Sequence record: OR805295.1
Direction: 5' to 3' (one strand)
Length of the DNA: 64,000 nt
In this document: piece after piece, positions 1 through 64,000 of the stretch
Layout: every line of letters begins with the position of its first letter
Position numbering within the stretch: the first letter of the stretch is position 1
The notes under the pieces: model-generated
Seen by the model: the letters and a program-made list of their open reading frames with translations, nothing else
The model's database searches: none
Told to the model about the DNA's origin: nothing
Translations under genes and position numbers: made by a program

Positions 1-27
1 ATGCACCCTTTTATTTTTTATTTAGAT

Positions 28-1596
28 ATGGCAGCAGAAGATTATTTAATTAAAAAGGCTTTTAAAAAGGTCTTATACACAGACAAACAGATAGAAGAAT
101 TAAAAAAATGCATGGATCCTATAAATGGTCCTATGTATTTTATGACAAATTTTGTCTACATTCAGCATCCTACAAAAGGTCGTCTGTTATTTAAACCGTT
201 TCCATACCAAGTAGGTTTATTAGAAGCGTTTCACAATTATAGATATTCTATAGCTATGCTAGGAAGGCAGCTAGGTAAATCTACTGTAGCTGGATCTTAT
301 TTACTATGGTACGCAATGTTCGTACCTGATAGTTTTATTTTAGTTGCATCGAAAACAGGAGGCGACGCCAAAGAGATTATGGGTCGAATTCGGTTTGCAT
401 ATGAAAGTTTGCCAGATCATATTAGGGCAGGTGCAATTACTTATAATAAACATAGTATAGAATTTGATAACGGATCTAAGATTAAATCAACTACTACTAC
501 CGAAAATACAGGTAGGGGAATGTCCATTTCGCTAGTATATTTAGATGAAATGGCATTCGTGCCGTACAATGTGGCTATAGAAATGTGGACTTCTCTATCA
601 CCCACATTATCCACTGGCGGTAAATGTATAATAACTTCTACGCCTAATACCGACGAGGATTTGTTTGCCGATATATGGCATAATGCAAACAAATTAACTG
701 ACGAATACGGAAATGAACGAAAAATAGGTGCTAATGGATTTAAGCCGTTTAAAGCTACTTGGAAAGATCATCCTGACAGAGATGAAAATTGGGCAACAAT
801 AGAGCGTGAAAAGATAGGGGAAGAAAGATTTCGTAGAGAACACGAAGTGGAGTTTATTTCTTTTGAAGAAACTCTTATAAATTCTATAAAATTAAATCAA
901 CTAGAATCTAAAACTCCTATAAGAAAAACAGGCCAAGTCCGTTGGTATGAAGAAATAAAGCCGACAAATACATATGTTGTTGGATTAGATCCATCTATGG
1001 GAGCAGGCGGTGACAATGCTGCAATACAAGTGTTAGAATTACCTACAATGAAACAAGTAGCTGAGTGGCAGCACAACAGAACACCAGTTGAAGGTCAAGT
1101 TAGGTTGTTAAATGAAATACTTACAGAAATACAAAACGCAGGTGTAGTAGAATTATACTGGTCGTTGGAATCTAATAATTTAGGAGAAGCTGCATTAGTG
1201 GTAATACGTGATACAGGAGAAGAATATTTTCCTGGAACATTTTTGCATGATCCTGTAAAACAAGCAGGGGCGAATAGTCGTAAAAGACAAGGTTTTCTTA
1301 CTACTAATCGGACAAAAATAGAAGCATGTTCTAGATTGAAATCCTTAATAGAAAATAATAAAATAAAAATATCATCTTCTGCATTGATTAGTGAATTAAA
1401 GAATTATGTACACAGAGGAGCCACGTTTGAAGCTCGACCAGGAACTACAGACGATTTGGTGTCTGCACTCATATTAACACTAAGGATGACTCAGTTTATT
1501 GCATTATGGGATGATAATACAAATGGTGCAATCAGTGCAAGTATAGAAGTCGTCGATGAGGATGACGATAGTATGCCCATGCCTTTCTTATTTTAA
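28..1596 (+). CDS. terL: Terminase large subunit (T4 gp17-like)
   Basis: Walker A LGRQLGKST, Walker B LVYLDEMAF, motif III ITST, RNase H-like nuclease GLDPS...DDLVSA. ATG at 28 preferred; ORF is open to the window edge. Confidence 0.95.
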   Translation: MAAEDYLIKKAFKKVLYTDKQIEELKKCMDPINGPMYFMTNFVYIQHPTKGRLLFKPFPYQVGLLEAFHNYRYSIAMLGRQLGKSTVAGSYLLWYAMFVPDSFILVASKTGGDAKEIMGRIRFAYESLPDHIRAGAITYNKHSIEFDNGSKIKSTTTTENTGRGMSISLVYLDEMAFVPYNVAIEMWTSLSPTLSTGGKCIITSTPNTDEDLFADIWHNANKLTDEYGNERKIGANGFKPFKATWKDHPDRDENWATIEREKIGEERFRREHEVEFISFEETLINSIKLNQLESKTPIRKTGQVRWYEEIKPTNTYVVGLDPSMGAGGDNAAIQVLELPTMKQVAEWQHNRTPVEGQVRLLNEILTEIQNAGVVELYWSLESNNLGEAALVVIRDTGEEYFPGTFLHDPVKQAGANSRKRQGFLTTNRTKIEACSRLKSLIENNKIKISSSALISELKNYVHRGATFEARPGTTDDLVSALILTLRMTQFIALWDDNTNGAISASIEVVDEDDDSMPMPFLF

Positions 1597-1627
1597 ACTA
1601 AATATAGTTAAATTGGATTTAGATTTA

Positions 1628-3118
1628 ATGAAACTATTTGAAGTGTTTACTTTATATGAAGATAAAGCAGAACTGATTGTGAAAAATCAAGGACCCAACC
1701 TCCTTACTGCTGCTAAAAATTATGGATCGAATATTCGTACGGCTGAAGAAATAATGAATGTTCTTAAGCGTGCAGATCCTACATCTAATCAGAAATATTT
1801 GCAATGGATTACTAATAGATTTATTGCAGGTGAATTTAGATTAGAAGATACTAATAGAATAAGGGCAGAACTTATATCATTCGAAAGATATAAACGTGTT
1901 TTACCGAAAAAAGATATAAATCAGTATAAAACACTAGGAGAATTGTATGCAGTAATTGACCCATTAAATGACGCAGCAACAGGCAACGATCTGATTGGTG
2001 TATCTAATAAACGAGTTAAAAAGCATGCATATAATGCCAAACGCCAAGAATTAATTTCGTCTGGTCAAGCAGATGTAATTTATAAAGGCCAAGAAGGAAT
2101 GCTAGTTAATCCCAAAACAGAAGAAGCAGCAATATTTTTCGGTCAAGGAACTAGGTGGTGTACAGCAGCAACTAGTAGTGATAATATGTTTAGTCACTAC
2201 CATAGTCAGGGACCGTTATATACTTGGTTAGGTTCGGATGGATTCAAAGCACAATTCCATTTAGAAACTAATCAATGGATGGATTCAAAAGACGAGCCTT
2301 TAGACAACGCTCAAATGTCTAAGCTATTGTTAATTCCTATAATTAAAAAATTGTACGACGACGGTATAATTAAATCTGAGAAATCACTTGTCGGCGATCG
2401 TGGCGGCTTCGATGACGAATATGATAATAGACTATCGGATGACTATTATTTCGACATGTGGGCTGATCGAAAATACCGTATTAAACGACATATTGAGAAA
2501 CACGGCATGTCTGAGTATTTAATAGATACACTTTCTGTTAAAGATCCTTTATTACCGTTGTTTGTTTTACCAGAACACTCAAAATACCCTGCGTCGAAAT
2601 CACTCGATGATTATTTTTTAAAATTATCCAAAATAGAACCGCTCGACCAATATAAAGAGATAAATGGGTATTTTGAGAGTGATATGTTACTTCGATTAAC
2701 TAGATACCTTGAAGATTCTACAGGGTCTCATTCTAAATCTTTAGATGATGCTGGATTTAATTTTGTTCGTCGATTACTGGACATAGGCGGAAAGGATTTT
2801 GATTTAATAATATCGAACTATCTAAAACATGTAGCTGAGAATTCTAAAACAAAACAATACCTTCTGTCTAATCTTCCGTTAGCTGTTGAGATTGCTAATT
2901 CGATCGAATGGCCAGAACTTATGACAGCAATTGAGCATGAGCTTAGCAATGCTAAAACACCAAAAGAAGAGAACGATGCAATAAAACTAGGCAGTGATTT
3001 AATGTTTAAATCTAATAGCCTGCCTGTATCTAAATGGTTTATTAATTTACTTAAAACTACAGATGCAGGTAAACGATACTTATCATCATTACCTGAGTAT
3101 GACAACACAAAACAATAA
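1628..3118 (+). CDS. Conserved jumbo-phage protein, probably virion/head-internal
   Basis: ORF track 1556; ATG at 1628 (MKLFEVF) follows ACTAAATA at 1597-1604. ADPTSNQKYLQWI and GTRWCTAA...NMFSHY motifs are typical of large-phage hypothetical proteins. Confidence 0.6.
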   Translation: MKLFEVFTLYEDKAELIVKNQGPNLLTAAKNYGSNIRTAEEIMNVLKRADPTSNQKYLQWITNRFIAGEFRLEDTNRIRAELISFERYKRVLPKKDINQYKTLGELYAVIDPLNDAATGNDLIGVSNKRVKKHAYNAKRQELISSGQADVIYKGQEGMLVNPKTEEAAIFFGQGTRWCTAATSSDNMFSHYHSQGPLYTWLGSDGFKAQFHLETNQWMDSKDEPLDNAQMSKLLLIPIIKKLYDDGIIKSEKSLVGDRGGFDDEYDNRLSDDYYFDMWADRKYRIKRHIEKHGMSEYLIDTLSVKDPLLPLFVLPEHSKYPASKSLDDYFLKLSKIEPLDQYKEINGYFESDMLLRLTRYLEDSTGSHSKSLDDAGFNFVRRLLDIGGKDFDLIISNYLKHVAENSKTKQYLLSNLPLAVEIANSIEWPELMTAIEHELSNAKTPKEENDAIKLGSDLMFKSNSLPVSKWFINLLKTTDAGKRYLSSLPEYDNTKQ

Positions 3119-3146
3119 ATACAATTAAAGTTTTGAGGTAAGAATT

Positions 3147-4715
3147 TTGATTAATTATAACAGAACTGCTAAAAAAATATTTTCTGTATTAAAAGGGCAC
3201 AGCTATCGGGTTAAAATGTATGACCTAACAGGCAATGAAGTGATAGACCCGGAAAAAGCTCGTCGATTTTATGTTCAATACCCGAACATGATGATAACAC
3301 TAGATGAAGACACCGGTGAAATTCGTATGAGCAAAAACAATAATATTTCTTTAACTGAATACGAAAGTACATTAGTTCAGTTAAAGAACATAGCAGTGCA
3401 TTACATGCTAAATTTTACCTTGAAAGACTTCGGGAGAGAAATAACACCGAGAGATTTTGCATACCAAGCAAAAGTTAAAAAGGAAAAAGAAATGTCTAAC
3501 GGATCTGTATCTGAATCTATATCTCCTCTGGCTGGTTCTAAAAAAACAAGTTATCAAACAATAGAAAATGTTAAAATACATGTAAAGCATAAGTCACATG
3601 TCGACGAAGAGATTAGGGGAGCTCGTTCTAGAAATATTTCTGCAATTTTTATAGAACACTCGGGAGAAAGGTTTCGTTTTCCTCACAATAACTTAGTTGG
3701 TGCCCGCGCCATGGCAAGACATATACAGCAAGGCGGCAATCAATACGATTCGATTGGTTCTTATATAATAGAAAGCTGTGCTAACTATACTAAGTTAAGA
3801 GAATTTATGAGATATATTCGTTCTAACAATCTTATAACAGAAGATAGCAACGATGTTATTGCTAATATTAAGGAAAGCATAGATAGTATAGCTACAGATT
3901 TAAAACGTCTATCTGGTGTAAATACCTACGGTATAGTAAAATCTAGGATCGAAGAAACGGAAGAAGCAGAATGCGATGTATCTGATGTAGATAAGTTTAA
4001 GGATATGTTTACTATTCGTAAGTTTGATGATAAGTTTACTGATGTTCTTCCTATAGTGAGTAAACTCGTTAAGGAAAAACAATCATATTTAAAGAAAATA
4101 GAAGAAGCAGTTTCTAAACAAATTTATATAGAGTCTATGCCTATTTTAGAAACTAATGCTATAATATATGAAAATCCTAATATTAAGTTAGGACATAGCT
4201 TACAAGAACTTAGTTCTAGAATATTAGAAAACACATTATTAGCTAATTATATTTCGTCAATGGGATCTAAGCTAATAAAAGAAAATACTTTAAATAAATT
4301 CGAATGTTCTATAATTAAATCATTTTTTGAAAACGTTAGTGTTAAAAAAGCAAATACTAATCAAACTAATGGGTTATTTGCAGAATCGATTAACGAATTT
4401 GGGATAAATATTCCTGACTTCCCGGATAATAATCCCTTTAATAAAAATAAAGACAACAAATACAGTAATTCAGATTCAAATTCAGATTCAAATTCAGATT
4501 CAGATTCAGATTCAGATTCAGATTCAGATTCAGATTCAAATTCAGATTTAGATTTAGATAAACACGCATCTGATCAAAAAGTAGATGCAAATGACACTGT
4601 CTCTAAAATTGATTTTATTATAAGCAATAGTCACGGAAGGTATAATGACAGAGAAAAATTACTAAAATTACCAGATGATGTTATTAACAGAATATATTCT
4701 AAAATTGCTAAATAA
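3147..4715 (+). CDS. Conserved hypothetical protein upstream of ssb, with a Ser-Asp repeat tail
   Basis: TTG start with GAGGT SD; 522 aa; SDSDSD tract near the C-terminus. Confidence 0.7.
   Translation: MINYNRTAKKIFSVLKGHSYRVKMYDLTGNEVIDPEKARRFYVQYPNMMITLDEDTGEIRMSKNNNISLTEYESTLVQLKNIAVHYMLNFTLKDFGREITPRDFAYQAKVKKEKEMSNGSVSESISPLAGSKKTSYQTIENVKIHVKHKSHVDEEIRGARSRNISAIFIEHSGERFRFPHNNLVGARAMARHIQQGGNQYDSIGSYIIESCANYTKLREFMRYIRSNNLITEDSNDVIANIKESIDSIATDLKRLSGVNTYGIVKSRIEETEEAECDVSDVDKFKDMFTIRKFDDKFTDVLPIVSKLVKEKQSYLKKIEEAVSKQIYIESMPILETNAIIYENPNIKLGHSLQELSSRILENTLLANYISSMGSKLIKENTLNKFECSIIKSFFENVSVKKANTNQTNGLFAESINEFGINIPDFPDNNPFNKNKDNKYSNSDSNSDSNSDSDSDSDSDSDSDSNSDLDLDKHASDQKVDANDTVSKIDFIISNSHGRYNDREKLLKLPDDVINRIYSKIAK
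4467..4559 (+). repeat. Coding 6-bp tandem repeat (TCAGAT/TCAAAT)n encoding Ser-Asp/Ser-Asn
   Basis: Directly visible, about 15 units. Confidence 0.95.
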
Positions 4716-4795
4716 AATTATTATAAAGATCATTGAAATGGATTCGAAATAAAATTAATTCTGTATACTTTGCATATTACACTAAAAATAAATGG

Positions 4796-4824
4796 TTGAC
4801 AAATAGATAACTGCATTATATAAT
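4796..4824 (+). promoter_or_regulatory. Consensus sigma70 promoter for gp32
   Basis: TTGACA (4796-4801), 17 bp spacer, TATAAT (4819-4824). Confidence 0.9.
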
Positions 4825-4837
4825 TACACCATAACTT

Positions 4838-4881
4838 AGTTTTGCAGCTAACCCGAGCAAAACTGTATTAAAAGGGTTTAG
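4838..4881 (+). promoter_or_regulatory. Predicted H-type RNA pseudoknot in the gp32 mRNA leader
   Basis: S1: AGUUUUGC 4838-45 / GCAAAACU 4857-64. S2: AACCC 4850-54 / GGGUU 4874-78. An A/U-rich stretch follows up to the ATG. Confidence 0.6.
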
Positions 4882-4915
4882 GATAAAATAAAAAAAATAT
4901 TAAGGATAATTCATT

Positions 4916-5902
4916 ATGGCTTCTCTTGCTGAACTACGTCAAAAATTAAAAGATCAAGAAACAAAACGTGGCACAAAATCATCTGGCAGTGCAGATAAAA
5001 GTAATTTCCCATTCTGGGACATGAATGAAAACGACAGTGCTACTGTAAGATTTCTTCCTGATGCAAACACTGATAATACCTTTTTCTGGGTAGAAAAACA
5101 ACAAATTAAAATTCCATTCAGTGGCATTGTAGGTATGAATAGTAAACCTACAGTTGTTACTGTACCGTGTGTAGAAATGTGGGGGGAATCTTGCCCTATT
5201 CATCAAGAAATCCGTCCGTGGTTTAAAGATCCTTCGTTAGAGAAATTAGCGCGTACTTATTGGAAGAAACGTTCTTATATTTTCCAAGGACTTGTTCGTA
5301 AGTCACCCCTTGTAGAACAAGAACTACCGGAGAATCCTATTCGCAAATTTACATTCGGAAGTCAGATTTTTAATCTAGTTAAATCGTCTCTATTAGACCC
5401 CGAAATGGAAAACATTCCCACTGATTATTTAAATGGTACTGATTTCCAGATAACTAAATTAATGAAGGGCCAATATGCCGATTACGCTACATCTAAATGG
5501 GCAAGGAAAGAATCTTCGTTAACTGAAGAAGAATTCCAAGCAATCCAAACATATGGTCTGTATGATTTAAGTAAATTTTTACCTGCTAAACCTGATGCAG
5601 AAGCATTAGCTGCTATATTCGAGATGTTCGAAGAATCAGTAGAAGGTAAAGAATATGATCCGCAGCGTTGGGGGAAATACTATCGCCCTTACGGGGTTGA
5701 AGTTCCTACTAATACTTCCGTAAGTGTACCTGTATCTAAACCAGAACCTAAGACTACGGTATCTAGTTCTTCAGTTATAGAAGACGATAACGATGATCTT
5801 CCTTGGGAAGATACTACTAAACCTGTAGAGCCTGTCAAATCTGCTTCTAATGCGCAAGATATAATTGCGCTCATCCGCGCCCGCCAAAACAGCGGCAACT
5901 AA
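4916..5902 (+). CDS. ssb: Single-stranded DNA-binding protein (T4 gp32-like)
   Basis: VRFLPD...FFW, CVEMWGESCPI Zn region, YADYATSKW, acidic tail; lies upstream of uvsX. Confidence 0.92.
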   Translation: MASLAELRQKLKDQETKRGTKSSGSADKSNFPFWDMNENDSATVRFLPDANTDNTFFWVEKQQIKIPFSGIVGMNSKPTVVTVPCVEMWGESCPIHQEIRPWFKDPSLEKLARTYWKKRSYIFQGLVRKSPLVEQELPENPIRKFTFGSQIFNLVKSSLLDPEMENIPTDYLNGTDFQITKLMKGQYADYATSKWARKESSLTEEEFQAIQTYGLYDLSKFLPAKPDAEALAAIFEMFEESVEGKEYDPQRWGKYYRPYGVEVPTNTSVSVPVSKPEPKTTVSSSSVIEDDNDDLPWEDTTKPVEPVKSASNAQDIIALIRARQNSGN

Positions 5903-5907
5903 ATAGG

Positions 5908-5935
5908 GAGAGGGGATCAGCGATCCCCTCTCTTT
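5908..5935 (+). terminator. Rho-independent terminator after gp32
   Basis: GAGAGGGGATC-AGC-GATCCCCTCTC followed by TTT. Confidence 0.8.
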
Positions 5936-6009
5936 AATATAACCTAAAATAGCCAAAAAGTACAACTACAATGTTGGAAGGACGGCAGTATTATAAAAAA
6001 GGACATTTT

Positions 6010-6255
6010 ATGACAAAACCATTCGATATTTCTAAATTTAGAAAAGATATTACTAAAAGTATCACTGGCATTAGTACAGGATTTAATGACCCAACTATTT
6101 GGATTAGTACCGGCAACTATACTCTTAATTATCTCATTAGTAGCGACTTTAATAAAGGCGTACCTATGGGTAAAGTAACTATGTTTGCTGGCGAGTCGGG
6201 TTGTTTGCCTGAAACTGCTAAAGTGAAAATTAGACTATCTAAGAAGCAATCTTAA
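6010..6255 (+). CDS. uvsX: UvsX/RecA N-extein (64 aa) fused to a 17-aa split-intein N fragment (6202-6252)
   Basis: RecA N-terminus ISTGNYTLNYLIS...GKVTMFAGESG, then CLPETAKVKIRLSKKQS and a stop codon. Confidence 0.92.
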   Translation: MTKPFDISKFRKDITKSITGISTGFNDPTIWISTGNYTLNYLISSDFNKGVPMGKVTMFAGESGCLPETAKVKIRLSKKQS

Positions 6256-6264
6256 CTGTCCAGT

Positions 6265-6304
6265 GTCTCCGTCGAGGATAAATACTTTTATCTAAAACGG
6301 AGAC
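6265..6304 (+). promoter_or_regulatory. SD-sequestering hairpin containing a late promoter, upstream of the endonuclease gene
   Basis: GTCTCCGT 6265-72 pairs with ACGGAGAC 6297-6304, which includes the SD GGAG. Inner stem GATAAA/TTTATC; GATAAATA at 6277-84. Confidence 0.75.
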
Positions 6305-6307
6305 TTT

Positions 6308-7741
6308 ATGGGAAATTACAATGTTCTTTCTACAAAAAACTTTAAGAAGCTATGTAATGAGTTAAACATAGTAACGATATCAGAAAAGTACATTTCTGAT
6401 ATACGTAAGATAGAAGATTCTGCTAAGAGCAAAGTGGATTCTGCATCTCAGCGTATGATATTAACTATGATAACTGTGAAAGTTCCCGACTTATATGATG
6501 CATATAACAGATACTATCAGCTCAGAACAGATGGTATTAGTACAAAAACTCAAGACAGTATTTCTTATATTTTTGGAAAAGACTTCCTCGAATCTGTTAA
6601 TTTACTAATCAGTAATAGATATAAAACTGCATTCCGTAAAGGAATGACAGTGGAAGAGGCATTTATAACACGTAATAAAGACTTTTCCAATAATGGTGTG
6701 TATTATAACCAGATGACTGATAAGCAAAAGAAACGTTTATCATTATTGCTTAGTGTGTATACACCAGAAAGGTTGGAGTTTTATAAAAAGACAATTTCGT
6801 TTTTTATTAAGTTAGATTTGACTAATTATGCAGGAAGAATGAAAAGACTGATGAAACTGGGATCTAGTACGTCTTTATATGCTAGCGTATTACGGTATGG
6901 TAAATCTGTCGGAAAAAGCACACATTCATCTGTATCTGCGGTAAAGAGAAACTATTTGCCTACTTCGATACAATATTGGATGGCAAAGGGGTTTGATGAA
7001 GATACTGCATTAGTGAAGATAAACGAACATCAACAGAAAGCAAGTGCCATGTCTTCCAAAAAACTAAAAGGCACTAGCGAATACTCTGTTCGATCAGTTG
7101 CATATTGGATTAAAAACGGGTATAGCGAAGAAGAGGCAAAAGGGAAAGTATCTAATATACAGAATACTTGGAAAAATGTATCTCAAGAAGAGCGTGATCG
7201 AAGAATAGAATCGTGGATGACTACAATGAGTCTTAAAACAGACGAGGAGAAATCTTTGATAAACCTTAAAAAAACTCACAGCCCGGAAGGGATAATGGCA
7301 AGGACAAATTGCGATTATGATATTGCATTTAAGCAAAGCGTTGATTTTTTTAAGAAACGAAATAATTCTTCTAAAGTATCTCAAGAACTATTTTGGGGAA
7401 TTGCCGAGGATATCGATACCGATGGAGTTTACTTTTCTGAACTAAACTACGAATACCCTGTTATGGGGAAAATAGTAGATTTCTATGATTCTAAAAGCAA
7501 AACAGTAATCGAATTTTATGGAAACTTTTGGCATGCAGATAGTACATATACTGATGACACACTGATATATGGAAAAACTGCTAAAGAAATAAGAGAATCG
7601 GACATTTACAGAGAAACGTTAATTAGATCATCTGATTTGGTTAGTGATTTTATAGTAGTTTGGGAAAAGGACTTTAGGAAGAATCCGAAAGAAACAATTA
7701 AAAATTTAGTTAATATTTTAAATAATAAAAGGAAATTTTAA
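6308..7741 (+). mobile_element. Free-standing homing endonuclease (Vsr/EDxHD/DUF559-like) between the split-intein halves
   Basis: C-terminal IVDFYD...VIEFYGNFWHAD...IVVWEKD; repeated YWxxxG(Y/F)xE(E/D)xA segments; position inside the fractured uvsX. Confidence 0.8.
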
Positions 7742-7744
7742 TAA

Positions 7745-9016
7745 ATGGAATACATCGAAAAGGAAGTAACAGTTAGTGAACTGAAGTCTCTCTACAGTAG
7801 TAATGAATACGAAATTGAGTTAGACACACCAGATGGCTGGCAAAAACTGGGATCTTGGTTCGATAAAGGCCCTCTTAGTATGGTGACGGTAGAAACGCAG
7901 GATGGGTTAGTTACTAGATGTGCAGTAAACCATATGATCGAAGTGGTAGACGGATCGGAAACTTTTTGGACACTTGCAAAAGACTTGTACGAAGGCCAAC
8001 AAGTGCTTACTGTAAACGGTGTCTCAACAATTAGTTCTGTAACTGAAAGTGGCATCGAAGAATGTTTCGATTTCGAAATACTCCACGAAAATCATCGTTA
8101 CTATGGTGATGGATTCTCTTCTCACAATAGTGGCAAATCGTATATAGTATCAGGAAACATTGTAAAAGATGCACAAGAAAAGGGAATTTTTGTTGTATTA
8201 CTTGATTCAGAAAATGCACTCGACGAATCTTGGCTACATGCACTAGGTGTAGACACCGGACCGGAAAAAATGTTACGCATCTCTGTATCGATGATAGATG
8301 ATGTAGCAAAAATTATTAGTGATTTTGTTAAAGATTACAAGACTAATTATGCCGAACTACCTAACAATGATCGACCGAAGGTGCTTTTTGTTATTGACTC
8401 GCTCGGAATGTTATTGACACCAACGGAAACTGCACAATTTCAAAATGGTGATATGAAAGGAGATATGGGCAGGAAAGCAAAACAATTAAAAGCATTGATT
8501 TCTAACTGTACAAATATGTTCGGCAACTTAGACATAGGCCTTGTTTGTACTAACCATACATATGCATCTCAAGATTTATTTCAGCCCGACGCTGTAATTT
8601 CGGGTGGCAGCGGCGCAGTCTATGCCGCGTCAATTGTAGTGGCAATGCAAAAGTTAAAGTTAAAAGAAGACGAAGCAGGTAATAAAATTTCTGAAGTAGC
8701 TGGTATTCGTGCAGTATGTAAAGTTGTGAAATCTCGATATGCAAAGCCGTTTGAGACAGTAAAAGTAAATATTCCATATGATACAGGTATGAGTCCGATA
8801 TCGGGTCTATTTGACTTGTTTGAAAAAACAGGTAAACTTGTAAAACAAGGCAATAGATATAAGTACATAACCAAAGATGGTACCGAAATGCTGTATTATA
8901 GGAAAGAATGGAATGATTACGATAAACTAAAAGTAATTATGAATGAATTTACAGACGAAGACCTAGGCAATGTCGTAGAAGTGGAAGAGGGTCATTTAGA
9001 AGAGTTCGATGAATAA
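7745..9016 (+). CDS. uvsX: Split-intein C fragment (128 aa, 7745-8128) fused to the UvsX/RecA C-extein
   Basis: Intein blocks CAVNH, CFDFEI and SSHN, then +1 Ser: SGKS..., LLDSENALD, FVIDSLG, ISGGSG and KSRY RecA motifs. Confidence 0.93.
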   Translation: MEYIEKEVTVSELKSLYSSNEYEIELDTPDGWQKLGSWFDKGPLSMVTVETQDGLVTRCAVNHMIEVVDGSETFWTLAKDLYEGQQVLTVNGVSTISSVTESGIEECFDFEILHENHRYYGDGFSSHNSGKSYIVSGNIVKDAQEKGIFVVLLDSENALDESWLHALGVDTGPEKMLRISVSMIDDVAKIISDFVKDYKTNYAELPNNDRPKVLFVIDSLGMLLTPTETAQFQNGDMKGDMGRKAKQLKALISNCTNMFGNLDIGLVCTNHTYASQDLFQPDAVISGGSGAVYAASIVVAMQKLKLKEDEAGNKISEVAGIRAVCKVVKSRYAKPFETVKVNIPYDTGMSPISGLFDLFEKTGKLVKQGNRYKYITKDGTEMLYYRKEWNDYDKLKVIMNEFTDEDLGNVVEVEEGHLEEFDE

Positions 9017-10844
9017 ATTATGCGAAACAGATCGTATTAATATTATCAAATTACACTTCGATGATTTAAAATCTGTATCTGAATTAAAGAAAATATATGG
9101 AGTCTCTTATGATGTCATTAAAACCATCATAAGAGATGAAACGAATCGTCTGCCGTTGCAAGAAACTGATATAAAAATTTTGAAATTTAAAAAACTTGTT
9201 TCAAAGGAGTTGTTATTTGAATTACATGTAATTAAAAAACAATCATTTAATGAAATAAGAAAAACTTATAAGATTAATGAACTTCATTTAAAACAAGTGT
9301 TTAATGATTATGGAATACCAATTGAAAAGTGTTTATATACTGCTACTAACAAGAAGCGTAAAACAAAAAAGCCTGAAGATTTTACTAAAGACTTTTTCGA
9401 ACACTTAGTATATAACGAAAGACGAACAATTAGTTGGATAAAAAATAATTATAACTTTAATTTTGAAGAACTAAAACATCATTTAACACATTTAAAAATC
9501 GATTATACTAATTCGTTGCCACCTGCTGTAAAACATCAACAAGATAAAATATCTAGAGAAACTCTAGCAGAAGAATTAAAAATTAAATCTATTGTTGATA
9601 TAATAAATGAATACGGAATTTCTAGAACTTATGTAGAAAGCGTTATAAAAGAATACAATATACAGTATTTTACAAAACCGAAACATTCTATATTAAGTGG
9701 TAAAGAATCAGAAATTTACCGGATGTATTATGATGAATGTATGACTACATACCAAATAGCAGAAAATTTAGGAGTATGTCAATACACCATATGGAAAATA
9801 ATGGCAGATAACGGATGGAAAACACGAGAACCGATTAAAAAAATTGATTTGATTTGGAATGATATAAAAGAAGAAGTTGTTAAATTAATAGACAACGGTT
9901 ATACATTAGCTGCTTTATGTGAAAAATACGAAATAACATCTATTACTGAAAAGTTAATAGAAGAAGGTATAAAATATACAAAGGGAAATATTTCTTCTGG
10001 TCATGCAGAAATATCTGAATATGTGCGTTCATTGGGATTTAATGTAATCGACAATGATCGTACTATTATATTTCCGCGAGAAATTGATATTTTTATTCCC
10101 GAACTTAACATAGGAATAGAATACAACGGATTATATTTTCATAGCACACGAACAGAAGGAAATGTAACAAAGCATAGAGAAAAATATAGCATATGTAAAC
10201 AAAAAGGTATTCGTTTAATACAAATTTTTGAAGATGAATTTATTCATAAGAAAGAACTAGTAAAGAGAAAATTAGCGCACATTTTAGGAAAATCTAATAA
10301 TAAATGTTATGCAAGGAATTGTATAGTTAAAGAAATATCGGTAGCAGACAAACGAAATTTCTTTAAAAAATATCACATACAAGAAGATTCTGCATCCTCG
10401 TATGCATATGGATTATATTATGATAATGAATTAGTTTGTGCTATGTCTTTTCTTAAAAAGAAGAAATGTACAGAACTAGTTAGATATGCATCTTCTATGC
10501 ACGTGGTCGGCGGATTTTCTAAGTTGTTGAAATATTGCATTAATAATAACAAAATAGATGTTATAAACACATATGCTGATCTCAGATGGTCGAATCCGAC
10601 AAATAATGTATATGTAAACAATGGGTTTGATATACTGTATGAGACTGATTTTAATTACACTTATGTGAGTAAAGAGGATTTTTCAAAAAGGCTTAATAGG
10701 CAAAAATTTATGAAACACAAGTTGAAAAACATTTTATCAGATTTCGATAAATCATTAACAGAAGAAGAGAATATGAAAAATAATGGATTTTATCGAGTAT
10801 ACGATGCTGGCCATTTAAAATTGCAATATAAGGTTAATAAATGA
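9009..10844 (+). mobile_element. Putative homing endonuclease (Hef-like, PD-(D/E)xK) with multiple N-terminal HTH-like repeats
   Basis: EIDIFIPELNIGIEYNGLYFHS...LIQIFEDEF, then a YARNC...HIQ...VRYAS...GGFSKLL...YDAG module. Confidence 0.7.
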
Positions 10845-11041
10845 TTACAGATGTTGAAGCAATAAATGAAATTTGGGCTGCCGTGCGACCATATATTAAG
10901 TCATCTGAGCGCATTCATGCAGCGGATGCGTTTATAGAAGTTTTAGATGAATACGGAATGCTCGATGTAGATATTCAAATGTTTGAAAAAGAACTTAAAA
11001 TAGCAGCAAAAACACATTTAGGTGAAGCAGATGACGACTAA
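10841..11041 (+). CDS. Hypothetical protein
   Basis: 66-aa ORF overlapping its neighbours in operon fashion. Confidence 0.6.
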   Translation: MITDVEAINEIWAAVRPYIKSSERIHAADAFIEVLDEYGMLDVDIQMFEKELKIAAKTHLGEADDD

Positions 11042-11357
11042 TTTAGAATTTAGTGACGAATTTCTATCAACTGTATCGTCGTTGAAAGCCAATATAGCAT
11101 CCAAAAATAAAGATGCTGTCATAGAACAATTAGACAAATTGTTAGATATGGTAACAAAAGATATGAATGCGGTTATATGGGTAATACAACCTGAAAATAT
11201 TAATAACCTACATATACTATGTTCCGATTCATTTAATATTCCTATTAGTCAATTTAGACTAAAACGAAGAATACCGTCAAAATCTCAACGAGCTCATTTA
11301 TTTTTAAAAGTAATTAGGATTGCACTTGCTGGAAAAGAAAATGAACAATTGGTATAA
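11022..11357 (+). CDS. Hypothetical protein
   Basis: 111-aa ORF filling the gap before uvsY. Confidence 0.5.
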   Translation: MKQMTTNLEFSDEFLSTVSSLKANIASKNKDAVIEQLDKLLDMVTKDMNAVIWVIQPENINNLHILCSDSFNIPISQFRLKRRIPSKSQRAHLFLKVIRIALAGKENEQLV

Positions 11358-11805
11358 CATTGTCTATGCAGATTTATCTAAGATACCCGATTTCATTTCT
11401 TTTTTCGAAAAGGAAATAGATATTTCTAAGTCTACAGAAATGTCTTTAAAGGGTAAAACGTTAGAGAAACATTGCGCAGAGTTGCCGGGTATAGTAGAGA
11501 ATAGATTTGCACAGCTTCAAGAAATTGAAGCTGTACTAGAATTACTTAATATTCAGTATAAACAAGAAAAAAGCGACAGATTCAAATTTTATCTACAGCA
11601 GTTTCCTAAAGCACTTTCTTCTAGGGATGCAGAGAAATATGCAGAAGGAGATCCACTTGTAGTAAACAGGGCAATATTAGTTAATGAAGTTGCATTGCTA
11701 AGAAACAAATATCTTTCGCTAATGAAGGGTTTAGATTCTAAGAATTGGATGGTAGGCCACATAGTTAAACTTCGTTGTGCAGGACTAGACGACGCACAAA
11801 TTTAA
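11341..11805 (+). CDS. uvsY: Recombination mediator (UvsY-like)
   Basis: Helical protein with ALSSRDAEKYAEG...KGLDSKNWMVGHIVKLRCAGL, between uvsX and uvsW. ATG at 11341 preferred. Confidence 0.7.
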   Translation: MNNWYNIVYADLSKIPDFISFFEKEIDISKSTEMSLKGKTLEKHCAELPGIVENRFAQLQEIEAVLELLNIQYKQEKSDRFKFYLQQFPKALSSRDAEKYAEGDPLVVNRAILVNEVALLRNKYLSLMKGLDSKNWMVGHIVKLRCAGLDDAQI

Positions 11806-11817
11806 ATAGGATTCGTA

Positions 11818-13269
11818 ATGGCAAAGGATTGCAAATTAGTAATAAAAGATGAAGTAAATATTGCATTTACTGGACTTGATATAAACACTCGTAGAAAACT
11901 ATCTGATTCGTTAAAATTCTTTTTACCTCATGCAAGACACCAACCTGCATACAAGTTAGGTAGATGGGATGGATGTATTAGATATTGTGATATAGCCGGA
12001 CGTTCGTATCTTAATTTTTTAGATATACTTATTCCTATTGTAGAAAATAGTGGTTATTATATAACCATAGAAGATAATAGACAACCGTTTTCGTGTAATT
12101 TTGAACCAATAGATGCTAACTCATATTCTCATATTACTTGGCCTGTAGGACATCAATATGAAGGGCAGAATATTGTTCTACGGGATTATCAAGTAGAGGC
12201 AGTGAATAATTACTTAGCTAATACACAGAGTATAGCAACATTGCCTACTGGTTTTGGAAAAACATTAGTTACTGCTGCATTAGCACATAAAGTAGAAAAG
12301 TATGGAAGAACAATAACAATTGTTCCATCCAAAGACTTAGTTACCCAAACGGAACGGGATTTTAAAAACTTCGGATTAGATACTGGCGTTTATTTCGGAG
12401 ATAGAAAAGAATTAGGCAAAACCCACACTATAGTTACCTGGCAAAGTATTGAAGCTATTTATAAACAAAGTAAAGCAGACGAAAATGCATTGACATTAGA
12501 AGAATTCATTGAAGGGGTAGTAGCAGTAGTAGTCGATGAAGCACATACCATTAAGGGTCAATCATTAAAAGAACATTTAACTTCTACATTTGCTAATGTT
12601 CCTATTCGATGGGCTATGACAGGAACCATACCGGAAGAGGAACATGCCGCCGCCGCCCTCATTGCATGCATAGGTCCTGTTACAAAAACTGTGAAAGCAA
12701 AAGAATTGCAAGAAGCAGGAATACTTAGTGAGTTGCATATAGAAGTCCTACAATTAAACGATTATCATACTTCACATCCGAACTATGCAGCCGAATTAAA
12801 ATTTCTTACTACAGACCCTACTCGTTTAAAATGGCTAGCCGAACATATAAAATCTCAAGAAGGTAATACGTTAGTGTTAGTTGATAGGCTGTCAAGCGGA
12901 GAAGAACTTCTTAAGCATATACCAGATGCTGCTTTTGTTAAAGGTGATTTAAAAAGTAAAGACAGAAGAACTGAATATAAATCAGTTACATCAGATACAG
13001 ATAAAATTATTATAGCAACCTTTGGGGTTGCATCTACTGGTATTGATATACCATACATACATAATGTATATTTATTAGAACCAGGAAAGTCTTTTATTAG
13101 GGTAATTCAGTCTATCGGTCGCGGTCTACGCAAGGCACCCGGAAAAGACTATGTATCTGTATTTGATATTACTTCTGTTGCAAAATATTCTGCAAGGCAT
13201 TTAACTAAAAGGAAAAAATTCTATAAAGAAGCAGAATATCCATTTTCTGTGAAAAAAATAGATTATTAA
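11818..13269 (+). CDS. uvsW: SF2 DNA helicase (UvsW-like)
   Basis: LRDYQ, PTGFGKT, VDEAH, TGT and QSIGRGLR motifs. Confidence 0.93.
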   Translation: MAKDCKLVIKDEVNIAFTGLDINTRRKLSDSLKFFLPHARHQPAYKLGRWDGCIRYCDIAGRSYLNFLDILIPIVENSGYYITIEDNRQPFSCNFEPIDANSYSHITWPVGHQYEGQNIVLRDYQVEAVNNYLANTQSIATLPTGFGKTLVTAALAHKVEKYGRTITIVPSKDLVTQTERDFKNFGLDTGVYFGDRKELGKTHTIVTWQSIEAIYKQSKADENALTLEEFIEGVVAVVVDEAHTIKGQSLKEHLTSTFANVPIRWAMTGTIPEEEHAAAALIACIGPVTKTVKAKELQEAGILSELHIEVLQLNDYHTSHPNYAAELKFLTTDPTRLKWLAEHIKSQEGNTLVLVDRLSSGEELLKHIPDAAFVKGDLKSKDRRTEYKSVTSDTDKIIIATFGVASTGIDIPYIHNVYLLEPGKSFIRVIQSIGRGLRKAPGKDYVSVFDITSVAKYSARHLTKRKKFYKEAEYPFSVKKIDY

Positions 13270-13270
13270 T

Positions 13271-13522
13271 ATGAATTTTTATCAAGACGGAATTTATATA
13301 AAATTAGATGCAGATTTAAATGAACAATCGAACTTATTTAAATTAAAATCAGAATTATATGTACATTCGTATCCTACCCCTGATTTTTATAGATATATAA
13401 AAAATGGTAAAACCATGTTAGGGGTAGTATATGTCGGTTCATTAGAAACTGTATTTCTTAATATTATTAGCGGAGACTTTGACAAAGAAAAATTTTGTGC
13501 TATAATAGAAAAATACAAATAA
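13271..13522 (+). CDS. Hypothetical protein
   Basis: 83-aa ORF abutting uvsW. Confidence 0.55.
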   Translation: MNFYQDGIYIKLDADLNEQSNLFKLKSELYVHSYPTPDFYRYIKNGKTMLGVVYVGSLETVFLNIISGDFDKEKFCAIIEKYK

Positions 13523-13532
13523 AGGTGTAATT

Positions 13533-14036
13533 TTGAAAATTTTATTAACCGAAAATGAATCATACGAATTAGATAGAGTCCCGGACGACATAGAGGATAT
13601 ACGGTATTGTATATTAGATTGTAATGATAAATCTAATGTAGATTTTTACTTTTTGCCTCTTATATTTTTAGAAAGTTTTTATTCTCCCGCAGTTGTACTC
13701 AAGATAGGAAAGTACAGTATACAAATGCCCTTAGATTGGTCTATACTAGTATGCGACGAAGAATATTCTGATTTGGAAGTAGTACCACTTACTAGTCTAA
13801 ATGACAGGGGGTTTCATACAATAGTATTTAATCCACTAAAACACATGGTGCCTGTTCCTTCTGAAATAACAATAACTAGTGTATTTACTGAAGTAAAGTG
13901 GTATTTCCCTAAATTAAAAAGTGGTGCTGTCCTAGTTATTCCTTTAGAAGACGGACCTAATCCGAATTGTGCATTGTTTGTAAAAGAAGGGAATAAAATT
14001 CCTGATCCTATAGATATCGCAGAGTTATTTAAATAA
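13533..14036 (+). CDS. Conserved hypothetical protein
   Basis: TTG start with AAGGTG SD; FLPLIFLESFYSP...QMPLDWS...WYFPKLK. Confidence 0.7.
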   Translation: MKILLTENESYELDRVPDDIEDIRYCILDCNDKSNVDFYFLPLIFLESFYSPAVVLKIGKYSIQMPLDWSILVCDEEYSDLEVVPLTSLNDRGFHTIVFNPLKHMVPVPSEITITSVFTEVKWYFPKLKSGAVLVIPLEDGPNPNCALFVKEGNKIPDPIDIAELFK

Positions 14037-14503
14037 TGGCAGAAGAAAGCATTTTACCGCTTTGGATGGAATTGCAAGCATTAGATTATAATGATAGAGA
14101 TTTTTATGACAAGTTAACCGATGAACAGAAGAAAGTATTTTCATCGTGGATTATAATGAGATATTCTAGTAATATAATCGGTGATAATGCAGATTGGGGT
14201 CTTATAATGACCAATGATATTGTAAATGTGGATTTTTCATTAATGTACAAGCATCCTAAACTGCAATGGATGCTATTGTCGTTGTGTGGAACTGGAAGAA
14301 AAGAACAACGTAAATGGATTGCCCCAAATAAAAAGAAAAAAAAGAATCCGAGGAAAGAATTTATTTTTAAAATTCATCCAAACGCAAAAGATGATGAAAT
14401 CGATATGCTTGCAGATTTGTACACTGATGCAGAATTAAAGGATATTATGTTATCCTACGGTTATGAAGATAAAGAAATAAAAGATATTTTAAAGAAGAAA
14501 TAA
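14036..14503 (+). CDS. Probable clamp-loader small subunit (gp62-like)
   Basis: FYDKLTDEQKK...WIIMRYSS...KHPKLQWMLL...KWIAP resembles the gp62 family; gp44 is at 60009. Confidence 0.55.
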   Translation: MAEESILPLWMELQALDYNDRDFYDKLTDEQKKVFSSWIIMRYSSNIIGDNADWGLIMTNDIVNVDFSLMYKHPKLQWMLLSLCGTGRKEQRKWIAPNKKKKKNPRKEFIFKIHPNAKDDEIDMLADLYTDAELKDIMLSYGYEDKEIKDILKKK

Positions 14504-14516
14504 TTCTAGTAAGTAT

Positions 14517-15224
14517 ATGCAAGCATCTAAGAAAAATAAAAAGGCAACATCGATGGCAAAGTGCGAGTTTTGTAGTAAAGAATTTAAGTCAGAACGAACA
14601 ATAGCTGCTCATTTGTGTGTTAAAAAGAAGAGGTTTGCAGAAAAAGACACAGTCGGGTCTAGACTGGGATTTAGGGTATTTCAGCGATTCTACGAACTAA
14701 CTACTTCTTCTAAAACACCTAAATCTTTTAGAGAATTTATTGATAGTAAATTTTATATAGATTTTGTTAAATTTGGAAGACACCTAATAGATATTAATCC
14801 TATTAACACAGATGAATACATAGATTTCATAATAAAGAACGCTATACCGCTGTCTGATTGGAAAAAAGACTATGTATATGTAAGATATCTTAAAGAATAT
14901 ACTCAGAAAGAACCTGCACAAAAAGCACTAGAACGAACTATAATCGAGATGGGTACTTGGTGTACTGAAAATAATGTAGATATTGTAGATTTTTTTGAAA
15001 AAGTTAATACAGTAGAGGCAGTATATCTTATTAAATCAGGAAAGCTTAGTCCGTGGGTGTTATATCTGGCATCTTCTTCTGATAAATTGTGGGTTAGAAT
15101 AAATGAAGAACAAGAAAAATTTATTCAAACTGCTGTAGATTTTGACTGGTGGCAAAAGAAATTTATTGCAAATAAGGATGATGTTGACTTTATAGTGTCT
15201 GTATTGACAGAGGCTAAGTTGTAA
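14517..15224 (+). CDS. Conserved protein with an N-terminal C2H2/C2HC-type zinc finger
   Basis: CEFCSKEFKSERTIAAHLC. Confidence 0.65.
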   Translation: MQASKKNKKATSMAKCEFCSKEFKSERTIAAHLCVKKKRFAEKDTVGSRLGFRVFQRFYELTTSSKTPKSFREFIDSKFYIDFVKFGRHLIDINPINTDEYIDFIIKNAIPLSDWKKDYVYVRYLKEYTQKEPAQKALERTIIEMGTWCTENNVDIVDFFEKVNTVEAVYLIKSGKLSPWVLYLASSSDKLWVRINEEQEKFIQTAVDFDWWQKKFIANKDDVDFIVSVLTEAKL

Positions 15225-15225
15225 T

Positions 15226-15828
15226 ATGGCAAAAGTAGTTACTGATGTTGATATTGACGTAGCAGATAGGTTAACAGTTTTGTCTGGACTACAACATATA
15301 TCTGCTAAATTAGACGGAGTAGGAAAGAAACATTTATCTGGTGTATATTTTCAACCCATTCCGTTTGATCCGGAACAAAACATGAGCAACATAGATTATA
15401 AAGTTGCAGAAGAATTAGGCTACATGAAGATTGATCTTCTTAACGTGAGTATATACGAACAAGTTAGATCAGAGGAACATCTAAAGAAATTAATAGATAA
15501 AGAACCCAACTGGTCTTATTTTGAACATAAACAGATAGTTCAAAATTTATTTCATTTAGGAAATTATGCTGATCTAGCAGTAGGAATGAAACCGAAAAGT
15601 GTAGAACAGTTAGCAATGTTGCTGGCTGTTATACGTCCGAGTAAGTATCATTTACAATATAAACCTTGGGATATTATTGCCAAAACTGTGTGGGATAAGC
15701 CCAGCGACGGGTCATATCATTTTAAAAAAGCACATGCCATTAGTTATGCACTTGCAATTGTTGTTCAGTTGAATTTATTAGAAGAAGAAGCAGAACAAGA
15801 ACCCGATCCATTTAAGTTATTTTCCTGA
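15226..15828 (+). CDS. dnaE: Miniature DNA polymerase III alpha (family C), C-terminal catalytic half
   Basis: In 200 aa: TDVDID (PDxDxD), KHLSGVY (HAxGV), KIDLL (KxDxL), LAVIRP (LxRPG), HFKKAHAISYA (FNKSHxxxY). Confidence 0.85.
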   Translation: MAKVVTDVDIDVADRLTVLSGLQHISAKLDGVGKKHLSGVYFQPIPFDPEQNMSNIDYKVAEELGYMKIDLLNVSIYEQVRSEEHLKKLIDKEPNWSYFEHKQIVQNLFHLGNYADLAVGMKPKSVEQLAMLLAVIRPSKYHLQYKPWDIIAKTVWDKPSDGSYHFKKAHAISYALAIVVQLNLLEEEAEQEPDPFKLFS

Positions 15829-16210
15829 TTAAAGATACTTGTCGTCTTTTTATTCTCTTTTTGAGCATATTGTTAAGAGAAGTACATGGTCCGAAAACTA
15901 TTTTTATATCTTTGTTTACTAGGGTTTTTAGGCAATATCTAAATTCTGCCATTTCGTTTGGCATGAATATATTTATTGGTAATATCCTAGAAGATTCCCA
16001 CCACCAACAGTCACCGCATTGAAGAAATATATCTTTGTGTTGACTGTTTTTTAATGATTTAAAATCATAAAAACTTATATATTTGTCATCCGAATTTTGA
16101 ATAATTCCTATATAGAAATTTTCTAAGTGTTGTATGCCACTCAAAAATGGAAATTTTTCAGATAATTCTGCTAACTCTTGATCTATTGTATTATTATTTG
16201 TGTTGTCCAT
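15812..16210 (-). CDS. Conserved hypothetical protein
   Basis: 132-aa minus-strand ORF (KFPFLS...WWWESSRILPINIF) with AATAAATA upstream on the minus strand (16230-37). Confidence 0.7.
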   Translation of the reverse strand: MDNTNNNTIDQELAELSEKFPFLSGIQHLENFYIGIIQNSDDKYISFYDFKSLKNSQHKDIFLQCGDCWWWESSRILPINIFMPNEMAEFRYCLKTLVNKDIKIVFGPCTSLNNMLKKRIKRRQVSLIRKIT

Positions 16211-16229
16211 GATTTTCTTCTCTCTTTAT

Positions 16230-16267
16230 TATTTATTCCTTTAACACTAACCGTTTTAATATAAATA
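16230..16267. promoter_or_regulatory. Divergent pair of T4-type late promoters
   Basis: AATAAATA on the - strand (16237-16230) and TATAAATA on the + strand (16260-16267). Confidence 0.6.
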
Positions 16268-16272
16268 CGTGT

Positions 16273-17142
16273 ATGACATTCCATACATTATATAAATATG
16301 ATAATTTTGTAGAACTGTTATATGATAACGGTATACTTTCTTGCAATTGTAAATTATTGGATAATAGACCTATGCATTCACAAACAATAAAACTATACAA
16401 AGGTGTAGATAATCAAGTAAAATTTAGGGTTTATAATCCTGATAGACGATTAGTAAACATTCATGGACTTTCTGTGTTTGCTAGTTTAATTAATACAGAA
16501 AATAAAGAACGAGTGCTAGTAAAACAGTGTGATATATATGAGCAGTCTCCTGGAATTTTTATATTGTCTATATTAGAAGGAGATCTAATAAATGTGCCTA
16601 ATGGATATTACACTTTGAGTATAATAGGACAAGAAGAATTTATTCCCGGCATATCTAATATAGACGGACTCCCTGTAATTAGTACGCCGTTTTATACAAA
16701 TACATCATCTGATATACAACTGTATGCAGAAGTTAGAGATAGTTTAGAAAAGGCGCCCATAGACACTATAGTTGCTACTGAATGGCGAAAAGTAATAAAC
16801 ACTGATTATACTTTTAATTATTACAATGCAGGTCCATTTCCATCTAATAGAGTAAAAAATTATAGATCAGGTGTGCATACTATTGCAATATATGCAGAAA
16901 ATTTCACAGGTAAATTTGAAGTATATGGTACATTAGACCAAATTCCTTCGCTAGAAGATGAATTTAGTTCTTGGTTTCCGATTAATTTAAGATCTATGTT
17001 TGATTATATTCAATTTAATAATTTCACCGGAATAATGCCATATACTTTTCAAGCAAATGTTCTTTGGTTAAAATTCCGTTGGTATCCGGATTCGACAATC
17101 CCAAACAATGGAGAAATTTCTAAAGTAATGTTAAGAAGTTAA
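16273..17142 (+). CDS. Hypothetical protein, probably late/virion
   Basis: 289 aa, beta-rich, directly after TATAAATA. Confidence 0.65.
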   Translation: MTFHTLYKYDNFVELLYDNGILSCNCKLLDNRPMHSQTIKLYKGVDNQVKFRVYNPDRRLVNIHGLSVFASLINTENKERVLVKQCDIYEQSPGIFILSILEGDLINVPNGYYTLSIIGQEEFIPGISNIDGLPVISTPFYTNTSSDIQLYAEVRDSLEKAPIDTIVATEWRKVINTDYTFNYYNAGPFPSNRVKNYRSGVHTIAIYAENFTGKFEVYGTLDQIPSLEDEFSSWFPINLRSMFDYIQFNNFTGIMPYTFQANVLWLKFRWYPDSTIPNNGEISKVMLRS

Positions 17143-17171
17143 TTGACAACGAAAAACGTGCATGCTATAAT
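17143..17171 (+). promoter_or_regulatory. Consensus sigma70 promoter for primase-helicase
   Basis: TTGACA, 17 bp, TATAAT. Confidence 0.9.
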
Positions 17172-17177
17172 GTGCGC

Positions 17178-18200
17178 GTGATTAGCGAACTTTTAAAACA
17201 AGAAATAACTTCTAGACTTCCGTATTTAAAGCCAGGAAACAAAGGATGGTTAGTTTGTAATTGTCCTTTGTGTGTCGCTATGGGTACAACTGCTGATAAG
17301 CGAAAACGGTTCGGTGTTATGTTTGAATCGGATGGAACAATAGGGGTCCATTGCTTTAACTGTACATTTGTAACAAAATGGACTCCGGGGGCTCTGATAG
17401 GAGAGAAAATAGAGTTCCTTCTACGACATATAGGTACATCCGATGATGATATTCGTAAACTTAAATTCCAGGCATTTAGAGAGAAAGAAGCAGGAGACAT
17501 ATTTAAAACTCCCGAACTAGAATTAAGTATTAAAACTAATTGGACTACTACTAGTCTTCCTAAAAATTCTAAACCTATATTAGAATGGTTAGAAATATCT
17601 CCTAATGATCCCAATCTTCTTAAATGTGCAATGTATGCCTTATCTAGAGGATTTCCGGATATGTCTAATATATACTGGTCACCCTCTCAGAAATTTTTAT
17701 GGAATAAACGAATAATACTTCCGTTCACATATAATGGAAAAGTTGTAGGATATTGCGGAAGATATTTTGAAGAACAACCAAATGAATTAGAAATAAGAAG
17801 ATATGAAAATAGATTCCCCGAACATTTTGTGTATGGGTTAGATTCCCAAAGATCCTACAATAGAAAATATGTTATACTAACGGAAGGAGTAATAGATGCT
17901 ATAATGGTAGATGGAGTATCTACCATGGGTTCTGTAAGTAAACATCAAGCAAATATAATAAACTCGCTAGGCAAAGAAATAATAGTATTGCCTGATTTTG
18001 ATAGTAACGGCAGTCATTTAGTAGATTCTGCTTTAGAATATAACTGGTATGTATCATTTCCTAATTGGGATAATAATATAAAAGATGCTAGTGAAGCATC
18101 CCAAAAATATGGAAGATTACTTACAGTTCAGAGTATTATATACGGTATCGAACGGAATTCTACTGCCATACGAATTAAAAGAAAAATAAAAGGAATATAG
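17178..18200 (+). CDS. DNA primase (T4 gp61/DnaG-like)
   Basis: Zn ribbon CPLC...HCFNC, TOPRIM TEGVIDA...PDFDSNG, KDA. GTG at 17178 preferred over 17172, which abuts the -10 box. Confidence 0.9.
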   Translation: MISELLKQEITSRLPYLKPGNKGWLVCNCPLCVAMGTTADKRKRFGVMFESDGTIGVHCFNCTFVTKWTPGALIGEKIEFLLRHIGTSDDDIRKLKFQAFREKEAGDIFKTPELELSIKTNWTTTSLPKNSKPILEWLEISPNDPNLLKCAMYALSRGFPDMSNIYWSPSQKFLWNKRIILPFTYNGKVVGYCGRYFEEQPNELEIRRYENRFPEHFVYGLDSQRSYNRKYVILTEGVIDAIMVDGVSTMGSVSKHQANIINSLGKEIIVLPDFDSNGSHLVDSALEYNWYVSFPNWDNNIKDASEASQKYGRLLTVQSIIYGIERNSTAIRIKRKIKGI

Positions 18201-18201
18201 T

Positions 18202-19641
18202 GTGAAACAAAACAAAGACGTAGTAAAGGATTATAATACTGGCGTAGAAGATTTGTTTATAAAATTTTTCTTAACTGACCCAGAATTGTTTATTAGATGC
18301 CGATCTATAATACAACGAGACCACTATTCGGATAAGATTAACCAAAAAGTTATAGATTTTCTAAATGAACATGCAGATAAACATAGTACTCTTCCTACTG
18401 TAGAACAAGTATCTGCCATAACAGGAAAATCATTTGAGTTATTAGATAACATACATGATAGCCACAAAAATTGGTTTTTAGAAGAATACGAAACATTTGC
18501 TAGGCATAAACAACTAGAGAATGTGATATTAGAGTCTCCTGATTTATTAGTTACCGGCAGGTACGGAGAAGTTGAACAAAAAGTTAAGAATGCAGTTTCT
18601 ATTGCATTAGTTAAAGATTTAGGTACTGATTATTTTGGAGATCCACTGTCCAGACTTAATGCCATTAAAGACAGAAAATCGTTAGTGTCAACTGGCATGA
18701 AAGATTTAGATGCAAAACTGTACGGTGGTTTTGAGCGCGGAGCTCTAAATATTTTTGCAGGACAATCAGGTGCCGGCAAATCTATATTCCTACAAAATAT
18801 AGGATTAAATTGGGCTATAGCAGGACTTAACGTAGTTTACCTTAGTTTAGAATTAAGCGAAAACTTATGTTCTATGCGCATAGATTCTATGAACACAGGC
18901 ATTGATACAAAAGAAGTTTTACGCAGGGTAGATGACGTAGCTATAAAAGTTATTGAATCTAAAAAGAAAACTAAAGGCTCCCTTCGAATTAAGCAATTAC
19001 CTAACGGTTGTACAGCCAACGATATACGTTCTTATATAAAAGAGTACGAAATTCAAACAGGATTAAAAGTAGATGCAATAATGTTAGACTATTTGGATTT
19101 GTGTATGCCCATAAGTAAAAAGGTAAGTCCATCGGATCTGTTTGTTAAAGACAAATACGTTTCTGAAGAATTAAGGAACTTAGCAGTCGAGCTTCAAATT
19201 CTATTAGTCACTGCATCGCAGTTAAACAGAAATTCACACGAATCTGTAGATTTCGGACATGAACACATTTCTGGAGGTATTTCTAAGATTAATACTGCCG
19301 ATAACGTAATAGCTATTTTTACAACGCAAGCTATGAGAGAAAATGGAAGATATCAAATTCAATTTCTTAAAACACGTTCGTCGTCGGGTGTCGGGCAGAA
19401 AGTAGATCTTGCGTTTGATCAAAGAACACTAAGATTATCTGATTTAGATCCAGAACAAGCTAGCGCATTATCTGAGAATACAAGGAGTGTTATTGATAAA
19501 CTCCGCGCAGATAGGTCATTAGACACACCTAATAATAAAGATACTCATGTACAAAAGACACCTGCTATTGAACAAAAACCGGTAGAATCTATGGTAGAAA
19601 AAAGTGCCCGGCTTCGTAATCTACTTAGCGGCAACAGATAA
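18202..19641 (+). CDS. Replicative helicase (gp41/DnaB-like)
   Basis: FAGQSGAGKS, LSLEL, MLDYLDL, TASQLNR, ISKINTADNV, KTRSS. Confidence 0.93.
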   Translation: MKQNKDVVKDYNTGVEDLFIKFFLTDPELFIRCRSIIQRDHYSDKINQKVIDFLNEHADKHSTLPTVEQVSAITGKSFELLDNIHDSHKNWFLEEYETFARHKQLENVILESPDLLVTGRYGEVEQKVKNAVSIALVKDLGTDYFGDPLSRLNAIKDRKSLVSTGMKDLDAKLYGGFERGALNIFAGQSGAGKSIFLQNIGLNWAIAGLNVVYLSLELSENLCSMRIDSMNTGIDTKEVLRRVDDVAIKVIESKKKTKGSLRIKQLPNGCTANDIRSYIKEYEIQTGLKVDAIMLDYLDLCMPISKKVSPSDLFVKDKYVSEELRNLAVELQILLVTASQLNRNSHESVDFGHEHISGGISKINTADNVIAIFTTQAMRENGRYQIQFLKTRSSSGVGQKVDLAFDQRTLRLSDLDPEQASALSENTRSVIDKLRADRSLDTPNNKDTHVQKTPAIEQKPVESMVEKSARLRNLLSGNR

Positions 19642-19681
19642 TAGTAATAGTAGATAAATATAACGAATAGGGGATACTGAT

Positions 19682-19921
19682 GTGAGTACTAGACGTAGTA
19701 TTTTAGAAGAACTTAATAATTATGTTCCTTCTAAGAGCAAAGAAGAATTGATAGAATATAGAGCAGAACATATAATACAATCTGCAATTCATCTAATTGA
19801 GTATATCGAATCTAATTACTCTGATGCAGACGCAGAGCAATTAGAAAAAAAATTACTTAGTAGTATCAAATACAAGGATGCTAAACGATTTAGTAAGTCA
19901 GTGAGAAAACTTAAGGAATAA
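19682..19921 (+). CDS. Conserved hypothetical protein
   Basis: GTG start with GGGG SD, after GATAAATA (19653-60). Confidence 0.65.
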   Translation: MSTRRSILEELNNYVPSKSKEELIEYRAEHIIQSAIHLIEYIESNYSDADAEQLEKKLLSSIKYKDAKRFSKSVRKLKE

Positions 19922-19923
19922 TA

Positions 19924-20535
19924 ATGAAAAAAGTATTCGAAGCTAGTACATTTGACGATTTCATTGGGTTAAACAGTCCAGTAGCACAACAGAGCAGCTA
20001 TATGCATGAAGCACCGGATGTATCTGATGCAGAATCTTCTTCTAAAAAGAAGATAGCTTCTAAACAACCTAATAAAAAAGCGCCTACTAAACGTACTACT
20101 AAAGAAGTCGTTAAACAATTTGTTAAAAAAGCAAGTGAAGACAATGCAAAAGTGGGTCCAGAAAAAAAAGAAACTGATCCAGAATATGTAAAGCAGTTTC
20201 TTATAGGTTTAGGATATCCGGAAGAGCAGGTGCAAGATATAATTCAAGGTAAATTAAAAGTCCAAACAAAAATACCTGAAATTATTCCAGATACACAAAA
20301 ACTAGAAACAAAACCTGAACAACCTAAACAAACACAACGACCAGCACCCACTCGCGCTCCCGAGCCAAGACCTGACATAGCAGGCGAACTTAACTCCTAC
20401 ACTAAAGCTAATACATTTGAATTGACTCCAGAACAACAGGAAGACATGGAGCGTATTCAAAGATTTGTAACATCAGGTGTGTTAAATAAAAGACAACTTC
20501 TTACGCTAATACGAGAATTAGAAAACGATGACTAA
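19924..20535 (+). CDS. Hypothetical protein, probably head-internal
   Basis: 203 aa, charged and low complexity; N-terminus MKKVFEAS. Confidence 0.6.
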   Translation: MKKVFEASTFDDFIGLNSPVAQQSSYMHEAPDVSDAESSSKKKIASKQPNKKAPTKRTTKEVVKQFVKKASEDNAKVGPEKKETDPEYVKQFLIGLGYPEEQVQDIIQGKLKVQTKIPEIIPDTQKLETKPEQPKQTQRPAPTRAPEPRPDIAGELNSYTKANTFELTPEQQEDMERIQRFVTSGVLNKRQLLTLIRELENDD

Positions 20536-21727
20536 TAAAACTTTTAAAAGATTTTTATCTACAGAAAAATCTAAACAGGAATTAAAAGATCTAAACCGTC
20601 TCTATGAATCTGTGCGTAACGATATTTCGGAGTTTACTACAATCATAGAGGCATTTATTTCGCCAGGAGAAATAGTAAATATATTCAACATTGCTTCTAA
20701 GAAAAGAGGATCTGGTAAAGGATTTTTAGGATCCTTTACTTCTGATAACAGAAGTGCATCAAATGCTGCCAATCAAGTTAAACAGCGAATAGAGCCTGTA
20801 ATAGACCAAATATATGATCAGGCAGAACAAACTGAAATATCACATGAAGTTCAGTCAGATGATAAAGAAACTGCCGAAGAAGCTCAACGTAAACTTAATA
20901 AACAGGCAATAAAAGATAAAGTAGATATAAAGACTGCGTTATCTGGCCAAAGACGAGCAGCAGATGTTAATAAAATGGTAGATTATTTAATGAGGCAGCT
21001 ATCTAATTCTGCCGCCGCTGCATTTATATCATCTACTTTATCTGCCGCCGCAGAATCTGCTAAAAAAGGAACAGTAGCAAACGAAATATTTGCTATGTTA
21101 TCATTTGCACTAGATAAAGTCAATAAAGAATTAGATGATACTTCCTCTACAAATGAATCTATTATAAACGAAGGACCATTAGATTTTTTATCGAGGGCTT
21201 GGTCTAGAGTCACAGACACTATCGGTAATTCAAATGTAGGACAAAATGCATCTAATAAGCTAGATGTATTAAAGGGACAATTAGGTCTAAATGGCGGCCG
21301 TGGTGAAGTTGATGCAGATATACTAAAACGAGTATGGAAGAATAAATATCACGGTTCTACTGATAGTGCAGATATAGAGCAAATTCTCAAAGATTTTAAA
21401 TTTAGTGATAGAGAAATCAAAAATATATTCAAAGAAGCAGGAATTACAAAAGAAGAAGATTATAATGAAGAATTGGTTAGGGTAGCATCTCTTATTAAGA
21501 AAGCAGGGTTGCGAGCGCCCGTACTATCATGGCTAAAAAGAAACCAATCTAGATTGTATAAACTTCTTCCTGAAAGTATCGAATCTCCTATAATGGAAAA
21601 GTCTACTTTATCTGACAAAGATGTTTTAGATATTATTACTCAATTAACTTCTGAGACTGAACACCGAGATACCAATGAACTCGATCCAGATAATGAATCT
21701 AAACGGTTAAATAGAAAACATCGGTAA
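20528..21727 (+). CDS. Hypothetical protein, probably virion-internal
   Basis: 399 aa, helical, with several L/I-x-E sites (SIINEG, PIMEKS). Confidence 0.6.
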   Translation: MTNKTFKRFLSTEKSKQELKDLNRLYESVRNDISEFTTIIEAFISPGEIVNIFNIASKKRGSGKGFLGSFTSDNRSASNAANQVKQRIEPVIDQIYDQAEQTEISHEVQSDDKETAEEAQRKLNKQAIKDKVDIKTALSGQRRAADVNKMVDYLMRQLSNSAAAAFISSTLSAAAESAKKGTVANEIFAMLSFALDKVNKELDDTSSTNESIINEGPLDFLSRAWSRVTDTIGNSNVGQNASNKLDVLKGQLGLNGGRGEVDADILKRVWKNKYHGSTDSADIEQILKDFKFSDREIKNIFKEAGITKEEDYNEELVRVASLIKKAGLRAPVLSWLKRNQSRLYKLLPESIESPIMEKSTLSDKDVLDIITQLTSETEHRDTNELDPDNESKRLNRKHR

Positions 21728-21740
21728 TATTATTTTCTAT

Positions 21741-21787
21741 AAAAATCCCGTTACTGCTTGACGCAATAACGGGATTTTTGCTATTAT
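21741..21787 (+). terminator. Terminator hairpin with a sigma70 -35 box in its loop
   Basis: AAAAATCCCGTTA...TAACGGGATTTTT; TTGACG at 21758-63, 18 bp, TATTAT at 21782-87. Confidence 0.7.
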
Positions 21788-21811
21788 AACTTCGAATAAT
21801 AAGGTAATAGT

Positions 21812-23152
21812 ATGAATATTGCAGAAATACAAAAACACAAAGGGATTAAACATTTAGATAACTTAACACTCACAGAATTAGTATCATTTGTTAATTCCAT
21901 GCATGAAGCTACTATAACAGAAAAAATAGACGGTTACTATTTATGTATGGGGTTAGATAATATAGGTTTATTCACATCTAGGGAAGGTAAGGGCGGAACT
22001 AGAATTTATAATATTTCTGCATTAGAAAAGACATTTAAGAATGTATACCATATAATAGCCCACACCTTGTTAGAACAAAATAAAGATATTTTAATTAAAA
22101 GTGGATTATCAGTTGGAGATATATATGAAATTGAAGTATTATACGGGAAGATACCCAACGTAATTGAATATGACGGCATCAATCGAATTGTATTTTTAAG
22201 AAATTTAAACGGCAATTCGTTTGATTGTGTATCTACAGCAATGAATAACATAAGAGATTGTGTTGAGTTGTCTATACCTGTAGTAAATGACAATGGTGTA
22301 GGTTTTACTGAAGAGACGAGCATAACAGAATGGGAATTTTCTAAATTAGAAAGTATAAAACTATCTAATCTTAATCTTCAATTAGATACAATTTTAAAAG
22401 ATATAGTAGACTTTGCTAGTTCTCCTTCTAAAATAGAAGGGATGACTAATTTAAAGTCAATTGAACTTAAAGTGACCAGTAGGTTAAATAGCGAGAAGGT
22501 TACTGAAGATAGCAAACAACTCATTAAAGATAATAGAGAGTATATTTTCAACAAAACAAAAGAGTTTTCTTCTAAGTTAAAAGAACGTATATTAAATGAT
22601 ATATCTTTAAAATCTAATTTCGGTGCTACTTTTGTAGAAGGATATGTAATACGTACACCTAGTATGCAAGTAAAAATTGTAGATAAGACTTTATTTACTG
22701 AAGTAAATGAATTTTATCATATGTACAGTAATGCACTTTGTAGATTGGCAACGAATGATAATATCTCCGGACAAACTTCTCTATTTAGTGAAACTTTTAT
22801 AAAAGTAGGCAAAGTCCTCGGCAATAAAAATCTAGGCACAGTTAGGCGCAAACAAGTAAACATTGATGATAGAATTCTAAATAATATAGATAAAAATGTA
22901 ATATTAGGAATACTATCTGAATCTATAAACGAGCTAGACACTTTTACTAAATCTTATTTAAACAGATACAAAGATATGGAAAAAGTGGTATATAAATCGT
23001 ATATGAAATATACATTTAGATATAACGATTCTGTTCATACAAAAACATTAGAAGCAATTTCTAATCTTAGGAATAGATTGTATAATGCGAAAGAAATAGT
23101 TAGTAATTCTAGTTCTGTAAAAGAATTATTTAACAAGTTGGCGTCTATATAG
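21812..23152 (+). CDS. Ligase-superfamily covalent nucleotidyltransferase (RNA ligase-like)
   Basis: Motif I TEKIDG, motif III EIEVL, motif IV EGYVIR, motif V VKIV. Confidence 0.6.
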   Translation: MNIAEIQKHKGIKHLDNLTLTELVSFVNSMHEATITEKIDGYYLCMGLDNIGLFTSREGKGGTRIYNISALEKTFKNVYHIIAHTLLEQNKDILIKSGLSVGDIYEIEVLYGKIPNVIEYDGINRIVFLRNLNGNSFDCVSTAMNNIRDCVELSIPVVNDNGVGFTEETSITEWEFSKLESIKLSNLNLQLDTILKDIVDFASSPSKIEGMTNLKSIELKVTSRLNSEKVTEDSKQLIKDNREYIFNKTKEFSSKLKERILNDISLKSNFGATFVEGYVIRTPSMQVKIVDKTLFTEVNEFYHMYSNALCRLATNDNISGQTSLFSETFIKVGKVLGNKNLGTVRRKQVNIDDRILNNIDKNVILGILSESINELDTFTKSYLNRYKDMEKVVYKSYMKYTFRYNDSVHTKTLEAISNLRNRLYNAKEIVSNSSSVKELFNKLASI

Positions 23153-24172
23153 ATGGCACATTTAAGTAAAACTCAACTATTAAAAAGAAATAATTGGGAT
23201 ATATTTCTTAATAAAATAGAAAATAGAGAGTATTTTACACTAGTAAATGGTAGTAAAATAAAATTAGGATATAAGTCTACTGTAGCTAATTCTAAATTTG
23301 TTAAATTTTTACGTTCTTCGGGTTTAGAGAAGTCGCTAGAATCGTTAAAAAATGGGAATAAAATTGTATTCCCGTCCGGTAGTGATACTGTAGCCCTTTC
23401 TGAAATATTAAAATCTAGTGAATTTGGCGGAAAACCCGGAAGCAAACAGTTATTAGAAAGGCAAGAACATTCCTTTGTATCTATAATAAATAATGAAACA
23501 AGTAGTTGCCCTGTCACTATTAATGCTAATTTAAAAATAGAAAATGTTACAAATGCATATAAATATAGTGGGAGAAACAGTTTAGGAAAAGAACCGTACA
23601 CTGATGTTGTTCTTAATACAGTTAACGGAGCGTGCTACAATATAAGTATGAAAGGTGTTACGTCACCGTCTATAGCAGGCGGCGGTCTAGCAGGCATAAA
23701 CGTAATAGCACCCGGATTTATGAACGAACCGTTGCAATGTGCTATAGAATACTTTAAAAACAAAGGATATAAACAGGGTCACGAATTTTCTAAAAATGAC
23801 CCAGCGGATGTATTTTATAAAATTCCAGTTTCTGTTGCTACTAAGATAGTAAAAGGTACAAAAGAAATGGGAGGACCCATAGATTATCTATACATAGGTC
23901 CCATGGATGTAAAATATTCTGTTACAGATAATGTAATTACATTTAATGGTAAATTTTTAACTGTTTCTGATTTAATAAATTCGGAAGAATTATATATTAG
24001 GATTAGGCGACGGTCAAATGACCAGACACTAACATATATTGATGTAGATACATTTGGATATCCTAGCTTATTTACTAGTCAATCCGAGCCTAACAGACGG
24101 ATAGAAGTTTATAAGAAATCCCAAATGCCAAGGAACGCAACAATAATTAATAAGGGTTTACAATGCGATTAG
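23153..24172 (+). CDS. Putative PD-(D/E)xK (restriction-endonuclease fold) protein
   Basis: ERQE...EPYTDVVL...NISMKG pattern. Confidence 0.45.
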   Translation: MAHLSKTQLLKRNNWDIFLNKIENREYFTLVNGSKIKLGYKSTVANSKFVKFLRSSGLEKSLESLKNGNKIVFPSGSDTVALSEILKSSEFGGKPGSKQLLERQEHSFVSIINNETSSCPVTINANLKIENVTNAYKYSGRNSLGKEPYTDVVLNTVNGACYNISMKGVTSPSIAGGGLAGINVIAPGFMNEPLQCAIEYFKNKGYKQGHEFSKNDPADVFYKIPVSVATKIVKGTKEMGGPIDYLYIGPMDVKYSVTDNVITFNGKFLTVSDLINSEELYIRIRRRSNDQTLTYIDVDTFGYPSLFTSQSEPNRRIEVYKKSQMPRNATIINKGLQCD

Positions 24173-24408
24173 ATGAAATACAAAGTAAAACTCCTGTATC
24201 CGATATTACTAAGGATATAGCTTTCGATAAGAGTTTATATCAAAAGGTCATTAAAATAATTAATAAGAGAATTAAATTAGGCGACCTCGGCGCCAGCGCA
24301 GCGAAACGGTCTGTAATAAAACGCTGGAAAACAGGCGATCGCATTGCGCAAGGTTATAATGCAGATTTAAGTAAAATAAATCTATCAATATCGGACGTAT
24401 TAAAATAA
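24163..24408 (+). CDS. Hypothetical protein
   Basis: 81 aa; starts MRLDEI. Confidence 0.55.
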   Translation: MRLDEIQSKTPVSDITKDIAFDKSLYQKVIKIINKRIKLGDLGASAAKRSVIKRWKTGDRIAQGYNADLSKINLSISDVLK

Positions 24409-25121
24409 TGAGCGGAAATGCATTTGGTCAATTAGAACCGGTGAGCTTATCGGTATTACCAGATATAGTGTTGTCGTTAGAAAGTATTCTTAGTTTATCT
24501 TTATCGAATAATTATTTAGGATCTACTGGAAAATTTCCAGTAACAGGTGATATAGATTTAGCAATAGATAAAGATTATATAACGTTATCTGATTTTAAAT
24601 CTTTATTATTATCTTCGTTTGGTCAAGAAAATGTAATCCAACATGGCGGACAGCCATCTTTCTCTGTTAAATATCAGCACACTGATACTAAATATTATCA
24701 GGTAGATTTTATGCACGGGGAAGTTAATTGGCTAAAATTATATTATTTTAGAGATGAAAACTCAGCATACAAAGGATCTCATAGAAATTTAGCAATTTCT
24801 GGAATTTTCCAAACACAATTCTTGGATCCCACTACTGATTATGTTTCTAGATATATATGGTCGCCTGTTAGGGGTATGGTACGAATAAATCGATATTACG
24901 ATACATCTATACCTGACGTTACTATATCGCAAACTACTCATCCTACTTTAATAAAATATGTACTAGGGGCTAATATAAATTCTTTAGAGGATTTATATAA
25001 TTTTATTCCGTATTATGAAGGAGATCCAGAAGCGACGTATTCTGCTATAGCAAATAATTTTAAAAATGCTAATATAGTGGACGGTTTTGTATTTCCTACA
25101 GAAATACAAAAATATATTTAG
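24408..25121 (+). CDS. Pol-beta superfamily nucleotidyltransferase
   Basis: LGSTGK...GDIDLAID...QVDFM (GS, DxD and third Asp). Confidence 0.7.
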   Translation: MSGNAFGQLEPVSLSVLPDIVLSLESILSLSLSNNYLGSTGKFPVTGDIDLAIDKDYITLSDFKSLLLSSFGQENVIQHGGQPSFSVKYQHTDTKYYQVDFMHGEVNWLKLYYFRDENSAYKGSHRNLAISGIFQTQFLDPTTDYVSRYIWSPVRGMVRINRYYDTSIPDVTISQTTHPTLIKYVLGANINSLEDLYNFIPYYEGDPEATYSAIANNFKNANIVDGFVFPTEIQKYI

Positions 25122-25128
25122 GATTTTT

Positions 25129-25560
25129 ATGTCTAGTTATCAATCACGTTTTGACAAAATTATGTCGTCTATAGACAATACAACTAATATAAAAGTAGAC
25201 TGGGATGACATAAAAAACAATGGAACTCAAGCAGAATTTCATAGAAAGCACAAAGGCGAAGTTATATTTGGGTACAACTTCGGCGGAAAATTTTACTATA
25301 AACACGGCAATGTAATTAAGTCACTTCCATATCCCGGTCTAGAAGAGAGTGTATCTTTGCAAGAAAGTAGACCTACTAGATTAATAGACCTTATTTCTAG
25401 TATAGGAAAGAGTGATTTTATAAAAGATATAGTTTCTATAAAATCTACAGCTAATGGCATAGTTGCGTTAGTTAGTACAACGGATGGAAATGCATATGAA
25501 ATAACTCTCATTCCGGCAGAATACTCTACAAAATTTCCGGAAAAAACTAATAAACAATAG
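25129..25560 (+). CDS. Hypothetical protein
   Basis: ATG at 25129 with AGGA SD preferred over 25087. Confidence 0.55.
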   Translation: MSSYQSRFDKIMSSIDNTTNIKVDWDDIKNNGTQAEFHRKHKGEVIFGYNFGGKFYYKHGNVIKSLPYPGLEESVSLQESRPTRLIDLISSIGKSDFIKDIVSIKSTANGIVALVSTTDGNAYEITLIPAEYSTKFPEKTNKQ

Positions 25561-25626
25561 AAAAAGATAAATAACTATAGCTACAAAGGAAACTTTGTAT
25601 AAATTAATTAATGGAGAATATTTAAC

Positions 25627-25929
25627 ATGGTACAAAAAGTACATGGCGGCATCTTAGCAGGTACTAACTTAACTGGTCATCTGCAATATCTAAAAATCGA
25701 AGTTGCTAGCGTTGACGTAAACCCGCAATTACCTAACAGCGTAGCAGAACAAGTATATCGCACTGTTTCTTTAAAATCGACTCTAGTTATTATAGAATTC
25801 GATGCCGGTGTAATGCATGTTGCTGTAGAAAATGCTGGCGACGGCTGGACCAAGGCAGACCTAGAAGCTGCATTAACTGCTGCTGGTTTGACTGGTACTG
25901 TTACTGTAGGTAAGTTTACTGTAGTTTAA
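25627..25929 (+). CDS. Small late/virion protein
   Basis: GGAG SD; GATAAATA at 25566; followed by a strong terminator, suggesting high expression. Confidence 0.65.
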   Translation: MVQKVHGGILAGTNLTGHLQYLKIEVASVDVNPQLPNSVAEQVYRTVSLKSTLVIIEFDAGVMHVAVENAGDGWTKADLEAALTAAGLTGTVTVGKFTVV

Positions 25930-25952
25930 TATAGTTAACTTAAATGAAACTT

Positions 25953-25980
25953 GAAAGGGCTTATTAAGCCCTTTCTTGTT
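25953..25980 (+). terminator. Rho-independent terminator
   Basis: GAAAGGGCTT-ATT-AAGCCCTTTC-TTGTT. Confidence 0.8.
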
Positions 25981-26047
25981 CTTAGTGTGTAGAAAAAACT
26001 TTACATATGCGATAAATACCTATATAATATGTGTATAGGTAATAGCA

Positions 26048-26512
26048 ATGACACAAAAAATTCATGGTACTAGTAGTGCCCAACAAAATCTAACTGCCGA
26101 TGTACCCTATTTTATTGTATATGCGCAATCCGATAAGGCATATACTGATCCCGAAAACGCAGAAGGGATAAACATCTTAGTAACAAATAATATACATGAT
26201 ATAAGCCAAAAGAATTTCGAAATACTTCTTCAAAGTATAGGTCTCAGAGCTATGCCAGTTATAATGAATAATCCTGTTCCTGTTGCTAATTTAGCTGCAT
26301 ATGGTGCCCCTACATTAATTGGCGAAGGATTTGTATGGAAATTTGCATGCGAAATGCCAGAAGTGTTTACTAATTATAACCCATACGGTACACCCGGAAC
26401 AACTGGGTTATTAGTAGACGAACTAGATGGTATTATATTGCCGTCGGGTACCATTATAAGAACATATGGGTCAGGTTTAAACATAGAATTTGTGAGATCT
26501 TCATTATTATGA
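26048..26512 (+). CDS. Late/virion protein, paralog-like to 25627
   Basis: MTQKIHG...QNLT matches MVQKVHG...TNLT; GATAAATA at 26011. Confidence 0.65.
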   Translation: MTQKIHGTSSAQQNLTADVPYFIVYAQSDKAYTDPENAEGINILVTNNIHDISQKNFEILLQSIGLRAMPVIMNNPVPVANLAAYGAPTLIGEGFVWKFACEMPEVFTNYNPYGTPGTTGLLVDELDGIILPSGTIIRTYGSGLNIEFVRSSLL

Positions 26513-27135
26513 ATAAAATAAAATTAGAACAAATATTAAAAGAACAATTCGGTTTAAACGAACTAGAATTACGTTCATTTATGAAATATATTTCATTTAA
26601 GGATTTTGTGGCATTAACTGAGAGTCAAGACCACATAGATTCTGACATTATAAAACATATAGTAGAATCGTTAGATAATAGTTATTCTGCTGTAAGGGAT
26701 ACTTCGATTGCACCAAATCAACAACAAAAAATTACTGCTGCTGATTTAACTAATTTAAAAGATACTCCTAATTTTAAGAAATTAAAAACTGGTGATAAAC
26801 TTACAATTGCTAATCCCGAATCCGGAAATCCTAAAGATGTAACAGTAAAAAATAAAACAATAGCAGGCAATACTATTACTATTAATACTTCCGACGGCGG
26901 TTCAATTGTTCAATCGGGCGATAGTATAATTCCGGTTACTCCTAATATGTCTGCAGACGATGCAACAAAAGAAATCGATCGTATAAAAAAATTAGCCGGT
27001 ATATCTAATGATTCGGCTGTAGATGAATCATCATTTATGTCATCTGCTGCTATAAGTGGTGTAGTAACTCCATTAGGTGAAATAAAACGCAGACATAAGA
27101 AACCTAAAAAGCCCGGTCCCAAACCAAAAAAGTAA
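26509..27135 (+). CDS. Hypothetical protein (late block)
   Basis: 208-aa ORF. Confidence 0.6.
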   Translation: MNKIKLEQILKEQFGLNELELRSFMKYISFKDFVALTESQDHIDSDIIKHIVESLDNSYSAVRDTSIAPNQQQKITAADLTNLKDTPNFKKLKTGDKLTIANPESGNPKDVTVKNKTIAGNTITINTSDGGSIVQSGDSIIPVTPNMSADDATKEIDRIKKLAGISNDSAVDESSFMSSAAISGVVTPLGEIKRRHKKPKKPGPKPKK

Positions 27136-27136
27136 T

Positions 27137-27592
27137 ATGCCTAAAAAAATAAACAAAAAGAAAATATTAGAGACATTTGATGAAGTAATATCATCTACTA
27201 TACTATCATTAAATGAAGATGAGTTAGAATTATTAGCAGATAAAAAGAATGAATCTGTATATGGTAGTTATGTAATTAAATATAAAAATGATAAGTGGAT
27301 AATAGTTAATTCCGATACAGCAAGAAAAGAAAACATTTCTTTTAACTTATACAGTACGGCATACTGCTATGCTATGTGTATGGAAAAGAATTTAATAAAC
27401 GGAAAAAGAAAAGTTCTAAATTGGGAATCTAGTTACACAAAACATTTAAATGATATAGTTCATTATTCGTATTCTAAACGATTTGCTAATTTAGAAGATA
27501 CTTGTATGTATGATGACAGAATTTCTGTTGCTAAACACAACATAGTTAAGCTAAAGCGCGCAATTAGATCCTTTAGGTTATCTAATAAATAA
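27137..27592 (+). CDS. Hypothetical protein (late block)
   Basis: 151-aa ORF. Confidence 0.6.
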   Translation: MPKKINKKKILETFDEVISSTILSLNEDELELLADKKNESVYGSYVIKYKNDKWIIVNSDTARKENISFNLYSTAYCYAMCMEKNLINGKRKVLNWESSYTKHLNDIVHYSYSKRFANLEDTCMYDDRISVAKHNIVKLKRAIRSFRLSNK

Positions 27593-27628
27593 TGATAAAT
27601 ATATACAAAATTATAAGGTAATTTAGCT

Positions 27629-28816
27629 ATGTTTTTGAAAGACGTTAAAATTACAGAATCAAAAAAATTTAAGAAAATAAATTCGATGTTAAAATCGAGT
27701 TACGGTGTATCGTTATCTGAGTCGGCGTCTGTCGAAGAACTAGAAAAACTCAAAGAATCTGTTGTAAAATCAATTATTAATAATAGAATCAATAATATTT
27801 CTGCATCGTCACCCGAGCATGCTAAATGCATTTTAATGAAAGAAGGCATTGACACTTTGTTAGAAATGCATAGATCGGTAGATGGCAGGGTAGATTCGGC
27901 ATCGTATAATAATGTATTATCTACTCTATTTAAAGATGCAGTAAATTTATTAAAACAAGGTGATGACATAGACGATGCTATGAGATCCACATTAAATTCG
28001 TATCGTTCTAGCTCATACAGATTTAAAGACGACGATATAGCATTAGATTTAAGAGCTAGATTGGAACATTATTTAAATTCTAACTCAGATGATACTATGT
28101 TAACTGATTCGTATGATTGGTCAACTGTATCGCAATCTCAACGAGATGCAGCAAACGAATTATTGAAACAAAAAGGAAGTAAATTGGCTGATTTAGAATT
28201 AGAGCCATACGGCGACCGAGCAGACTTTGAACGCCATGGTCGTGAAATATACAAACATCCCAGCCTAACTAAAGGTATTTCAGTGAAAGAATCTAGAAAA
28301 TTAAATGAAAACGAAGTAGAACAAGCAGAAGTAGTTATTGCTGCTAAAGGTTTCGGTCAAGAACTGCAAACTATGGTAGAAAAGTTAGGCAGACTTATGA
28401 ACGAAGACTTAGGTGCAGTATCTGATCAAATGCGTCAAACTTACGGCGCCGCTACAGCAAATAGATTCCAGTCAGAATTACTTGCTGATTTCAATAGTAT
28501 AGTAGACACCTTACGCAGTACAAAAGACCGCATCGATAATGCAGTAGATATGCTTTCTACTGGAAGTACATATACCGATATGGATGGAATAGAAACTGCT
28601 GGCACCGATGTCGATATGGATGATCAACTAGAAATAGGCGACGATTTAGGACTGGGAATAGAGGATAATTTCGGTGCAGCCGACACTGAAGAACCGTTAG
28701 GGCGTTCCATGAAAGAATCTAACTCAACAAGAAGTAATAAACTAAAAAAATTATCTGAAAGTTTAGTTTCATTACAGGCATCTATAGATAAATTGAAATC
28801 TTCTAGGAAACAATAA
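27629..28816 (+). CDS. Probable prohead core/scaffold-type protein
   Basis: GATAAATA at 27594; acidic coiled-coil; many I/L/V/M-x-E(S) sites (ITES, LSES, VKES, LNENE, MKES). Function is inferred. Confidence 0.45.
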   Translation: MFLKDVKITESKKFKKINSMLKSSYGVSLSESASVEELEKLKESVVKSIINNRINNISASSPEHAKCILMKEGIDTLLEMHRSVDGRVDSASYNNVLSTLFKDAVNLLKQGDDIDDAMRSTLNSYRSSSYRFKDDDIALDLRARLEHYLNSNSDDTMLTDSYDWSTVSQSQRDAANELLKQKGSKLADLELEPYGDRADFERHGREIYKHPSLTKGISVKESRKLNENEVEQAEVVIAAKGFGQELQTMVEKLGRLMNEDLGAVSDQMRQTYGAATANRFQSELLADFNSIVDTLRSTKDRIDNAVDMLSTGSTYTDMDGIETAGTDVDMDDQLEIGDDLGLGIEDNFGAADTEEPLGRSMKESNSTRSNKLKKLSESLVSLQASIDKLKSSRKQ

Positions 28817-29131
28817 GTGAAGATTAAAGATATATTAGTCGAATCAGACGAATATGTAGATAGACTAGAAAGTTCTTTGTTTGATATTATAACGGCAGCA
28901 AAAGCTGCCGGTTTGTCCACTATTAGTACAAAAAGGGTAACAGACAAATTAATTTCTATGGGTTATTCTGTTACACCTGATCAAGTTGTTTCTCAATTAG
29001 AAAATGTACCCGGCATTACTAGTGTAAATGGGCAAGTCATAACAATAGGTAACACAACAGATATTACTGACAAAGAAGATGATAAGTTTTCTAAAGAAGT
29101 ATCTAAATTAGCTATGCAGGATCTAAAATAA
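28817..29131 (+). CDS. Conserved hypothetical protein
   Basis: GTG start; MKIKDILVES. Confidence 0.65.
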   Translation: MKIKDILVESDEYVDRLESSLFDIITAAKAAGLSTISTKRVTDKLISMGYSVTPDQVVSQLENVPGITSVNGQVITIGNTTDITDKEDDKFSKEVSKLAMQDLK

Positions 29132-29466
29132 TGAGTTGTGGATCTGGATTTATACGTGCTGAAGATGCAAGGATAATGAGTAGAGATAATAAAACTATCT
29201 TTACAGAAATATGCGGAATTCAGCAAGCAATACTAACAGCAATAGACATGAAGCAACTAAGCGTCTATGTTAAATCGGGTACACCTATAACTAATGACAC
29301 ACTCGATGAAGATTACTATAAAGTATTTATGAAACAAAAAACAGATAGGGCCATCACCGATCAGTTCGAATTCATAACACAATACTTTACTGATTTGGGA
29401 TATGTAATCAAACTTCAGTTAAATCCTAACACTCAATCTAGCCTTCAGTGGTATATTACTTGGTAA
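29131..29466 (+). CDS. Hypothetical protein
   Basis: 111-aa ORF coupled to the previous gene. Confidence 0.6.
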   Translation: MSCGSGFIRAEDARIMSRDNKTIFTEICGIQQAILTAIDMKQLSVYVKSGTPITNDTLDEDYYKVFMKQKTDRAITDQFEFITQYFTDLGYVIKLQLNPNTQSSLQWYITW

Positions 29467-29493
29467 TATACCACTAATTTTCATTGTCTGTTC

Positions 29494-29522
29494 TTGACAT
29501 ATTTATAGCCTTATATTATAAT
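29494..29522 (+). promoter_or_regulatory. Consensus sigma70 promoter
   Basis: TTGACA, 17 bp, TATAAT; ATG 7 nt downstream. Confidence 0.9.
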
Positions 29523-29529
29523 ACAGGCT

Positions 29530-30195
29530 ATGTTAATACAAAAATTCAATTATACTTTTTGCGATCGTGTAGATTCTCCGGCAGGTAGAAAATACAAAAC
29601 ACCAGACGGAAAATTATTGCCTTCTGTTACTACTATATTAGATTTTGTTACCGATAAGTCATTTCTAACTGATTGGCGTGAAAGGGAAGGTGAAGAAAAC
29701 GCAGCTAAAATAACAGAGTCGTCTTCATACACAGGAACGCATTTGCACCAAAACTTAGAAAATTTTCTTAACGGTAGTTCCGAAATTAACGGAAATCCTA
29801 TGGCTAAAATGATGTTTGGTTTAATTAAACAGAACGGACTGAAACATCTATCAGAAGCATGGGGTACTGAAGTCCCATTATATTATCCTGAATTATATGC
29901 AGGTACTACAGACTTGGTCGGTGTATATAAGGATAAAGAATCAATAATAGATTTTAAAAATGCAAGAAATGTTAGGAAAAAAGAATGGATTGAAAATTAT
30001 TTTAAGCAATTAGTTGCATATGCAGAAGCTCACAACATCATGTATGGAACTAATATAACTACTGGTGTTATACTTATGGCAACACAAACAGGAATGTTTC
30101 AGGAATTTATCATAGAAGCAGATGAATATTCTGAATATAAGAATATGTGGTTTGATGATGTTATGAGATATTATACTGAAGTAGTATTGGCATAA
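29530..30195 (+). CDS. PD-(D/E)xK exonuclease (RecB/Cas4-like phage family)
   Basis: LPSVTTIL, GTHLH, YAGTTDL...IIDFK, QLVAYA. Confidence 0.85.
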   Translation: MLIQKFNYTFCDRVDSPAGRKYKTPDGKLLPSVTTILDFVTDKSFLTDWREREGEENAAKITESSSYTGTHLHQNLENFLNGSSEINGNPMAKMMFGLIKQNGLKHLSEAWGTEVPLYYPELYAGTTDLVGVYKDKESIIDFKNARNVRKKEWIENYFKQLVAYAEAHNIMYGTNITTGVILMATQTGMFQEFIIEADEYSEYKNMWFDDVMRYYTEVVLA

Positions 30196-30226
30196 ATATA
30201 ATACAAAATAAAATGGAATTTTTAGC

Positions 30227-31426
30227 ATGGCCGATCCGTATTTAACACAAGATATAATAGTAGCACGAATAGAAAACAGAAGAGGTCGTCGTGTTAACTT
30301 GCCGCAACCACTAAGACCGGGAGAACTCGGTTGGTGTATGGATACTAAGCAATTATTTATTGGCGTGTCTGACGAAGATGCAGTAGCAGCCGTTGAATTG
30401 TTTAGGGGAGAACCTCTTGGATCCCAAGATTTAGTTAACCAAACGTTATTACACAATATTTTTACTTTTGTATCGGAGCCAACTACATTAACTGATGCTG
30501 AAAAGCAAAATCTAGCAGAATTGGCTAAATTCCCGCAGCTATACTATGTTTCTGATACTAACAGAGAAAGCATTAATGAATACGAACGAAATATAGAGAT
30601 TATTCGTAGTGTTAAGACGTCTGTACTTCAGTCAACAGGTAGCGCCTCAGATATTAGATATACATTAATGTATTCGTGGACTATTGATTCCTCTGATCAG
30701 TATACGTTTAAATTTTTTGCAGGATGCCAACCGCCTGATTCGTTTAATCTGACAACTATAGCTAACAATTCGTATATTATAGATAATACTGTAAACTCTG
30801 CATACAATAACGGTATAGTAATGGACGCAGGGATATTATTTACTGATACTGTATACGAATCTGCTAGTTTAAGTGTATTAATAAATGAATATATTACTAC
30901 AGACAGTGACAAAGCATATGTAACTACAAAACAAAACGTAGAAATACTAACAGAATACTTTAAAACTACTAGTAGTACAGATGTAATAGTAAATAGTCCT
31001 ATAACATACGAATTAGAGCCTTCTAATTCGTTTACTTTAGTAAAAACTATAGATATAATAAACGGCGGTAACTACGAAACTAGTCCAATGACGTTTGATG
31101 GTTCGGTATCTGATACATTTAATATAGATTATTCTATAAGTTTTGATGACATGCAAGGTCCAGTTATGGGCAACGATGGCAGGTTTGTTCAAACCGGAAC
31201 ATTAAATATTATTTTATCTAAAGGATCAGAAACTGTAGTTGTTTCAGATACATCTGTTGAGCACAGATCTTCAGTGGGATACGACGCTGATGTAGATTTT
31301 AGTGGAGAATATGTAGCACCTAACACAGTAAATATAACATACAGGCATAATTTTCCGTCGAGGGTACTTCTTAAATTAACTACAAAGCGTTGGATTTCGT
31401 GGGATAACGAATCAGTTCAGAATTAA
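30227..31426 (+). CDS. Virion structural protein (tail/baseplate-associated)
   Basis: N-terminal LRPGELGWCMDTKQLFIG motif typical of tail-fibre/tropism-determinant-like N-termini; CATAAATA at 30191. Confidence 0.6.
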   Translation: MADPYLTQDIIVARIENRRGRRVNLPQPLRPGELGWCMDTKQLFIGVSDEDAVAAVELFRGEPLGSQDLVNQTLLHNIFTFVSEPTTLTDAEKQNLAELAKFPQLYYVSDTNRESINEYERNIEIIRSVKTSVLQSTGSASDIRYTLMYSWTIDSSDQYTFKFFAGCQPPDSFNLTTIANNSYIIDNTVNSAYNNGIVMDAGILFTDTVYESASLSVLINEYITTDSDKAYVTTKQNVEILTEYFKTTSSTDVIVNSPITYELEPSNSFTLVKTIDIINGGNYETSPMTFDGSVSDTFNIDYSISFDDMQGPVMGNDGRFVQTGTLNIILSKGSETVVVSDTSVEHRSSVGYDADVDFSGEYVAPNTVNITYRHNFPSRVLLKLTTKRWISWDNESVQN

Positions 31427-31442
31427 CAAATAGAAATAATAA

Positions 31443-31877
31443 ATGACAGATTGGAATAATCTCCGGGCAGATAAACGGATTGCTGCCTGGAGACAGCATA
31501 GACTCTCCTTAAAAACTCTACCCATTAATCAAGCATTACTAGAAATTGCAAACTTTTTTGCAGATATGCCATTAGGCCCTAGAACTATTGATTTTTATAA
31601 TCCTAATACTTGGCCAGACCCGTGGGACATTCTTGCTGATATTAAATTTTGTGAAAATTCTATATCATTAATGATGTACTACACTGTTATTTCTGTATTC
31701 CCTGATACAAATATTAAAATGTATGTCATAGATGATACAGAACAAAGATTTATGGTACCTGTTGTGGATGGTATGGTATTAAATTATTATCCAAGAGATG
31801 TAATAGAATTAAATAATCTAACAAATATAACTGTAATAGATATTTACAGTAAAGAACACATAAGAGAACTAAACTAA
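31443..31877 (+). CDS. Conserved hypothetical protein
   Basis: 144 aa; WPDPWDIL...FCENSISLMMYYT. Confidence 0.65.
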   Translation: MTDWNNLRADKRIAAWRQHRLSLKTLPINQALLEIANFFADMPLGPRTIDFYNPNTWPDPWDILADIKFCENSISLMMYYTVISVFPDTNIKMYVIDDTEQRFMVPVVDGMVLNYYPRDVIELNNLTNITVIDIYSKEHIRELN

Positions 31878-31885
31878 GGAAATAT

Positions 31886-34171
31886 ATGAAAGGGATTTTT
31901 GTTATTAAACGTGACGGTACCAAAGAAGAATTTGATCCAGAAAAAATTCATAAAATTTTATATTGGGCAACTGAGGGTCTAACAGGTGTATCTGTGTCTC
32001 ATTTAGAAATGAAGGCACAACTGCAATTATACCCCGGCATCACAACTGATACTATTCATGAAATTTTAATTGCTGCTGCACATGAATTAATTTCTGAAGA
32101 AAGTCCTAATTACCAATGGGTTGCAGCAAGGCTTCGACTGTTTCAAATTAGAAAAGAAGCATTAGGTCAGTATGATACAATTCCTGTTTATGATTTAGTA
32201 CAAAGAAATATAAAGCTAGGATATTATACAAAAGAGCTGTTAGATTGGTATACAAAGGAAGAATGGGATCATTTCGATAATGTAATAGATCATTCGAGGG
32301 ATTTTAACCATGCTTATGCAGGTATGGAACAATTTCGTGGAAAATATTTAGTTCAAGATAGAGTTACTAAGAAAGTATTTGAAACCCCTCAATACCTAAA
32401 TCTTTTAGTTGCAGCAACTATGTTCCATAAATATACAGGAAAAGAACGAGTTGCTATAGTAAAAGAATGTTATGATTTATTAAGTACTGGTGTAATTTCC
32501 TTGCCAACACCCATTATGGCAGGTCTTAGAACCTCTGTAAAACAATTTAGTTCATGTGTATTAATCGAAACTGATGATAGCTTAGATTCCATAAATGCTA
32601 CAACTAGTTCTATTGTTAAATATATTAGTCAAAAGGCAGGGATAGGCATACACGGCGGTCATATACGTGCATTAGGGGCAAAGATAAGAAATGGTGATAC
32701 AAAACATACTGGCGTAACTCCGTTTTATAGAATGTTCCAGGCTGCTGTTAAATCTTGTTCTCAAGGCGGCGTCCGCGGCGGCGCTGCTACACTTTCTGCT
32801 CCCTATTGGCATCTAGAAATTGAAACAATTCTTAATCTTAAAAATAATAAAGGAACTGAAGAGAATTCAGTCAGACACATGGATTATTGCATACTGTTTA
32901 ACAGATTTGCATATTCTAGATTGTTAGAAAATGGTAATATAACATTATTCAGTCCGAACGAAGTGCCTGATTTACAAAAAGCGTTTTATGATGATCAAAA
33001 AGAATTTGAACGTCTTTATGTAAAATACGAAAATACTAAGGGAATTATTAAGCATACTATTAGTGCCGAAGAACTGTTTGATAAGTTTATAACAGAACGA
33101 AAAGAAACTGGCCGTATATATTTAATGAATATTGATCATGCAAATGATCATGGTGCATTTATTCCCGAATTTGCACCGATTAAAATGACAAATTTGTGTA
33201 CCGAAATTACACTTGCAACTAAACCTCTTAAACATGTATATGATGAAGAAGGTGAAATAGCGTTATGTACACTTGCAGCAATTAATTTAGGTTTAGTTAA
33301 GAAAAAAGAAGATTTGCAACGACCTGCCGAAATATTAGTGAGAGGTTTAAACGAGTTACTAGATTATCAAAATTATCCGATTCCTGCCGCAAAAAATTCT
33401 ACACTTAAATATCGTCCGTTGGGAATAGGAGTTATTAATCTTGCATATTGGTTAGCTAAAAATAATTTCAAATATACTGATAACAGCGGATTAGAAGCAT
33501 GGGATGAGTTAATGGAAGCATTCCAGTATTATTTAATTAAAGCTAGTTCGGATATAGCAAAAGAAAAAAATGCTACAATACCGGGATGGGATAATATAAA
33601 ATATAGCAGGAATATTTTCCCTATAGATACTTATAAAACAAGTGTAGACCAATTAGTTAAAAATGTACAAAGAATGCCATGGGATGAACTGAGAGAACAA
33701 GTAGCACAATATGGCATGTATAATAGTAATCTATCTAGTTTTATGCCATCAGAGACATCTGCGCAAATAAGTAATGCAACTAATGGCATAGAACCGCCTA
33801 GAGCATTCATTAGTGTAAAAGGATCGGGCGAAGGTAGACTTAAACAAGTGGTACCTGGATTCCCTAAACTAAAGAATAGATACGAACTGTTATGGGATAT
33901 GAAGAGTTGTACTGGTTATTTAAATCTAGTAGCAGTTGCACAGAAATATCTAGATCAGGCAATTTCTACAAATACATTTTATAATCCAGAACACTACGAG
34001 AATGATGAAATTCCGAAATCAGTAATGATCAAAGATCTGCTATATGCATATAAAATGGGTTTAAAAACACTTTATTACCATAATACATACGATGGTCAAA
34101 CAGACGACGTAGAGGCTGATATTTCATCTGCTATTACTGACGAAGAAGATTGCGATTCTTGCAAAATATAA
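31886..34171 (+). CDS. nrdA: Ribonucleotide reductase class Ia, alpha subunit, with ATP cone
   Basis: VIKRDG ATP cone, FSSCVL, TNLCTEI, PSETSAQI, C-terminal CDSCKI; no intein. Confidence 0.97.
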   Translation: MKGIFVIKRDGTKEEFDPEKIHKILYWATEGLTGVSVSHLEMKAQLQLYPGITTDTIHEILIAAAHELISEESPNYQWVAARLRLFQIRKEALGQYDTIPVYDLVQRNIKLGYYTKELLDWYTKEEWDHFDNVIDHSRDFNHAYAGMEQFRGKYLVQDRVTKKVFETPQYLNLLVAATMFHKYTGKERVAIVKECYDLLSTGVISLPTPIMAGLRTSVKQFSSCVLIETDDSLDSINATTSSIVKYISQKAGIGIHGGHIRALGAKIRNGDTKHTGVTPFYRMFQAAVKSCSQGGVRGGAATLSAPYWHLEIETILNLKNNKGTEENSVRHMDYCILFNRFAYSRLLENGNITLFSPNEVPDLQKAFYDDQKEFERLYVKYENTKGIIKHTISAEELFDKFITERKETGRIYLMNIDHANDHGAFIPEFAPIKMTNLCTEITLATKPLKHVYDEEGEIALCTLAAINLGLVKKKEDLQRPAEILVRGLNELLDYQNYPIPAAKNSTLKYRPLGIGVINLAYWLAKNNFKYTDNSGLEAWDELMEAFQYYLIKASSDIAKEKNATIPGWDNIKYSRNIFPIDTYKTSVDQLVKNVQRMPWDELREQVAQYGMYNSNLSSFMPSETSAQISNATNGIEPPRAFISVKGSGEGRLKQVVPGFPKLKNRYELLWDMKSCTGYLNLVAVAQKYLDQAISTNTFYNPEHYENDEIPKSVMIKDLLYAYKMGLKTLYYHNTYDGQTDDVEADISSAITDEEDCDSCKI

Positions 34172-34224
34172 TATAAAAAGGGAACATTGTTCCCTTTATT
34201 ACACACAATATAAGGATAACATAC

Positions 34225-35364
34225 ATGAAATTTAAAACATTTGAACCAGAACAGTTTGATGCTACTAAAGAAGCTATGTTCTTCGGTCGGCCAATAAACG
34301 TATCTAGGTTTGATAGACAAAAATATTCATTTTTCGAAAAGCAAACTAGAAAACAGATAGGTTTCTTCTGGGTACCAGAAGAAATAGCAATGGATCAAGA
34401 TAAAGATGATTTTCATCGCAAATTAGACGCAGCCGGCAAACATATTTTTACATCAAATCTCAGTTATCAGATTTTGCTAGATTCTGTTCAGGGTAGAGCA
34501 CCTAATATTGCACTTACTCCGTTTGTGTCTATTCCGGAATTAGAAGGATTTATTCTTGCATGGACTTTTATGGAAAGTATACATTCGAGAAGTTATTCTC
34601 ACTTAATTAGGAATGTGTATCATGATCCAAAAGATGTGTTAGATAATGTAGTAAAAATAGAACCTATCATCGAACGTGCCAGCGCAGTTACAAAATACTA
34701 TGACGAGTTCATAGAATATGGTAATTGGTACAATATGCTAGGATATGGTAATCATATTGTAAACGGTAAAGAAATAGATATAAATCCGAAAAAATTGATG
34801 ACATTATTCTATAAAATGATGGTAGCCATAAACATACTAGAAGGTGTCAGATTTTATGTTTCGTTTGCATGTACATGGGCATATAGTGAATCGTTAAAAT
34901 TAATGAATAAATCTGCAAAAATAATTAAAATGATTTGCAGAGACGAAAACGTACACTTGGCAGTTACTACTACTATTCTTAAAAAGTTTGCAGATGGCTC
35001 AGAAGGCGAAGCATGGAAACAAATTGCAGAAAATTGCAAAGATGAAGTTTATGCTATGTATGAAGAAGCTGTTCAACAAGAACGCGAATGGGCAGATTAT
35101 TTGTTTAAAGATGGTTCTATTGTAGGTTTATCGTCTGCCATACTAAAACAGTATGTTGAGTTTATTGCAGATAGACGTTTGCATGCATTAGGTATGCAAA
35201 AAATATACAAACATGCTAGTAATCCACTTCCGTGGACAGAGCATTGGATTGGTTCTAAAACAACCCAAGTAGCGCCGCAAGAAGAGGAAATTACTTCGTA
35301 TACTCAGGGCGGAGTAAAAAATGATATTTCTGAAATTTATAATACAGGATTTAGTTTAGACTAA
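34225..35364 (+). CDS. nrdB: Ribonucleotide reductase class Ia, beta subunit
   Basis: FFWVPEE, DSVQGR, ESIHSRSY, LEGVRFY, RDENVH. Confidence 0.96.
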   Translation: MKFKTFEPEQFDATKEAMFFGRPINVSRFDRQKYSFFEKQTRKQIGFFWVPEEIAMDQDKDDFHRKLDAAGKHIFTSNLSYQILLDSVQGRAPNIALTPFVSIPELEGFILAWTFMESIHSRSYSHLIRNVYHDPKDVLDNVVKIEPIIERASAVTKYYDEFIEYGNWYNMLGYGNHIVNGKEIDINPKKLMTLFYKMMVAINILEGVRFYVSFACTWAYSESLKLMNKSAKIIKMICRDENVHLAVTTTILKKFADGSEGEAWKQIAENCKDEVYAMYEEAVQQEREWADYLFKDGSIVGLSSAILKQYVEFIADRRLHALGMQKIYKHASNPLPWTEHWIGSKTTQVAPQEEEITSYTQGGVKNDISEIYNTGFSLD

Positions 35365-35388
35365 ATAAATTAAAATACAGGAGTTCAT

Positions 35389-36411
35389 ATGCCAGAAGCA
35401 GTAAGATTAGGGGATATATGTAGCGGTCATCAAATTGGATATCCACCGCGCCCGAATGTTCAGGGTAGTCCTAACGTATTCGTGAATAATTTGCCAGAAC
35501 ACAGAGTAACAGATAAGTGGGATGTGCATTGCAGTCCCGCTGGGTCCTGTCACAATAGTACGATGGCAGTAGGATCCCCTAACGTCTGGGTAAATAATCT
35601 TCCTGCTGCTAGGCTAGGCGATTTAGTCGGTTGTACTTCGTTGGCAGCTCAGGGTAGTCCCAACGTTTTTATTAATAACGGCAACACTGATCCTATAATA
35701 GTAGATGATGTAATATTACCTAAAGACCAGAATGAATATATCAACGCAGTAGGAATTCTTCCTTGCGGTCCTTTAGATTATCAGGAAGGCGATCCTATTG
35801 CAGACGAATATGAAACAAATTCGGGGGGAGGACATTATCCTCCCCTACCCCAAACAACACCACCGCCGCCCATATCTAAACCTCCTGTAGATGAAAATAA
35901 TAATATTCCCCCGGCGCGTCCGCCGATACCCACAGAATGTCCGGTCATAACAGGTAGCATAGATTATTCTATTAGATTAAGTCCTAATTTTACAATAGGG
36001 GATTTATCTATAAAAGCCACATTTCCTCATGCTATAAAAGCACAACGTGGTCTAACTGTAAATGAAATAGTATGTAATCTTAAAAGTTTGGCAGAGCATT
36101 GCTTAGAACCTATTATAGCACAATATCCGGGAGCTAGAATAAATTCCGGTTTCAGGAATGTACAAAACGGCAAGTCTGATCACGAAAAGGGTTTTGCTGC
36201 CGATTTACAATGGCCAGGAAAGTCGTATGATCAATTATGGCAAATGGTTTTGTGGGTAAAAGATAATGTCCCGTACAAACAACTTATATGGGAGCATGGC
36301 AACATGCCTTGGATACACATTGCATACGCAAGGACCGGCGAAACGTCTGCTACTAGGGTAATGACTATGTATCAGAATCAATATAGTCCCGGATTAAAGA
36401 AAATGCGTTAA
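35389..36411 (+). CDS. PAAR domain (gp5.4-like) fused via a Pro-rich linker to a peptidase M15 (Zn D,D-/L,D-peptidase fold)
   Basis: Residues 1-97: AVRLGD...H...GSPNVFVN...AARLGD...C...GSPNVFIN. C-terminus: LSPNF, SGFR, SDH, AAD, WIH. Confidence 0.88.
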   Translation: MPEAVRLGDICSGHQIGYPPRPNVQGSPNVFVNNLPEHRVTDKWDVHCSPAGSCHNSTMAVGSPNVWVNNLPAARLGDLVGCTSLAAQGSPNVFINNGNTDPIIVDDVILPKDQNEYINAVGILPCGPLDYQEGDPIADEYETNSGGGHYPPLPQTTPPPPISKPPVDENNNIPPARPPIPTECPVITGSIDYSIRLSPNFTIGDLSIKATFPHAIKAQRGLTVNEIVCNLKSLAEHCLEPIIAQYPGARINSGFRNVQNGKSDHEKGFAADLQWPGKSYDQLWQMVLWVKDNVPYKQLIWEHGNMPWIHIAYARTGETSATRVMTMYQNQYSPGLKKMR

Positions 36412-36452
36412 CTAAATACATTAACTAGACACAAACACACAAGGAGAAAAAA

Positions 36453-36677
36453 ATGTCTGCTAGTAAAACACCGTACGAAATTAGACTTAATATTTTAGAA
36501 CTTGCTTATAAAATCGTAAGAGATAAAAAACAAGCAGATTATATAAGTAAAAGCATACATTCGTCTGGAAGTGTTGTCATAACAGAATGTATAGACATTT
36601 CGGCAGATGAAGTAATAGAAGTAGCAAAAAAGCTTAATTCGTTTATTTCTACGTCTGAAAAGAGACTAAATGGTTAA
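36453..36677 (+). CDS. Hypothetical protein
   Basis: AAGGAG SD; ACTAAATA at 36411. Confidence 0.65.
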   Translation: MSASKTPYEIRLNILELAYKIVRDKKQADYISKSIHSSGSVVITECIDISADEVIEVAKKLNSFISTSEKRLNG

Positions 36678-36885
36678 AATCCAAATACCTATACTAGATG
36701 AAAATAAACGCGACATGATGTTGTGGTGTTCTGAGAACGTTAGTCCTGCAGATTATTATATCATGTCGTCGTATGATAGTGAAAATTACAGAATATGTAT
36801 TACTTTTGCGTTCTTTGAAGAAAGTGATGCACTTATGTTTATGTTATACTTTTCTATCCCTGACAGTAATATTTATAGACATTGA
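36670..36885 (+). CDS. Small protein of the WCxEN...FxFxxxxxAxxFxL paralog family
   Basis: LWCSEN...FAFFEESDALMFML. Confidence 0.6.
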   Translation: MVKIQIPILDENKRDMMLWCSENVSPADYYIMSSYDSENYRICITFAFFEESDALMFMLYFSIPDSNIYRH

Positions 36886-36910
36886 CTTGCTACTACAACA
36901 GTTGTATAAT
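36882..36910 (+). promoter_or_regulatory. sigma70 promoter
   Basis: TTGACT, 17 bp, TATAAT, with extended -10 TG. Confidence 0.85.
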
Positions 36911-36942
36911 GTAACTATATTAGTACAACTGGATGAATAAAC

Positions 36943-37704
36943 ATGAACTTAGCACACTGTACTTCAGGCTATTCGAAAATGCTAGTTATTAGTGATATTC
37001 ATTCGGCAGCTGACAAACTAAAACAAGCGTTAGACTATGCAACTAAACATGACATGTTTGTTGTATTTCTCGGCGATTTAGTCGACGGTGTAGTTAATGC
37101 AAAACCTATGGAAACTCTATTAATGGTAAAATCAGTAATAGAGAGTAACTGCGGTGCATTAATTATAGGAAATCATGATGACAAATTCTATCGCTGGGCG
37201 CAAGGCAACGAAGTTGTGTTGGGTAACCAACAGCAATCTACATTAGAAAGCATAGGCGATTATTTAATTTCTGAATTTTCCGATTGCATAACAGACATTA
37301 TAACCAATTGCAATGCATACTACTATGCATATTTAAACAATTGGTTATTTGCTCACGGTGCAGTAGCAGAATCAATGTGGGATTATCCTGTAGCAGTATC
37401 GAAGTACGAGAGGTATATGTTACTGTACGGTCAAACCAATGGTCAACGTGATAATACAGGCTTTCCCGTTAGACTTTATAGTTGGACGGATTATGTCCCT
37501 TCGGGTAAATGGTGTATAGTAGGACACGATAGAGCACCTTTTCACGGAAAGAAAATAACACACCCCGTAATACATGTAAACAATAATAAAGGTAGGACTA
37601 TCTTTATGGACACGTCGTGCGGGAAAATACCGGAAGGTAAGCTTAGTTGTGCAATATTGGATATACAATCTGTTATTAGATTAGAGAAATTTATAGCAAT
37701 ATGA
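36943..37704 (+). CDS. Calcineurin-like metallophosphoesterase (Pnkp phosphatase-domain-like)
   Basis: SDIH, GDLVDG, GNHD, AHG, LYGQT...G.PVR..W, GHD, DTSCG. Confidence 0.82.
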   Translation: MNLAHCTSGYSKMLVISDIHSAADKLKQALDYATKHDMFVVFLGDLVDGVVNAKPMETLLMVKSVIESNCGALIIGNHDDKFYRWAQGNEVVLGNQQQSTLESIGDYLISEFSDCITDIITNCNAYYYAYLNNWLFAHGAVAESMWDYPVAVSKYERYMLLYGQTNGQRDNTGFPVRLYSWTDYVPSGKWCIVGHDRAPFHGKKITHPVIHVNNNKGRTIFMDTSCGKIPEGKLSCAILDIQSVIRLEKFIAI

Positions 37705-38069
37705 AATACTTGGCTGTAGTTGGCAGTAGAGGGTACATAGATTCTGACTTTATATTCTTGGTATTGGATGCACTTTTTACAGAATATATGTACGAAGGTA
37801 TAGTATCGGGCGGATGTAAAAATAGTCCCGATGAAATAGCTGCTATATACGCAAACTTAAATAATATACCATTACTAGAAATAAAACCAGACTGGAAACA
37901 ATACGGTAAATCTGCAGGTTTCAAAAGAAATGTAGAAATATGGGATAACGCACATTCTGGTGTTGCATTCTGGGATGGCGTCAGTAAAGGAACAAAACAC
38001 AGCTTCTATATAGCTAAAAGTCAAAATAAAGATATAATAATTTTTAAAGGAAAGGAGTTGTATGAATGA
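37701..38069 (+). CDS. SLOG-superfamily protein (YspA/DUF2493-like)
   Basis: LAVVGSRG, IVSGG, PDWKQYGKSAGFKRN, FWDGVSKGT. Confidence 0.8.
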   Translation: MKYLAVVGSRGYIDSDFIFLVLDALFTEYMYEGIVSGGCKNSPDEIAAIYANLNNIPLLEIKPDWKQYGKSAGFKRNVEIWDNAHSGVAFWDGVSKGTKHSFYIAKSQNKDIIIFKGKELYE

Positions 38070-38382
38070 TAGTTTTATGTTCTATGGCCAAATAATTAAT
38101 TTTGTTGTTTTTGCCATAGTGGTTATTGTATCGTTTATTAAGATGATTTATATTATAGCTGACGATGAAACTGAAGACACTTTATCTGAAAAAATAAACA
38201 AACATCTGTTCGATTGGTTTTGGTTAGCAATAGGACAATTTTTATTCTGTTTTATTCCGTTATTATACACTGCATTCTGGGCAATTATTGTATTACAACA
38301 CGTATTGGTTTTTATAACAAAACAAATAATAAATTCGAACTATATTCGAAAATACAGAACATTTAACAAACTTAAAAAATAA
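38062..38382 (+). CDS. Small membrane protein
   Basis: Two hydrophobic segments. Confidence 0.6.
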   Translation: MNDSFMFYGQIINFVVFAIVVIVSFIKMIYIIADDETEDTLSEKINKHLFDWFWLAIGQFLFCFIPLLYTAFWAIIVLQHVLVFITKQIINSNYIRKYRTFNKLKK

Positions 38383-39278
38383 TGAATAATTACGATCCGC
38401 AATATTTAAACATAATTAAAACTATTTTAGATACAGGTATAGATAGGGATGATAGGACCGGAATAGGATCCAGGGCTATTTGGGGTGCAAATATGCACAT
38501 AAACTTAGCAGAAGGATTTCCTATTCAAACTTCACGACGTGCATCATTAAGAATTGCATTTGAAGAACTTATGTGGATGCTAAGAGGGCAAGTAGATTCT
38601 ACAATTTTAAAAAATAAAAACATTAACATCTGGGAAGGAAATACTACTAGAGAATTTTTAGATAGTAGAAAATTAAATTATTTGCCAGTAGGCCATATCG
38701 GCAAAGGATATGGATTCCAGATGAGAAATTTTGGAGGTCATTATTCTACTGTAAACGGAATCACAGATTACAGTAAACTTGACAATACTGGCATAGATCA
38801 GATAAAAAATTTAATAGAATCTTTAACTAAGGATCCACACTCTAGAAGACACATTGTTTTACACTGGAATCCTACCCAATTAGATGATGCTGCCTTACCT
38901 AGTTGTCATTTATATCATCAGTACCAAATTCTTGATGGAAAATTAAATAGTAGTTTTGTTGCAAGAAGTCAAGATATATGCTTCGGCACACCCACTAATA
39001 TAATGTTTTATTCTCTATTAAATCATTTTATAGCAAATGTACTCGGAATAGAACCGGGAATATTATACTATTCTGGAATGGATGTCCATATTTACAACAA
39101 CCAAATGGACATGGCAAAAGAATTAATAACCAGGACCTGGCATGACTTACCTAAGCTTATAATTAAAAAGGATTTAAAGACTTTAGATGATATATTGTCA
39201 CTTGAATTCGAAGATATAGAACTAGAAAATTACAAATGTAATCCAGATGTTTCTAATAAACCCAGGATGGCTATATAA
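38382..39278 (+). CDS. thyA: Thymidylate synthase
   Basis: DRTGIG, EELMWM, LPSCH, RSQD, PTNIMFY (dUMP-specific Asn), DVHIY. Confidence 0.93.
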   Translation: MNNYDPQYLNIIKTILDTGIDRDDRTGIGSRAIWGANMHINLAEGFPIQTSRRASLRIAFEELMWMLRGQVDSTILKNKNINIWEGNTTREFLDSRKLNYLPVGHIGKGYGFQMRNFGGHYSTVNGITDYSKLDNTGIDQIKNLIESLTKDPHSRRHIVLHWNPTQLDDAALPSCHLYHQYQILDGKLNSSFVARSQDICFGTPTNIMFYSLLNHFIANVLGIEPGILYYSGMDVHIYNNQMDMAKELITRTWHDLPKLIIKKDLKTLDDILSLEFEDIELENYKCNPDVSNKPRMAI

Positions 39279-39589
39279 TGAAAACTCCGATCAATGTAAC
39301 ATACGATATAGTTGATGTAGTGGAAACTTTAAAAAAAGTAGAGCAATTATTATCTACGCCAGATATTGTAGACATTTTAGAAAAAGAAAATATAATGGAT
39401 AAATTAAAAGGCGAAGATCATGTATATACATCTGAGTCTTTGCTAAGTATGCTAACTACTATGTGTGCTCGCATAAATGAAATTCAAACAGATATATCAT
39501 TGATAAAAAATACAGTTAATTCTATCAAAGATGCAATTGTATCAATGCCTAAAACAACCCCGTTGCCTCATATTCCGCATTTATTTTAA
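39278..39589 (+). CDS. Hypothetical protein
   Basis: 103-aa ORF. Confidence 0.55.
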   Translation: MKTPINVTYDIVDVVETLKKVEQLLSTPDIVDILEKENIMDKLKGEDHVYTSESLLSMLTTMCARINEIQTDISLIKNTVNSIKDAIVSMPKTTPLPHIPHLF

Positions 39590-39638
39590 CTATGTAGTTA
39601 ATGTTGTTAAAACGTATCTAAATATCTTTGTCATTAGG

Positions 39639-39667
39639 TTGACACGGAAGAAAACGTATAGTATACT
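39639..39667 (+). promoter_or_regulatory. sigma70 promoter for folE-queD-clpX
   Basis: TTGACA, 17 bp, TATACT. Confidence 0.85.
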
Positions 39668-39737
39668 ATACAAATAATTAAAGCAAAGTGCAGGCGGCAC
39701 TTTGCTTATCAAACTAAAATGATTTCAGGAGGAAATC

Positions 39738-40427
39738 GTGTCGTTAAACAAAACTAAAACTGATGCCGAACTAGGCAAAAAAGTACAGCAATATTTAATC
39801 CAACAAGGAGTAGAAACTCCTATGCAAGAGCAGACTCTAAACGTTAAAGAGCGGATAGATAAAATTGAATCTCATTTTGTTGAAATTATGAATGCACTTG
39901 CGTTGGATCTTTCTGACGATAGTCTTGCAGAAACGCCTCGCCGAGTAGCAAAAATGTATGTATCTGAGATATTCTATGGGTTGGATTATGAGGCATTTCC
40001 TAAATGCACCACTATTGAAAATAAATTTAATGCAAATGAAATGGTCTTAGTAAAAGATATAGATTTATATTCTCAGTGCGAACATCATATTTTACCAATA
40101 ATTTCTGGATCATCTTCTGGTCGAGGTGGAATATCGGTTGCTTATATTCCTAAAAATAAAGTAATAGGTCTCTCTAAATTAAATAGAGTGGCAGAATTTT
40201 TCTGCAAGCGACCTCAAGTTCAAGAACGACTCACATTGCAAATATTTCATGCATTACAGTATATTCTGGAAACAGACGATGTTGCTGTTTTGATTAACGG
40301 AAGGCATCTGTGTGTGGAATCTAGGGGCGTAGAAGATACAAGTTCGAGTACGATAACTTCTAAATTAAGTGGTGCATTTAGCAACGATCCTGCCACCCGT
40401 GCAGAATTTATGTCTCTTGTAAAATAA
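39738..40427 (+). CDS. folE: GTP cyclohydrolase I
   Basis: ETPRRVAKM, SQCEHHILP, GLSKLNR, RPQVQERL, HLCVESRG; GTG start with AGGAGG SD. Confidence 0.96.
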   Translation: MSLNKTKTDAELGKKVQQYLIQQGVETPMQEQTLNVKERIDKIESHFVEIMNALALDLSDDSLAETPRRVAKMYVSEIFYGLDYEAFPKCTTIENKFNANEMVLVKDIDLYSQCEHHILPIISGSSSGRGGISVAYIPKNKVIGLSKLNRVAEFFCKRPQVQERLTLQIFHALQYILETDDVAVLINGRHLCVESRGVEDTSSSTITSKLSGAFSNDPATRAEFMSLVK

Positions 40428-40431
40428 CAAA

Positions 40432-40464
40432 AACTACTATGGATAGATACTATCCATAGTAGTT
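40432..40464. repeat. Perfect 15-bp inverted repeat between folE and queD
   Basis: AACTACTATGGATAG-ATA-CTATCCATAGTAGTT, no U tract. Confidence 0.9.
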
Positions 40465-40494
40465 ACACATAGCATATTAATAAGGAATATAAAA

Positions 40495-41013
40495 TTGTGG
40501 CAGATTAATAAAAGTTTCAGTTTTGCATATGCTCACAGAGTCCATAATCAACACTTAGATGCAGATTTAGTTGAAGACACCAAATGCAAATGCAGGCATT
40601 TACACGGACATACAGGTAAAGTAGTTATTCATTTAACTGGAACTTCTTTAGTAAACGGTATGGTAACTGATTTTAAGCATTTAGGTTTTCTTAAAAAATT
40701 TATAGATGACGTAATCGACCATAAGTTTATTATAGATGCAAACGATCCTAATTTTAGTAAGATAACCAATGCATCTAAATATTCTACTATAAGTTTTGAG
40801 CACTATGGAATATTCGATACATCTGAAGAGACAGTAGAACACGAAAAGGAACATGCAGATAGTTTTGTAATAGTAGATTTTGTTCCTACTGCAGAAAATT
40901 TAGCTAAATGGATTTGGGAATATGCTGAAAGCATTTTAGAACAAAAAGGTATAACTGTTTCTAAAGTAGAATGGTGGGAAACTGATAAAGCTTGTGCAAC
41001 ATATATTGCATAA
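40495..41013 (+). CDS. queD: 6-carboxytetrahydropterin synthase / PTPS family, copy 1
   Basis: YAHRVH, CKCRHLHGH, MVTDF, DHKF, PTAENLA, WWET. Confidence 0.88.
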   Translation: MWQINKSFSFAYAHRVHNQHLDADLVEDTKCKCRHLHGHTGKVVIHLTGTSLVNGMVTDFKHLGFLKKFIDDVIDHKFIIDANDPNFSKITNASKYSTISFEHYGIFDTSEETVEHEKEHADSFVIVDFVPTAENLAKWIWEYAESILEQKGITVSKVEWWETDKACATYIA

Positions 41014-41030
41014 TATAAAGGTAGATATAA

Positions 41031-42257
41031 ATGTCGAAAGAAACATGCTCTTATTGCAATAAAGGCAAAGATGATGTGTCTAAGTTGTTTCGTAGCCCTG
41101 CTAAATATGGATCAAATGTATATATATGTGACCAGTGTGTAACTCAGTGCAACAATTTTTTAGAAACTGCTGAAACAAATGATCGGGAATCTAATAAATT
41201 AGAAATAAAATACACACCTGAAGAACTAAAGGAATTGCTAGATAAAGACATTGTAGGGCAAGATCACGCAAAAGAATTACTAAGTCTAGCAGTGTATAAT
41301 CATTATAAACGGGTAAACTATAACACTACTGAACATGATGTAGAGTTATCTAAATCTAACATAATGCTACTGGGACCTTCAGGCAGCGGTAAGACATTTT
41401 TAATATCTAGTATATCTAAATTGTTAAACATACCTTTTGTTTCTGTAGATTCTACTTCGCTAACAGAGGCAGGATATGTCGGAGATCATGTAGAGACTAT
41501 ATTTACTAGATTAATCGCAGAAGCAAATGGTGACATAGAACTAGCGCAACGTGGAATCGTATTTATAGATGAAATAGATAAGAAACGTTCTAAAAAAGGA
41601 ACAAATTCTGCAGGATCTGATGTTTCCGGCGAAGGCGTCCAACAGTCTTTACTTCGGGTGCTAGAAGGAACAACGATTAAATTAGAACTAAATTCTAACA
41701 GTATGTTTAGTCCTAGACAGGAAATTATGTTTGACACAACTAACGTTTTGTTTATAGTTGGCGGCGCATTTATAGGATTAGATGCAGTAATAAATAAAAG
41801 ACTTAGTTCTACTAAATCTCAAATGGGATTTGGTTCCGAAGCTGGTAAACCCATAGAAGGTAGTTTATTCTATGTAGAACCGGAAGATTTGTATACATAC
41901 GGTTTTATAAGAGAATTTGTAGGGAGATTTCCTGTTCTTATTGCGTTTCATGATGTAACAGAGACTATGCTTCGTCGAATTCTAGTAGAGCCTAAAAGTT
42001 CTATACTTAAACAATATCAAACTATGTTTAAATTAGATAACATTGAATTAGAATTCGATGAAGATTTTATAAAATCTGTTGCTACTACAGCGTTTAATAG
42101 GAAAACAGGCGCTCGTGGTTTAAGAACTATTTTAGAAAAAGAACTATCTAGTATAGCATATAGATTGCCTTCTATAAGACGAGAAGGGTTTAGCAAGATT
42201 ATTATACACGAACTAGGAAAACATAATTTCATAAAAGGGCAAAATGAAGACATTTAA
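41031..42257 (+). CDS. clpX: ATP-dependent Clp protease ATPase subunit ClpX
   Basis: CSYC...CDQC zinc-binding domain, GPSGSGKT, GYVG, IDEIDK, VSGEGVQQSLL, GARGLR. Confidence 0.95.
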   Translation: MSKETCSYCNKGKDDVSKLFRSPAKYGSNVYICDQCVTQCNNFLETAETNDRESNKLEIKYTPEELKELLDKDIVGQDHAKELLSLAVYNHYKRVNYNTTEHDVELSKSNIMLLGPSGSGKTFLISSISKLLNIPFVSVDSTSLTEAGYVGDHVETIFTRLIAEANGDIELAQRGIVFIDEIDKKRSKKGTNSAGSDVSGEGVQQSLLRVLEGTTIKLELNSNSMFSPRQEIMFDTTNVLFIVGGAFIGLDAVINKRLSSTKSQMGFGSEAGKPIEGSLFYVEPEDLYTYGFIREFVGRFPVLIAFHDVTETMLRRILVEPKSSILKQYQTMFKLDNIELEFDEDFIKSVATTAFNRKTGARGLRTILEKELSSIAYRLPSIRREGFSKIIIHELGKHNFIKGQNEDI

Positions 42258-42450
42258 TATAATTACTGGTCTTACTGTAGAAGTAAGACACGATAACTTT
42301 AACCAAGCACTTAGAACTTTTACTAAAAAGGTTCAAAATTCAGGAAAATTAAAAGAAGTTCGAGAACGCGAATTCTATGAAAAGCCTTCTGTAAAAAAGA
42401 CAAAAGCTAAAAAAGCAGCAATTCAACGCCAGAAAAAGAAAAAAATATAA
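42244..42450 (+). CDS. rpsU: Ribosomal protein bS21
   Basis: VEVR...ALRTFTKK...EVREREFYEKPS. Confidence 0.88.
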   Translation: MKTFNIITGLTVEVRHDNFNQALRTFTKKVQNSGKLKEVREREFYEKPSVKKTKAKKAAIQRQKKKKI

Positions 42451-42452
42451 TA

Positions 42453-42788
42453 ATGGATCTTTGCAGGATTTTAAATAATGAACTTATGTTTTGCAGAAAT
42501 CGCAGGAATAAACTCTATTATGGCCTACGGCAATTGAATAAAGTTGACATCCCTGTAGATCCTGCAGATTCTTTACTTATTTCCAGCATAAAAATGGATA
42601 TAGAACAGCTCCAATCGTATAAAGATGCTATATCCGAATGCAGTAGACTTGAACAACGTATAATCTGTATAGATAAAACTATGCAGTATATCCGTCGGTA
42701 TTGCAATCATAAGTTTGTGTATCACAATACTAATTATCATACAAATACAGATGCAGAAAAATGCATTTATTGCGGATTAATAATTTAA
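42453..42788 (+). CDS. Hypothetical protein
   Basis: 111 aa; C-terminal CNH...CIYC. Confidence 0.55.
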   Translation: MDLCRILNNELMFCRNRRNKLYYGLRQLNKVDIPVDPADSLLISSIKMDIEQLQSYKDAISECSRLEQRIICIDKTMQYIRRYCNHKFVYHNTNYHTNTDAEKCIYCGLII

Positions 42789-42789
42789 T

Positions 42790-43260
42790 ATGGCATATTT
42801 TTCAACTAAGAGATTTGGACCTATTTCCACTGGCCATCGTCAATGGAAAGATACGGGTCATTGCAGCAGAATACACGGATACGGAAGAACAGTGAAGATT
42901 GTTTTTTCTGCTACTACATTAGATGATAAATTGTGGGTAGTAGATTTCGGTGGATTGAAAGATTTTAGGAAATGGCTGGAAGAACAATGGGATCATAATG
43001 TTTTAGTTGCATCTGACGATCCCAAGTTAAATATCCTTAAACAAATGGAACAAGAAGGTCTAGTTAAATTAAATATAATGGATGTTAAAAAAGGCCATGG
43101 TCCCGGAATAGAAGGTTCATGTAAGCATCTGTTTGACTATTTGAATCCCATTATAGAAAAACAATCTGGCGGAAGATGTTGGGTCCATAGTATAGAAATA
43201 TGGGAACACGAAAACAATTCCGCTATATACGAAACATATAAGTCAACATTTAAAAGATAA
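42790..43260 (+). CDS. queD: QueD/PTPS-family protein, copy 2 (HGY variant)
   Basis: TGHRQW, HCSRIHGY, WVVDFGGLK, DH, EHENNSA. Confidence 0.8.
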   Translation: MAYFSTKRFGPISTGHRQWKDTGHCSRIHGYGRTVKIVFSATTLDDKLWVVDFGGLKDFRKWLEEQWDHNVLVASDDPKLNILKQMEQEGLVKLNIMDVKKGHGPGIEGSCKHLFDYLNPIIEKQSGGRCWVHSIEIWEHENNSAIYETYKSTFKR

Positions 43261-43267
43261 ATAACAT

Positions 43268-43346
43268 TAGTATTCCATGAGGAATACTATACAACGAGTG
43301 CCTTATTGGGCTCACACTATATCTTGCGTAAAGGAGATTAAAAATG
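43268..43346 (+). promoter_or_regulatory. ROSE-like RNA thermometer in the hsp20 leader
   Basis: Three hairpins after GATAAATA (43256-63); the last is AUCUUGC-GUAAA-GGAGAU, with a bulged G opposite the SD. Confidence 0.55.
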
Positions 43347-43775
43347 CAAAAACATGTTATAATGTCATCTAACCTAGCTAATTATAGATATGCACTAGGT
43401 GCAACTGATTTACTTAATACTATTACTAATGAACTTAGTAGCCAGAAGTTTCCTCCCCATAATTTGATAAAGAATGCAGACGGTAGCTATTGTCTTGAAT
43501 TAGCTCTTGCCGGTTATGATAAATCCGAGCTAGATGTTTATGTAGATAGCAGAGAACGACTGTTAGTAATAGAAACAAAACCGGAACGAATTTTTAAAAC
43601 TGAAGTAGAATACGAACACAAAGGTATTTCTAGTAAAGATTTTTCTGTCAAATTCAGGCTTGTAGACGATCTTATAAATATATCTTCGTGCGGTATGAAA
43701 AATGGCATTCTAACAATAAAAATTCAACCGCCAAGTCCCGCAGAATCACAACGAAAAGTAATTGATATAGAATAA
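43344..43775 (+). CDS. Small heat-shock protein (Hsp20/IbpA-like)
   Basis: FPPHNLIK, LELALAGY, YEHKGISS, NGILTI. Confidence 0.92.
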   Translation: MQKHVIMSSNLANYRYALGATDLLNTITNELSSQKFPPHNLIKNADGSYCLELALAGYDKSELDVYVDSRERLLVIETKPERIFKTEVEYEHKGISSKDFSVKFRLVDDLINISSCGMKNGILTIKIQPPSPAESQRKVIDIE

Positions 43776-43786
43776 TGTTTACAAAT

Positions 43787-43815
43787 AAAAAGCTGGTATT
43801 CCAGCTTTTTATTTT
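43787..43815 (+). terminator. Rho-independent terminator
   Basis: AAAAGCTGG-TATTC-CCAGCTTTT-TATTTT. Confidence 0.8.
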
Positions 43816-43889
43816 GCTATATAACTTGACGACACTGTTTAAACATATATAATAATGTGTATCAATTACGATCAACTTGGGATTTAAAA

Positions 43890-44192
43890 ATGACTGTAAA
43901 GGTAGCTAATAAAGTTGAAACTTCGTCTACTGTATTTCAACCTAAGAAATATAATGTAGTTTTCCACAACGATAACAAAACCACTATGGAATTTGTTATG
44001 CAATTGTTAGTGTATATATATGACTACGATGCATCTAGCGCATACAATACAATGATGGAAGTGCATGAACGCGGCGCAAAGATTGTAGGCAGCTATACAA
44101 AAGAAATTGCAGAATCGAAACAGTCTAAATCTGTTCAACTTGCTATTAACAACGGTTATCCTGATTTTAAAGTAACTGTAGAAGAATCGTAA
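43890..44192 (+). CDS. clpS: Clp protease adaptor ClpS
   Basis: YNVVFHNDNKTTMEFV...MMEVHERG...YTKEIAE; promoter TTGACG-16-TATAAT at 43826-53. Confidence 0.9.
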   Translation: MTVKVANKVETSSTVFQPKKYNVVFHNDNKTTMEFVMQLLVYIYDYDASSAYNTMMEVHERGAKIVGSYTKEIAESKQSKSVQLAINNGYPDFKVTVEES

Positions 44193-44266
44193 TACAGCAA
44201 AAACGGGGGTAGACACCTGCCCCCTTCCCTATTATAATAAATAAAGCATATAGGGATATAAGAATT

Positions 44267-44815
44267 ATGAATGATTCCATAAAGAAATACATATCTATTG
44301 CAGAAGCTGCATCGTCCGTAAAGAAAATTCCTATCCCGTATTCCGTAAGTAGTCTTAGTCCTACTTTCTCTAAAGATTTAGTAGAACTACATTACGGAAC
44401 ACTCTATTCTAATTACATATCTTCAGTAAACAAAGACCCTAGTAATAAATTTTCATTTGCAGGTGCATACTTGCATGGGATTTATTTTAGTCAATTTACT
44501 GATTCTCAAAAAAGATATTCTCCTTCCGGGATATTGTTAAAAGATATAAAATCTAAATTTACTTCATTTTCTAAATTTAAAAATGAGGTTATATCTGCAT
44601 GCATGGATGTTCATGGTTCCGGATGGATTTATGTTTCTAATACCCTTGTAATAAAGGAAATCCCAAATCACGAAGTAAGAGACGATATATTCTTACTTAT
44701 TGATTGTTGGGAGCATGCATATATGCTCGATTATAAAGCAGACAAGAAGTCATACTACGAGAATATATGGAATATATTTAATTGGGAATATCTGGAGGGT
44801 ATGTATTCTCAATAA
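44267..44815 (+). CDS. sod: Fe/Mn superoxide dismutase
   Basis: LHYG, YLHGIYF, GSGW, DCWEHAY metal ligands; AATAAATA at 44236. Confidence 0.88.
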   Translation: MNDSIKKYISIAEAASSVKKIPIPYSVSSLSPTFSKDLVELHYGTLYSNYISSVNKDPSNKFSFAGAYLHGIYFSQFTDSQKRYSPSGILLKDIKSKFTSFSKFKNEVISACMDVHGSGWIYVSNTLVIKEIPNHEVRDDIFLLIDCWEHAYMLDYKADKKSYYENIWNIFNWEYLEGMYSQ

Positions 44816-44834
44816 ATAACTTCGGTGAATACTT

Positions 44835-45119
44835 ATGAGAACTAAAAAGCATTGGGATGAATGCCTCTTTTCTTTATCTTATGAAACTGCACAACACATG
44901 GCATTTGAATTAAAGGAATTTGCCAAGCAAGCAGGATTTAATCCAAACGGTATTAAAGTATTGTCGAAAAAACAAATTCATAAATATGTAAAAGCTGATG
45001 CAGCTATTATGTGGGGCGAAGGTCCAGAGTGTTGGGCTAATTCGTTATTGTTTAAAGATTTATTAGGAGTATACGTATCTACCTATAAGGGTAACACAAT
45101 TCTATTTCATGACAGGTAA
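44835..45119 (+). CDS. Hypothetical protein
   Basis: 94 aa; IMWGEGPECWA. Confidence 0.6.
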   Translation: MRTKKHWDECLFSLSYETAQHMAFELKEFAKQAGFNPNGIKVLSKKQIHKYVKADAAIMWGEGPECWANSLLFKDLLGVYVSTYKGNTILFHDR

Positions 45120-45128
45120 TGCAAATAA

Positions 45129-45422
45129 ATGATAGATATACACACTATTGGAAAAGATTACACAGTAATCAATAAAAGAAATGGTGTATCTGTAACAGTT
45201 AGTGTGGTATTTTATAAAGATATTTTACGCAATATAAAACCATATTCTATAACTCAACCTATAGACCAATATGTAATTTATGTTTGTGAACAAATTAAAC
45301 CAACTAAACCATATCACTGGCATACTAATTATTCGGAAACTATTAACTTAGAACATTTAATAAAAGAAACATTACAGAATAATAAACAATTATTAATAAT
45401 ACAAGATTTATATACAGACTGA
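45129..45422 (+). CDS. Hypothetical protein
   Basis: 97-aa ORF. Confidence 0.55.
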   Translation: MIDIHTIGKDYTVINKRNGVSVTVSVVFYKDILRNIKPYSITQPIDQYVIYVCEQIKPTKPYHWHTNYSETINLEHLIKETLQNNKQLLIIQDLYTD

Positions 45423-45489
45423 TATGGATAGCTTTTGCAACAAGAAGCTTGAAGATCGACACAAACGCATGACGTAATAAGGATTATAA

Positions 45490-45717
45490 ATGAAAACATT
45501 TGATTTTACTTTTGGAGTATATAGAGCTAAACAGTGTGAATGGAAAGGAAATTCTAAAACACAATGCGGAGCAAAACCTATAGAAGGCAAAGCATATTGT
45601 TTAGAACACTTTAAAAAGGCATATGTTAATATTTCTGAAGAAATGTTAGATAAACAAACAGAAGCACAGTTAAAGAAATTAGAAAAAGAAATGCCTGTGG
45701 TAATCGAAGAAGAGTAA
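45490..45717 (+). CDS. Small Zn-binding protein resembling the GcrA C-terminal motif
   Basis: CEW...CG...G.AYCLEH...AY. Confidence 0.5.
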   Translation: MKTFDFTFGVYRAKQCEWKGNSKTQCGAKPIEGKAYCLEHFKKAYVNISEEMLDKQTEAQLKKLEKEMPVVIEEE

Positions 45718-45748
45718 AAACAATCCCCGCAATTGCGGGGATTGTTTT
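45717..45748. terminator. Bidirectional terminator
   Basis: AAAACAATCCCCGC-AATT-GCGGGGATTGTTTT. Confidence 0.8.
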
Positions 45749-45762
45749 ATAAGGAGATAAAA

Positions 45763-46407
45763 TTGGAACTTAAAACAAATGAACAGAAATCTATAATAGG
45801 AACATTTGCAACTTTAATGTTAACTAGAATATTTGCAGCCGCCGGCGCATATTTAGCATTAACTATGCCGATTCTTAATATGAATTTACTTGTGTGTATA
45901 TTTTCATATTTTGCTATAATGTTTATTATAGATTGTATTAGAACAAATGTGTATGTGTCTATTGTAGGGAGTGTATTTTTATTATTTTGGCAAGGAATAA
46001 CATTAGGGAATGGATTAACTGCGTTACTAGGGGAAGTAGCGCCATTATTAGTTTTAGTTATGTTTACTATAAGTTCGTTTTTATATATGTTTCTTTGTGC
46101 AAACGCAATTATGTCAAAACACATTTTTAGTTTCGCGTCGTCATTTAATGTTTCTATAGCAATGACTTTGCTTGTGACCATAGTAATGTCTATACTATTA
46201 GATCTATCAGTCAGTTATTGTATAGGCAGTATGATAATAAACGTGATTAATTGCGTGGTAATACTCAAAACATTAGAAGATTGTATAAACGAAAAATGTG
46301 AAAATATATCTATGCAAAAACTATCTACAACTGTAGTATTATTTTGGTACGATACAATAATGGAGTCTATAGAGAAACTTTTAAAACTATTTACATATAA
46401 GCGGTAA
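45763..46407 (+). CDS. Polytopic membrane protein, BI-1/YccA-like
   Basis: About 7 hydrophobic segments; C-terminal LFWYDTIM...LLKLF; TTG start at 45763 with AAGGAG SD. Confidence 0.5.
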   Translation: MELKTNEQKSIIGTFATLMLTRIFAAAGAYLALTMPILNMNLLVCIFSYFAIMFIIDCIRTNVYVSIVGSVFLLFWQGITLGNGLTALLGEVAPLLVLVMFTISSFLYMFLCANAIMSKHIFSFASSFNVSIAMTLLVTIVMSILLDLSVSYCIGSMIINVINCVVILKTLEDCINEKCENISMQKLSTTVVLFWYDTIMESIEKLLKLFTYKR

Positions 46408-46447
46408 ACAGTTATATTACACACATAACCCCTTATAGGATCAAATA

Positions 46448-48178
46448 ATGCAACATATTGTTAAGTTCATAAAAAATAACAGATTTATTATTTTATTTCT
46501 TGTAATATGCATAACTGGATTTGCGTTAACGATTAATTACAAGCCGACTAGTGTGTCTATAAACACCTTTTTATCAGACGCAACGAGCGGTAAAATAATT
46601 AGTGTTAAATTAAAAGAAGATGGACAAACACTACAGTATGTTACTAATACATCAGACAGAAGAAAAGTAACATTCCCCGGAGATACCAGTAAATTAATAG
46701 AATCATTTCTTAAAGCAGGTGTTCCTGTAGTAACTGAAGAACCTTCTACCCCTAGTCCATTCCTTACTAGTTTGGTGTCTGGACTTATAGTAATGTTAGT
46801 ATTTTTAATTTTAATGGTATTCGTTTTGAAGCGAATGGGTCCTGGTTCTTCATTAGATGCAAAAAGTAAATCCAAACTTCGCAAGATAGAACCAAAAGAC
46901 ATTGAAGTAACGTTTAACGATGTAGCTGGTCATACTCACGAAATAAATGAAGTAAAAGAGTTAGTTGATTTTATTGCTCATCGATCTAAGTATTCTAGCA
47001 TGGGAATAGATGTGCCTCGTGGAATTCTAATGCACGGCAGTCCGGGCGTCGGGAAAACACTTTTAGCAAAGGCAATGGCAAAAGAGGCAAATGTTAATTT
47101 TTTCTATGTTGCTGGATCTGAGTTTAATGATACATTTGTCGGTGTAGGTGCAAACCGTGTAACAGATATGTTTAAAAAAGCAAAGGAAGCTGCGCCGTGC
47201 ATTATTTTCATAGACGAAATTGATGCACTTGCACAACAACGTTCTACTAAAATATCTAATGGGTCAGACCAAACACTCAATCAGTTATTAGTAGAAATGG
47301 ATGGAATGCAAGATAACGATGGTATTACAATTCTTGCAGCTACTAATAGACTAGATATATTAGACCCGGCTGTTATTCGTCCTAAACGATTTGACAGAAT
47401 TGTTCAACTAAGTTTACCCGATGTGGGGATTAGACAGAAGATTTTAGAAATAAATGCAAATGGAAAAACATTTGAAGACAATGTAGATTTTTCAGTAATA
47501 GCAAAAGGAACTCCGGGATTCTCTGGTGCTGAGTTGGCTAAACTAGTCAATGAGGCTGCAATCTATGCAGTGAGGTCTGGACAAACTGTAATTACCCAAG
47601 AGCATATAGAACGAGCAAAAGATAAGGTGTTAATGGGTGAAAATTCGACAAAGAAATATACCCAGGAAGAATTGCTTCGTACTGCATACCATGAAGCCGG
47701 TCATGCAATATCAGGTGTAATTTACAAATCCAATGATAACTTGCATAAAGTATCTATCATTCCTCGAGGTCTAGCACTAGGTGTAACTGTATTTCTTCCT
47801 AACGAAGAGCCTTCTGTTAGCAAAGAGCAGCTCATGAATAAATTAGTTACTTTAATGGCAGGCCGTGCAGCAGAAGAACTCATATACGGTGAGTCTGCAA
47901 TATCCACCGGCGCAAGTTCAGATATAAAGAGAGCAACTGAACTTGCAGTATACATGACTACATCGTGTGGTTTCGGTAGTATAGGACCGGTTGCGACATC
48001 GACCCTGTCTAGTTTGCAATCTAGTGCAGAACAAGATGCAGCAATTCTAGTAAAAGATGCGTACAATAAGGCTATAACATTACTTTCGGATAAAAAGGCT
48101 GAATTAAAACTTGTAGCAGACTTGTTAATGGAAAAAGAAACAATAGATTGTGCAGAAGTAGAACAAGTTCTTGCATAA
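46448..48178 (+). CDS. ftsH: ATP-dependent zinc metalloprotease FtsH
   Basis: Two TM helices, GSPGVGKT, FIDEID, TLNQLLVEMDG, HEAGH, GASSD. Confidence 0.96.
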   Translation: MQHIVKFIKNNRFIILFLVICITGFALTINYKPTSVSINTFLSDATSGKIISVKLKEDGQTLQYVTNTSDRRKVTFPGDTSKLIESFLKAGVPVVTEEPSTPSPFLTSLVSGLIVMLVFLILMVFVLKRMGPGSSLDAKSKSKLRKIEPKDIEVTFNDVAGHTHEINEVKELVDFIAHRSKYSSMGIDVPRGILMHGSPGVGKTLLAKAMAKEANVNFFYVAGSEFNDTFVGVGANRVTDMFKKAKEAAPCIIFIDEIDALAQQRSTKISNGSDQTLNQLLVEMDGMQDNDGITILAATNRLDILDPAVIRPKRFDRIVQLSLPDVGIRQKILEINANGKTFEDNVDFSVIAKGTPGFSGAELAKLVNEAAIYAVRSGQTVITQEHIERAKDKVLMGENSTKKYTQEELLRTAYHEAGHAISGVIYKSNDNLHKVSIIPRGLALGVTVFLPNEEPSVSKEQLMNKLVTLMAGRAAEELIYGESAISTGASSDIKRATELAVYMTTSCGFGSIGPVATSTLSSLQSSAEQDAAILVKDAYNKAITLLSDKKAELKLVADLLMEKETIDCAEVEQVLA

Positions 48179-48205
48179 TATTAAGTAATTAAATAAGGCA
48201 CTATT

Positions 48206-49576
48206 ATGATTCGTACAATTTTAGACGAAATCGGAAATACTACTAAACGAACTACTAAATTAGCTATTCTAGAAAGAAACAAGGATAATGACACATTAAA
48301 AAAAGTAATACATTTGGCATTAAATCCATTTATTAACTTTTATATAAAGAAAATACCAGAATTCACGCGAACAGATACTATTCTTACCTTAGAACAAGCA
48401 CTAACCGAATTATCTGTTCTATCTGATAGAATAAAAACAGGTAATGCTGCAATATTGCATCTAACATATATTCTTTCTAGTTTAACAGATGACGATGCAA
48501 ATGTAATTATTCGGATTATTAGAAAGGATTTACGCGCAGGGATACAAGATGCTACAGTTAATAAAATATGGAAGGATCTAGTACCTAAATATCCGTGCTT
48601 GCTAGCAGAACCTGCAACAGAAAATCTTCTTAGTAAATGTAAATTACCATATTATTCTCAGATAAAATCAGACGGAACTAGAATTAATATTCATGTTAGT
48701 AAATCCGGAATTGTTTCATTTTATGGAAGATCGGGTAAATCATACGATTTTAAAGATATTTTAGATGACGCATTTGTTTCGCTAATTAAATATTTTGACG
48801 AAGATATGGTTTTTGATGGCGAATTAATAGTTGTAGATTCTAATGATAATATACTCCCCAGACGGACAGGAAACGGTATCATAAGTAAAGCACAAAGTGA
48901 TACCATTACAGATAATGAAATAAAGAATGTAAGAGCAATTCTTTGGGATTGTATTCCTCTTAGATGTTTTAATGAACATAAATGCACTACACCCTATTCT
49001 AGTAGATTTAATAGTTTATCGAATGCAATACATAAATTGCAAGTAGATGATGATTATATAGAAAGTAAAATATATAATACTATTTTAGGAAATACAGGGC
49101 AAATTAGGTTAGCAGAAACTCGTCTCCTTTATAGCAAAGAGGAAGTAAAAATCTTCTTCGACGAAGCAATATCTAGAAACGAAGAAGGCATAATGGTAAA
49201 ATGTCCTGATAGTATATGGGAAAATAAACGAAGTAAGTTAGTATTAAAATATAAATCAGAAAAAGTATGCGAATTAATTGTAACTGGGTTTAATTACGGA
49301 ACAGTAGGTACCAAAACAGAACATAAAGTTGGATCATTAATATGTGAAAGTTCAGACGGTAAGGTAATAGTCAACATATCCGGTTTAACTGACAGCGAAC
49401 GCGATGATGCAACAGCAAATTTTGAAAATAAATGGAAACATAGCATAGTGAGTGTTATGTATAATGAAAGAATTAAAAGCGTAGACCGAATGGATATTGA
49501 TTCGCTTTTTCTTCCTAGATTTTTAGAAATAAGAACAGATAAATCTGAAGCAGATTCTAGCAAAGATATAAAATAA
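48206..49576 (+). CDS. lig: ATP-dependent DNA ligase (T4 gp30-like)
   Basis: KSDGTR, FDGEL, EEGIMVK, KYK, SLFLPRF. Confidence 0.93.
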   Translation: MIRTILDEIGNTTKRTTKLAILERNKDNDTLKKVIHLALNPFINFYIKKIPEFTRTDTILTLEQALTELSVLSDRIKTGNAAILHLTYILSSLTDDDANVIIRIIRKDLRAGIQDATVNKIWKDLVPKYPCLLAEPATENLLSKCKLPYYSQIKSDGTRINIHVSKSGIVSFYGRSGKSYDFKDILDDAFVSLIKYFDEDMVFDGELIVVDSNDNILPRRTGNGIISKAQSDTITDNEIKNVRAILWDCIPLRCFNEHKCTTPYSSRFNSLSNAIHKLQVDDDYIESKIYNTILGNTGQIRLAETRLLYSKEEVKIFFDEAISRNEEGIMVKCPDSIWENKRSKLVLKYKSEKVCELIVTGFNYGTVGTKTEHKVGSLICESSDGKVIVNISGLTDSERDDATANFENKWKHSIVSVMYNERIKSVDRMDIDSLFLPRFLEIRTDKSEADSSKDIK

Positions 49577-49585
49577 GGATATTTT

Positions 49586-49747
49586 ATGATAAACGTAGGC
49601 GACGATGTTATTATTAAAACCGAATTTGGCGAGACAAGCGGCATTGTTATAAAATTTATATCTAATAAAACTATTGCTATAGTAGAATTAGAAGACGGCA
49701 ACGAAATAGAAATAGGCAAAGGCGACTTAGAGTTGAGTAATAAATAA
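49586..49747 (+). CDS. 53-aa SH3/KOW-like small protein (absent from the ORF track)
   Basis: AAGGA SD; MINVGDDVIIKTEFGETSGIVIKFISNKTIAIVELEDGNEIEIGKGDLELSNK. Confidence 0.65.
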   Translation: MINVGDDVIIKTEFGETSGIVIKFISNKTIAIVELEDGNEIEIGKGDLELSNK

Positions 49748-49766
49748 TAAAAAAGGATAAATTATT

Positions 49767-50276
49767 ATGACATTACCTTCTTCGGGATCTCTTTCTACAC
49801 AGCAAATTAACGTTGAATTAGGAAATCCACAAGATGCTCGGTTAGATGTAAACGCTGCCGAAATGAGGATATTATGTGGTGCAGCAACTACAGGGCAAGT
49901 AAGTATTGCTGGCGCATATGGTAGAATGCCAACAGGACAATATATATTAACTTCTGCTCAGTTGCAAGCTGCACCGAATGCCCAGTATGGATATAGAGTG
50001 TTTGCAACAGGTTCTAAAATAAACAATATTGTTTTTAAAGGATACAATTTAACTATAGTTGCATGGAATGATTACGATAAAGTACTAGGAATAGGTGTCG
50101 ACCAAACTAATGCACCAACCAACTTAGTAACTAATTTCTGGAGTTCTGTAACCGGTTATTTAGGTGCGCCAACACAATATACTTCAGATTTAGGAGGTAA
50201 TACAGTATACGGATGGACCTGGAATGGTACAAATCCATTCCCTGTATCTTCAGTTCAAATGGTGCAAATTGTGTAA
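49767..50276 (+). CDS. Probable tail-fibre-associated virion protein
   Basis: MTLPSSGSLSTQQINVELG...VSIAGAYG N-terminus; late motif at 49739. Confidence 0.55.
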   Translation: MTLPSSGSLSTQQINVELGNPQDARLDVNAAEMRILCGAATTGQVSIAGAYGRMPTGQYILTSAQLQAAPNAQYGYRVFATGSKINNIVFKGYNLTIVAWNDYDKVLGIGVDQTNAPTNLVTNFWSSVTGYLGAPTQYTSDLGGNTVYGWTWNGTNPFPVSSVQMVQIV

Positions 50277-50278
50277 AA

Positions 50279-50305
50279 TAAAAGGGCATTGAGCCCTTTT
50301 ATTTT
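50279..50305 (+). terminator. Rho-independent terminator
   Basis: AAAGGGC-ATTGA-GCCCTTT-TATTTT. Confidence 0.7.
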
Positions 50306-50372
50306 ATCATAATTGTGTATATATTTTATATATTTGGTGTTATAATGTATACAATAACAAGAGAATATTATA

Positions 50373-51146
50373 ATGACACCACGTTTAAAGGAATTACTAG
50401 AATCACTTATAATTTTAGATACAGAAACTACACATTTAGATACTCGTGTAGCAGAAATAATAGAATTAGGTATAGCGTCTTATACTAACAAATGGACTTA
50501 TAGTAGTGAATTATTTAAACCCAGAGTCAATCATGCGCAAATAACTCCTAAAATAAGTTCTATAACTGGCATAACAGATCGTATGGTAGAAGGAAAACCT
50601 ACTTTTGCTGATGTAGTCGACCAATACAAATCTATTACAAACTGCCAACTAATAGTTGCACACAATGCTCCGTATGATAAAAAGGTACTAGAGAGATATA
50701 ACATAGCATCTAGCACTAATTGGTTGTGTACTTTAAAACTTGCACGATATGCATATCAAACTGATCCTACTTTTGAAGAATTTAAATTATCTTATCTAAG
50801 ATATAAATTAATGTTAGATATTCCTGACGATTTCGTAGCGCATAGAGCAGGAGAAGATGCATATATGTGCGGTGTATTATTAGAACGAATAGTAACCGAT
50901 TTAGAGTCTAAGAATAAATTAGATAGTGATATGCCGTATGCAGATCAACTTATAGAAATATCTAATAAGCCGTTAATGCTTTCGTCTATGCCATTTGGCA
51001 AACATAAAGATAAACCCTTAGATGAAGTTCCGATGGACTATTGGATTTGGGCATTAAATAATTTAGATGCATTAGACGAAACAAAACCCGAATATAATAG
51101 AGACTTAGCGTATACATTAGAACAATATTTGAGCGACAAGATATAA
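50373..51146 (+). CDS. DEDDh 3'-5' exonuclease (DnaQ/ExoX-like) with C-terminal MPFGKH domain
   Basis: LDTETT, HNAPYD, HRAGEDA, MPFGKHK...DYWIW. Confidence 0.88.
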   Translation: MTPRLKELLESLIILDTETTHLDTRVAEIIELGIASYTNKWTYSSELFKPRVNHAQITPKISSITGITDRMVEGKPTFADVVDQYKSITNCQLIVAHNAPYDKKVLERYNIASSTNWLCTLKLARYAYQTDPTFEEFKLSYLRYKLMLDIPDDFVAHRAGEDAYMCGVLLERIVTDLESKNKLDSDMPYADQLIEISNKPLMLSSMPFGKHKDKPLDEVPMDYWIWALNNLDALDETKPEYNRDLAYTLEQYLSDKI

Positions 51147-51170
51147 AAATGCCCCGTACGGGGCATTTTT
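51145..51170. terminator. Bidirectional terminator between convergent genes
   Basis: AAAAATGCCCC-GTAC-GGGGCATTTTT. Confidence 0.85.
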
Positions 51171-51540
51171 ATCTATCCATAATATTTCCAGGACCATATG
51201 GAATATCGTTGTATTGTTTATAACTAGGATCTATTTTTTGGTAAGGCTCAAACGGTAATCCTGCACGTTCTTTTGCCATTTGTAAACCTCTAAAACCGGG
51301 AGATTGTGTATCGTCGTTTTTTGGATGATTATTAAATGGTTTATTGGCAGGATTTTTCGGAATAGTTTTAAATACAGGAGTCGGTCCGTCACCTGTCATA
51401 CCCAAAACAGCATATCTCTTAATCTGTTTTTGATTATTAGTATATAATTCTGGATTGTAAAATGCATCAATGTCAGTGTTTGCAGCACCGTACAATTCTA
51501 TATGTGTTTTATTTTCTAGTATTATTTCTTTTATTTTCAT
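51169..51540 (-). CDS. Hypothetical late protein (MKIKEIILE...)
   Basis: ATG at 51540, 6 nt after GATAAATA on the - strand (51553-51546). Confidence 0.65.
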   Translation of the reverse strand: MKIKEIILENKTHIELYGAANTDIDAFYNPELYTNNQKQIKRYAVLGMTGDGPTPVFKTIPKNPANKPFNNHPKNDDTQSPGFRGLQMAKERAGLPFEPYQKIDPSYKQYNDIPYGPGNIMDR

Positions 51541-51636
51541 AACAATATTTATCATACTAAACTTTAATTATAACTAGACGATGTATAATAACATTGCTAT
51601 TATATACACAACGTAAACAAACACAGGACTTATTAT

Positions 51637-52308
51637 ATGAGCTACAATTATACAGCACAAGGACAATATCCTACCGAAGCTGGTTTGATTCCCATGGTTG
51701 TCGAAAATAACGGCAACGGCGAACGTAGCTGGGATATTTATTCCCGTCTTCTAAAAGAGCGCATTGTTTTTCTTAATGGTCCAGTTCGCGACGAGATGGC
51801 ATCCGTAATTGTTGCCCAGCTTCTTTTCCTCGAATCGGAATCGGCAGAACAGCCCGTTTCGATGTATATTAACTCTCCGGGCGGCAGCGTTACTGCTGGT
51901 TTGTCTATTTATAACACGATGGAATATATTTCGTGTCCCGTTAATACCATCGTGTTAGGCCAAGCATGCAGTATGGGGTCTTTCCTAGCACAAGCAGGTA
52001 CTCCGGGGCATCGTTATGTGTCTAGCGAATCCCGCACTATGATTCATCGAGCCAGCGGCGGCTTCGGGGGATTCGGCGGCACAACTCAACAAGTTGAGTT
52101 AGGAATCGAAGATGCTGTCCGCCATGCGGCAGAACTATCTAAAATTAACAAGCGTCTCACCGAGCTGTATGTCCATCATAACACTGCCGGCAAGACGTTC
52201 GACGAATTTATCGAAATTATGAAATTCGACACATTCCTCTCTGCTCAAGAAGCAGTTGAGTTCGGGTTGGCAGACAAAGTATTCCGCACTAAAGCTGACC
52301 TGAAGTAA
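51637..52308 (+). CDS. clpP: ATP-dependent Clp protease proteolytic subunit
   Basis: [22 protein letters not shown]; catalytic triad ACSMG / MIHR / DTFL. Confidence 0.96.
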
Positions 52309-52334
52309 CTATTCACTGTAGCTGGTGATAATTT

Positions 52335-52360
52335 AAGGGGACTTCGGTCCCCTTTTTTTT
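52335..52360 (+). terminator. Rho-independent terminator (UUCG loop)
   Basis: AAGGGGAC-TTCG-GTCCCCTT-TTTTTT. Confidence 0.9.
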
Positions 52361-52433
52361 GCTTGAGCATTATTTGTTTAAGGCAATTTAAATAACACTA
52401 TATAAATGTCGTGTGTAGTGTTTTAAATGCATT

Positions 52434-52460
52434 AAAAACCCCGCATTATGCGGGGTTTTT
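52434..52460. terminator. Bidirectional terminator
   Basis: AAAAACCCCGCA-TTA-TGCGGGGTTTTT. Confidence 0.85.
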
Positions 52461-52518
52461 AGTAATTGTGTTACAGCACAAACACATAAACATTATACGC
52501 TAAATTGTGTTAAAAATG

Positions 52519-52749
52519 CTACTCGTCTATGTAATATTTAATGCGTTGAAATACCAACTCATCATATTCTTTAAATCTTACACGGGTTCCTAGCCTAACA
52601 CATTTGTTTATTCCGAGCTCTGCTACTACATCTATAGCATCTTTTATATTTTTAAACTGTAATTGGTTGTTTTCCCAAGAATTCCAGTTTGTAATATATG
52701 TTTTTGCATGCATATAAGATTCGCCGTATGTTTTTTGCTCTTCAGACAT
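52519..52749 (-). CDS. Hypothetical protein
   Basis: 76-aa minus-strand ORF with AGGA SD, ending before the terminator. Confidence 0.6.
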   Translation of the reverse strand: MSEEQKTYGESYMHAKTYITNWNSWENNQLQFKNIKDAIDVVAELGINKCVRLGTRVRFKEYDELVFQRIKYYIDE

Positions 52750-52836
52750 TGTATTTTCCTATATATTAAACGAAAACAACTTGCTTTTGTATAAAATTAT
52801 GTTATAATTCTAGCATAATAAAAAGGAGTAAGTCAA

Positions 52837-53094
52837 ATGGATTTTAGTAATCTTCCTAAGAAACAATACACCACTACAGGAAACTATGTACAGGCTACTA
52901 CTATTTTTAAAAATAAAAATACAGAATGGACTTTTGTAGATCTAGAACTAGATTTATCTGATATTGTAAATAAATCTTTGGTAATTTGGTGTGATGAAAA
53001 CGTAGAATCTAAATGGACCATGCTCGGCGGATCTAAATTTGGATTCGAAGATGGCTCGGAAGCGCTAATGTTCAAATTACAGTTTGGACTTTAA
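52837..53094 (+). CDS. Small protein of the WCxEN paralog family
   Basis: IWCDEN...FGFEDGSEALMFKL; AAGGAG SD; extended -10 promoter at 52800-08. Confidence 0.7.
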   Translation: MDFSNLPKKQYTTTGNYVQATTIFKNKNTEWTFVDLELDLSDIVNKSLVIWCDENVESKWTMLGGSKFGFEDGSEALMFKLQFGL

Positions 53095-53109
53095 TAGGAG
53101 CTAATAACA

Positions 53110-53310
53110 ATGATGAGCCTAGATGATAAATTGCAAATTATAAATTCTTCTAGTTTAGAAGATTTGTATATTTTCCAAGAAACTTACAGTAAGCTATTAG
53201 AAGATAATAGGTATTGTTATGATAAAGATGTTGAAATACTTTGTTCAACAACTAATGAGCGTATTAGGCAAATCTCACGAGAATTCATCAACAATACTCA
53301 TAGATCCTAA
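53110..53310 (+). CDS. Hypothetical protein
   Basis: AGGAG SD; 66 aa. Confidence 0.55.
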   Translation: MMSLDDKLQIINSSSLEDLYIFQETYSKLLEDNRYCYDKDVEILCSTTNERIRQISREFINNTHRS

Positions 53311-53476
53311 TCCCCACACTGCAGAAACATTACACAAACTTATACTCTGGTGTAATGAAAATTGTAGATATAAATGGGAATTAGATGTAGAACATAATTC
53401 AGGTAAAATTACTAGATATATATTTACTTTTAGAAATAAAGAAGAAGCAGTAACATTTGGATTAATACATAAATGA
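53219..53476 (+). CDS. Small protein of the WCxEN paralog family
   Basis: LWCNEN...FTFRNKEEAVTFGL; true start may be downstream. Confidence 0.6.
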   Translation: MIKMLKYFVQQLMSVLGKSHENSSTILIDPNPHTAETLHKLILWCNENCRYKWELDVEHNSGKITRYIFTFRNKEEAVTFGLIHK

Positions 53477-54507
53477 TTAGAATACCGGAAGAAATTTTTG
53501 TAGGAACTAGAATTCCCAATACATCAGGAACACAAAAAACTAACCAAATTCCTGCAGGTGGAATGTGTCCTTACGAAAAAACAAGACACCAGAAAATGGA
53601 GTCTATAAATAGATATTATAAAAATAGCACTACTGTATACGCAAACCAGCCCTTGCCGGGATTTACTATAATTAAATCATCAACTTGGCGAGGAAATACT
53701 AGTCTGTGGACTGTATGTGATCCTAGAGGGTTTACAATAGAGATAAGCTCAAACAACATTACTTCTATTCTAAGTTGTGGCAGCATCTCAGAAGGATTAA
53801 TCCAAGACAAATGTGTGTGGGGATATGATTCTGGCGAAAACGTGTTAATACCAGAATCGTCTAGTCTATATAAATCTGCCAGAGAAAATACTAAACTATT
53901 AGAGTCGAAAATTAAATTATCCGAAGTTCCTATAGGATCTTGGGTGAAATTAAAATCTAAAGTAGAGTGCGTATATCTAGGATCATTTAATTTTATAGAA
54001 CTTTGCGGACAATATTATTATCAAACTAAGAGTCATTCATATGAATTACTATCTACTGCAAAGAAAAAATTGCTCTTTGCAAAAATAGATAATATTAATA
54101 ATACATTAACATATTTTATAGAATCTACAAATAAGATTGCAACTGTAGGTAATGTATTAGATGAGTTTAGTGACAAAGATGTAAATAGGGATAATTTTAA
54201 TAAAATTGCATCAGATCAATACACTAAACTAGACAAATACGATTGTATTGTGCCTTTTAATATCTTTGGTGCATTTAACAAAAAAGTAGAAATAGAAAAT
54301 GTAAATGTATCTAGTGATATAGACGAACATGCATATTCTATAAAATTAATGTACCACGTAATGGGACATTTTACACTTGGTAGACGCAATTATAATTATT
54401 ATATATTTAAACCGGATGGCACGCATAAATTATCTGTAGAATGGAATTCTAGAAATCCATTGCCAAGTACAACAGAACACGGATATTTGAATATTAAATT
54501 TAAATAA
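53473..54507 (+). CDS. Conserved phage hypothetical protein
   Basis: DPRGFTIEIS...GLIQDKCVWG...NVLIP. Confidence 0.65.
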   Translation: MIRIPEEIFVGTRIPNTSGTQKTNQIPAGGMCPYEKTRHQKMESINRYYKNSTTVYANQPLPGFTIIKSSTWRGNTSLWTVCDPRGFTIEISSNNITSILSCGSISEGLIQDKCVWGYDSGENVLIPESSSLYKSARENTKLLESKIKLSEVPIGSWVKLKSKVECVYLGSFNFIELCGQYYYQTKSHSYELLSTAKKKLLFAKIDNINNTLTYFIESTNKIATVGNVLDEFSDKDVNRDNFNKIASDQYTKLDKYDCIVPFNIFGAFNKKVEIENVNVSSDIDEHAYSIKLMYHVMGHFTLGRRNYNYYIFKPDGTHKLSVEWNSRNPLPSTTEHGYLNIKFK

Positions 54508-54983
54508 TGAACATATTAGATAAAAAATGGAAAACCAGGTTAATAGAATTAACTAAATTAATAGCGTCTTGGTCTAAAGATCCATCTACTAAAACGGGTG
54601 CATTAATTGTAACTAAAACCGGAGAACCTGTTAGTTTTGGGTTTAATGGGTTTCCGAAGGGAGTAGATGACGACGAATCTCTTTATAATAATAGAGAGTT
54701 TAAGTTATTAGCGTGCGAGCACGCAGAACGAAATGCAATATATCAAGCCACTGTATCATTAAAAGGATGTGTTTTATATACAACTCATCATCCGTGTGCA
54801 TCTTGTGCAAGGGCTATTATTCAGTCCGGTATAACACATGTTATAATAGACGAATCTATATTAATACAAGACACTGGATATAATGACCGATGGACAGAAG
54901 AATTAAAAGTATCTAAATGGCTATTTAATCAAGCAAACGTAACAGTATTAACGTCAGGGGATGACAATGAGCACAAACAATAA
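54507..54983 (+). CDS. dCMP deaminase
   Basis: SKDPSTKTGA, GFNGFP, HAERNAI, PCASCARAII. Confidence 0.93.
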   Translation: MNILDKKWKTRLIELTKLIASWSKDPSTKTGALIVTKTGEPVSFGFNGFPKGVDDDESLYNNREFKLLACEHAERNAIYQATVSLKGCVLYTTHHPCASCARAIIQSGITHVIIDESILIQDTGYNDRWTEELKVSKWLFNQANVTVLTSGDDNEHKQ

Positions 54984-55368
54984 TTATACTAAATTTGTAC
55001 AGAAACTACTTAGTGAACCGAGTTCTAATTTCGATGCATATATTGATGCACTAAAAAAGCTCAAAGCAAATGGCTGTAAGATAGAAACATTAGATACTGC
55101 AAGCCAGGGTATGCTAGCAGAATCGGGTGAATTTGGGGAAATTGTTAAGAAACTTAAATATCAAGGAAAAGAATATACAGATGATGTGGTATATCATCTA
55201 AAACGAGAATTAGGCGACGTAATGTTCTATGTTGTTTCGGCTTGTATTGCACTCGATATTTCCCTAGATGAAATAATCGGCATGAACGTGGAAAAACTAG
55301 AGGCACGGTATCCGGGAGGAAAATTTAATGTCTATGAATCCGAAGTTCGGAAAGAATCCGATATATAA
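54961..55368 (+). CDS. mazG: MazG-like NTP pyrophosphohydrolase
   Basis: AESGEFGEIVKK...ELGDVMFY...NVEKLEARYP. Confidence 0.88.
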   Translation: MTMSTNNNYTKFVQKLLSEPSSNFDAYIDALKKLKANGCKIETLDTASQGMLAESGEFGEIVKKLKYQGKEYTDDVVYHLKRELGDVMFYVVSACIALDISLDEIIGMNVEKLEARYPGGKFNVYESEVRKESDI

Positions 55369-55765
55369 CAATATTTATAAAGATATAAGTGGTCAAAGCG
55401 ACGTATCTAGTGATCCATTTAAATTATATAATAATCCGTTAATGACTCATTTTGATGTAGCAGAACACATATGTTTTGTCAAAACAGTATGCGGAAGGAT
55501 TGTACCGTTATGCAATATATTAGAACTTTCTGAAAAAGTTACAGTAGATTGCGACGTAGGAATTGTGGATATAATCTCAGATAACCAAGCGCAGCTTTAT
55601 ATAAATTGCAAAACACAGGGAGGATCTGCATGGTATGGTGTTGATGTGTCACCTGATAATTATAGAGAATGTTTAGGTGAGGAATTCTATTATCAAAATT
55701 ATGCTATAGTGAAACATGCAATTATCTTGGCTTGGACAAAATATATGTTGCAACATGCGCAGTAA
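55328..55765 (+). CDS. Hypothetical protein
   Basis: 145-aa ORF; start uncertain. Confidence 0.5.
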   Translation: MSMNPKFGKNPIYNNIYKDISGQSDVSSDPFKLYNNPLMTHFDVAEHICFVKTVCGRIVPLCNILELSEKVTVDCDVGIVDIISDNQAQLYINCKTQGGSAWYGVDVSPDNYRECLGEEFYYQNYAIVKHAIILAWTKYMLQHAQ

Positions 55766-55812
55766 TAATATATTATAAGTACAAATCAACATAACTACCG
55801 GGTATCAACGCA

Positions 55813-56082
55813 ATGTCTACGAACAGCAACGCCAAGGATGTTAAGTTCGAAATCGACTTCGACGACGTTGAGCAGTTTAATAAATTTGTTTCTTTTATGA
55901 ACAGTCAGTTTGGTCATGGTAGAAAAAATTGGTCGGCAGGATCGCCGCGGTATTCTATTAAACGGATTCTCTCGCAGCGTTCTGCCCGGTTTGTTAGAAC
56001 TAAAAAGCCGTTTCCGGTTCGTGTGTACAATACCGACATGGATGCTGAACATATTCTTGTTCTAATAAAACTTTGTTTATAA
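55813..56082 (+). CDS. Hypothetical protein
   Basis: 89 aa; locally GC-richer. Confidence 0.6.
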   Translation: MSTNSNAKDVKFEIDFDDVEQFNKFVSFMNSQFGHGRKNWSAGSPRYSIKRILSQRSARFVRTKKPFPVRVYNTDMDAEHILVLIKLCL

Positions 56083-56096
56083 TAAAAGGTAAAGGA

Positions 56097-56357
56097 ATGA
56101 AAGTATTAGTCACGGAAGACTCAACAATAATACCACTAAACACAATTGCCGAAGTTAAGTACCAGAAATCCACGGAAGAGTATGTAGTTTCTTTTATATC
56201 TGGAAAAATTAGAATAGAAATTCTAACAAAATATGGGCGTACTCATATAGTAAATTTAAGGGATCAATCGAATATAGATGCATCATTTGCTACTGCTAGT
56301 GATGAAGTTATTTATAAAAAATTTCTAGATTCGTGGATTTTGTCGCTGAAACCTTAG
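56097..56357 (+). CDS. Hypothetical protein
   Basis: ATG at 56097 preferred. Confidence 0.55.
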   Translation: MKVLVTEDSTIIPLNTIAEVKYQKSTEEYVVSFISGKIRIEILTKYGRTHIVNLRDQSNIDASFATASDEVIYKKFLDSWILSLKP

Positions 56358-56377
56358 GCAACTTTTTGAAAAGAAAG

Positions 56378-56590
56378 ATGCTAAAAATTACGATTAAATC
56401 TGATTATAATAATACAAGAAAAATTAGAAAATGGCTATTTACTGAGTTTAGAAATGATATAGGGTGGCACGACATGTTTAAAGACGGAGAACGATACGAA
56501 GTATTTTATTTTAATTCACCCGAATCTGAAATAATAGCTAGGATAAAATACCCATATATATTTATTAATGGAATATCAGAAAGAACATGA
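56378..56590 (+). CDS. Hypothetical protein, possibly a distant member of the small paralog family
   Basis: IRKWL...FYFNSPESEIIARIKY. Confidence 0.5.
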   Translation: MLKITIKSDYNNTRKIRKWLFTEFRNDIGWHDMFKDGERYEVFYFNSPESEIIARIKYPYIFINGISERT

Positions 56591-56922
56591 AAAAATTATA
56601 TTCCGATTATTTAGTATCTGAAGATAATCCCTTGATGTACATGAGCACTAAACCTGTTTATTATAGTAGATGGTCGCCTGCTTGTAAGGATTACTCTAGT
56701 GATGAAATAGATTCATATAGAAGAAAAATAGTTAATATAATAAAAGACATGCGCCGGACTTCTGAATTCGTCGGAGTAGCTATAGACGCCAATGACTTCA
56801 AATATATTGCTTTTAAGAATCACGACGATGCTGTGTATTTTACTCTAAGTGTTGGATCTGAATTTACTAGAGTATATGCATGGCGCACTGGTTTACTTTT
56901 TCATATAACGACAAATGACTAA
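56587..56922 (+). CDS. Hypothetical protein
   Basis: IAFKNHDDAVYFTL motif shared with the small family. Confidence 0.55.
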   Translation: MKKLYSDYLVSEDNPLMYMSTKPVYYSRWSPACKDYSSDEIDSYRRKIVNIIKDMRRTSEFVGVAIDANDFKYIAFKNHDDAVYFTLSVGSEFTRVYAWRTGLLFHITTND

Positions 56923-57217
56923 ACACTGGGACCTATCAAAGTATTCTGTAGATATAGGCGGCGAAGACGGAAATGTATTTTTCCTTGTGGCAAGAATAAA
57001 ACGAATAATACAAGAATTATATTCTTCAGAAGATTCTATAATATTTGCTAAAATGGCTTGGTTTAAAGATTATGAAGCCATTGGGATCGATGCGAAACCG
57101 ACATACTCAGATATACTAAACAGAATTATAGAACTTACAAATATTACCTACATTAGTACATATAAATTGCCACTAGACGACGTACATTATACGCTTTATA
57201 CTACGCATATACTTTAA
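56915..57217 (+). CDS. Hypothetical protein
   Basis: DIGGEDGNVFFLV motif; 100 aa. Confidence 0.55.
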   Translation: MTKHWDLSKYSVDIGGEDGNVFFLVARIKRIIQELYSSEDSIIFAKMAWFKDYEAIGIDAKPTYSDILNRIIELTNITYISTYKLPLDDVHYTLYTTHIL

Positions 57218-57239
57218 TAACCGCCGCTGGAGACATGCA

Positions 57240-57740
57240 ATGGCAACTGTGAACCAAAAAAATACTTCTGTAAATGCCCAAGCTACCGATGCAAATGCAG
57301 ATCCACTAGCGCACCGCAAGGTAATCGGGGAAAAAGAGAAAAAAGCTATTGCTCGTAAAATGCGAGTATTGCGACTGAAATATTTTTTCGCCGAATTAAA
57401 GGAAAAAATTTGCAGTATTCGTTTTACTAAACATCATCTAATTCATTGGCGAAATACTATGTGGCTCAACGCTGCATTTTTTCTCCGCGGCTTAGTAGGG
57501 ATTATGACCTTCGGCCTTGTTGAGTTAGAACTAACTGGCAAACCGTCTACTTACCGAGCTGTTTCTGCTGCTGTGCTCCGAGAGAACCTGGAGCGACAGC
57601 TAGCAGAGACAGAAGCATATAAGTCCGGAGAACAAGTCCTAGTAGGTACTAGTAGTTCGGATTCAAAACGGCAAACAGTTGCCGATGCGAGTGAAGATGA
57701 GTTGGACGACTGGCTCAAGCACTTTTCCGGACGCAGCTAA
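57240..57740 (+). CDS. Hypothetical protein
   Basis: GGAG SD; 166 aa; GC-richer than background. Confidence 0.6.
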   Translation: MATVNQKNTSVNAQATDANADPLAHRKVIGEKEKKAIARKMRVLRLKYFFAELKEKICSIRFTKHHLIHWRNTMWLNAAFFLRGLVGIMTFGLVELELTGKPSTYRAVSAAVLRENLERQLAETEAYKSGEQVLVGTSSSDSKRQTVADASEDELDDWLKHFSGRS

Positions 57741-57755
57741 GACCTGCATAGTTGT

Positions 57756-57795
57756 AAAAGGGCACTTGACAAGTGCCCTTTTTTTGCCATATAAT
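57756..57795 (+). terminator. Terminator whose loop is a sigma70 -35 box
   Basis: AAAAGGGCACTT-GAC-AAGTGCCCTTTTTTT; TTGACA at 57766-71, 18 bp, TATAAT at 57790-95. Confidence 0.8.
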
Positions 57796-57815
57796 ATAGG
57801 AAAAGGAATTTCTAT

Positions 57816-58112
57816 ATGATTAACGGCGATTGGTCTAAATTAACAGATGAAGAATTGCAGTCTAGATTGATGAAAGCAAGGGAATATTTAAATCAAGCAC
57901 ATATGGCTGGCCATCATACATTAATACACAGTGTAGAAATAACACTGGCACAACTAGAAGAAGAATACGAATACAGGATGACCAAGGCACGTAATGAGCA
58001 ATTAACAAAAGAAAATATGGCAAAAGGTATAGATCCCCTTGCTCCTATTAATTTAGGTAAAGTATCGGGTGACCCAACTGCATTAGACCGTATAACAAAA
58101 AGGAACAAATAA
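57816..58112 (+). CDS. Hypothetical coiled-coil protein
   Basis: 98 aa; AAGGA SD. Confidence 0.6.
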   Translation: MINGDWSKLTDEELQSRLMKAREYLNQAHMAGHHTLIHSVEITLAQLEEEYEYRMTKARNEQLTKENMAKGIDPLAPINLGKVSGDPTALDRITKRNK

Positions 58113-58820
58113 ATGTTTGCTGACGTACAAGGGTTTTATTCTTTTAAAAGAAAATTTAAAACACACGTTCTTACTTCTGTATTAAAAGAAACTGAATGGG
58201 AAATTATAATTGGATTCGTTCCTGCAAAGGATGCAAGCAACGGAGAAGATTTAATTGATTTTGAAGTTCAAAAAAATATAATAGATTACTGGATTTCTAA
58301 TTACGTAGAAGGCAGTATTATCGTCGATATGAGCGATACTAGAATTTCTATGTTGTATGATATAGCAGAAAATAACATAATAGGTGTTCCTAGTTTTCCT
58401 AAAGATTTAAAAACACTAGCAATGGTTTTTCATTCTAAGATTTCATCTATAACAGATGGTAAGCTATCTATAGGTGACATTATTATATCAGACGATAGTA
58501 ATTTTAGTTACACATTCGGAAAACATGTAGATGAAATATATGATCTTCCTACAATAGACGATATGTTTCCTAATGAAGATGAAAAACCTATATGGGACGT
58601 GCCGTGGTGGGATAGGGTTGATGTAGATACATTTGATTATGTTCCTGATTTAGAAAATCGTACATTAGAAGAAGTACAAATGTCTGTTTGTACAAGACAT
58701 GTGTTAAATGATATTAACGATAAGTTCGAAGCTGCAATAAAAGAAGAATTGGGTATAAATGTAGAAACTGAAGACAATGTTGTAGACATAGTTGATGTTT
58801 TAAATGAACGACAAATATAA
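58113..58820 (+). CDS. Conserved hypothetical protein (acidic)
   Basis: 235 aa; PWWDRVDVDTFD; overlaps the start of the dnaE N-half. Confidence 0.65.
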   Translation: MFADVQGFYSFKRKFKTHVLTSVLKETEWEIIIGFVPAKDASNGEDLIDFEVQKNIIDYWISNYVEGSIIVDMSDTRISMLYDIAENNIIGVPSFPKDLKTLAMVFHSKISSITDGKLSIGDIIISDDSNFSYTFGKHVDEIYDLPTIDDMFPNEDEKPIWDVPWWDRVDVDTFDYVPDLENRTLEEVQMSVCTRHVLNDINDKFEAAIKEELGINVETEDNVVDIVDVLNERQI

Positions 58821-59313
58821 TAGAAAAGAAATAACTATAACAACAGGCATAAATATCCTTTTGCAAGGGAACCAGCTGGGAGATCCACTCTTTGTTGACA
58901 ATGAAGACATAAACAAGTATAATATGCACGTAGAACAAGTATTAGGGTTGCATAAACTTAATACGACGAAACACTTAACTTGTTCTGTTGATGAATTTCA
59001 TGAAAAAATGTCTTCAGAATGGTTTATGCCACCGGAATTTAAAAATATAGATATAGATTCTTTTATATTAAATTTATGTGACACTGATGCACAAAAAGAA
59101 AGAGTATTAATGGAACTGAAACTCTTTCAAGAACGCAGTTTATACAATATGCTAAGATTTATGATATATTTTGTATCATATATGAGGGAAAATTGCCTTA
59201 TCTGGGGTGTGGGTCGCGGGTCTAGTGTTGCGTCTTATGTATTATTTTTAATAGGCGTGCATAAAGTAGATTCACTAAAATATAATTTAGATATAAAAGA
59301 ATTTCTAAAATAA
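58804..59313 (+). CDS. dnaE: Miniature DNA polymerase III alpha (family C), N-terminal palm half
   Basis: RVLMELKLF...LIWGVGRGSSVASYVLFLIGVHKVDSLKYNLDIKEFLK matches DnaE GPGRGSxAGSLVAYxLxITxxDPLxYxLLFERFLN. Confidence 0.85.
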   Translation: MNDKYNRKEITITTGINILLQGNQLGDPLFVDNEDINKYNMHVEQVLGLHKLNTTKHLTCSVDEFHEKMSSEWFMPPEFKNIDIDSFILNLCDTDAQKERVLMELKLFQERSLYNMLRFMIYFVSYMRENCLIWGVGRGSSVASYVLFLIGVHKVDSLKYNLDIKEFLK

Positions 59314-59325
59314 AAGGAGTTAATT

Positions 59326-59667
59326 ATGCAAAAAAAATCTAACAATGGCGTATTAGTAGATATGGATTCACTCCGTATTCAAAATGAAAATGTAGTTGCA
59401 GTGGGAAACATGAATGTTAACGCAAAAGGCGACAAGTTGGGTCCAGGCGGCGAAATTATAGAAACTGCCGCCGAGCGAGTTCACAGATACCATTCTGAAC
59501 ATCAAACAGAAACTGCAACAGCTTCTATCAAACCCAATCTAGATGAAGAAGATGAGCACGAAGAAGTAGTACAACCTAAAAAAGTTACAAAAGAAAAACG
59601 TAAGAAAGAAATTATAGATGACGAAGGGAACATTACTATAACAGAAGATAGTAATAAAGATATTTAA
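59326..59667 (+). CDS. Conserved hypothetical protein
   Basis: VDMDSLRIQNE...AVGNMNVNAKGDKLGPGG. Confidence 0.65.
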   Translation: MQKKSNNGVLVDMDSLRIQNENVVAVGNMNVNAKGDKLGPGGEIIETAAERVHRYHSEHQTETATASIKPNLDEEDEHEEVVQPKKVTKEKRKKEIIDDEGNITITEDSNKDI

Positions 59668-59668
59668 A

Positions 59669-59995
59669 ATGAATATAATACCACTTCATAACAATATTAT
59701 TGTAACTAATTTTAAAAAAGGCGAACGCACGGTAGGCGGTATTATTTTTACAGATGATAACGGTAAGTCACACGGCATCCGCGCTCGATGGGCACAAGTA
59801 TCCCATATAAGAGAAGATCAAAAAGATACATTTGTTGTAGGCCAATGGGTGTTAATTAAGCACGGTCGTTGGTCCCGTCCAGTACACACTACAGATCAAA
59901 ATGTATATTACTGTGCTGAAATAGATTCTATTTTATTGGTATCTGATGAAGAGCCAGAAGACAATATAATAGTAGAAACACGAGTTTATAATTAA
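59669..59995 (+). CDS. groES: Co-chaperonin GroES-like (gp31-type)
   Basis: IIPLHNNIIV...GERTVGGII...VGQWVLI...DSILLV. Confidence 0.8.
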   Translation: MNIIPLHNNIIVTNFKKGERTVGGIIFTDDNGKSHGIRARWAQVSHIREDQKDTFVVGQWVLIKHGRWSRPVHTTDQNVYYCAEIDSILLVSDEEPEDNIIVETRVYN

Positions 59996-60008
59996 GGCAT
60001 AATATCTA

Positions 60009-60938
60009 ATGAAAGAATTATGGACAGAAAAATATCGTCCTAAAAAAGTAGAAGATTACGTATTTACTAGTGAACAGCAAAAGAAGCAAGTACAAAGTTG
60101 GATAGACAATAAAAGTATTGGAAATCTTTTGCTTACTGGTACGCCCGGTGTAGGCAAAACTACTTTAGCTAGGTTACTGTTAAATGAATTAGGAGTAATG
60201 GATGCCGATTGTCTGTTCATTAACGCATCTAGAGATAACGGTGTAGATTTTATTAGGGACACAGTTAGTGGGTTTGCTTCTACATTACCGTTCGGTGATT
60301 TTAAATATATTATACTAGACGAGTGTGACCATTTAAGTATAAATGCACAAGCAACACTTCGCGGAATATTAGAGCAATATTCAAATTCTTGTAGATTTAT
60401 TCTCACAGGTAATTATCAAAATAAAATTATCCCTGCATTACACAGTCGTTGTCAGAGTTTCCACGTAGAAAAAGTAGATGAAGTCGAATTTACTACACGA
60501 ATGGCGACTATACTTTTAAATGAAGGCATTAGTTTTGAATTAGAAGTGTTAGACGATTTCGTAAAATCTACGTATCCTGATCTTAGAAAATGCATTAATG
60601 TACTTCAGCAGAATACAACTAGTGGTGTATTAGAAATACCGCAAGCATCTAGTGTAACAACAGAAGATTATAAGATTAGTGCAATTGCTCTGTTTAAAAA
60701 TGGAAAATATTCCGAAGCAAGGCAACTTATATGTAAACAAATACGACAAGAAGAGTATGATGATATGTATAGGTTTATGTATGATAATTTAGATCTTTGG
60801 GGTGATACTGATGATCAAAAAGATAGTGCAATTCTTATTATTAGAAATGGCTTATCTAAACACTCATTAGTTGCTGATCCGGAAATAAACTTATCAGCAA
60901 CAATTATAGAACTAGAACGAAACAGACGAGGACTTTAA
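60009..60938 (+). CDS. Clamp-loader large subunit (gp44/RFC-like AAA+)
   Basis: WTEKYRP, GTPGVGKT, INAS, LDECD, SRC. Confidence 0.93.
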   Translation: MKELWTEKYRPKKVEDYVFTSEQQKKQVQSWIDNKSIGNLLLTGTPGVGKTTLARLLLNELGVMDADCLFINASRDNGVDFIRDTVSGFASTLPFGDFKYIILDECDHLSINAQATLRGILEQYSNSCRFILTGNYQNKIIPALHSRCQSFHVEKVDEVEFTTRMATILLNEGISFELEVLDDFVKSTYPDLRKCINVLQQNTTSGVLEIPQASSVTTEDYKISAIALFKNGKYSEARQLICKQIRQEEYDDMYRFMYDNLDLWGDTDDQKDSAILIIRNGLSKHSLVADPEINLSATIIELERNRRGL

Positions 60939-60939
60939 T

Positions 60940-61302
60940 ATGGTTTCAACTAAACGAGCATACATTGTACTGACTCATCGATATTCACTAAAGAAATACA
61001 CTAAAGACCAATGGGAAGTAACAGAAGAGTGTTCATTTCTTAATAAATTGCCGAATTCTGTGTTGCTTCAATCGTCTGTTATTTTAGATGCAAAGACAGA
61101 AACTGTATATAAAAATAGAACAGAAGGCAATGCATCATATAACGAAATTGCAAAATATGTTGCCGAAAAATATCCCATTCAGTTTGGGCAATTTTATAGC
61201 CTTTTAGGTAAAGAGAATCCATTTGCAATAAAAGAATCAAATACTGCCAGCGAAGAAACCACAGAACCCGAAAATAGCGAGACAGAATCTAGTGAGCAAT
61301 AA
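60940..61302 (+). CDS. Hypothetical protein
   Basis: 120-aa ORF. Confidence 0.6.
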   Translation: MVSTKRAYIVLTHRYSLKKYTKDQWEVTEECSFLNKLPNSVLLQSSVILDAKTETVYKNRTEGNASYNEIAKYVAEKYPIQFGQFYSLLGKENPFAIKESNTASEETTEPENSETESSEQ

Positions 61303-61888
61303 TCTTATACTAGTAGATGTTGATGGTGTACTTTTAAAATGGTATCCCGAATTTTTAAATTTTTTGAAATCTAAAAACCTTATACCGCAAGATAGTAATA
61401 TTGTTGCATCTACGTATGATATGGCATCTGACTTAAAATTAGATAAAGATGCCATTAATGAACTTATAACAGAGTTTAATAATTCTAGTGCAATGCGATA
61501 TCTGTCTCCCATGGATAACGCAGTAGATGCTATTAATAAATTAAAAGATAAAGGATTTAGTTTTGTTGCTATTAGTAGCTTAAGTGGGAAAGAACATGCA
61601 CTAGATAATAGAAAATACAATATCTCTGAAGTATTCGGCAAAGAAGTGTTTGATGAAGTCCACTGCATAGAGCCTGGACTAAGTAAAGAAGAATTGTTAA
61701 AGAAATATTCTAAAGATGCAATTCTCTGGATAGAAGACCATCCAGGTAACGCAGAATTAGGTCACAAACTCGGTATAAAAACTGTTCTTGCACTTCATCC
61801 TCATAATACAAATGTAAAAACTTCTAAAAATATTATAAGGATTGATATAGACAAACTTTGGACCGAAATAGAAAATATTGTAAACTAA
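61292..61888 (+). CDS. HAD-family 5'(3')-deoxyribonucleotidase-like phosphatase
   Basis: LVDVDGVL, ISS, K, WIEDH. Confidence 0.8.
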   Translation: MSNNLILVDVDGVLLKWYPEFLNFLKSKNLIPQDSNIVASTYDMASDLKLDKDAINELITEFNNSSAMRYLSPMDNAVDAINKLKDKGFSFVAISSLSGKEHALDNRKYNISEVFGKEVFDEVHCIEPGLSKEELLKKYSKDAILWIEDHPGNAELGHKLGIKTVLALHPHNTNVKTSKNIIRIDIDKLWTEIENIVN

Positions 61889-61890
61889 CA

Positions 61891-61972
61891 AAAATAAAAC
61901 CCTAACTAGTTAGGGTTTTATTTTGGGTTTAATAATTAAACAAAATAAAAGGGGCATATGCCCCTTTTATTT
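61891..61972. terminator. Two tandem bidirectional terminators between convergent genes
   Basis: AAAATAAAACCCTAAC-TA-GTTAGGGTTTTATTTT and AAATAAAAGGGGCA-TA-TGCCCCTTTTATTT. Confidence 0.85.
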
Positions 61973-62744
61973 AATTAATGTCCTTATACATTTCTAAGAT
62001 ATCTTCAATCAGTGGATGACGTTTAATATCCTTTGAAGTAAATTTAATGACACTTATGTGTTTATTGCCGCCTGCTCTATCGAGTCTTTCTAAGAAATCT
62101 TTTAGTCCATTTATTTCGAAGCCCCGATCATGTTGCTCTATATCACCAGTAACAATCATTTTACAATTCTCACCTATTCTTGAAAAAAGCATTTTAGACA
62201 TGTTAGGCGTTGTATTCTGTATTTCGTCTGCTAATATAACACAATTTTTAAATGTTCTGCCTCTCATATATGCAAGGGGAGCAATTTCTATAATTTCTTC
62301 CATAAGCATTTGTTCTATTTCGACAGGGGAATAATATTCTTTAAACACATCCATTATTGGTATTACCCAAGGAGCCATTTTATCTATTAGCGTGCCTGGC
62401 AAAAAACCGTGTTCTTCGTCGACTGATACTGCTGGCCTAGTAATTACAATCTTATCGCATTTACCTTCTTTATATGCTTTAATTGCATACATAGATGCTA
62501 GTAATGTTTTTCCAGAACCCGCCGGACCTGTTGCAAATACAATGTGCTGTGTATCGTCTTCCAACGCGTCTACATATTCTTCTTGTGCTAAGCTTTTTGG
62601 TATTAGCTTAACTTCTTGTTTTCTTTGTATAGATCTTACTTGTTTAGTATTAGTAGACGGCTGAACAACATTGTTAGTTACTAGATGAAAGGTACTGTTA
62701 GGACCTTCGCTTGCTCGAGCTTTGCGCTTATCACGTTGTTTCAA
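61971..62744 (-). CDS. phoH: PhoH-family ATPase
   Basis: GPAGSGKT, TRPAV, GFLPG, AYMRGRTF, DEIQN, TGDIEQHD, RHPLI; TTG start with GGGAG SD. Confidence 0.95.
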   Translation of the reverse strand: MKQRDKRKARASEGPNSTFHLVTNNVVQPSTNTKQVRSIQRKQEVKLIPKSLAQEEYVDALEDDTQHIVFATGPAGSGKTLLASMYAIKAYKEGKCDKIVITRPAVSVDEEHGFLPGTLIDKMAPWVIPIMDVFKEYYSPVEIEQMLMEEIIEIAPLAYMRGRTFKNCVILADEIQNTTPNMSKMLFSRIGENCKMIVTGDIEQHDRGFEINGLKDFLERLDRAGGNKHISVIKFTSKDIKRHPLIEDILEMYKDIN

Positions 62745-62920
62745 AAGTATGACTCCCGGTTAAAATCTTATTTTTAGTGTGATAATATGTATAAAGACCT
62801 AATCTTTACATTGTTATTTATGTGTGTTATTATACATTAAGACTTAAGAAAAATCTACATCTAATTTTAAATATTAAGATTAATGTGTAGATAAATATAA
62901 TATATTATTTGGATAGTAAA

Positions 62921-63442
62921 ATGAACAAACACAATGCAGATACTGCTAGAGAGAATTTAGTTCAAATAGCAGGAAACAATAAAGTATTAGATATGCTCAT
63001 AGAATTAGAAAAAACATTAGATAACTGTAATGTTTTTTCTTATGCAAATTGGAATAAAGGAGAATTAGTTGCCGGACCCTTTATTTCTAGATATTGGGTT
63101 ACTACTACTTGGATGTACAATGAAAAAGATATGCCAGATCCCGATGCAGGATTGCGTTTACTAAAATACGGTTGCAAAGTAAAGTACGAAAGGGATGTTT
63201 TTTTAGAACCAAAAAAAGTAACAGGTAGACCTGACTACGAAAACCCATCCACTAAGCAAGCAAAAATAGAAGAATTGCCTATTTGGTTAGTGACAATAAC
63301 TATGCCTAGGAAATTTATAGACGAAGCAATAATAGATGGCATGCAGGATTTCTCTAACGTAGATGATATAGATCCTAGCGCAATAGCCGATGTAGAAGCA
63401 GCAGGCGAAAACGGAATAAACGATGTAGATGGAAATCTATAA
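62921..63442 (+). CDS. Conserved hypothetical protein
   Basis: NWNKGELVAGP..SRYWV...MPDPDAGLRL; GATAAATA at 62890. Confidence 0.7.
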   Translation: MNKHNADTARENLVQIAGNNKVLDMLIELEKTLDNCNVFSYANWNKGELVAGPFISRYWVTTTWMYNEKDMPDPDAGLRLLKYGCKVKYERDVFLEPKKVTGRPDYENPSTKQAKIEELPIWLVTITMPRKFIDEAIIDGMQDFSNVDDIDPSAIADVEAAGENGINDVDGNL

Positions 63443-63471
63443 AATTATTCCATATTATAAAGGGGTATATA

Positions 63472-64000
63472 ATGTTAGCTAGACACTCATTAAAAGGAAC
63501 CGTATTACCTATAATTTCGGTGGATGAGTATATGCCTAAATCTGGAACACAGGAAGAAGTTATAGTCATTGCATTCTATACCATTGACGAAGACCCTGCG
63601 TTTGATTTAGACGATTTTATAGAAAAAAGTTTTATAGAAGTATTAGATGTTGATGTAAGTCCCAATCCCGACGAAAACGGAAATTATTTAGTATTTGTAG
63701 AATTAAAAAGAAAAGCAGGCTTCTTTGAAAAATTTTACAAGATTATAAAAGATGTAGAAAATGTTTCTGGAAAACAAGACTGGGTAGTGAAGGCATATCT
63801 TTGTAACGAATTACTACCATACAATGACGAAAGACTATTAGATTATATAATATTACTAGATGACGAAGAAGCATCAATAACAGAAAGTGTAATATCTATG
63901 CTTACTGACAGTGATATATCTTCTGCTCACATAGATGATTCTAGAATATACATATCTAATTCTCATAGAACAGTAAGTTTTGAGCCATTGTATATAGGCG
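63472..64000 (+). CDS. Conserved hypothetical protein, truncated by the window end (absent from the ORF track)
   Basis: AGGGG SD; MLARHSLKGTVLPIISVDEYMPKSG...DVSPNPDENGNYLVFVE; open to the end. Confidence 0.7.
   Translation, partial: MLARHSLKGTVLPIISVDEYMPKSGTQEEVIVIAFYTIDEDPAFDLDDFIEKSFIEVLDVDVSPNPDENGNYLVFVELKRKAGFFEKFYKIIKDVENVSGKQDWVVKAYLCNELLPYNDERLLDYIILLDDEEASITESVISMLTDSDISSAHIDDSRIYISNSHRTVSFEPLYIG

Follow-up and report, generated by a model that had tools for sequence, protein, structure and literature searches.

The DNA analyzed here (the window, 64,000 nucleotides) is the first 64 kb of the genome of Pseudomonas phage Paride, a PA5oct-like Pseudomonas jumbo phage. The gene order in the region of interest is gp32, uvsX, and then genes named UvsY-like and UvsW in the PAC2 annotation. 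The uvsX gene is in two pieces, and three open reading frames, all on the plus strand, make up the locus. ORF1 (5971 or 6010 to 6255) has the C-terminal end ...FAGESG followed by CLPETAKVKIRLSKKQS and a stop codon, a 477-residue ORF follows (6308 to 7741), and ORF2 (7745 to 9016) opens with 128 non-UvsX residues ending in ...GDGFSSHN, after which the UvsX sequence resumes with SGKSYIV. Translation of ORF1 probably begins with the ATG at 6010, since the sequence AAGGA lies 6 nt upstream and since the intein-free UvsX P0001 and most records begin at the same codon; this start gives an N-extein (ExtN) of 64 residues followed by 17 residues of intein (IntN). The PHROG 97 (UvsX) profile was split cleanly between the two pieces, positions 12 to 84 matching ORF1 (E = 1.2e-13) and positions 83 to 445 matching residues 128 to 396 of ORF2 (E = 1.7e-46). 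Pfam RecA matched the C-extein in ORF2 (E = 2.2e-10), and the Pfam search of the three ORFs returned no match for ORF1 or the 477-residue ORF. The uvsX N-extein thus occupies positions 6010 to 6201 (64 codons, MTKPF...FAGESG) and ends in the first half of the Walker A motif, and the C-extein (ExtC) occupies positions 8129 to 9016 (295 codons plus a stop), its first residue being the Ser+1 of SGKS. The intervening 1,927 bp (6202 to 8128) interrupt the Walker A sequence of UvsX precisely at the boundary of a Gly and a Ser codon (GESG/SGKS), and their coding content is the 17-residue IntN, a 477-residue putative Vsr-like homing endonuclease, and a 128-residue IntC. We regard this insertion as very probably a composite mobile element, namely, a split intein with its own homing endonuclease gene, lodged in the P-loop codons of uvsX.

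IntN (6202 to 6255, plus strand) consists of 17 codons and a TAA stop. It begins directly after GGT, and its first residue is a cysteine (6202 to 6204) that stands straight after GESG and that corresponds, in alignments, to the first intein residue of VidaL and of contiguous homologues. IntC (7745 to 8128, plus strand; 384 nt, 128 codons, MEYIEK...GDGFSSHN) starts 3 nt past the stop of the endonuclease gene, with AGGA 11 nt upstream. Its ATG lies 1.5 kb downstream of the IntN stop, and the two halves are on separate polypeptides. IntC matched VidaL (PDB 6vgv) with an E value of 2.5e-35 and 52% identity, and IntN was identical to the VidaL segment (C)LPKEAVVQIRLTKKG of the same entry at 10 of 16 positions (62.5%). 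The VidaL IntN was brought out by using the naturally contiguous homologue P0016 as the query, the two ORFs of the window being kept unjoined; IntN can also be aligned to contiguous inteins such as P0016 itself (CLPKSAKIKVRLTKKE...). Block B (CAVNH, with His63), block F (CFDFE, with Cys107 and Asp109), and block G (SSHN/S, with His127, Asn128, and Ser+1) are all present. Residues H63, C107, D109, F110, S126, H127, N128, and S129 fall on nearly invariant columns, which are at least 90% conserved among 127 aligned homologues, and IntC is 100% identical across 11 phage records. The break between IntN and IntC is located in the loop after the second beta-strand, where VidaL is split (the 'S1' atypical split site), with VidaL ...RLTKKG/MIEEKKVTV aligning to ...RLSKKQS(stop)/MEYIEKEVTV in the window. 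The same junction of the GESG/SGKS type was found in 76 split and 38 contiguous UvsX homologues, and contiguous inteins occupy this insertion site in P0004, P0016, P0058, P0074, and gp204 of phage SCTP-2. Judged from the sequences, the intein residues and the match to VidaL are far beyond chance, in view of the E value of the IntC alignment and of the complete identity of P0001 to ExtN and ExtC joined.

The earlier note on this DNA had read the locus as a uvsX/recA gene fractured at the P-loop by an atypically split intein with an IntN of 17 and an IntC of 128 residues. The two PHROG 97 matches and the RecA match bear out the fracture, and the ORF layout and the VidaL alignment bear out the atypical split. 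The CAVNH, CFDFEI, and SSHN motifs on which that reading relied all lie on nearly invariant columns of the 127 homologues. Its charge counts also held: IntN has 5 basic residues and 1 acidic residue (net +4), the first 30 residues of IntC include 9 acidic and 2 basic residues, and the halves are thereby complementary in charge, as are those of VidaL. The cultured phage, the exact empty-site allele, and the population signs of recent homing, all described below, were not part of that reading.

The earlier note had named joining of the exons in RNA as an outcome that would refute its reading. In such a competing account, a group I intron, other RNA splicing, or bypass would connect the exons, the intein-like residues being incidental. 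A search of Rfam covering positions 5900 to 9100 on either strand returned no intron or other RNA family at E ≤ 1, giving this account no support, even if covariance models can miss large ORF-bearing introns. Moreover, the flanking sequence encodes a whole HINT domain, whose homologue is an active intein of solved structure, contiguous in-frame versions of the intein are found at the same codon, and an intron would have no need to keep intein residues. We therefore consider joining at the RNA level to be extremely improbable.

The gene between the intein halves (6308 to 7741, plus strand) encodes a free-standing protein of 477 residues and was assigned as a homing endonuclease gene (HEG) on the basis of invariant residues and of a Vsr-like domain model. 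The N-terminal region is helical and contains repeated YW.K.G.S.EEA modules, and the C-terminal region (about residues 350 to 477) is predicted to form a Vsr-like nuclease domain. Residues E382, D391, E402, G405, H409, D432, and W452 are invariant in 14 homologues, and the region contains the motif VDFYD..IEFYGNFWH..D..R..VWE. The motifs of the Vsr-like family, D391 (VDFYD), E402 (IEF), W408-H409 (FWH), and D432, are invariant or nearly so in these 14 proteins, and the motif residues agree with the description of Vsr-like homing endonucleases in PMC2677866. A Foldseek search with the full-length model was swamped by irrelevant helical matches and was therefore rerun with the nuclease domain alone (model pLDDT 95.7), which retrieved 1cw0 (probability 0.90, TM 0.51) and 1vsr (probability 0.87) at E values of 0.12 to 0.15; the matches to the Vsr fold as a whole ranged from 0.06 to 0.15 and fell short of formal significance. 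Comparison of a profile of the HEG homologues to the PDB likewise retrieved Vsr chains over the correct region with a nonsignificant E value of about 2. Three relatives of the HEG match Pfam MTES_1575 and two match DUF559, the HEG of the window itself having no Pfam match, and relatives are called 'very short patch repair endonuclease' in two sources. Polymorphism of the HEG among 10 isolates is limited to two sites, both nonsynonymous singletons, which are too few to judge selection. We infer that the HEG product is an endonuclease that would cut intein-free uvsX, the indirect support for such cutting being the low diversity of the insert and the disagreement of its presence or absence with the flank tree, both described below.

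A predicted RNA hairpin (6259 to 6312, plus strand) covers the Shine-Dalgarno sequence GGAG (6299 to 6302) and the AUG of the HEG. Its main stem pairs positions 6265 to 6272 with 6297 to 6304, its loop contains GATAAATA (6277 to 6284), and its minimum free energy is -24.4 kcal/mol (z = -4.5), none of 200 shuffled sequences folding as well. Comparable hairpins are located upstream of homologous HEGs in three metagenomic loci (L009, L020, and L021), with the exact sequence TATAAATA in two of them, and the same feature is described by Dassa et al. (PMC2677866). Because the hairpin is modeled to bury the ribosome-binding site, translation of the HEG is probably held down. A late-promoter role for the loop was also considered and was dropped for this phage, since the window shows no enrichment of motifs of the TATAAATA type (plus strand, 5; minus strand, 7; about 10 per strand expected by our own estimate for this base composition). 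A scan for sigma-70 promoters did no better than shuffled sequences, with 16 found versus 12.9 expected, and a search of the plus strand inside the element for terminator-like sites found none. In the PA5oct RefSeq record, the product of the ORF for the C-piece is flagged 'ESI-MS/MS', indicating that this piece is expressed; no such flag is given for the small N-piece.

Five metagenome contigs with flanks 98 to 99.6% identical to those of the window carry an uninterrupted uvsX gene, the alignments breaking at window positions 6201 and 8129. At the DNA level, removal of the insert restores the empty site to the single base: the uvsX sequence at this site is GAGTCGGGA/AGYGGTAAA, and the flanking variants in the window are GGT and GGC. 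P0001, the intein-free UvsX of 359 residues, is 100% identical to ExtN and ExtC joined at GESG/SGKS (residues 1 to 64 plus 65 to 359). The tryptic peptide spanning the junction of the joined protein is ...VTMFAGESGSGK.

On the strength of these sequence comparisons, we consider it highly probable that a split intein rejoins the two pieces into intact UvsX and that the element homes by means of its endonuclease. The intein would have been split by a free-standing Vsr-like HEG in the loop past the second beta-strand. Three proteins would be produced, ExtN(64)-IntN(17), the endonuclease, and IntC(128)-ExtC(295), and docking of IntN on IntC would complete the HINT fold. Formation of a thioester at Cys1 would lead to transfer of the N-extein to Ser+1, and cyclization of Asn128 followed by an O-to-N shift would then generate the peptide bond. 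The expected product is a UvsX protein of 359 residues with an intact Walker A sequence, GESGSGKS, which is the same protein as that directly encoded by intein-free relatives. Upon co-infection, the endonuclease would cut intein-free uvsX alleles, and repair would copy in the whole 1,927-bp element (homing).

Polymorphism of the exons provided evidence that the gene is maintained. Among the 10 isolates, all of the 31 polymorphic codons of the uvsX exons (11 in the N-extein and 20 in the C-extein) were synonymous; for comparison, the ratios of synonymous to nonsynonymous changes were 24:3 for gp32 and 23:11 for a neighboring homing endonuclease gene. The uvsX pieces showed no frameshift or stop codon in any of the isolates. 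The 31:0 ratio argues that uvsX is still needed by the phage, and a break in the Walker A motif would be tolerable under such selection only if the two pieces are rejoined. This pattern is difficult to reconcile with inactivation of uvsX by the fracture, in which case the ORFs would be unspliced remnants and the phage would use the host RecA or another recombinase. The N-piece without a proteomic flag in the PA5oct record is in line with inactivation. However, the C-piece is expressed, the catalytic positions of the intein are all intact, and a splicing half-life of about 1 min is reported for the homologue VidaL (PMC13014065). Inactivation, in addition to the absence of nonsynonymous changes, frameshifts, and stop codons, would have to accommodate these observations and appears very improbable.

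The element is carried by 10 of 10 sequenced PA5oct-like isolates, with the intein annotated in none of them, and it is absent only from metagenome contigs, every cultured isolate having it. The insert contains 2 segregating sites in 1,927 nt versus 31 in 1,080 nt for the uvsX exons (Fisher's exact test, P = 2.8e-12). In a tree based on the flanks, the intein-free contigs are nested among intein-bearing isolates at three places. The flanks of the intein-free contig L002 and of intein-bearing Callisto differ at 5 of 3,690 sites, versus 46 for Callisto and PA5oct, which both carry the intein. The 12 nearest relatives of the exteins (71 to 100% identity) are all intein-free. Two fixed synonymous differences, at positions 6201 and 8134, form a footprint at the junctions (P = 0.002 to 0.012, Fisher's exact test). 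A search for a donor found none, the closest intein outside this phage group being 57 to 61% identical, and the insert does not stand out in base composition (GC content of 34.4% versus a window mean of 33.2%, with a standard deviation of 1.9). Together, the low diversity of the insert, the exclusively synonymous changes in the exons, and the nesting of intein-free genomes among intein-bearing ones point to an element that is working and recently homing, and it seems to have spread recently through this phage species. The low diversity could result in part from one recent acquisition with later recombination of the flanks rather than from repeated homing.

The direction of the change may also be read in reverse, the element being old in the lineage and precisely lost in some genomes. 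Presence/absence polymorphism by itself gives no direction, the restriction of the empty site to metagenome contigs would fit an ancestral insertion, and the synonymous differences next to the junctions could equally result from co-conversion from an intein-free donor during loss. However, an old, vertically inherited insert should match the exons in synonymous diversity, which is not what was seen, the 12 closest UvsX relatives lack the element down to 71% identity, and the three intein-free places in the tree would need repeated precise losses. Derivation of the intein-free allele by loss is thus unlikely. Mobilization of the region by a second homing endonuclease gene, located downstream (9009 to 10844; 611 residues), with the 477-residue ORF as a passenger or inactive, is more improbable still. 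The 611-residue ORF abuts uvsX and strongly matches phage homing endonuclease families (phrog_3339, E = 3e-95), and the 477-residue ORF has no Pfam match of its own. However, genomes with and without the intein alike have the 611-residue gene, at equal diversity, and this gene therefore explains neither the presence or absence of the element nor a low diversity confined to positions 6202 to 8128. In addition, split UvsX inteins of unrelated phages are accompanied by homologues of the 477-residue protein where a 611-residue neighbor is absent.

VidaL originates from a lake metagenome and, to our knowledge, has no known phage or host. In the VidaL structures (PDB 6vgv and 6vgw), as in the window, the intein is inserted at the same motif, the 6vgv chain keeping ESG...SGK exteins, and the split lies in the loop following the ...RL(T/S)KK segment of IntN. 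Cys1, Ser+1, and the terminal His-Asn are common to both inteins, and the charges are similarly distributed, with 4 basic residues and 1 acidic residue in the VidaL IntN versus 5 and 1 in the window and an acidic IntC start in both. The VidaL IntN has 16 residues, the IntN of the window being one residue longer and its IntC five residues longer. Since the same junction is present in the 76 split and 38 contiguous UvsX homologues, the host protein of VidaL itself would be UvsX. The proposal that the pair closely resembles VidaL therefore stands with respect to homology at the same insertion site, but 'closely' was an overstatement for identities of 62.5% (IntN) and 52% (IntC). By these comparisons, the window holds an allele of an atypically split intein that is already known, as is its 'fractured gene' arrangement, and the setting is what is new: unlike for VidaL, a cultured phage, a host (P. 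aeruginosa PAO1), an endonuclease gene, and an empty-site allele are known. VidaL is used for protein semisynthesis and live-cell labeling and has been assigned to the S1 split site (PMC13014065). The split inteins AceL-TerL, GOS-TerL, and PolB16 also combine a short IntN (15 to 37 residues) with a long IntC in phage-type genes. All three differ from the intein of the window in their host proteins; in addition, AceL-TerL and GOS-TerL are divided behind helix alpha1 (the S2 site), and PolB16 is cysteine-less. None of the three was detected as a relative of the intein of the window.

Split intein halves around a free-standing homing endonuclease gene have been described as fractured genes by Dassa et al. 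in 2009 (PMC2677866), and the earlier note had likened the locus to such genes, as its layout and the Vsr-type motifs confirm. The loci of that study resemble the locus of the window in having halves on the same strand and a phage DNA-metabolism gene as the setting. In both cases, IntN and IntC are parted by a free-standing Vsr-like HEG, whose ribosome-binding site is covered by a hairpin with a loop similar to TATAAATA and whose end adjoins the start of the downstream half. The order found here (6010 to 6255, 6308 to 7741, and 7745 to 9016) was also observed in the three metagenomic loci examined (L009, L020, and L021), which all have endonuclease homologues between the UvsX halves. The fractured hosts named in the available text of PMC2677866 are gp41, IMPDH, DnaE, NrdA, NrdJ, ligase, and terminase, with eight enzyme types counted in the abstract; UvsX is not named among them there, appearing only as a neighboring gene. 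Those loci come from GOS marine reads, whereas the locus of the window is found in complete genomes of isolates.

The short front half of VidaL-type inteins makes them accessible to chemical synthesis, which is why they are valued as tools. As far as established, they have otherwise been seen in sequence data to which neither a phage nor a host could be assigned, and an allele is now placed in phages that grow on P. aeruginosa PAO1 and are well studied (Paride, PA5oct, MIJ3, and others); the GenBank records and genome papers of these phages that were examined do not mention a uvsX intein. The pair, with an IntN of 17 residues and 52 to 62% identity to VidaL, is a natural variant whose speed and orthogonality to VidaL are of interest. 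The phages offer a genetic system for the cost or benefit to a phage of a recombinase whose ATP loop holds an intein, and the natural before-and-after pair, at about 99% identity and with signs of an ongoing sweep, opens the homing of a 'fractured gene' to study. For annotation, the two 'UvsX-like' ORFs should be joined and the intein and the endonuclease named. More speculatively, and with a low probability in our estimation, the element may be more than a selfish insert and the phage may exploit the fracture, UvsX becoming active only after its separately translated halves have met and been spliced. Splicing would then impose a built-in delay or a conditional switch (redox at Cys1, temperature, or DNA damage) on recombination-dependent replication, which could matter for a phage whose replication in dormant hosts is known. 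Apart from any such use, these phages would be the first cultivable system for watching an atypically split intein and its endonuclease spread between co-circulating alleles.

Phage MIJ3, of the same genus, has a split PolB intein with an HNH endonuclease (Imam et al. 2019, PMC6892783), and the fracture of uvsX/recA is unmentioned in that genome paper. A search of the 64-kb window for the motifs of this PolB intein gave no match, the intein lying outside. PolB is, besides uvsX, the second replication gene to be fractured in these genomes, and its intein, like the uvsX intein of the window, has a contiguous relative in Salicola phage SCTP-2.

Downstream of the gp32 SSB gene (4916-5902), three ORFs lie on the same strand. 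ORF1 (likely start at 6010, stop at 6255) encodes MTKPF...VTMFAGESG, then CLPETAKVKIRLSKKQS, before its stop codon. The middle ORF (6308-7741) encodes a 477-aa protein and ORF2 (7745-9016) a 423-aa protein, the first 128 residues of which end in GDGFSSHN and precede SGKSYIVSG.... The PHROG 97 UvsX profile was divided between the outer ORFs, with positions 12-84 in ORF1 and 83-445 in ORF2 from residue 128, and the Pfam RecA match covered residues 125-350 of ORF2. The split profile and the Walker A halves GESG and SGKS confirm the observation, made in an earlier note, that uvsX is fractured at the P-loop. That note had correctly counted 17 aa for IntN and 128 aa for IntC, and its charges also held (net +4 for IntN; 9 acidic versus 2 basic among IntC residues 1-30). 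Its interpretation is supported, splicing and cleavage being predictions only. The uvsX N-piece starts at 5971 (94 aa) in the Paride and Cassandra records and at 6010 (81 aa) in others; we favor 6010 because of the start of the intein-free homologue P0001 and of an AAGGA located 6 nt upstream. Between gp32 and uvsX, a perfect palindrome with an 11-bp stem (5908-5932; GAGAGGGGATC...GATCCCCTCTC, 7 GC pairs) scored as terminator-like on the minus strand and is followed by a T-rich tail on the plus strand as well.

The N-terminal 127 of the 128 intein residues of ORF2 matched the crystallized split intein VidaL (PDB 6vgv; E=2.5e-35), the next-best PDB matches being other mini-inteins (E>0.006). 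According to PMC13014065, the VidaL split lies at the S1 site, behind beta-strand 2, and leaves an IntN of 16 aa; the half-life of its splicing is ~1 min. Alignment of the whole fused VidaL chain (ESG-ALPKEAVVQIRLTKKG-MIEEKKVTV...IVSHA-SGK) through P0016, a naturally contiguous database homologue, placed the IntN/IntC break in the same loop as in Paride. Since the chain is flanked by ESG and SGK, VidaL occupies the same Walker A junction. The two inteins are identical at 10 of 16 IntN residues and at 52% of IntC positions. The likeness to VidaL proposed in the note stands, but "closely resembles" is better replaced by allelic and about 50-60% identical. Across 127 aligned relatives, the catalytic positions His63, Cys107, Asp109, His127, Asn128, and Ser+1 showed at least 90% conservation.

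A database search with ORF2 gave as its best match P0001, a UvsX of 359 aa that shares 100% identity with both exteins and reads ...FAGESGSGKSYIV... at the junction. It is encoded on six contigs, five of which (L001-L005) were examined and came from five separate samples (ERZ23500641, SRR22477850, ERZ23499797, SRR36222920, and SRR8379594), one being a 285-kb scaffold. All five share with Paride the gene order gp32, uvsX, 611-aa homing endonuclease gene (HEG) and 98-99.6% DNA identity on both sides of the junction. The alignment skips from 6201 to 8129, and the insert is therefore 6202-8128 (1,927 bp), with GGN (Gly) on its left and AGY (Ser) on its right. Paride and PA5oct differ synonymously from all five empty alleles at 6201 (T versus A) and 8134 (C versus T). 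Such a cluster would be improbable given the background level of divergence (Fisher p=0.002-0.012) and is the pattern that co-conversion during homing would leave. Intein-free PA5oct-like genomes were found in metagenome assemblies only, every cultured isolate carrying the element, which may reflect sampling, isolation on PAO1, or an advantage of the element.

Among 10 isolates, all 31 polymorphic codons of the uvsX exons were synonymous, versus synonymous-to-nonsynonymous ratios of 24:3 in gp32 and 23:11 in the downstream 611-aa HEG, indicating that the fractured uvsX is under strong purifying selection. Such selection would make sense only with a P-loop restored by splicing. In the same isolates, segregating sites were ~28-fold rarer in the insert (2/1,927 nt, both singletons within the 477-aa HEG) than in the exons (31/1,080 nt; p=2.8e-12). 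In a comparison of the 3.7-kb right flank of the insert, contigs without the intein nest among the isolates that carry it: the intein-free L002 differs from intein-bearing Callisto at 5 sites, versus 46 between Callisto and PA5oct, both intein-bearing. None of the 12 most similar exteins in the database (71-100% identity) is interrupted by the intein; the nearest UvsX that does carry one has a 70.8% identical extein, and the most similar intein shares 61% identity. From the low insert diversity, the nested flank tree, and the intein-free closest exteins, we would say that the element came from a distant, unsampled donor into an intein-free lineage and recently spread across backgrounds of one recombining phage species. 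This is the behavior expected of an active homing element, with cleavage predicted. The value of the locus lies in a cultivable host-phage system combined with a natural empty allele and population data pointing to recent spread.

Proteins homologous to the product of the 477-aa ORF (27-42% identity) have in common the C-terminal motifs VDFYD, IEFYGDFWH, D..R, and VWE, in which D391, E402, H409, and D432 are invariant. These residues correspond to the catalytic Asp, Phe-Trp-His, and Asp and the extra invariant Glu of Vsr-like homing endonucleases, as given by Dassa et al. (PMC2677866). An AlphaFold model of the nuclease domain only (pLDDT 95.7) had as its top matches E. coli Vsr (1cw0, prob 0.90; 1vsr, prob 0.87; TM ~0.5) and other Vsr-fold nucleases, but only at E ~0.1. 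Sequence-profile searches gave no significant match of the family to Vsr, and some relatives matched Pfam MTES_1575 or DUF559. Assignment to a Vsr-like family appears well supported by motifs but only moderately supported by the predicted fold. In all three contigs examined (L009, L020, and L021), the homologous gene lies between the UvsX halves (N-piece of 77-82 aa ending CLPE...; C-piece of ~425 aa), indicating that the intein and this type of endonuclease travel together.

The 52-nt spacer preceding the 477-aa HEG folds into a hairpin (-24.4 kcal/mol, z=-4.5) with GGAG in the 3' arm, an outer stem extending to the AUG, and GATAAATA in the loop. Non-homologous hairpins occupy the same place in L009, L020, and L021, two of the three containing the exact TATAAATA. 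Because TATAAATA was not enriched within the 64-kb window, we make no promoter claim for the loop. Dassa et al. (PMC2677866) observed such hairpins at 15 of their 16 loci and connect them with repressed translation of the endonuclease. IntC-ExtC starts 3 nt past the HEG stop codon and has its own AGGA.

Eleven records of PA5oct-like Pseudomonas jumbo phages (genus Wroclawvirus) contain an IntC with 100% identity. The window has the same coordinates as the record of phage Paride (OR805295.1) and is thus the initial 64 kb of that genome. The fracture was present in 10/10 distinct isolates (99.4-100% identity) of origins including Switzerland, Thailand, Japan, and Spain, with no country in the PA5oct and MIJ3 records. 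The pieces are annotated as "UvsX-like recombinase," "RecA-like protein," "structural protein," or "hypothetical protein," with no intein annotation in these isolate records. The MIJ3 paper (PMC6892783) describes a different split intein, in PolB, and does not mention recA or uvsX; neither the PA5oct omics paper nor the Paride paper refers to an intein or to UvsX, and a full-text literature search found no published description of the fractured uvsX locus. PolB is a second fractured gene in this genus (block A beginning with Ser, with an HNH endonuclease; MIJ3 orf153-155 equivalents; PMC6892783), the split-intein motifs of which are absent from the 64-kb window.

In the vicinity of uvsX, the 611-aa HEG (9009-10844; phrog_3339, E=3e-95) is free-standing and overlaps the stop codon of uvsX; it combines HTH modules with a nuclease resembling MTES_1575. 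Genomes with and without the intein both contain this gene, whose GC content (27.1%) is the lowest in the region and whose constraint is relaxed (polymorphic codons: 23 synonymous, 11 nonsynonymous). The stretch 2600-4915, covering two tandem genes for structural proteins of ~496 aa each, is highly variable among the 10 isolates (410 variable alignment columns in 2,316 nt versus ~2-3 per 100 nt elsewhere), and an indel or repeat difference from the metagenome contigs lies at 4476-4537; mosaicism or an alignment artifact may account for this.

Split UvsX inteins of this kind are abundant in metagenomes, since the best 126 UvsX matches comprised 76 IntC+ExtC proteins (IntC mostly of 122-128 aa), 38 proteins in which a contiguous intein of 133-156 aa interrupts the same codon position, and 12 intein-free proteins; the Paride locus is an added member. 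Some, such as P0074 and Salicola phage SCTP-2 gp204, contain a second intein at ISGG|C...HN|SG. SCTP-2 gene 204 (MF360958.1, 202685-204655; L008, 2743-4713), annotated as "hypothetical protein," actually encodes a 656-aa UvsX with two contiguous inteins, at the P-loop (GDSG|C...SHN|SGKS) and at ISGG|C...SHN|SGQ. The SCTP-2 PolB mini-intein resembles the split PolB intein of MIJ3, and the two jumbo-phage groups therefore share relatives of both inteins. Predicted IntN fragments shorter than that of Paride were found in L020 (2700-2939; 15 aa) and L021 (2705-2938; ENA ERZ27289132 k119_124025), the latter of 13 aa (CLPETAKVKIRIK*) and matching the first 11 residues of the Paride IntN. The shortest IntN characterized so far has 15 aa (PMC10189870), and the 13-aa fragment would be a record if active.

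Follow-up and report, generated by a model that had tools for sequence, protein, structure and literature searches.

The closest described system to the locus examined here is the "minimal, split DNA polymerase III alpha" that Iyer, Anantharaman, Krupovic, Koonin, and Aravind recognized in the group 2.2 jumbo phages by comparative genomics (Iyer et al., 2021, Viruses 13:63, PMC7824862). As the passages of that paper on this enzyme describe it, one protein holds the N-terminal, NTP-binding part and another the C-terminal, Mg2+- and template-binding part, and the two genes lie far apart. No other Pol III domain accompanies them, and a family-B polymerase is encoded in the same genome. The phages that carry it belong to the Rak2/121Q/PBECO4/Atu_ph07/PA5oct group. 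The same passages suggest that the split enzyme may cooperate with the family-B enzyme in the synthesis of one strand or in repair, and that it may model an ancestral state (PMC7824862).

Three other systems invite comparison. The first is, of course, bacterial DnaE itself (1160 aa in E. coli; PDB 2hnh, 2hpi, 5lew). Here, a Pol-beta-like palm presents the motifs GRGS, DxDxD, and KxD in that order, and the fingers carry the motifs RP(G)P and FxKSHxxxYA. The phage pair keeps the order and the fingers motifs, but its two chains total 369 aa, compared with about 1160 aa for the single chain of DnaE.

The second is the split DnaE of cyanobacteria (Ssp, Npu), which is also a C-family polymerase obtained from two distant genes. 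There, however, the pieces carry intein halves and are spliced to give one full-length chain, and the break sits at another position in DnaE. The phage pair has no intein, and its break lies inside the catalytic palm.

The third is the RNA polymerase of phiKZ-like jumbo phages, in which, according to the relevant passages of Iyer et al. (PMC7824862), a cellular-type core is likewise encoded as several separate polypeptides. These enzymes differ in belonging to the double-psi beta-barrel class, in coming from another phage group, and in having had their assembly shown biochemically, whereas the phage pair is known from sequence.

Pseudomonas phage Paride (Arenbergviridae, Wroclawvirus), a jumbo myovirus similar to PA5oct, has a genome of 287,267 bp (OR805295.1). 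The window, which is the whole stretch of DNA that was analysed, is identical in every base to positions 1-64000 of that genome (64,000 nucleotides). Paride's authors assign the phage to "group 2.2" of Iyer et al. (PMC10761892), that is, to the T4-like, gp23-capsid, Rak2-related jumbo phages. Two ORFs in the window, with relatives in Rak2, 121Q, PBECO4, Atu_ph07, and XacN1, resemble the split Pol III alpha of Iyer et al. (PHROG 11127 and 11778) in every respect tested, including each of the features that the passages cited above give for that system.

The enzyme's architecture, its split, and its distribution have been in print since 2021, and the Paride pair is therefore a rediscovery; the initial annotation, which had suggested that its function might be uncharacterized, is to be corrected in that the enzyme is not new. 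What is added here is a residue-level map onto DnaE, a measure of how precisely the break is placed in 160 environmental loci, the lack of a thumb, a clade-specific acidic tail, and rare single-chain fusions. The passages of Iyer et al. on this enzyme contain no single-chain versions.

The two genes and their counterparts in DnaE

The features discussed below are the following (positions are those of the window).

15226-15828, plus strand: gene for the C-half (Paride_0017) of the putative split minimal Pol III alpha; a 200-aa ORF, assigned by PHROG and by the family profile
15244-15258, plus strand: D7-V-D9-I-D11, the DxDxD strand (E. coli D401/D403/D405) with two catalytic carboxylates, from the family alignment
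15427-15435, plus strand: K68-I-D70, the KxD strand (E. coli K553/D555) with the third catalytic Asp; K68 and D70 invariant
15634-15645, plus strand: R137-P138-S-K140, the fingers 'RPGP' motif (E. coli ~640-643); R137, P138, and K140 invariant
15721-15750, plus strand: F166-KKAHAISYA-175, a fingers motif (E. coli F756-NKSHSAAYA-765); F166, K167, and H170 invariant
15781-15825, plus strand: acidic C-terminal tail ending in PDPFKLFS, in 3 of 120 family clusters, PA5oct-like clade only
15812-16210, minus strand: conserved convergent 132-aa ORF (PHROG 11637), sharing 17 nt with the 3' end of the C-half gene and included as genomic context
58804-59313, plus strand: gene for the N-half (Paride_0087) of the putative split minimal Pol III alpha; a 169-aa ORF, assigned by Pfam, PHROG, and alignment to DnaE
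59212-59223, plus strand: G137-R138-G139-S140, the GRGS triphosphate-binding motif (E. coli G361-S364), from the family alignment

The N-half scores 35.5 bits with the Pfam family DNA_pol3_alpha (PF07733), for which the gathering cut-off is 23.9 (E 1.1e-8), its residues 95-168 falling on model positions 21-94. Ten NCBIfam DnaE models match it as well (best E 1.5e-8), as does PHROG 11127 (E 6.6e-46). The whole-protein cut-offs of NCBIfam (434-1806 bits) are missed by far, as is expected of a protein the size of a fragment. Residues 98-168 align with E. coli DnaE 322-392, and the protein also aligns with Taq DnaE 383-454 and M. tuberculosis (Mtb) DnaE 333-406. On this map, the nucleotide-binding part of the palm occupies residues ~95-169. 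Residues 1-~90 make up a small alpha/beta region for which hardly any counterpart, or none, can be detected in DnaE, the first ~50-90 residues having no clear one.

The C-terminal sequence of the N-half reads ...WGVGRGSSVASY...LKYNLDIKEFLK. Its segment W134-GVGRGS-140 is invariant across 32 family members. The GRGS within it aligns with the GPGRGS of the E. coli, Taq, and Mtb enzymes, and E. coli R362, G363, and S364 all have their equivalents in the invariant stretch. The position of E. coli R390 is occupied in the family by a nearly invariant Glu (E166 in Paride); the initial annotation had doubted that this Arg was kept, and it is not. The last residue of the N-half is conserved as K/R. The AF2 model of the protein has a pLDDT of 83.8, and its six best fold matches in the PDB are all Pol III alpha (Foldseek E 4.4e-2, which is weak).

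The C-half begins with MAKVVTDVDIDVADR and contains KHLSGVY, KIDLL, LAVIRP, and HFKKAHAISYA. It represents the metal-binding strands of the palm together with a shortened fingers region. Its match to PHROG 11778 ("DNA polymerase") has an E of 1.7e-63, and residues 52-140 match positions 579-679 of PHROG 405, a full-length DnaE-type profile of 1190 positions, with an E of 7.1e-7. Taken alone, the protein has no match in Pfam or NCBIfam. A search of PDB sequences with the single sequence returned chance matches only (an adnectin and subunit 6 of cytochrome bc1), and these were discarded.

By comparison, every PDB chain matched by a profile built from 29 C-half relatives is a Pol III alpha, and the matches fall into four collinear pieces. 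The E of this profile against the solved DnaE structures is 0.045, weak when taken alone. The four pieces are collinear with Mtb and E. coli DnaE at DxDxD, KxD, RP, and FxKSHxxxYA. In the first, TDVDIDVADR aligns with PDIDIDFDDR of Mtb DnaE1 and DFDVDF of E. coli, with D7, D9, I10, and D11 invariant in the 29 members. In the second, which also lies inside the PHROG 405 match, GYxKIDLL aligns with GLLKMDFLG of Mtb DnaE1. The third, the RP region, aligns with E. coli 595-641 and Mtb 567-664, placing IRPxK on YRPGP. The fourth aligns YxFKKSHAxxYA with E. coli 752-767 and Mtb 773-788, and here H170 corresponds to H760, which we take to be a sugar-discriminating active-site residue of DnaE. The invariant residues of the C-half family are, in all, D7, D9, D11, R15, K68, D70, R137, P138, K140, F166, K167, and H170.

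The AF2 model of the C-half has a pLDDT of 90.3, and all 14 of its best PDB fold matches are Pol III alpha (Foldseek E 2.6e-3, again weak). The TM-scores of both halves are low because of the large deletions, and the Foldseek results are used here as corroboration only.

Both ORFs are where the initial annotation had placed them, with the sequences and motifs it had listed, and tblastn matches each at 100% to the same coordinates of the Paride genome. Their similarity to Pol III alpha greatly exceeds what chance would give. The reading of them as consecutive parts of the Pol III alpha palm with partial fingers is supported by the collinearity with DnaE. The hallmarks of the C family are aligned, with G139/S140, D7, D9, and D70 on E. 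coli G363/S364, D401, D403, and D555; D7, D9, and D70, the equivalents of the three catalytic Asp residues that it had said were kept, are invariant in the family. The two ORFs, then, very probably encode a two-chain mini Pol III alpha, as judged from these alignments.

It had also been predicted that annotation pipelines would label each half a fragment. They do not: both the GenBank record of Paride and the PHROGs label both ORFs "DNA polymerase." In the record of PA5oct both proteins are "hypothetical," and neither is among the virion components marked by mass spectrometry. A biochemical, genetic, or expression study was not found in the literature for any member of the family.

Missing domains and the likely activity

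Laid on E. coli DnaE, whose domain limits are reportedly as in Lamers et al. 2006, the pair covers roughly residues 320-790, and the C-half alone ~395-790. About 90 residues are deleted at the thumb and about 90 at the mid-fingers relative to E. coli; about 110 mid-finger residues of the E. coli enzyme have shrunk to 22 in the phage pair. From D11 to K68 the spacing is 57 residues, against about 150 in E. coli. Because this stretch is so short, and because it is modelled by AF2 as beta strands, the thumb appears to be absent, a point that goes beyond the initial annotation.

The rest of DnaE is missing as well. Neither half matches the PHP domain (PF02811), and the pair has no counterpart of the beta-clamp motif, the (HhH)2 region, the OB domain, or the tau-binding domain, all of which, like the thumb, set it apart from bacterial DnaE, as does the replacement of R390 by Glu. 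Nothing matching E. coli DnaE 1-320 was found anywhere in the 287,267-nt Paride genome. Thus, the PHP, clamp-binding, and OB regions, which had been noted as missing from the two ORFs, are not supplied from elsewhere in those 287 kb. A full-length dnaE at another place in the genome had been named as an observation that would speak against the split enzyme; searches of the whole genome with E. coli DnaE (tblastn and phmmer) and with the profiles of both halves found no other DnaE-like ORF.

What might such a pair do? The N-half carries the GRGS triphosphate-binding element of a Pol-beta-like palm, and the C-half the metal-binding DxDxD and KxD strands and the shortened fingers. We propose that the two proteins would associate without a covalent link, neither having a complete active site by itself, and that the complex would act as a dNTP-dependent, template-directed polymerase. 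Such a complex would lack a thumb as well as the proofreading, clamp-binding, and OB domains, and is therefore expected to have low processivity on its own. The invariance of the active-site and fingers residues makes it somewhat probable that the pair is an active templated DNA polymerase; the two-chain identity together with polymerase activity we regard as likely.

Template-directed synthesis is, of course, not guaranteed, because the thumb and most of the parts that bind the DNA duplex are absent. The pair might instead be an active nucleotidyltransferase of a non-templated kind. It could then act as a terminal transferase, modify primers or RNA or add tails to them, or make a nucleotide signal or decoy against host defence. 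The Pol-beta-like superfamily includes many non-templated enzymes, as the passages of Iyer et al. that treat it note (PMC7824862). The pair also lacks the parts of DnaE that hold DNA, namely the thumb, the OB domain, and the (HhH)2/beta-binding region, and the Arg at position 390 of E. coli DnaE is not conserved in the N-half family. Yet the fingers motifs RP..K and FKKxHxxxYA are invariant, and in DnaE these belong to the region that handles the template and the incoming dNTP. Further, both loci lie in a replication module with conserved gene order. We consider a non-templated activity unlikely.

If the pair is active as a polymerase, it would be by far the smallest polymerase of the C family, with a Pol-beta-like active site built from two proteins. 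It would define the minimal catalytic core of a bacterial replicative polymerase, and would bear on the origin of the C family.

Separate genes, a fixed break point, and natural fusions

In Paride, the N-half and C-half genes are 42,976 nt apart. PBECO4-like phages have them about 31 kb apart, and in Atu_ph07 and Phosso they are separated by 182-224 kb. Co-occurrence was measured by tblastn with a fused relative as query, which gave 96 phage records and 186 places. Each half alone likewise matches 96 phage records, from the same genera. With the fused query, 90 records contain both halves, in each case at two distinct places, and in no record does a single place cover the whole query. Six records have a single place; among the five of these that are listed, one is a partial genome.

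For the break point and the neighbourhood, use was made of the best 80 C-half loci and the best 80 N-half loci in IMG/VR. These two sets do not overlap, and they were not used for co-occurrence. Among these 160 loci, the partner half lies within 3 kb in 0 of 80 for the C-half and 0 of 80 for the N-half. IMG/VR holds at least 588 and at least 596 loci for the two halves, and an exhaustive profile search returned 551 clusters at 50% identity, nearly all of ~190-200 aa, plus P0313 with 375 aa. The family of split polymerases, on this evidence from sequence databases, is large and old. Clustering at 90% identity gave 1050 C-half and 5542 N-half clusters. The excess of the latter might point to N-halves that have no partner, a reading that was set aside because the search relies on shared 5-residue words and the invariant stretch of the N-half is much longer.

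The two genes have, in rare cases, been joined. Three independent clusters from metagenomes, P0313, P0391, and P0392, are natural fusions of 375-376 aa. P0391 and P0392 come from other samples and are 78-81% identical. P0313 matches the N-half over residues 80-180 (44% identity, E 3e-25) and the C-half over residues 189-374 (40% identity, E 5e-37). The fused proteins carry the linker EFIK-DNKEGIYNIA-DFDID between the parts. A single HMM alignment crosses the junction, both with PF07733 (positions 12-121, E 4.8e-16) and with NF004226 (positions 304-420, E 4.6e-13). Of all the results, this one gives the strongest statistical proof that the C-half takes up DnaE exactly where the N-half stops. 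Natural fusions, and DnaE models that run across the junction, support the view that the halves form one enzyme; they also give a ready single-chain form of the split enzyme, 375 aa in length.

In metagenome contig L007, the fused gene lies at the C-half locus, followed by the same PHROG 11637 and 14467 genes that stand downstream there. In an unrooted tree, the C-part of the fused proteins nests inside a clade of 13 standalone C-halves (SH-aLRT 95). Because it nests among standalone C-halves, the fused form is probably a secondary fusion of two parts that already cooperated, although the tree has no outgroup.

The heterodimer that the initial annotation had inferred is thus supported indirectly, by co-occurrence in 90 of 96 records, which it had proposed as a check, and by the natural fusions. 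It had also named neutral evolution as an observation that would count against a working enzyme, and this is not what the comparison of Paride with PA5oct shows. Of the codon changes between these two phages, those in the C-half are 9 synonymous and 0 non-synonymous, and those in the N-half 2 synonymous and 2 non-synonymous, the latter at unconserved positions.

These results bear on the proposal that the halves are non-catalytic leftovers of a dnaE gene, either decaying or re-used, possibly separately, as structural or regulatory parts of the replisome. Each piece alone does, of course, lack a complete active site, and several records call the halves hypothetical proteins. Leftovers, however, would hardly keep their catalytic and substrate-binding residues invariant across hundreds of divergent clusters, nor would their codon changes be confined to synonymous ones, as are those of the C-half between Paride and PA5oct. 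The halves also co-occur and are found fused in nature, and the genome holds no full-length dnaE as a source. That they are non-catalytic leftovers is therefore quite improbable.

The two-chain enzyme proposed here also has a break point that is identical in every family member examined. On the alignment to DnaE, K169 of the N-half falls on E. coli N393, and M1 of the C-half on ~395 when DxDxD is set on D401/D403/D405, or on 397 in the other register. By these positions, the halves meet to within 1-3 residues, the exact figure varying with the register, much as had been claimed for them. The break falls after the GRGS nucleotide-binding element and ahead of the DxD strand. The 32 N-halves that were aligned all end in EFLK/R, four of them with two extra residues, and all 29 aligned C-halves begin no more than 6 residues before DxDxD. 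In Paride, the N-half ends in FLK, followed by a real TAA stop and the AAGGAG ribosome-binding site of the next gene. In the 80 N-half loci from IMG/VR, the stop codon is exactly at the end of the profile in 75 and within 1-2 residues of it in 5. No long upstream extension of the reading frame is seen in the 80 C-half loci.

A split intein that joins the halves after translation, as in cyanobacterial DnaE, can be dismissed as having almost no chance of being correct, even though the same genome has an intein in its family-B polymerase: DnaE-homologous sequence fills both termini, leaving no residues to spare for an N-intein (about 100 aa) or a C-intein (about 35 aa), and neither half matches the Pfam intein models, just as the initial annotation had held.

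A possible place beside a family-B polymerase

The initial annotation had advised a check of the rest of the genome for a family-B polymerase, and one is present. A T4-type enzyme (Pfam DNA_pol_B_exo1 and DNA_pol_B) is encoded at 87,883-93,109, beyond the end of the window. It is interrupted by an intein and accompanied by a separate endonuclease ORF; together with the acidic FKLFS tail of the C-half, this arrangement is a feature of the PA5oct-like clade's own. An intein in the family-B polymerase was reported for the sister phage MIJ3 (PMC6892783).

The window itself encodes a gp32-like SSB, UvsX/RecA, a UvsW-like helicase, a primase, a DnaB-like helicase, a DnaQ/RNase T-like exonuclease, and a gp44-like clamp loader. 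Paride and the E. coli phage PBECO4 share the order of genes around both halves. At the C-half locus, a UvsW-like helicase precedes the C-half, the convergent small ORF, a "structural" ORF, the primase, and the DnaB-like helicase. At the N-half locus, the N-half is followed by an ORF of ~113 aa, a GroES-like gene, and then the clamp loader. Since the whole region is a replication module, a position near replication genes is, of course, weak evidence.

In the proposed mechanism, the two-chain complex would serve a T4-like replisome beside the family-B polymerase. Its role, which is a guess from the position of the genes, would be short-patch synthesis: the extension of primers followed by hand-off, the synthesis of one strand, or repair.

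There is precedent for a division of labor of the first kind. DnaE extends primers before PolC does in Bacillus, and Pol alpha acts likewise in eukaryotes. A group 2.2 replisome might be a hybrid in the same sense, with a two-chain, proofreading-free C-family mini-polymerase that has a defined job beside a T4-type family-B polymerase; a candidate for that job would be the extension of primase-made primers before hand-off. This proposal is tentative, and we would sooner bet against it than for it. Were it true, this would be the first known natural replisome to use B- and C-family polymerases. If the pair is active, a large and widespread group of phages, including the therapy candidates PA5oct and Paride, combines polymerases of the two families.

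Two smaller observations concern the 3' end of the C-half gene. The acidic C-terminal tail is, speculatively, a candidate clamp-binding tail, a suggestion that comes from its sequence. The tail loosely resembles the end of the family-B polymerase, HFDSLFGW, although the motifs differ (FKLF versus FDSLF). Most family members lack it, and a scan of protein tails across the genome was uninformative. The family of the convergent ORF (PHROG 11637) is the one that also stands in this position after the fused gene in contig L007. An ORF is present at the corresponding position in PBECO4, and another follows the fused gene in contig L006.

Surroundings and tail of the C-half gene

The gene for the C-terminal half (C-half) of the split minimal Pol III alpha has an open reading frame on either side. 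These neighbors, and a segment at the end of the C-half itself, are as follows.

Window 14517-15224: ORF directly upstream of the C-half, PHROG 11058, its stop 1 nt before the C-half ATG
Window 15781-15825: C-terminal tail of the C-half in the PA5oct-like clade, an acidic stretch with PDPFKLFS
Window 15812-16210, minus strand: 132-aa ORF, PHROG 11637, convergent with the C-half gene and overlapping its 3' end by 17 nt

Residues 15-33 of the upstream ORF weakly match a C2H2 zinc finger; GenBank places its start at 14553, 36 nt later than the start used here. Downstream, the PHROG 11637 family recurs in the corresponding place after the fused gene (N-half and C-half in a single chain) of metagenome contig L007. 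In Escherichia coli phage PBECO4 and in contig L006, which also carries the fused gene, an ORF lies at this position, a match by position alone.

Close metagenomic relatives end in DDIFSLFF(E), and a tail of this kind is found in only 3 of the 120 family clusters. Paride's family-B DNA polymerase ends in HFDSLFGW. The PDPFKLFS tail may serve for binding to the sliding clamp.

A candidate proofreader, and the gene beside the N-half

Two further genes of the window have counterparts, by sequence or by position, in PBECO4.

Window 50373-51146: 3'-5' exonuclease of the DnaQ/RNase T type, standalone, carrying a PF12843-like domain at its C-terminal end
Window 59669-59995: GroES/Cpn10-like co-chaperonin gene (Pfam Cpn10, E 1.7e-4), located after the N-half and before the clamp loader

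The exonuclease shows conservation from end to end in PBECO4 (30% identity, E 2e-38), where it is encoded some 4 kb upstream of the C-half. The enzyme is a candidate proofreader for the mini Pol III, which has no PHP domain. It could equally be a DexA-like nuclease. At the position of the GroES-like gene, PBECO4 has a gene annotated as "head morphogenesis."

An interrupted replication gene and a possibly interrupted recombination gene

Paride's family-B DNA polymerase is itself divided.

Paride 87,883-93,109 (L002:37883-43109, a stretch outside the window): family-B DNA polymerase in three ORFs

Here, an intein N-splicing region closes the N-part of the polymerase, a 560-aa "homing endonuclease" follows as a separate ORF, and the C-part begins with an intein C-splicing region (both regions Pfam Intein_splicing). 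The layout is identical in the sister phage MIJ3, where it was reported as a split intein (PMC6892783).

The UvsX/RecA recombinase also appears fractured, across window 5971-10844.

Window 5971-6255: "UvsX-like" ORF, 94 aa
Window 6308-7741: 477-aa ORF, next in order, without a family match
Window 7745-9016: 423-aa ORF, its RecA match starting only at residue 125
Window 9009-10844: HTH-rich "homing endonuclease," 611 aa, last of the four

This region may be a further replication or recombination gene that an intein or an endonuclease has invaded.

Smaller phages and further annotations

C-half relatives are present in the Alishewanella phages Slicko01 and Slickus01, whose 141-kb genomes fall well under the 200-kb "jumbo" limit. 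The fused query, which is divergent, gave a single matching place in their records.

Three annotated features complete the list.

Window 39822-43260: clustered genes for GTP cyclohydrolase, QueD-like proteins (two genes) and ribosomal protein S21, annotation only
Paride 98.7 kb: QueE-like gene, annotation only
Paride 158,126-158,490 (L009:8126-8490, a stretch outside the window): "CRISPR" repeat region, GenBank annotation

By annotation only, the QueD-like cluster and the QueE-like gene suggest a nucleotide metabolism of the 7-deazaguanine type. The "CRISPR" region is surrounded by very small ORFs.

Follow-up and report, generated by a model that had tools for sequence, protein, structure and literature searches.

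The DNA analysed here, which we call the window, comprises the first 64 kb (64,000 nucleotides) of the genome of Pseudomonas phage Paride (OR805295.1), a Wroclawvirus and lytic jumbo phage related to PA5oct. The gene under study, Paride_0042, encodes a product that is 100% identical to the translation of positions 35389-36408 of OR805295.1 and to its counterparts in six other Wroclawvirus records; the identity to the homologues in PA5oct and MIJ3 is 99.7%. The gene and its features are as follows.

35360..35367, + strand: candidate weak late-type promoter element, agreeing with the GATAAATA motif of this genome at 6 of 8 bases
35378..35383, + strand: ribosome-binding site including AGGAG, 5 nt ahead of the ATG, read from the sequence
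35389..36411, + strand: Paride_0042, one intact ORF (340 aa plus stop) for a predicted spike-tip protein that starts with a PAAR domain and ends in an M15A-type peptidase
35389..35685, + strand: PAAR domain, aa 1-99 (Pfam PF05488, PHROG 281, PDB sequence matches, fold)
35686..35760, + strand: post-PAAR segment, aa 100-124, modelled as a pair of short strands and one helix
35761..35931, + strand: acidic and then proline-rich tether, aa 125-181 (composition, low model confidence)
35932..36408, + strand: M15A/LAS-fold zinc peptidase domain, aa 182-340 (PHROG, Pfam matches of relatives, fold)
35938..36075, + strand: stretch bounded by C184 and C229, two cysteines that co-vary (alignment of 150 representatives)
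36175..36204, + strand: first zinc-binding motif, S263-x-H265 ... G268-x-A270-x-D272 (conservation)
36292..36318, + strand: second active-site stretch, E302 ... W308-x-H310 (conservation), with H310 as the third zinc ligand

The upstream neighbours of Paride_0042 are nrdA and nrdB, and the baseplate genes are located far off, between 219 and 229 kb of the record, which is 287 kb long, in agreement with an earlier reading of this DNA made from the sequence alone (the sequence-only reading), according to which the gene sits apart from the other tail genes. No holin or spanin was found near the gene; apart from nrdA and nrdB, it is surrounded by small ORFs to which Pfam assigns no lysis function. 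The same reading had given the gene a late motif of its own at position 35360, and this holds only in part. The GATAAATA motif is an octamer derived from the regions upstream of the structural genes of this genome, and the element at 35360 lies 27 nt from the ATG, the right spacing for a late-type motif; in a homologue that is 64% identical (L015), an exact late-type octamer lies within a spacer of 180 nt and follows a hairpin-like inverted repeat read by eye in the sequence. However, the element in Paride matches at only six positions and overlaps the stop codon of nrdB (35362-35364). A T4-type late promoter at 35360 was considered and rejected, as a search with an 8-base T4-type pattern gave no site there; this pattern was not enriched in the 64-kb window either (12 sites found, 21 expected). 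Among 94 genes of the window that were checked, 15 have the hexamer TAAATA at a distance of 15-40 nt upstream. Because only 24 nt separate nrdB from Paride_0042, and this spacer holds no terminator-like site and only a degenerate late-type motif, both genes may be co-transcribed. Judged by its function, nrdB is expected to be expressed before structural genes, and this setting among nucleotide-metabolism genes counts against a part in the virion.

Residues 1-99 form a PAAR domain according to Pfam, PDB sequence searches and fold. Paride_0042 scored 59.3 bits against the Pfam model PAAR_motif (cut-off 27, E=4.5e-16), PHROG 281 matched over residues 1-99 with E=5.9e-27, and the PDB sequence search returned 4jiv_D at E=3.3e-9 and also 4jiw_D. 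The AlphaFold (AF2) model of this region has a pLDDT of 86-98, and Foldseek superimposed it with TM values of 0.89-0.94 and rmsd values of 1.1-1.9 Å on 4jiw_D, 4jiv_D, 4ku0_D (T4 gp5.4, with a TMt of 0.91), 9vyi (the PAAR protein in the phage P1 baseplate structure) and 9f4b_BA. In the PAAR structures of 2013, the apical zinc site consists of three histidines and one cysteine. The putative ligands H14, H47, H55 and C82 align with the His/His/His/Cys set of 4jiv_D, in keeping with the complete PAAR domain with His/Cys zinc ligands seen in the sequence-only reading; across the PAAR-M15 fusion family, the residue found in the window is retained at these four positions in only 23-69% of the sequences. 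No OB domain or beta-helix was found in Paride_0042 by Pfam, its N-terminal part holding the PAAR domain alone, and a six-frame scan of the 287-kb genome identified this protein as the sole PAAR of Paride.

Behind the PAAR domain, the post-PAAR segment is modelled with strands at residues 103-105 and 108-110 and a helix at residues 117-123 (pLDDT about 68-81), and part of this segment is found again in many relatives in an alignment of 39. The following 57 residues (aa 125-181) contain 17 prolines (30%), 8 aspartates plus glutamates and 2 lysines plus arginines, the composition of the acidic and then proline-rich linker that had been described before; residues 125-155 have a pLDDT below 50 in the model and are probably flexible. 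Cysteines 184 and 229 co-vary among 150 representatives obtained by clustering at 50%, with both residues present in 116, neither in 28 and one only in 6. Both cysteines occur in all six aligned members that are borne on a spike or a PAAR protein and neither occurs in the four stand-alone endolysins aligned alongside, and from these alignments the pair appears to be a mark of the spike- and PAAR-borne versions. It is possible that C184 and C229 form a disulfide that fastens the tether to the first helix.

Our results identify residues 182-340 as an M15A/LAS metallopeptidase domain. PHROG 894 ('endolysin') matched this domain with E=8.6e-10. Against the Pfam model Peptidase_M15_3, the window protein itself reached 13.6 bits, under the cut-off of 23.2, and the model was matched at E<=0.01 by 26 of 39 full-length relatives that are 30-65% identical (best value 1.4e-9) and by stand-alone relatives with E-values down to 1.2e-22. 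With the C-terminal domain of the window protein alone, NCBIfam gave no above-threshold match and the PDB sequence search no meaningful match, and a profile of the full-length relatives found only PAAR chains in the PDB and no peptidase. When stand-alone endolysins were included in a profile of the domain alone, hedgehog N-domains and VanY-type enzymes came up, though only with E-values of about 0.01-0.03. A word-indexed protein search with residues 176-340 brought no further relatives, so that a full HMMER scan was required. The AF2 model of the domain has a pLDDT of 92.7, and its best fold match in the PDB was 1lbu, with a probability of 1.00, a TMq of 0.51 and a modest E-value of 1.1e-3 over 135 columns; the next matches, with likewise modest E-values, were hedgehog N-domains, LysB4 (6akv) and MepA (1tzp). 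Relatives of the domain in BFVD are named 'Peptidase M15A, C-terminal'. No lysozyme family was matched in Paride_0042, whose enzyme domain is a metallopeptidase, and no assay data on any member of the M15 subfamily were found in the literature searched.

The SxH, AAD and WxH zinc ligands proposed from the sequence are all present as S263-x-H265, A270-A271-D272 and W308-x-H310 and are conserved in relatives: S263, H265, G268, D272, W308 and H310 are invariant in the 39 relatives, and R256, H265, D272, E302, W308 and H310 are invariant in the 150 cluster representatives, in which S263 is almost invariant. The general base is probably E302. In the profile search, the H265/D272 motif aligns with the zinc-site motif of Sonic hedgehog N-domains, and E302 and H310 align with a glutamate and a histidine of the hedgehog N-domain that belong to its active site. 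The invariant R256, H265, D272, E302 and H310 also align with VanY-type carboxypeptidases. In our own alignment, W308 occupies the place of the first histidine in the His-x-His pair of hedgehog N-domains, and because of this difference the chemistry of the M15 domain may be different in detail.

The gp5-like spike of Paride is Paride_0442 (PA5oct gp133), composed of an OB domain and a VgrG-type DUF2345 beta-helix. The sequence-only reading had asked whether the gp5 of this genome lacks a lysozyme domain, and by domain search none was detectable in Paride_0442 or in gp133, whereas in the PA5oct study gp133 is treated as a homologue of T4 gp5 and termed a 'tail-associated lysozyme' (PMC7318152). 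In a six-frame scan of all 287 kb, the PAAR-M15 family is represented by a single M15 domain, that of Paride_0042; other wall hydrolases of the lysis type in Paride are a Hydrolase_2 protein (Paride_0173) and a Phage_lysozyme protein (Paride_0485).

Virion proteomics, suggested earlier as a check, is available for PA5oct. Its gp245, the same protein as Paride_0042 at 99.7% identity, was detected by ESI-MS/MS in CsCl-purified virions (PMC7318152). The same proteome also flagged ribonucleotide reductase (RNR) subunits and thymidylate synthase, and seven 'virion-unrelated enzymes' were counted (PMC7318152), so that the detection of gp245 alone is not decisive. Peptides of the stand-alone T4-type lysozyme gp173, which corresponds to Paride_0485, were likewise obtained from PA5oct virions (PMC7318152), and entry could instead depend on this lysozyme for cutting the wall. 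The PA5oct authors named gp245 a tail muramyl-pentapeptidase and a virion-associated wall-degrading enzyme (Lood et al. 2020, PMC7318152) and left its PAAR domain unmentioned, the word PAAR having no occurrence in their paper. The fusion of this enzyme to a PAAR domain is not described as such in the literature searched.

In three other phage lineages with relatives of Paride_0042, the genomic context is that of the baseplate. The gene for the PAAR-M15 protein belongs to the baseplate cluster in Aura, directly after the gp5-like gene, and in Vibrio phage 1.244.A and Astolliot, one ORF beyond it; in Astolliot it lies between the gp5-like gene and the gp25 and wedge genes. None of the gp5-like proteins of these three phages has a lysozyme domain; genes for gp25 and wedge proteins are found nearby. 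The M15 subfamily with the same cysteine pair also forms the C-terminus of gp5-like spikes, for example, in Cr30 and pf16. Of the 80 IMG/VR loci, 46 encode spikes of this kind. Among the 109 representatives without PAAR, gp5-like spikes ending in an M15 domain number at least 27. A separate PAAR gene was present within 6 kb in 20 of the 46 gp5-M15 loci, as in Cr30, where a bare PAAR gene follows the gp5-M15 gene, versus none of the 16 PAAR-M15 loci. The identities of the PAAR and peptidase parts across relatives are uncorrelated (r=0.06), which would fit an exchange of modules. Judging from these sequences, the PAAR-M15 arrangement appears to be common to many phages.

We consider it probable that Paride_0042 is a tail-needle tip protein that carries a wall-cutting peptidase into the host at entry. 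The earlier proposal that this phage tethers its wall-cutting enzyme to the tip of the spike is thus strengthened by the sole PAAR, the spike without lysozyme, the detection in virions, the baseplate clusters of the relatives and the occurrence of the peptidase subfamily otherwise at the C-terminus of gp5-like spikes. From these data we infer the binding of Paride_0042 to the spike tip, its copy number, its catalysis, the bond that it cuts and the timing of its expression. The PAAR cone would cap the blunt end of the trimeric Paride_0442 spike, with one copy per virion, and a partly disordered, proline-rich tether of about 80 residues would connect this cone with a folded domain of about 18 kDa, a zinc peptidase of the M15A/LAS type. 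Upon contraction of the sheath, the tip would pass through the outer membrane and deliver the peptidase to the periplasm, where it would cleave stem peptides or cross-links in the peptidoglycan beside the needle and so allow the tube to reach the inner membrane. The enzyme would most likely ride in on the needle tip, and because the Paride_0442 spike has no wall-cutting domain, Paride_0042 would take the role that the lysozyme domain of gp5 has in T4.

The closest known machine is that of T4 gp5 and gp5.4, which has the same design of an OB and beta-helix spike, a PAAR cap and one wall-cutting domain on the central needle. In T4, the PAAR protein is bare and the lysozyme is inserted in gp5, so that each spike holds three copies of the enzyme. 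In contrast, the Paride spike carries no enzyme domain, and a zinc peptidase is fused on a long tether behind the PAAR domain, which probably gives one copy. The gp5 of Cr30, gp208 of pf16 and the spikes of the Melnitz phages share the M15 subfamily (38-42% identity), its invariant residues and the cysteine pair, and the same proline-rich tether precedes the domain, which is always at the extreme C-terminus of a protein of the central needle. In these phages, however, the carrier is the spike, a trimer, so that three copies would be expected, and its gene is often followed by a separate one for a bare PAAR protein; Cr30 gp5, unlike Paride_0442, has a lysozyme domain besides the M15 domain. The 'endolysin endopeptidase' of the Stenotrophomonas phage Salva, the 'peptidase M15A-like' protein of DSL-LC04 and the zinc DD-peptidase of Streptomyces albus (1lbu) have the same fold, zinc site and catalytic residues. 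Unlike Paride_0042, these stand-alone M15A endolysins and 1lbu lack a PAAR domain, the tether and the cysteine pair; the Salva and DSL-LC04 enzymes are free proteins of 140-160 aa encoded in holin/spanin cassettes, and 1lbu is a secreted bacterial enzyme.

A protein located at the tip might also carry an M15 domain that no longer cuts and serves as a peptidoglycan-binding anchor, a plug or a spacer, the wall being opened by another virion enzyme, for example, Paride_0485/gp173, or by force. The score of the window protein under the Pfam M15_3 threshold, the tryptophan W308 aligned with a histidine of hedgehog N-domains, the T4-type lysozyme also detected in PA5oct particles and the existence of LAS-fold domains without a known protease role, hedgehog N-domains being the next-best fold matches here, would all be in line with such a function. 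We nevertheless regard it as unlikely, because all three zinc ligands, R256 and E302 are invariant in the 150 representatives and are also found in stand-alone relatives (27-33% identity) encoded beside holins and spanins, whose location in lysis cassettes marks them as wall-cutting enzymes by genomic context. W308 is invariant in these endolysin-type relatives too and therefore belongs to the working pattern of the family.

These distant relatives, which are true endolysins, also raise the question of whether Paride_0042 acts mainly in lysis from within, late in infection, with the PAAR domain as an accessory for folding or targeting. Such a function would agree with the 'endolysin' labels of PHROG 894 and of a match in Milchi, whose annotation includes this word, and with the position of the gene outside the tail module of Paride, but neither a holin nor a spanin is nearby, Paride has Paride_0173 and Paride_0485 as further hydrolases, and the PA5oct homologue was found in purified virions. 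Moreover, the protein contains the only PAAR domain of the genome, the genes of its relatives lie in baseplate clusters, and the cysteine pair of the spike-borne versions is absent from the four aligned stand-alone endolysins. A main role in lysis is therefore very improbable.

The host, P. aeruginosa, has T6SSs, and VgrG-3 of V. cholerae is a comparable T6SS system. Paride_0042 combines a PAAR domain and a C-terminal enzymatic domain in one chain, an architecture typical of T6SS effectors, some cargoes of which attack peptidoglycan, such as the amidase Tae4 (PMC8651086). The T6SS PAAR effectors Tas1 (6ox6) and Tre23 (7pq5) were returned as matches, and the best NCBIfam match is a T6SS PAAR domain model, but its 65.6 bits are far below the equivalog cut-off of 124. 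No T6SS gene or immunity-like gene was found near Paride_0042 or at three divergent metagenomic loci. An alignment-based scan of 185,579 species genomes gave one relative, on a contig of a metagenome-assembled genome, and a single-protein scan of bacterial genomes gave none, both scans relying on exact peptide patterns that limit their sensitivity. The description of the arrangement as T6SS-style is thus apt for the architecture, whereas members of the family are hardly found in cellular genomes and no T6SS genes were seen beside them at the loci inspected. That Paride_0042 is no virion part and instead a phage-carried effector loaded on the T6SS of the host, as its annotation category in the Paride record ('moron, auxiliary metabolic gene and host takeover'), its architecture and the T6SSs of the host might suggest, is extremely unlikely, given this distribution, the low NCBIfam score, a genome that would otherwise be without a tip protein and the detection of the PA5oct homologue in virions. 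In specialised T6SS PAAR effectors, too, the cargo is covalently joined to a protein at the tip of a contractile injection apparatus; these effectors are encoded in bacterial genomes together with vgrG, immunity and T6SS genes and kill rivals, whereas the family of Paride_0042 is found on phage contigs and would serve the entry of the phage genome.

In a survey of 224 jumbo phages, most jumbo phages of the myovirus type carried a stand-alone PAAR protein that is not fused to any effector (PMC7824862), and no explicit description of a phage PAAR-lysin fusion was found in the literature searched, which did not cover subscription journals. Myophages are usually described with the wall-cutting enzyme inside the spike, as in T4 gp5, and a bare PAAR protein on top. 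The tip-borne peptidase proposed here would represent an alternative arrangement, in which an exchangeable peptidase module hangs by a proline-rich tether from the C-terminus of the spike or from the PAAR protein, and would show that the joining of PAAR and cargo familiar from the T6SS has a natural precedent in phages. A broader idea, which we hold to be very unlikely, is that cargo on a PAAR protein arose in phages as an invention for entry and was later reused by T6SSs for toxins. Paride_0042 also offers a concrete target for baseplate cryo-EM in a phage of therapeutic interest.

Relatives of the M15A type include L,D-endopeptidases that cut 3-3 cross-links, which are enriched in stationary-phase sacculi. 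A cutter of peptide bonds at the tip, as opposed to a glycan cutter in the spike, might suit remodelled, stationary-phase walls. That the tip-borne peptidase helps to decide which physiological states of the host can be entered is very unlikely, though worth naming for a phage that replicates on deep-dormant P. aeruginosa (PMC10761892).

Paride_0042 (35389-36411, plus strand), the PAAR-M15 gene of the PA5oct-like jumbo myophage Paride (287 kb, host P. aeruginosa), is an unbroken open reading frame with an AGGAG site 5 nt 5' of its ATG. Its 340-aa product, encoded by 35389-36408, is 100% identical, with matching coordinates, in Paride (OR805295.1), so that the window corresponds to the first 64 kb of that phage; six other Wroclawvirus records also show 100% identity, and the PA5oct and MIJ3 versions 99.7%. 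The protein is annotated in Paride as 'PAAR motif of membrane proteins' in the category 'moron', and in PA5oct, as gp245, as 'putative baseplate hub sub and tail lysozyme, muramoyl-pentapeptidase' with the note ESI-MS/MS.

The sequence-only reading had described a PAAR domain with His/Cys zinc ligands, an acidic, proline-rich linker and an M15 domain, and all three parts were recovered. Residues 1-99 match Pfam PAAR at 59.3 bits (cut-off 27) and are also matched by PHROG 281 and by PDB 4jiv_D and 4jiw_D; H14, H47, H55 and C82 align to the His/His/His/Cys set of 4jiv_D and are the predicted zinc ligands. The AlphaFold model of this domain, which rests on 39 relatives, superposes with TM scores of 0.89-0.94 on solved PAARs, including T4 gp5.4 and the baseplate PAARs of phage P1 and Klebsiella phage KP1. 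The linker (aa 125-181) has 17 prolines in 57 residues and an acidic net charge, and its aa 125-155 have very low model confidence.

The M15 motifs S263-x-H265, A270-A271-D272 and W308-x-H310 all lie within aa 182-340. Alone, this C-terminal domain scores 13.6 bits against Pfam Peptidase_M15_3, below the threshold of 23.2, and sequence searches returned no solved structure for it. Of the 39 full-length relatives (30-65% identical), 26 match the Pfam family, with a best E of 1.4e-9. So do, at 1.2e-22, stand-alone phage proteins that share 27-33% identity across about 85% of the domain and carry M15A peptidase or endolysin annotations. S253, R256, S263, H265, G268, A270, D272, Q298, E302, W308 and H310 are common to Paride_0042 and these stand-alone relatives in one alignment. 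Among 1.84 billion cluster representatives, HMMER detected 1224 relatives, 587 of them at E<=1e-10, and R256, H265, D272, E302, W308 and H310 are invariant in the best 150 of the 1224. The domain-only model (pLDDT 92.7) has as its top PDB match 1lbu, the Streptomyces albus zinc DD-peptidase and type enzyme of M15A, followed by hedgehog N-domains, the M15 endolysin LysB4 and MepA; in BFVD it neighbours proteins called 'Peptidase M15A, C-terminal' or 'Gp5 N-terminal OB-fold domain'. Since the fold E-values are modest (1e-3 and weaker), the fold backs the sequence evidence and is not sufficient alone; M15 membership rests on the relatives' Pfam matches, the kinship with stand-alone endolysins, the invariant residues and the 1lbu match taken together. 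Beside the sub-threshold Pfam score on one side and these invariant residues on the other, a non-cutting domain with a binding or spacer role appears unlikely.

Paride_0042 is the only PAAR in the Paride genome (E=4e-40; next best 1.6) and the sole M15 of its family there, as judged from all six-frame ORFs scanned piece by piece with HMMs from the family alignment, a family-based PAAR model that may miss very divergent PAAR-like folds. The gp5-like spike Paride_0442, PA5oct gp133 (477 aa), combines a Phage_base_V OB domain with a DUF2345 VgrG-type beta-helix, and neither Pfam nor PHROGs nor a PDB sequence search found a lysozyme domain in it, which answers affirmatively the earlier question of whether the phage's gp5 lacks one. 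The published name of gp133 (L004:14290-15723 in PA5oct; Paride_0442 at L005:24701-26134), 'tail-associated lysozyme' (PMC7318152), seems inherited from T4 gp5. In PEG- and CsCl-purified PA5oct particles, gp245 was among three putative wall-degrading proteins found by ESI-MS/MS (PMC7318152); the same proteome flagged ribonucleotide reductase (RNR) subunits and thymidylate synthase, with seven 'virion-unrelated enzymes' by the authors' count (PMC7318152), so that this detection is supportive of a tip protein and not decisive.

We consider it likely that Paride_0042 is a peptidase carried on the spike tip. Its PAAR cone would cap the Paride_0442 trimer, with tether and peptidase beside the tip; contraction would push the tip through the outer membrane, and the tethered enzyme would then cleave peptide bonds in the sacculus that surrounds the needle. 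The PA5oct authors have already listed gp245 as a virion-associated tail peptidase (PMC7318152). Databases label one half of PAAR-M15 proteins or the other, and no phage fusion of PAAR and wall-cutting enzyme was found described in the literature searched; in a jumbo-phage survey, the PAARs of most myovirus jumbo phages are stand-alone and unfused (PMC7824862).

The M15 module also occurs on gp5-like spikes. It is C-terminal in nearly all of the best 150 representatives, 41 of which have an N-terminal PAAR; the other 109 include Gp5_OB in 27, Phage_base_V in 13 and Gp5_trimer_C in 13. The pf16 protein gp208 is Gp5_OB plus M15, and Cr30 gp5 (701 aa) carries Gp5_OB, a tail lysozyme domain and, at its extreme C-terminus, M15, followed by a bare 86-aa PAAR gene that overlaps its end (Caulobacter phage Cr30, L014:4357-6715). 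This single Cr30 spike protein thereby holds two unlike wall-cutting domains. Eighty IMG/VR loci comprised 46 gp5-OB-M15, 16 PAAR-M15 and 18 other or partial arrangements, classified with gp5 and gp25 models built from few source sequences; 20 of the 46 gp5-M15 loci, but not one of the 16 PAAR-M15 loci, have a separate PAAR within 6 kb. Identities of the PAAR and M15 parts to Paride_0042 are uncorrelated (r=0.06, 38 relatives), which suggests module exchange. Both C184 and C229 are present in 116 of the 150 representatives, neither in 28 and one in 6; in one alignment the pair occurs in all six spike- or PAAR-borne versions and is absent from all four stand-alone endolysins. A disulfide, as might be expected of a protein that is exposed outside the cytoplasm, would be consistent with this pattern. 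The genes of stand-alone M15A relatives adjoin holins and spanins (Salva, DSL-LC04); set beside this cysteine pattern, an endolysin role for Paride_0042 itself is improbable.

In relatives, the gene tends to be found among baseplate genes. Aura has a 212-aa gp5-like OB protein, PAAR-M15 directly after it, then wedge genes; Vibrio phage 1.244.A (Ackermannviridae) has a 286-aa Gp5_OB plus Gp5_trimer_C protein, one small ORF, PAAR-M15 and gp25; and Pseudomonas phage Astolliot (Otagovirus) has a 423-aa gp5-like ORF, one ORF, PAAR-M15, gp25 and wedge genes. No lysozyme domain was found in these three gp5-like proteins. The Astolliot ORF (OM982621.1, L010:5026-6297; GTG start; Gp5_OB at 3e-35, Gp5_C, Gp5_trimer_C) is unannotated, occupies a 1.26-kb annotation gap and is a gp5-like spike without a lysozyme domain. 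One relative, in a MAG, came out of pattern scans that covered 185,579 species genomes, and no T6SS genes were found near three divergent PAAR-M15 members, whose contigs are phage-like; a T6SS-type moron, as the annotation category might suggest, is thus very improbable. In one divergent member's contig (JGI 3300048580, L017:4492-6222), the adjoining dUTPase gene appears split, with intein-splicing domain matches on both pieces.

A metagenomic homologue (L015), 64% identical, keeps the Paride order nrdA-nrdB-PAAR-M15, so the RNR-adjoining position is old in that lineage. Its database gene call, P0002 (320 aa; Logan SRR21418948 contig), begins too late: the ORF (L015:7932-8963) has 343 aa when read from a TTG that is served by a ribosome-binding site, and so regains the first PAAR strand.

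The sequence-only reading had also given the gene its own late motif at 35360. The octamer GATAAATA, which looks like an unreported late-promoter motif, lies 27-37 nt upstream of Paride sheath, tube and baseplate gene starts (L005 and L006, further Paride pieces) and occurs in the window as follows.

Occurrences of GATAAATA in the window
19653-19660, upstream of the virion gene starting at 19682
27594-27601, upstream of the virion gene starting at 27629
62890-62897, upstream of the virion gene starting at 62921
6277, further occurrence
26011, further occurrence

Paride_0446 carries a late sigma factor annotation. For PA5oct, sigma-70-like promoters only were published, together with unexplained low transcription in six structural regions (PMC7318152). 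At 35360-35367, six of eight bases and the spacing agree, but two 5' bases differ, the nrdB stop codon is included, and the 24-nt spacer holds no terminator-like site; among 94 window genes, 15 have TAAATA at 15-40 nt upstream. The TTG start of the L015 homologue is preceded, at about 28 nt, by an exact late-type octamer, which follows a hairpin-like inverted repeat and lies in a spacer of 180 nt. Taken together, the weak Paride octamer and the exact L015 one make late expression plausible for the family, the Paride site being a candidate only.

The 35360-35367 octamer recurs at 36411-36418, directly past the Paride_0042 stop and about 40 nt before a small ORF (36453). Between nrdA and nrdB, at 34177-34197, lies a palindromic hairpin of 9 bp that contains GC and has T/A runs, and that the scan classed as terminator-like for the minus strand; no such structure lies between nrdB and PAAR-M15. 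By annotation, a GTP cyclohydrolase gene, two QueD-like genes and a ribosomal protein S21 homologue (42244-42450) lie at 39822-43260, directly downstream of the nucleotide-metabolism block, in the same order as in L015. At 5971-10844, an unrelated ORF separates two annotated UvsX-like recombinase ORFs (5971-6255 and 7745-9016) and a homing endonuclease gene comes after; in the L007 sequence, the annotated DNA polymerase is also split around a homing endonuclease gene.
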